Positions 1 through 11,755 of a stretch of 11,755 bases of DNA are shown here, piece after piece. The notes beneath the pieces are model-generated. The model was not told where the DNA came from. It worked only from the letters and a program-made list of their open reading frames with translations, and did no database searches. The stretch's first letter is position 1. The number at the start of each line of letters is the position of its first letter. A program made the position numbers and the translations under genes. This stretch comes from a virus: UHGV virus genome UHGV-2173514. The stretch is one strand, 5' to 3'.

Positions 1-8385: not shown

Positions 8386-8569
8386 ACTGAATCTCCCGTC
8401 CAAAAGCGCAAATCATGCCATGCAGGCCAGAAACGGCCATTATTTAAAACCTCGGTTTACGAGAACTCGGCACAAGCGGGGAGAAAATACCGTTACTCAG
8501 TACAGCGAATACCTGGACCAATCGACAAACATTCAGCGGTGGCCTTTCTGGGGAACTGTCCGGCAATGC
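8194..8569. repeat. Left arm of a ~376-bp imperfect inverted repeat (partner 11084-11459)
   Basis: The reverse complement of 8194-8569 aligns base-for-base with 11084-11459 at roughly 93-96% identity by eye. It covers the invertase codons 1-64, the invertase upstream region, the gix site and ~105 bp of tail-fibre coding sequence. Confidence 0.85.
8440..8465. other. gix/hix-type invertase crossover site (left)
   Basis: TTATTTAAAACCTCGGTTTACGAGAA matches Mu gixR (TTATCCAAAACCTCGGTTTACAGGAA) at 22/26 positions: two imperfect half-sites around a central dinucleotide at 8452-8453. Confidence 0.8.
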
Positions 8570-9161
8570 CGCTACTGCAACAAAGCTGAAAACAGCACGA
8601 AAAATTGCTGGAGTTGGTTTTGATGGTTCTAGCGATATTTCAATTAGTGCCAAAAATGTCAATGCATTTGCACTCCGACAAACAGGTAATACTGTTAATG
8701 GTGATACATCCGTTGGATGGAATTGGGATAGTGGTGCATATAACGCCATGATTGGTGGTGCATCTGCATTAATTCTTCACTTTAATATAAATGCTGGTAG
8801 CTGTCCTGCCGTACAATTCCGTGTGAATTATAAAAATGGTGGCATTTCCTACAGGTCGGCTCGTGATGGTTATGGGTTTGAATTAGGTTGGTCAGATTTC
8901 TATACCACGACACGAAAACCTTCAGCGGGAGATGTTGGTGCATATACGCGGACAGAATGTAACTCAAGGTTTATTACAGGTATTCGCCTTGGCGGTCTGT
9001 CATCTGTTCAGACATGGAATGGTCCCGGCTGGTCTGACAGGTCAGGTTATGTCGTTACGGGTTCAGTTAACGGAAACCGTGATGAATTAATTGATACAAC
9101 ACAGGCAAGGCCAATTCAGTATTGCATTAATGGGACGTGGTATAACGCGGGGAGTATTTAA
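8448..9161 (+). CDS. Tail-fibre C-terminal variable cassette Sv (5'-partial, no own start)
   Basis: The frame opens right after TAA 8445-8447 inside the gix site: [63 protein letters not shown]... ending ...CINGTWYNAGSI, stop 9159-9161. Homologous to the opposite-strand cassette. The track lists only the part from the first Met (8748). Confidence 0.75.
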   Translation, partial: NLGLRELGTSGEKIPLLSTANTWTNRQTFSGGLSGELSGNAATATKLKTARKIAGVGFDGSSDISISAKNVNAFALRQTGNTVNGDTSVGWNWDSGAYNAMIGGASALILHFNINAGSCPAVQFRVNYKNGGISYRSARDGYGFELGWSDFYTTTRKPSAGDVGAYTRTECNSRFITGIRLGGLSSVQTWNGPGWSDRSGYVVTGSVNGNRDELIDTTQARPIQYCINGTWYNAGSI

Positions 9162-9163
9162 CG

Positions 9164-9697
9164 ATGATGCACTTAAAAAACATTACTGCTGGCAACCCTA
9201 AAACAAAAGAGCAATACCAGCTAACAAAGCAATTTAACATCAAATGGCTTTATTCAGCTGATGGAAAAAACTGGTATGAGGAACAAAAGAATTTCCAGCC
9301 AGACACTTTGAAAATGGTCTATGACCATAACGGCGTTATTATTTGTATTGAAAAGGATGTTTCAGCAATTAATCCGGAAGGCGCAAGCGTCGTTGAATTA
9401 CCTGATATTACAGCAAATCGCCGGGCTGATATTTCGGGGAAATGGATGTTCAAAGATGGCGTAGTGGTAAAGCGAACTTATACCGAGGAAGAGCAGAGGC
9501 AACAAGCGGAAAATGAAAAGCAGAGCCTGTTGCAACTTGTCAGGGATAAAACTCAGCTATGGGACTCACAGCTACGGCTGGGCATCATTTCCGACGAGAA
9601 TAAACAAAAATTAACCGAGTGGATGCTCTATGCGCAGAAAGTCGAATCCACAGACACCTCCAGCCTGCCAGTAACATTTCCCGAACAACCTGAATGA
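9164..9697 (+). CDS. tfa: Tail fibre assembly protein (Tfa, Mu U / P2 G-like)
   Basis: 177 aa, starting 2 nt after the Sv stop. The N-terminus MMHLKNITAGNPKT...[13 protein letters not shown]...PDITANRR...GKWMFKDG is nearly identical to the minus-strand paralog while the C-terminus diverges. Confidence 0.9.
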   Translation: MMHLKNITAGNPKTKEQYQLTKQFNIKWLYSADGKNWYEEQKNFQPDTLKMVYDHNGVIICIEKDVSAINPEGASVVELPDITANRRADISGKWMFKDGVVVKRTYTEEEQRQQAENEKQSLLQLVRDKTQLWDSQLRLGIISDENKQKLTEWMLYAQKVESTDTSSLPVTFPEQPE

Positions 9698-9701
9698 GAC
9701 A

Positions 9702-9728
9702 AGGCCCGATAACGGGCCTTAATTTTTA
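9702..9728. terminator. Terminator hairpin between convergent tfa genes
   Basis: aggcccg (9702-9708) / cgggcct (9713-9719) with loop ataa, followed by taattttta. The stop codons of both tfa genes flank it. Confidence 0.6.
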
Positions 9729-10253
9729 TTCAGGCTTTTGTGGCCATTCAGGATTTGCCGTATCCACACGGTTGACCAGAACACTGTAGCGTTCCCATGC
9801 TTCCAGTCGTGTGCGTTCCTCGTCTGTTGCCATATTCAGCCTGACAGCGCGTTCCAGCGGCTGGATGACTGATTCAGCTTCGGAAAGCAATGCGGCCTTT
9901 TGTGATTCGGCCTGTTGTTGCTGTTCGTCAGCCGTATAAATCCGTTTAACCACAGCTCCGTCCTTAAACATCCACTTACCGGAATCATCGGTCCGACGAT
10001 TGGCCGTTATATCGGGAACCTCGACGACGCTAAAACCTTCGGGATTAAGCGTGGAGGCATCTCTGGTGATGGCGACAATAATATTATTTTCATCGTAAAC
10101 AATCTTTATGGTGTCTGGCTGAAAGTTTTTCACTTCCTCATACCAGTTTTTTCCGTCCTCAGAGTAAAGCCAGATAACTCCGTGTTTCTTTGTTAACTCA
10201 TACTGTTCCAGTGTTTTAGCATTACCCGCTTTTATGTTCTTTAAGTGCATCAT
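9726..10253 (-). CDS. tfa: Alternative tail fibre assembly protein (Tfa')
   Basis: 175 aa, [14 protein letters not shown]...; paralog of the plus-strand Tfa. Starts 1 nt after the Sv' stop. Confidence 0.9.
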
Positions 10254-10254
10254 A

Positions 10255-11205
10255 TTAAACGCTCGCTACATTATACCAGGTGCCATTTATATACTTTTGA
10301 ACGGGTCTGTAATAAACGCCCGCTATATTATCGGCAGAGTTAGACCCTGTATCCTGAACATTAATACCAGACAATACATGACCTGAAGGGCACTGGAAAT
10401 TCCATGTTTGCCAGTTGTTCACTCCATAATATTGCTGTGAACCAAGTCGAACATCTTTCACATAACGGGAATCAAAGTTACCGTAATCCGAGGGGTTAAC
10501 ACGCCCTGTAATATTTATGGTTTTATTACTTTGAATGCTTCCGGAGACAAAGCGCATAACATGGACGTTATTAGCATAAACATCCAGATTACCATCGCCA
10601 TTTTGTTTAAAGCCCGTGTCATTATCACCCAATACAATCGAATTACCGCCAAGAGCACTGGATGTTCCGATACCCAGTGCACCATTCAGTTGACCACCAG
10701 ATAACGGCAGTGCACCAACATCTCCTGCTGAAGGTTTTCTGGTGGTGGTGTAAAATTCGGACCAGTCGGCTTCAAAACCATAACCATCACGGGCTGAACG
10801 ATAAAAAATACCGCCATTTTTATAATTAATCCGAAACTGAGCTGCAGGACAACTTCCGTCTCCCATATAAAAATGAATAATTAACGTTGATGCACCACCA
10901 ATATTTGCGTTATAGGCTCCGCTACTCCAGTTCCATCCAACTGCTTTATCATTCGCAACGGTGCTTCCTGTTTTCCCTAAGGCAAACGCACCAACATGAC
11001 TTGCTTTTAATGTGATATCGGAGGAACCATCAAAAGCCACATTGCTTATTTTCCTGGCAGTTTTTAATTTTGCAGCTGTAGAAGCATTGCCGGATAGTTC
11101 ACCAGAAAGGCCACCGCTGAATGTTTGTCGATTAGTCCAGGTATTCGCTGTACTGAGTAACGGTATTTTCTCCCCGCTTGTGCCGAGTTCTCGTAAACCG
11201 AGGTT
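10255..11205 (-). CDS. Alternative tail-fibre C-terminal variable cassette Sv' (5'-partial, no own start)
   Basis: The minus-strand frame is open from the gix-R site (stop at 11208-11206) through ...[38 protein letters not shown]... to ...[12 protein letters not shown]. The track shows only 10255-11040 from an internal GTG. Confidence 0.8.
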
Positions 11206-11213
11206 TTAGATAA
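11188..11213. other. gix/hix-type invertase crossover site (right, inverted)
   Basis: TTCTCGTAAACCGAGGTTTTAGATAA; its reverse complement differs from the left site at one position. Confidence 0.8.
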
Positions 11214-11243
11214 TGGCGGTTTCTGGCCTGCATGGCATGATTT

Positions 11244-11459
11244 GTGCTTTTGGACGGGAGATTCAGCGTGCTGATTGGCTATGTAAGGGTATCAACAAAT
11301 GACCAGAATACAGATCTGCAACGAAACGCTCTTGTTTGTGCAGGATATGAACAAATATTTGAAGATAAATTAAGCGGAACAAGGACAGGCCGACCTGGAT
11401 TAAAACGTGCTTTAAAGCGCCTTCAAAAAGGTGACGCACTGGTTGTCTGAAAACTGGAC
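11244..11459 (+). pseudogene. Truncated second copy of the invertase 5' end (first ~64 codons, premature stop)
   Basis: Encodes (V)LIGYVRVSTNDQNTDLQRNALVCAGYEQIFEDKLSGTRTGRPGLKRALKRLQKGDALVV, then TGA at 11448-11450 where the intact gene has Trp. Nucleotide similarity to the intact gene ends at about 11460 and no catalytic-domain remainder or HTH follows in any frame. Confidence 0.75.
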
Positions 11460-11755
11460 TGACTGGTTCACTGTATGCGGCATCTTGTCGTGCTGGTGGT
11501 GGAAGCCTAGAAAAAGTATCGGGTGTTACTGAACCGTGTTGATACATCAACTGCACCTGATATTGAGTGGCCTACGAACCCTGTCAGGGAGTAATCATTG
11601 GGATTATGCCGCAGCACGTCTTAAGCAAGAACGTGCTGCGGTTGGATGCTATTTTTTCCCTGAAGCGGAAAACATTACTACAGTACCTTGAACCTTGGTT
11701 TTAACATTCTCGAAATGCTCTGAGAGTATATGTGTTAAGCCTTCTTCGGAATCTT

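Follow-up and report, generated by a model that had tools for sequence, protein, structure and literature searches.

The window analysed here, the whole 11,755-nt stretch of the virus genome UHGV-2173514, contains two tail-fibre tip cassettes with their assembly chaperone genes, and a preliminary description had read these as a two-state host-range switch. The locus raises the question what this element is and whether it could act as a switch in the arrangement found here. We assign 8440-11213, with a probability of roughly 85%, to the invertible Mu-G-type segment carried by the P2-like prophage 'Phi1' (of strain EC958), located beside serS in E. coli ST131, with the join to sequence of a second prophage, Phi4, at its right-hand end being most likely an assembly chimera. 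The two-cassette switch as such has already been published and is the textbook paradigm of the Mu G segment, and the element itself was described for EC958 in 2014.

The segment and its two cassettes

Two 26-bp crossover sites in inverted orientation enclose the segment. Their outer edges are exactly the limits that had been given before (8440-11213), and between them lie two convergent modules of a fibre tip and a chaperone, Sv with Tfa and Sv' with Tfa'. The features of the segment and of the neighbouring invertase gene are as follows:

7786-8403, minus strand: intact gene for a serine DNA invertase of the Gin/Pin/Cin/Hin family (Pfam, PDB, homology to Mu Gin)
8146-8385, minus strand: putative Fis-dependent recombinational enhancer, presumed to lie within the first 240 nt of the invertase gene
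8440-8465, plus strand: left 26-bp crossover site, TTATTTAAAACCTCGGTTTACGAGAA (pattern match; identical to 'Phi1_3prime' of EC958)
8448-9161, plus strand: Sv, fibre C-terminus of the Mu S' type, 237 codons and stop (homology, translation)
9164-9697, plus strand: Tfa (177 aa), tail-fibre assembly chaperone of the Mu U' type, paired with Sv (97% identical to Mu U'; Caudo_TAP)
9701-9720, plus strand: predicted terminator, a GC-rich hairpin followed by a T run (8 pairs, 6 of them G-C; consensus match only)
9726-10253, minus strand: Tfa' (175 aa), chaperone of the Mu U / P2 gpG type, paired with Sv' (90% identical to Mu U)
10255-11205, minus strand: Sv', tip of the P2 gpH / Mu S type, 316 codons and stop (homology, Pfam)
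11188-11213, minus strand: right 26-bp crossover site, TTATCTAAAACCTCGGTTTACGAGAA (pattern match, SNP map, Table 3 of PMC4134206)

Frame translation reproduced the earlier cassette coordinates and codon counts (237 and 316) exactly. The Sv frame is open from 8448 to its stop at 9159-9161 and has neither a start codon nor a constant part upstream, and on the other strand that of Sv' stays open between 11205 and 10258. Sv shares 88% identity with the variable part of Mu S' over 165 aa and agrees with Mu S' (PDB 8JU3) at each of its last 65 positions; its Pfam match to gp37_C (22.0 bits) lies just below the curated cut-off of 22.5 bits. The last 154 aa of Sv' are 87% identical to the tips of P2-type gpH proteins of Peduovirus and 51% identical to the Mu S tip, and this cassette matches gp37_C with 32.9 bits (curated cut-off 22.5) and gp37_trimer weakly. 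The names Sv and Sv', which we keep from the preliminary description, are reversed relative to Mu, Sv being of the Mu S' type and Sv' of the Mu S / P2 H type.

Pairwise alignment, proposed earlier for Sv/Sv' and for Tfa/Tfa', yielded common N-terminal parts and divergent ends for both pairs. Residues 1-165 of Sv and Sv' are 81% identical (E 2e-94), with the first 41 identical, and the final ~70 residues share 36% identity and a common INGTWYN end, so that the shared C-terminal motif and the divergence between the ends were both recovered. The shared N-terminus likewise stood, but what had been called a linker is in fact this 165-residue domain. The extra Gly/Asn-rich stretch ascribed to Sv' appears as an insertion of ~78 residues relative to Sv. 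The cassettes diverge at their tips, and both resemble tail-fibre tips; neither near-identity throughout nor a lack of similarity to fibre tips, the outcomes that had been named as evidence against two alternative cassettes, was found.

Both chaperones belong to Caudo_TAP (PF02413; E 3.6e-37 for Tfa and 4.2e-38 for Tfa'), and Tfa' matches PDB entry 5YVQ_B with E 1.2e-102. They had been described as alike at the N-terminus and unlike at the C-terminus, which agrees with the alignment: the identity is 57% overall (E 1e-74), 72% in columns 1-117 and 28% from column 118 to the end. Tfa' also shares 69% identity with the chaperone encoded after a P2-type gpH, and its C-terminal module is conserved there. 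The chaperone genes begin 2-3 nt past the cassette stops, so that both have what is seen in Caudo_TAP members of the Mu U / TfaMu type, a conserved N-terminal part, a tip-specific C-terminal module and a position directly downstream of a fibre cassette. Across Mu, a P2-type phage and the present window the C-terminal module tracks the type of the tip. As sequence matches, the similarities of cassettes and chaperones and the Pfam hits are not due to chance, and the claim of two receptor-binding cassettes, each with a cognate chaperone, is supported by direct homology to the pairs of the Mu G segment, whose role as a host-range switch has been demonstrated by experiment.

As in segments of the Gin/Cin/Pin type, the ORFs, reading frames and homology define two convergent, promoterless fibre C-terminal cassettes, each with its chaperone gene; a scan for promoter-like sequences gave none upstream of either cassette (1 site against 8 expected). 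The predicted terminator hairpin at 9701-9720 sits between the two convergent chaperone genes. An Rfam search of the window gave no match.

Crossover sites, invertase and inversion

The pattern TTATNNAAWACCTCGGTTTACRRGAA occurs only twice in the window, at 8440-8465 (plus strand) and 11188-11213 (minus strand), with 0 occurrences expected in shuffles. The two sites differ at 1 of 26 positions, are inverted relative to each other and have the same central dinucleotide, TC (8452-8453 on the left, 11200-11201 on the right); they fit the gix/cix/pix consensus and match published sites of Phi1 and Phi4. The left sequence is listed as 'Phi1_3prime' in Table 3 of PMC4134206. The outer half of the right site is of the 'Phi4_3prime' type and not of the 'Phi1_5prime' type that is proximal to the constant fibre part (Sc). 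Inside each site an in-frame TAA precedes the cassette (8445-8447 for Sv and 11208-11206 for Sv').

The product of the neighbouring gene at 7786-8403 is a serine invertase that combines a catalytic domain of the resolvase type (Pfam Resolvase, E 1.5e-50) with a C-terminal HTH (HTH_7, E 4.4e-13); complete genomes annotate it as a protein of 199 aa that starts with GTG at 8385. Its best PDB matches are the Gin structures 4M6F and 3UJ3 (E ~1e-99). With Mu Gin it shares 85% identity, and the YVRVSTNDQ motif at the catalytic serine is part of what is shared. At 8146-8385, 234 of 240 nt (97%) match the 5' end of Mu gin, and the putative enhancer would lie here; an enhancer inside the invertase gene, ~100 bp from a site, is attributed to Kahmann 1985 where that work is cited in PMC3798978.

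The stretch 6918-11204 is identical to strain NR363 (99.93% for 6918-11217), and 7700-11217 is 99.9% identical to complete ST131 genomes. There the next gene codes for an intact tail fibre of 740 aa, and I, J, W and V come after it. Complete genomes and other assemblies contain the segment either way round, with ~108 complete records in the orientation of the window versus ~200 flipped (by coverage thresholds) and with fibres of 661 aa and 740 aa found among the assemblies. In EC958 the 2773-bp segment of Phi1 flips, and PacBio reads from one culture had ~50% in each orientation (Forde 2014, PMC4134206). Homology to the Mu G segment, inverted sites, a Gin-like invertase and occurrence in both orientations together support the pattern of a two-state host-range switch that had been recognised before, and by its sequence 8440-11213 is a homologue of the phage Mu G segment.

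In the intact prophage an Sc of 424 codons lies just outside one crossover site and the Gin-like invertase is encoded beyond the other. We propose that the invertase pairs the inverted sites with Fis bound to the putative enhancer within its own gene, cuts at the central dinucleotide and flips the 2.77-kb segment. In one orientation the fibre is Sc+Sv' (740 aa), which has a tip of the P2 H / Mu S type, and the chaperone is Tfa', of the Mu U type; in the other the fibre is Sc+Sv (661 aa), with the Mu S' tip, and the chaperone is Tfa, of the Mu U' type. The divergent C-terminal module of each chaperone matches its own fibre tip. With two fibre/chaperone states, progeny would carry one of two receptor specificities. 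Mu infects E. coli K-12 in the G(+) state and E. coli C, Citrobacter, Enterobacter, Serratia, Erwinia and Shigella sonnei in the G(-) state (PMC4406740). Given these host ranges and the correspondence of the Sv tip to Mu S', adsorption and host range would probably differ between the orientations of the present segment.

The missing constant part and the join to Phi4

The constant fibre part is absent from the window, which the preliminary description had overlooked: no Sc abuts a site in frame, and both flanks are 5' ends of invertase genes. The stretches 8149-8605 and 11048-11504 form an inverted repeat (89% complementary). Two further features concern this right-hand side:

10905-11204, no strand: 300-bp block shared without mismatch by the Phi1 and Phi4 loci, within which the change from Phi1 to Phi4 lies (SNP map)
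11268-11643, plus strand: remnant of the invertase gene of Phi4, a lambdoid prophage, truncated and decayed (stop at 11448-11450; 97% identical to gin over the first 180 nt)

The remnant at 11268-11643, in which the sequence past the first 180 nt is decayed relative to gin, occupies the position expected for the constant part. According to the SNP map all 34 informative sites in 9939-10904 are of the Phi1 type and all from 11205 onward of the Phi4 type, so the right flank is Phi4 sequence. For 11150-11755 the counterpart in EC958 is 1487827-1488432, with 100% identity, and its annotation is that of a recombinase pseudogene. A distance of ~527 kb separates the Phi4 locus from Phi1 in those complete ST131 genomes that were checked. 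The right-hand cassette of Phi4 is Sv'-like (98% identical by BLAST), which rules out the Sv-like type that gene lengths had suggested. In the canonical prophage the 424-codon Sc is present and runs on into fibres of 740 aa or 661 aa, and the lack of an adjoining Sc is a property of the present assembly of the locus, not of the element. With a TAA before both cassettes and no Sc next to them, neither can be expressed as a fibre as assembled here.

That the switch works exactly as laid out in the window, with both cassettes expressible, is therefore hardly credible. The components of the segment and the invertase gene are all intact, but the TAA in the crossover sites closes both cassette frames, a start codon first becomes available 100 codons further downstream in Sv (ATG 8748) and 55 codons further downstream in Sv' (GTG 11040), each outer flank is the 5' end of an invertase gene in antisense, and the window has neither an ORF for a fibre N-terminal domain nor a promoter-like site upstream of the cassettes. 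Another possibility is that the cassettes serve the host, for instance as an inversion-activated blocker of the adsorption of other phages. There is a precedent in E. coli K-12, where PinQ inverts the e14 P segment to give StfE2, which blocks adsorption of T2 (PMC12529663), and many E. coli prophages carry tail-fibre cassettes and invertases that act in trans. We nevertheless hold a host-serving role to be very improbable, since nothing in the window points to it and the canonical prophage has head-completion, terminase small subunit, lysis, baseplate and tail genes (21.5 kb inspected) and encodes full-length fibres in either orientation, as a host-range switch of the virion needs.

The origin of the join is a separate matter. 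We consider it probable that the join is, in the main, an assembly chimera formed through the 300-bp block common to both loci. Short-read misassembly of ST131 prophages has been documented (PMC4134206), and draft assemblies garble this region; one of them (L009), a candidate for a window-like locus with both cassettes truncated, proved to be a gapped scaffold with duplicated pieces and was rejected as an artefact. A real join of the Sc-proximal region of Phi1 with the invertase-proximal region of Phi4, made by RecA (on the 300-bp block or a looser one of ~1.1 kb) or by the Phi1 invertase, is unlikely, even though several observations agree with it. The change of type falls within 10905-11204, an interval that takes in the central dinucleotide together with the inner half-site, and the outer half-site is clearly of the Phi4 type; an exchange exactly at 11200-11201 is compatible with the first Phi4-type bases only 4 and 7 bp beyond. 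Between the Phi1 and Phi4 sites just 1-2 bases differ, and the Phi1 invertase has been proposed to act in trans on Phi4 sites (PMC4134206), so that enzyme and sites for a real exchange exist. Moreover, Phi4-type loci were seen in both orientations (L015 versus L020) despite the truncation of their own invertase.

Against a real join stands the geometry of the sites, which in every genome checked are direct repeats, ~527 kb apart, so that a single exchange would delete 527 kb of core chromosome. Judged by the K-12 gene map this interval probably holds essential genes, and its deletion should then be lethal. Wild-type invertases of the Gin family are reportedly strongly biased against deletion between direct sites, a result ascribed to Kanaar et al. 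(1988 and 1990), which also counts against it. Inversions alone were rejected as a route to the window layout on topology (three blocks separate the two invertase flanks, which keep the outermost positions); a real join via inversions would need a prior, unrelated inversion that flips Phi4. Finally, none of 5426 complete genomes carries the join. The junction pattern (10890-10915, a gap of 284 nt, 11200-11240) had 0 matches in viral or GTDB contigs, and exact look-ups of Tfa' and of the 60-aa invertase remnant gave only canonical loci, of Phi1 (in both orientations) or of the Phi4 type, none of them window-like, among the 24 matches with the longest contigs. The sole metagenome match to the junction pattern (L003) is a Phi4-type locus with ISEc12 in its Sv'-like cassette and with 'Phi1-type' bases at the few diagnostic SNPs; the pattern is insufficiently specific, so this match is uninformative on the join.

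A genuine exchange between Phi1 and Phi4 over ~527 kb, by a Gin-family invertase or by RecA on the shared cassette DNA, thus appears distinctly unlikely to us. If true, it would mean that the ST131 chromosome had been rearranged between prophages, leaving a tail-fibre switch stripped of its constant part, and it would be direct evidence of long-range chromosome rearrangement via prophage invertase sites in a pandemic E. coli clone. The favoured assembly chimera carries a caution: segments with hundreds of identical bases between prophages can give assembly joins that mimic rearrangements, and such joins leave 'orphan' cassettes that annotation pipelines label as truncated tail proteins.

Relation to known invertible segments

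The closest known system is Phi1 of EC958 (Forde et al. 2014, PMC4134206), which is the same element, with a length of 2773-2774 bp, the same place beside serS, an identical left site (gccaTTATTTAAAACCTCGGTTTACGAGAA) and, from gpU to the right site, 99.9% identity to ST131 genomes. In EC958, and likewise in every complete genome, the second site (TTATCGAATACCTC...) abuts the constant fibre part, whereas the window has a Phi4 3' half-site and flank with the truncated invertase instead. The Mu G segment (S/U, S'/U', Gin) has the same order of invertase, site, tip and chaperone, chaperone and tip, and site, at identities of 97% (U'), 90% (U) and 85% (Gin) and with the S' tip identical over 65 aa. 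It differs in its carrier, a transposable phage in Mu and a P2-like one here, in the S-side tip, which here belongs to the P2 gpH type (87%) and reaches only 51% identity with Mu S, and in the inside of the segment, which here has the common N-terminal part of 165 residues and 508-bp imperfect inverted repeats but 34-bp repeats in Mu.

In P2, gpH and gpG are a fibre and a chaperone that do not switch. The tip of Sv' reaches 87% identity with tips of P2-type gpH, and Tfa' 69% with the neighbouring chaperone. A phage of the P2 type (L025) carries just one, fixed tip; neither a second cassette nor an invertase lies between its chaperone gene and gpFI. The C segment of P1/P7 (Cin), the P segment of e14 (Pin), Min of p15B and the Phi4-type lambdoid segment share the invertase family, the 26-bp consensus and homologous cassettes with the present element, with a nucleotide identity over parts of the segment of 85.7% for P7 and 91% for P1. 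They differ in the constant parts (P1 S, lambda-type Stf) and in the number and make-up of the cassettes. Invertases of the Gin/Cin/Pin family cross-react in trans (PMC4134206, PMC12529663). For proteins near-identical to those encoded in the segment, solved structures are available (8JU3 and 5YVQ).

The invertible segment and its two cassettes

By sequence similarity, the segment carrying the alternative tail-fibre cassettes (Sv and Sv') and their chaperones (Tfa and Tfa') is a homologue of the G segment of phage Mu. Neither the type of element nor this particular prophage segment is new: an invertible 2773-bp segment has been described in Phi1, a P2-like prophage of E. coli strain EC958, inside imperfect inverted repeats of 508 bp that are 77% identical and with site sequences that exactly match those of the window (Forde et al. 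2014, PMC4134206).

Features of the window (genes from the ORF map and genome comparison)
250-390, minus strand: hok/gef
595-855, minus strand: ogr
896-2137, minus strand: gpD
2163-7757, plus strand: tail operon FI, FII, E, T, U
7786-8403, minus strand: serine invertase gene, followed by the switch region
8440-8465, plus strand: 26-bp site TTATTTAAAACCTCGGTTTACGAGAA, gix/pix-like pattern
9701-9720: hairpin and T run between the convergent modules
11188-11213, minus strand: 26-bp site TTATCTAAAACCTCGGTTTACGAGAA, gix/pix-like pattern

The gix/pix-like pattern had just these two matches in the window, where none is expected by chance, and their positions are the segment limits of the preliminary description. 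An inverted repeat (8149-8605 and 11048-11504, 89% complementary) extends beyond the sites and reaches invertase coding sequence on either side of the segment.

The cassette sizes proposed earlier are borne out by open frames of 237 codons for Sv (8448-9158) and 316 codons for Sv' (11205-10258). The two were said to share an N-terminal linker; they do share sequence, but "linker" understates a common part of 165 residues with 81% identity, of which residues 1-41 are identical. Beyond residue 165 they diverge, Sv' having the additional Gly/Asn-rich stretch noted before (~78 residues), and identity falls to 36% over the last ~70 residues, both cassettes ending in the INGTWYN motif as described. 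Tfa and Tfa' (57% identical overall) are indeed alike at the N-terminus and unlike at the C-terminus (72% over alignment columns 1-117, 28% over the C-terminal 60 columns). The Pfam domain Caudo_TAP was found on both chaperones and Resolvase plus HTH_7 on the invertase, while gp37_C scored above the curated cut-off on Sv' and just under it on Sv (22.0 vs 22.5 bits).

The similarity to Mu includes the invertase (85% identical to Gin), Tfa (97% to U'), Tfa' (90% to U; it matches the U chain of the S-U complex 5YVQ, E 1e-102) and residues 73-237 of Sv (88% to the variable part of S'), the final 65 residues of Sv being identical to the S' tip (PDB 8JU3). In contrast, Sv' has a tip much closer to that of P2-type gpH fibres (87% identity) than to Mu S (just 51%), and the C-terminal module of the chaperone that follows gpH in P2-type phage is common to Tfa' but not to Tfa. 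The preliminary labels are thus opposite to those of Mu, its Sv being of the S' type and its Sv' of the S/H type. From the comparisons of Mu, P2-type phage and the window, the C-terminal chaperone module therefore goes with the tip type across three phages, which supports the earlier view that each cassette has a cognate chaperone.

Switching and host range

In assemblies the fibre is 740 aa (Sc+Sv') or 661 aa (Sc+Sv) long, which fits a constant part (Sc) of 424 codons. Approximately 108 complete records have the orientation of the window and about 200 the other, counts that rest on coverage thresholds; in EC958, PacBio reads were about half in each orientation (PMC4134206). As in the Gin/Hin family, invertase dimers at the two inverted sites would assemble with a Fis-bound enhancer (PMC3798978, PMC4406740), the central dinucleotide would be cut and the strands exchanged by subunit rotation, and the flip would join either cassette, with its chaperone gene after it, to Sc in the same frame. 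A putative enhancer would lie at the position of that of Gin, in the first 240 nt of the invertase gene, and the 97% identity of this stretch to gin is suggestive.

The host of Mu G(+) phage is E. coli K-12, and those of G(-) phage are E. coli C, Citrobacter, Enterobacter, Serratia, Erwinia and Shigella sonnei (PMC4406740). With an Sv tip identical to that of S', Sc+Sv would naturally be expected to have G(-) type specificity. The proposed two-state host-range switch is supported by the homology to the Mu G segment and the occurrence of both orientations.

The apparent join between Phi1 and Phi4

Neither tip can be made from the window as assembled: the right flank of the segment is not Sc, an in-frame stop lies ahead of both cassettes, and the ORF map holds no fibre N-terminus in the window. 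Instead, 11150-11755 is 100% identical to EC958 1487827-1488432, where the lambdoid prophage Phi4, located near trp, has a truncated invertase gene next to a methyltransferase gene. The segment is consequently bracketed by two invertase 5' ends, with the decayed Phi4 gene at 11214-11755 (inverted partner 8149-8439), and the outer half of the right site, TAA included, is of the Phi4_3' type. In a three-way SNP map, Phi1 bases were present at 34/34 informative positions in 9939-10904 and Phi4 bases at all informative positions from 11205 onward; the 300-bp block in between is identical in both loci. This Phi4 remnant in place of Sc is the sole unusual feature and most likely has a technical origin.

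We consider the join to be an assembly chimera through the shared 300-bp block, with a probability of roughly 0.7 to 0.75, because of the deletion geometry, the absence of the join from the genomes and contigs searched and the known misassembly of the region. That it is a real recombination product, a rare molecule or the result of a two-step rearrangement, seems unlikely. The switch point would fit an exchange at the central dinucleotide, but it fits any point in the 300-bp block equally well. In EC958, the Phi1 5' site (c961070-961095) and the Phi4 3' site (c1487865-1487890) are oriented alike (PMC4134206). Their relative orientation is the same in five other strains, and a join from the left of one to the right of the other would therefore delete ~527 kb of core chromosome. 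Judging from the K-12 gene map, this interval presumably contains essential genes. No inversion among the four sites can put both invertase flanks on one segment: the flanks keep the outer positions and three blocks separate them, unless Phi4 had first been flipped by an unrelated inversion.

The join was found in no complete genome of the collection searched, where the best single-place coverage of 7700-11755 was 87% and the full-length matches to 9500-11700 were Phi4-type loci (~98.8% identity), and no match to the join pattern came from viral or GTDB contigs. Short-read misassembly of ST131 prophages, with caution on contigs of alternative alleles, was reported by Forde et al. (PMC4134206), and draft assemblies do garble this region. 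For instance, scaffold L009 (GCA_002244545.1, KZ269417.1) has at 7800-11300 the segment, then the flank on the invertase side once more, and duplicated fibre pieces (7877-10055 matches none of the references and is presumably a gap), a concrete case of assemblers mishandling an invertible region.

The one metagenome match to the join pattern, L003 (ERZ505807 NODE-337), was ruled out as an IS-disrupted Phi4-type locus, having an IS21-family ISEc12 inside an Sv'-like cassette (504-3086). In the Phi4 remnant (window 11268-11447, 7119-7298 in locus L002), the first 180 nt are 97% identical to Mu gin, followed by decay; the Gin enhancer maps to this stretch, whose retention may explain continued inversion of Phi4-type segments by invertase in trans. 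Lambdoid Stf loci with the dead invertase near trp occur in both orientations among genomes (locus L015 vs L020 and L024), with a 968-aa fibre and 175-aa chaperone or a 941-aa fibre and 177-aa chaperone, which is consistent with inversion in trans.

Neighbouring genes

The ORF map and the match to complete E. coli genomes show a P2-like prophage adjoining serS, and from gpU to 11217 the window is 99.9% identical to ST131-type chromosomes (e.g. NR363, EC958 and JJ2434). Between serS and ogr lies a 46-aa ORF for a Hok/Gef-family toxin (250-390, minus strand). A Sok-like RNA was not called by Rfam, but N masks the 22 nt next to the ORF. Of the three N runs (410-431, 3785-3819 and 6873-6917) at least two do not preserve length, 35 N and 45 N each replacing 22 nt of NR363, so that the frameshifts seen in the tape-measure gene (T) and near the 3' end of FII, the tube gene, are false; T truly continues in the frame of ORF 6978-7256. 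At ~4914 in T there is a 27-nt in-frame difference from NR363, GCGCTTGCGCGTGTAACGCAGGCTCGT being absent from the window; 3820-6872 is otherwise identical to NR363.

Unlike in P2, ogr and gpD lie upstream of FI on the opposite strand (595-7757), and the orientation of the FI-U operon is opposite to that of the baseplate and fibre genes. This order appears typical of P88/Xuanwuvirus-like relatives, which are also the best phage matches. Within the operon (3928-4466), the gpE ORF (3928-4302) is overlapped by a GpE-family ORF in the +1 frame (4230-4466), an arrangement that matches the E/E' tail-chaperone pair of P2, a product of programmed frameshifting.

Follow-up and report, generated by a model that had tools for sequence, protein, structure and literature searches.

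Near the end of the UHGV virus genome UHGV-2173514, the 5' part of a DNA invertase gene occurs twice, in inverted orientation, on the two sides of one invertible tail-fibre segment. Is this a single inversion system that carries a second copy of its own control region, or were the two sides brought together in another way? Here, the whole stretch of 11,755 nucleotides (hereafter the window) was compared with closed genomes and with known inversion systems. A sequence-only reading had proposed that the copy on the far side preserves the promoter and the first 64 codons of the invertase gene and could supply a second enhancer and promoter, or that it could be the footprint of an inverted duplication or of a past recombination between two invertase genes. 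Our comparisons indicate that the window is probably a chimera, made during draft assembly, of the inversion modules of two E. coli ST131 prophages, which are named Phi1 and Phi4 in EC958.

The inverted repeat on the two sides of the segment

The inverted repeat is present in the window. By direct count, positions 11084–11459 are identical to the reverse complement of 8194–8569 at 358 of 376 nucleotides (95.2%), with no indels, a match that is well above chance. The repeat tool extended the arms to 457 nt each (Table 1; 89% complementarity), and they are far longer than a 26-bp crossover site, as had been noticed. Compared arm with arm, the crossover sites are identical at 25 of 26 positions, the 54-bp stretch upstream of the invertase ORF at 51 of 54, and the 5' part of the ORF (11268–11450 in the right arm) at 173 of 183, so the repeat does cover the upstream region as well as the 5' coding part of the invertase gene.

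The end of the homology had been put near 11460, which is about right in position, but the match fades rather than stops: identity drops to 59% over 11451–11504 and to 29%, the random level, past 11504. Besides the outward stretch into the invertase that had been described, the right arm continues towards the inside of the segment: beyond the crossover site it enters tail-fibre sequence, reaching 11048 and, with about 72% identity, 10711. The figure of 64 retained codons needs correction. We counted codons from the RefSeq-annotated start of the intact copy (GTG at 8385), which matches GTG 11268 in the right arm, and this start gives 60 codons up to the stop at 11448–11450, while the GTG further upstream, at 11244, gives 68.

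Table 1. Positions of the features in the window (11,755 nt)
Feature	Position	Strand	Evidence or remark
N runs (three)	410–431, 3785–3819, 6873–6917	.	lengths 22/35/45
Intact Gin-type DNA invertase of Phi1, 199 aa	7786–8385	-	Pfam Resolvase 1.4e-50, HTH_7 4e-13
Left arm of the inverted repeat	8149–8605	.	invertase 5' part, upstream region, crossover site, inner tail-fibre stretch
Candidate Fis-site pair, left arm	centres ~8345 and ~8297		mirror of the right pair
Left 26-bp crossover site, TTATTTAAAACC TC GGTTTACGAGAA	8440–8465	+	exact pattern match; equals EC958 Phi1_3prime
Invertible tail-fibre segment of Phi1	8453–11200	.	ORFs, RefSeq annotation of identical DNA, Pfam gp37_C
Alternative fibre C-terminus inside the Phi1 segment	to 9161	+	
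tfa inside the Phi1 segment	9164–9697	+	
tfa, second copy inside the Phi1 segment	9726–10253	-	
Repeat common to Phi1 and Phi4 (tfa' and fibre C-terminus, ~1.1 kb)	10075–11204	.	sequence comparison
Fibre C-terminus inside the Phi1 segment	10255–11148	-	
Right arm of the inverted repeat	11048–11504	.	repeat tool and direct count
Right 26-bp crossover site, reverse complement TTATCTAAAACC TC GGTTTACGAGAA	11188–11213	-	equals EC958 Phi4_3prime
Truncated invertase pseudogene of Phi4, 60 codons then TGA	11268–11450	+	Pfam Resolvase profile positions 2–69 only
Candidate Fis-site pair, right arm	11308–11356	+	48 bp between the centres, which lie at ORF positions +41 and +89
Tail-fibre assembly gene (C-terminal fragment), fused behind the invertase remnant	11511–11594	+	Pfam Caudo_TAP profile positions 107–130
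Class I SAM-dependent methyltransferase gene of Phi4 (3' end), truncated where the window ends	11649–11755	-	RefSeq annotation of identical DNA

The Phi1 prophage and its switch

Judged by sequence identity, window positions 1–11204 are the tail and invertase end (ogr to invertase) of Phi1, the P2/P88-like prophage of ST131 that lies beside serS. The window starts 15 bp inside the prophage end adjoining serS, and the host flank is absent. A Hok/Gef toxin gene (250–390, minus strand) and ogr (595–855, minus strand) are followed by the P2-like tail genes, of which D is on the minus strand and sheath, tube, E, tape measure and U are on the plus strand.

The Phi1 invertase is 85% identical to Mu Gin, and RefSeq labels it as a recombinase family protein in closed genomes. 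With its length inside the 190–200 aa range and its Resolvase and C-terminal HTH_7 domains, the left copy is a serine recombinase, while the right copy retains only a partial Resolvase match (Table 1) and has a stop at codon 61. The two crossover sites are inverted with respect to each other and share the central TC/GA, as in Gin/Hin/Cin/Pin systems, though they come from two different prophages.

Part of what an invertible fibre segment should show is seen, namely the alternative fibre C-termini and the tfa genes. However, no constant N-terminal part of a fibre gene lies beside the segment in the window, and the tail-fibre frame ends at a TAG (11207–11209). The window shares with P88-type phages and closed ST131 genomes a layout of invertase, site, two opposed fibre/tfa pairs and second site; beyond the second site, the annotated records that we inspected continue with the tail-fibre constant part and then the baseplate genes. 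For example, the far side of the segment in P88/P88-4B11, NR363, 4/1-1 and OW848785.1 is a tail-fibre constant region and not an invertase fragment. Closed genomes pair Phi1_3prime with Phi1_5prime, and the Phi1 segment is flipped in JJ1887, AR_0081, AR_0086 and other closed genomes. A truncated invertase copy on the far side, whose conservation in related prophages had been suggested as a check, is thus absent from P88/P88-4B11 and from every closed Phi1 inspected.

The Phi4 flank and its broken invertase

On the same kind of comparison, window positions 11205–11755 can be assigned to the right flank of the lambdoid prophage Phi4 at ompW/trp. The piece 11150–11755 is 100% identical to a second locus of the same closed genomes, and the bases specific to Phi4 are 11205 and 11208, in the outer half of the right crossover site, and 11214, just outside it. 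This locus, a lambdoid prophage bounded by an ISEc12 copy and ompW'/trpA, has its own tail-fibre gene and invertible segment, followed by a partial recombinase, a partial tfa and a methyltransferase gene.

The invertase remnant ends where TGG is changed to TGA at 11448–11450, and its translation has stops at codons 61, 65 and 81. Decayed homology to the invertase continues to about 11504 and is lost after about codon 79, and the tfa fragment that follows is annotated as a partial gene by RefSeq. The remnant is 100% identical to that in Phi4 of closed ST131 genomes, where it is marked as a partial recombinase. In this native place it is widespread: 7,443 collection blocks contain exactly its 60-aa product, and at the places read it always stands beside a lambdoid tail-fibre module, mostly adjoining the trp operon. 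Similarly, a 44-mer of the remnant is found in nine IMG/VR contigs, all of them native Phi4 contexts.

The guess that the repeat is a footprint of two invertase genes was therefore close, as the right arm is the truncated invertase of Phi4. Simple decay of a second invertase, which the sequence-only reading had set against its own proposal, is in substance what was found, with the nonsense codon at 61, the loss of homology past about codon 79 and the fusion to tfa.

At the right end of Phi4, the tfa fragment (11497–11643) has a second copy, 88% identical, about 0.9 kb further on (7397–7544 of locus extract L003), and this duplication suggests that rearrangement may have occurred there repeatedly. 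IMG/VR also holds contigs in which the Phi4 segment is flipped beside the truncated invertase. Since both orientations occur among closed genomes or IMG/VR contigs, both switches, that of Phi1 and that of Phi4, are active or recently active in nature.

Two distant loci share a repeat of about 1.1 kb

Closed ST131 genomes carry the two loci in direct orientation, with about 530 kb between them; in 4/1-1, for example, the Phi1 locus is at 958,565 and the Phi4 locus at 1,487,829 on the same strand. The genes pth, prs, ispE, lolB, hemA, prfA and kdsA, which are essential in E. coli, are located between them. The alignment of the window to the top-ranked closed E. coli genomes ends at 11217.

In OW848785.1-like genomes, the repeat common to both loci matches exactly for 1,130 bp; in EC958-like genomes it contains 12 SNPs. 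Phi1 of OW848785.1 differs from window positions 6918–11217 at three positions only (11205, 11208 and 11214, as first identified against 4/1-1), and Phi4 of the same genome is 100% identical to 10075–11755. Compared with 4/1-1, the window carries Phi1 alleles up to 10074, Phi4 alleles at 10318–10569, Phi1 alleles at 10735–10904 and Phi4 alleles from 11205 onward, and the switch is preceded by a last identical stretch of 300 bp. From these alignments, the change from Phi1 to Phi4 is placed somewhere inside the repeat at 10075–11204.

The blocks at 10318–10569 and 10735–10904 are identical between Phi1 and Phi4 in OW848785.1, where each locus has one block from the other. Best-hit identities suggest that the same homogenisation may be present in g1-11 and NR363. 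Such blocks could come from gene conversion across 530 kb, or from homogenisation of the repeats by read polishing. In NZ_CP080119.1 (strain M45), the Phi4 flank matches a synthetic query of Phi1 invertase and Phi4 segment at 99.5%, compared with 99.1–99.3% for other native Phi4 loci, and it may hold another small conversion tract.

The junction in finished genomes and the signs of a draft

The Phi1/Phi4 junction of the window was found in none of 5,426 closed E. coli genomes; in this set, a 2.7-kb query across Phi1-specific and Phi4-specific sequence gave no full-length match. When synthetic queries were built for junctions of the inversion type, a2 x b1 and a1 x b2, all matches were at the native loci. 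Apart from the homogenised blocks of the shared repeat, the closed genomes thus offered no independent hint that Phi1 and Phi4 recombine.

Three N runs break the sequence, one upstream of hok, one in the tail-tube gene and one in the tape-measure gene, and ORF lengths are unreliable there. These runs of 22, 35 and 45 stand for 9, 22 and 22 nt in closed ST131 genomes. Deliberate masking was considered and rejected, because the lengths differ from those of the replaced sequence; N runs of wrong length are a mark of a scaffolded short-read draft. In the tape-measure gene, a 27-nt in-frame deletion relative to the closest closed genomes lies at about 4916, with no obvious flanking direct repeat. 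A 40-mer across this deletion was not found in IMG/VR, GTDB representative genomes or JGI metagenomes, and the deletion could be a real polymorphism or a further assembly error.

Contigs of short-read ST131 assemblies, whether simulated or real, end at the edge of the shared repeat (EC958 1,486,790–1,486,795). Misassembly of prophages in short-read ST131 data was described by the EC958 authors (PMC4134206). One such assembly, NA114 (PMC4134206), resembles the window in that prophage and repeat regions are wrongly arranged and that it breaks at the same repeat edge; however, according to the BLAST tables its Phi1 and Phi4 pieces are small separate contigs, whereas the assembly of the window would have run through the repeat, and NA114 was rejected as its source.

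Likeness to Mu and candidate enhancers in the two arms

Apart from its flanks, the module is of the type known from the G segment and gin of Mu, and also from cin and the C segment of P1, pin and the P segment of e14, and hin of Salmonella. Besides the identity of the invertase to Gin, its sites closely match TTCCTGTAAACCGAGGTTTTGGATAA, and its segment has a gene layout of the S/U and U'/S' type. The boundary of the Mu G segment lies about 67 bp from the start of gin, and each arm of the window has 67.5 bp between the centre of its site and the ORF start. Unlike the window, Mu has one invertase gene and the constant part of S opposite to it, while the window has invertase 5' ends on both sides and no constant part.

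As the sequence-only reading also pointed out, enhancers of Gin/Hin-type systems lie in the 5' part of the invertase gene, which the repeat covers. As far as nt 180 of the ORF, both arms align with Mu gixR-gin at nearly every base, and gin is the gene in which the enhancer was mapped. A pair of Fis sites about 48 bp apart, named as something to look for, was obtained in part. A relaxed degenerate consensus gave a candidate pair exactly 48 bp apart, at +41/+89, in three sequences, Mu gin, the Phi1 invertase and the Phi4 remnant, and a pair of this kind in 4.5% of shuffled sequences; a strict scan, which requires the terminal G and C, gave no 48-bp pair, and the proximal candidate site of the Phi4 remnant has lost the terminal C. 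A complete lack of such a pair, which the sequence-only reading had set against its proposal, was thus not what the relaxed scan showed. The centre of the proximal candidate is about 108 bp from the site centre, in agreement with the native spacing of about 100 bp between enhancer and site for Hin (PMC4817059). The second promoter fared less well: a scan for sigma-70-like promoters found none in either arm, so a promoter copy rests only on homology with the upstream region of gin.

How the two prophages came to be joined

The explanation that we favour is that the window was joined wrongly during assembly. A short-read assembler would have come into the shared repeat from Phi1 and gone on into Phi4, and the long inverted repeat would be the homology between the 5' end of the Phi1 invertase and the Phi4 remnant, artificially brought together. 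In the real chromosome, each arm would lie beside its own segment.

Several observations favour such a mis-join. Both sides of the window map at about 100% to loci some 530 kb apart, the left site being Phi1_3prime and the right site Phi4_3prime; the switch falls inside a repeat that exceeds the usual length of short reads and inserts (1,130 bp in OW848785.1; a last identical stretch of 300 bp in 4/1-1) and at whose edge short-read assemblies of ST131 break; the N runs of wrong length point to a scaffolded draft; and the junction is carried by 0 of 5,426 closed genomes. The join is of the deletion type and would remove the essential genes between the two loci. Moreover, the succession of Phi1, Phi4, Phi1 and Phi4 alleles, as seen against EC958-like genomes, resembles collapsed repeats. 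Neither orientation of the segment has a constant N-terminal fibre part, and as far as can be read from its frames, the switch as drawn could express no fibre.

Other points weaken the case for a mis-join. The first Phi4-specific bases fall in the outer half-site next to the central GA, as a true site-specific exchange would give, and assemblers break at such repeats more often than they cross them. The junction would also form with no lethal deletion if a P88-like genome had entered Phi4 by way of the shared 1.1 kb. The allele mosaic is not decisive, because OW848785.1-like lineages need one switch only.

A real junction, in which the Phi1 segment became linked to the flank of the Phi4 invertase by recombination of the two prophages, is unlikely. 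The recombination could be site-specific, by the Gin-like invertase of Phi1 acting at the near-identical crossover sites, or homologous through the shared 1.1 kb, and it could have gone by way of a second, circular P88-like genome that inserted into Phi4 or of a duplication-bearing chromosome. An action of the Phi1 enzyme on Phi4 in trans was proposed by the EC958 authors (PMC4134206). An exchange at the central dinucleotide would fit the switch in sequence, one or two bases distinguish the sites of Phi1 from those of Phi4, and the homogenised alleles in some closed genomes suggest that the segments exchange sequence. However, the sites are direct repeats in the chromosome, and the simple product of their recombination is a 530-kb deletion that includes the essential genes. 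Wild-type Hin-type invertases carry out inversion only, from an enhancer-bound branched synapse (PMC4817059), and enzymatic deletion between direct sites is therefore not expected. Neither this junction nor a2 x b1 or a1 x b2 was seen in the 5,426 closed genomes, and the record itself is a gapped draft. The narrower proposal, that the Phi1 invertase or recombination in the shared 1.1 kb joined prophages 530 kb apart, for example by capture of a P88-like genome in Phi4, seems to us quite unlikely; if true, tail-fibre switches would be drivers of rearrangement between prophages and of the chromosome in ST131.

A composite contig from a mixed culture, in which sub-populations with differing Phi1/Phi4 orientations or rearrangements gave conflicting assembly edges, is distinctly improbable; the artefact would then have a biological origin. 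In EC958, the Phi1 segment is flipped in about half of the PacBio reads, and alternative contigs of 8.7–12.7 kb were assembled for Phi1, Phi2 and Phi4 of EC958 (PMC4134206); both orientations are also present among closed genomes and IMG/VR contigs. However, flipping alone never brings the Phi1 segment next to the Phi4 flank, the join is accounted for by the shared repeat without any heterogeneity, and the N gaps point to short reads and not to a long-read contig of an alternative allele.

The first proposal, in which one invertible element retains part of the 5' end, promoter and enhancer of its own invertase as an inverted duplicate that works as a second control copy, can be put aside as highly improbable: both arms do keep a gin-like 5' region with a candidate Fis pair, but the right arm belongs to Phi4, about 530 kb away, being 100% identical to its flank and different from the Phi1 copy at 18 positions, the tail-fibre constant region takes this place in P88-type relatives and in each closed Phi1 that was inspected, no fibre gene could be expressed between two invertase flanks, and neither arm shows a sigma-70-like promoter in a simple scan.

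Implications for inversion modules of ST131 prophages

Assembly of the window from two modules is our preferred reading, and the sequence similarity between its two sides is real, while the architecture most likely is not. The parts were already known, as the components were described in 2014 for EC958 (Forde et al. 2014, PLoS One 9:e104400; PMC4134206). The two sites of the window are letter for letter the Phi1_3prime and Phi4_3prime sites in Table 3 of that study (PMC4134206). Unlike in the window, which alone puts both round one segment, these sites are about 530 kb apart in EC958 and in all closed genomes, and each has its own 5prime site. This calls for caution: repeats on the kilobase scale and near-identical crossover sites recur in tail-fibre inversion modules of different prophages, and draft assemblies can therefore fabricate inversion architectures that look new.

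In EC958, the Phi4 invertase is severely truncated and the Phi4 segment inverts nevertheless; the crossover sites of Phi1 and Phi4 are nearly identical, and the Phi1 enzyme probably acts in trans on Phi4 (PMC4134206). In its native place, the Phi4 remnant would supply a Fis enhancer in cis for the Phi4 segment, with the invertase acting in trans, and from its likeness to gin it is plausibly a cis enhancer for Phi4 inversion. That the Phi4 segment still flips would fit a pseudogene fragment persisting as a cis element that is served by an invertase in trans.
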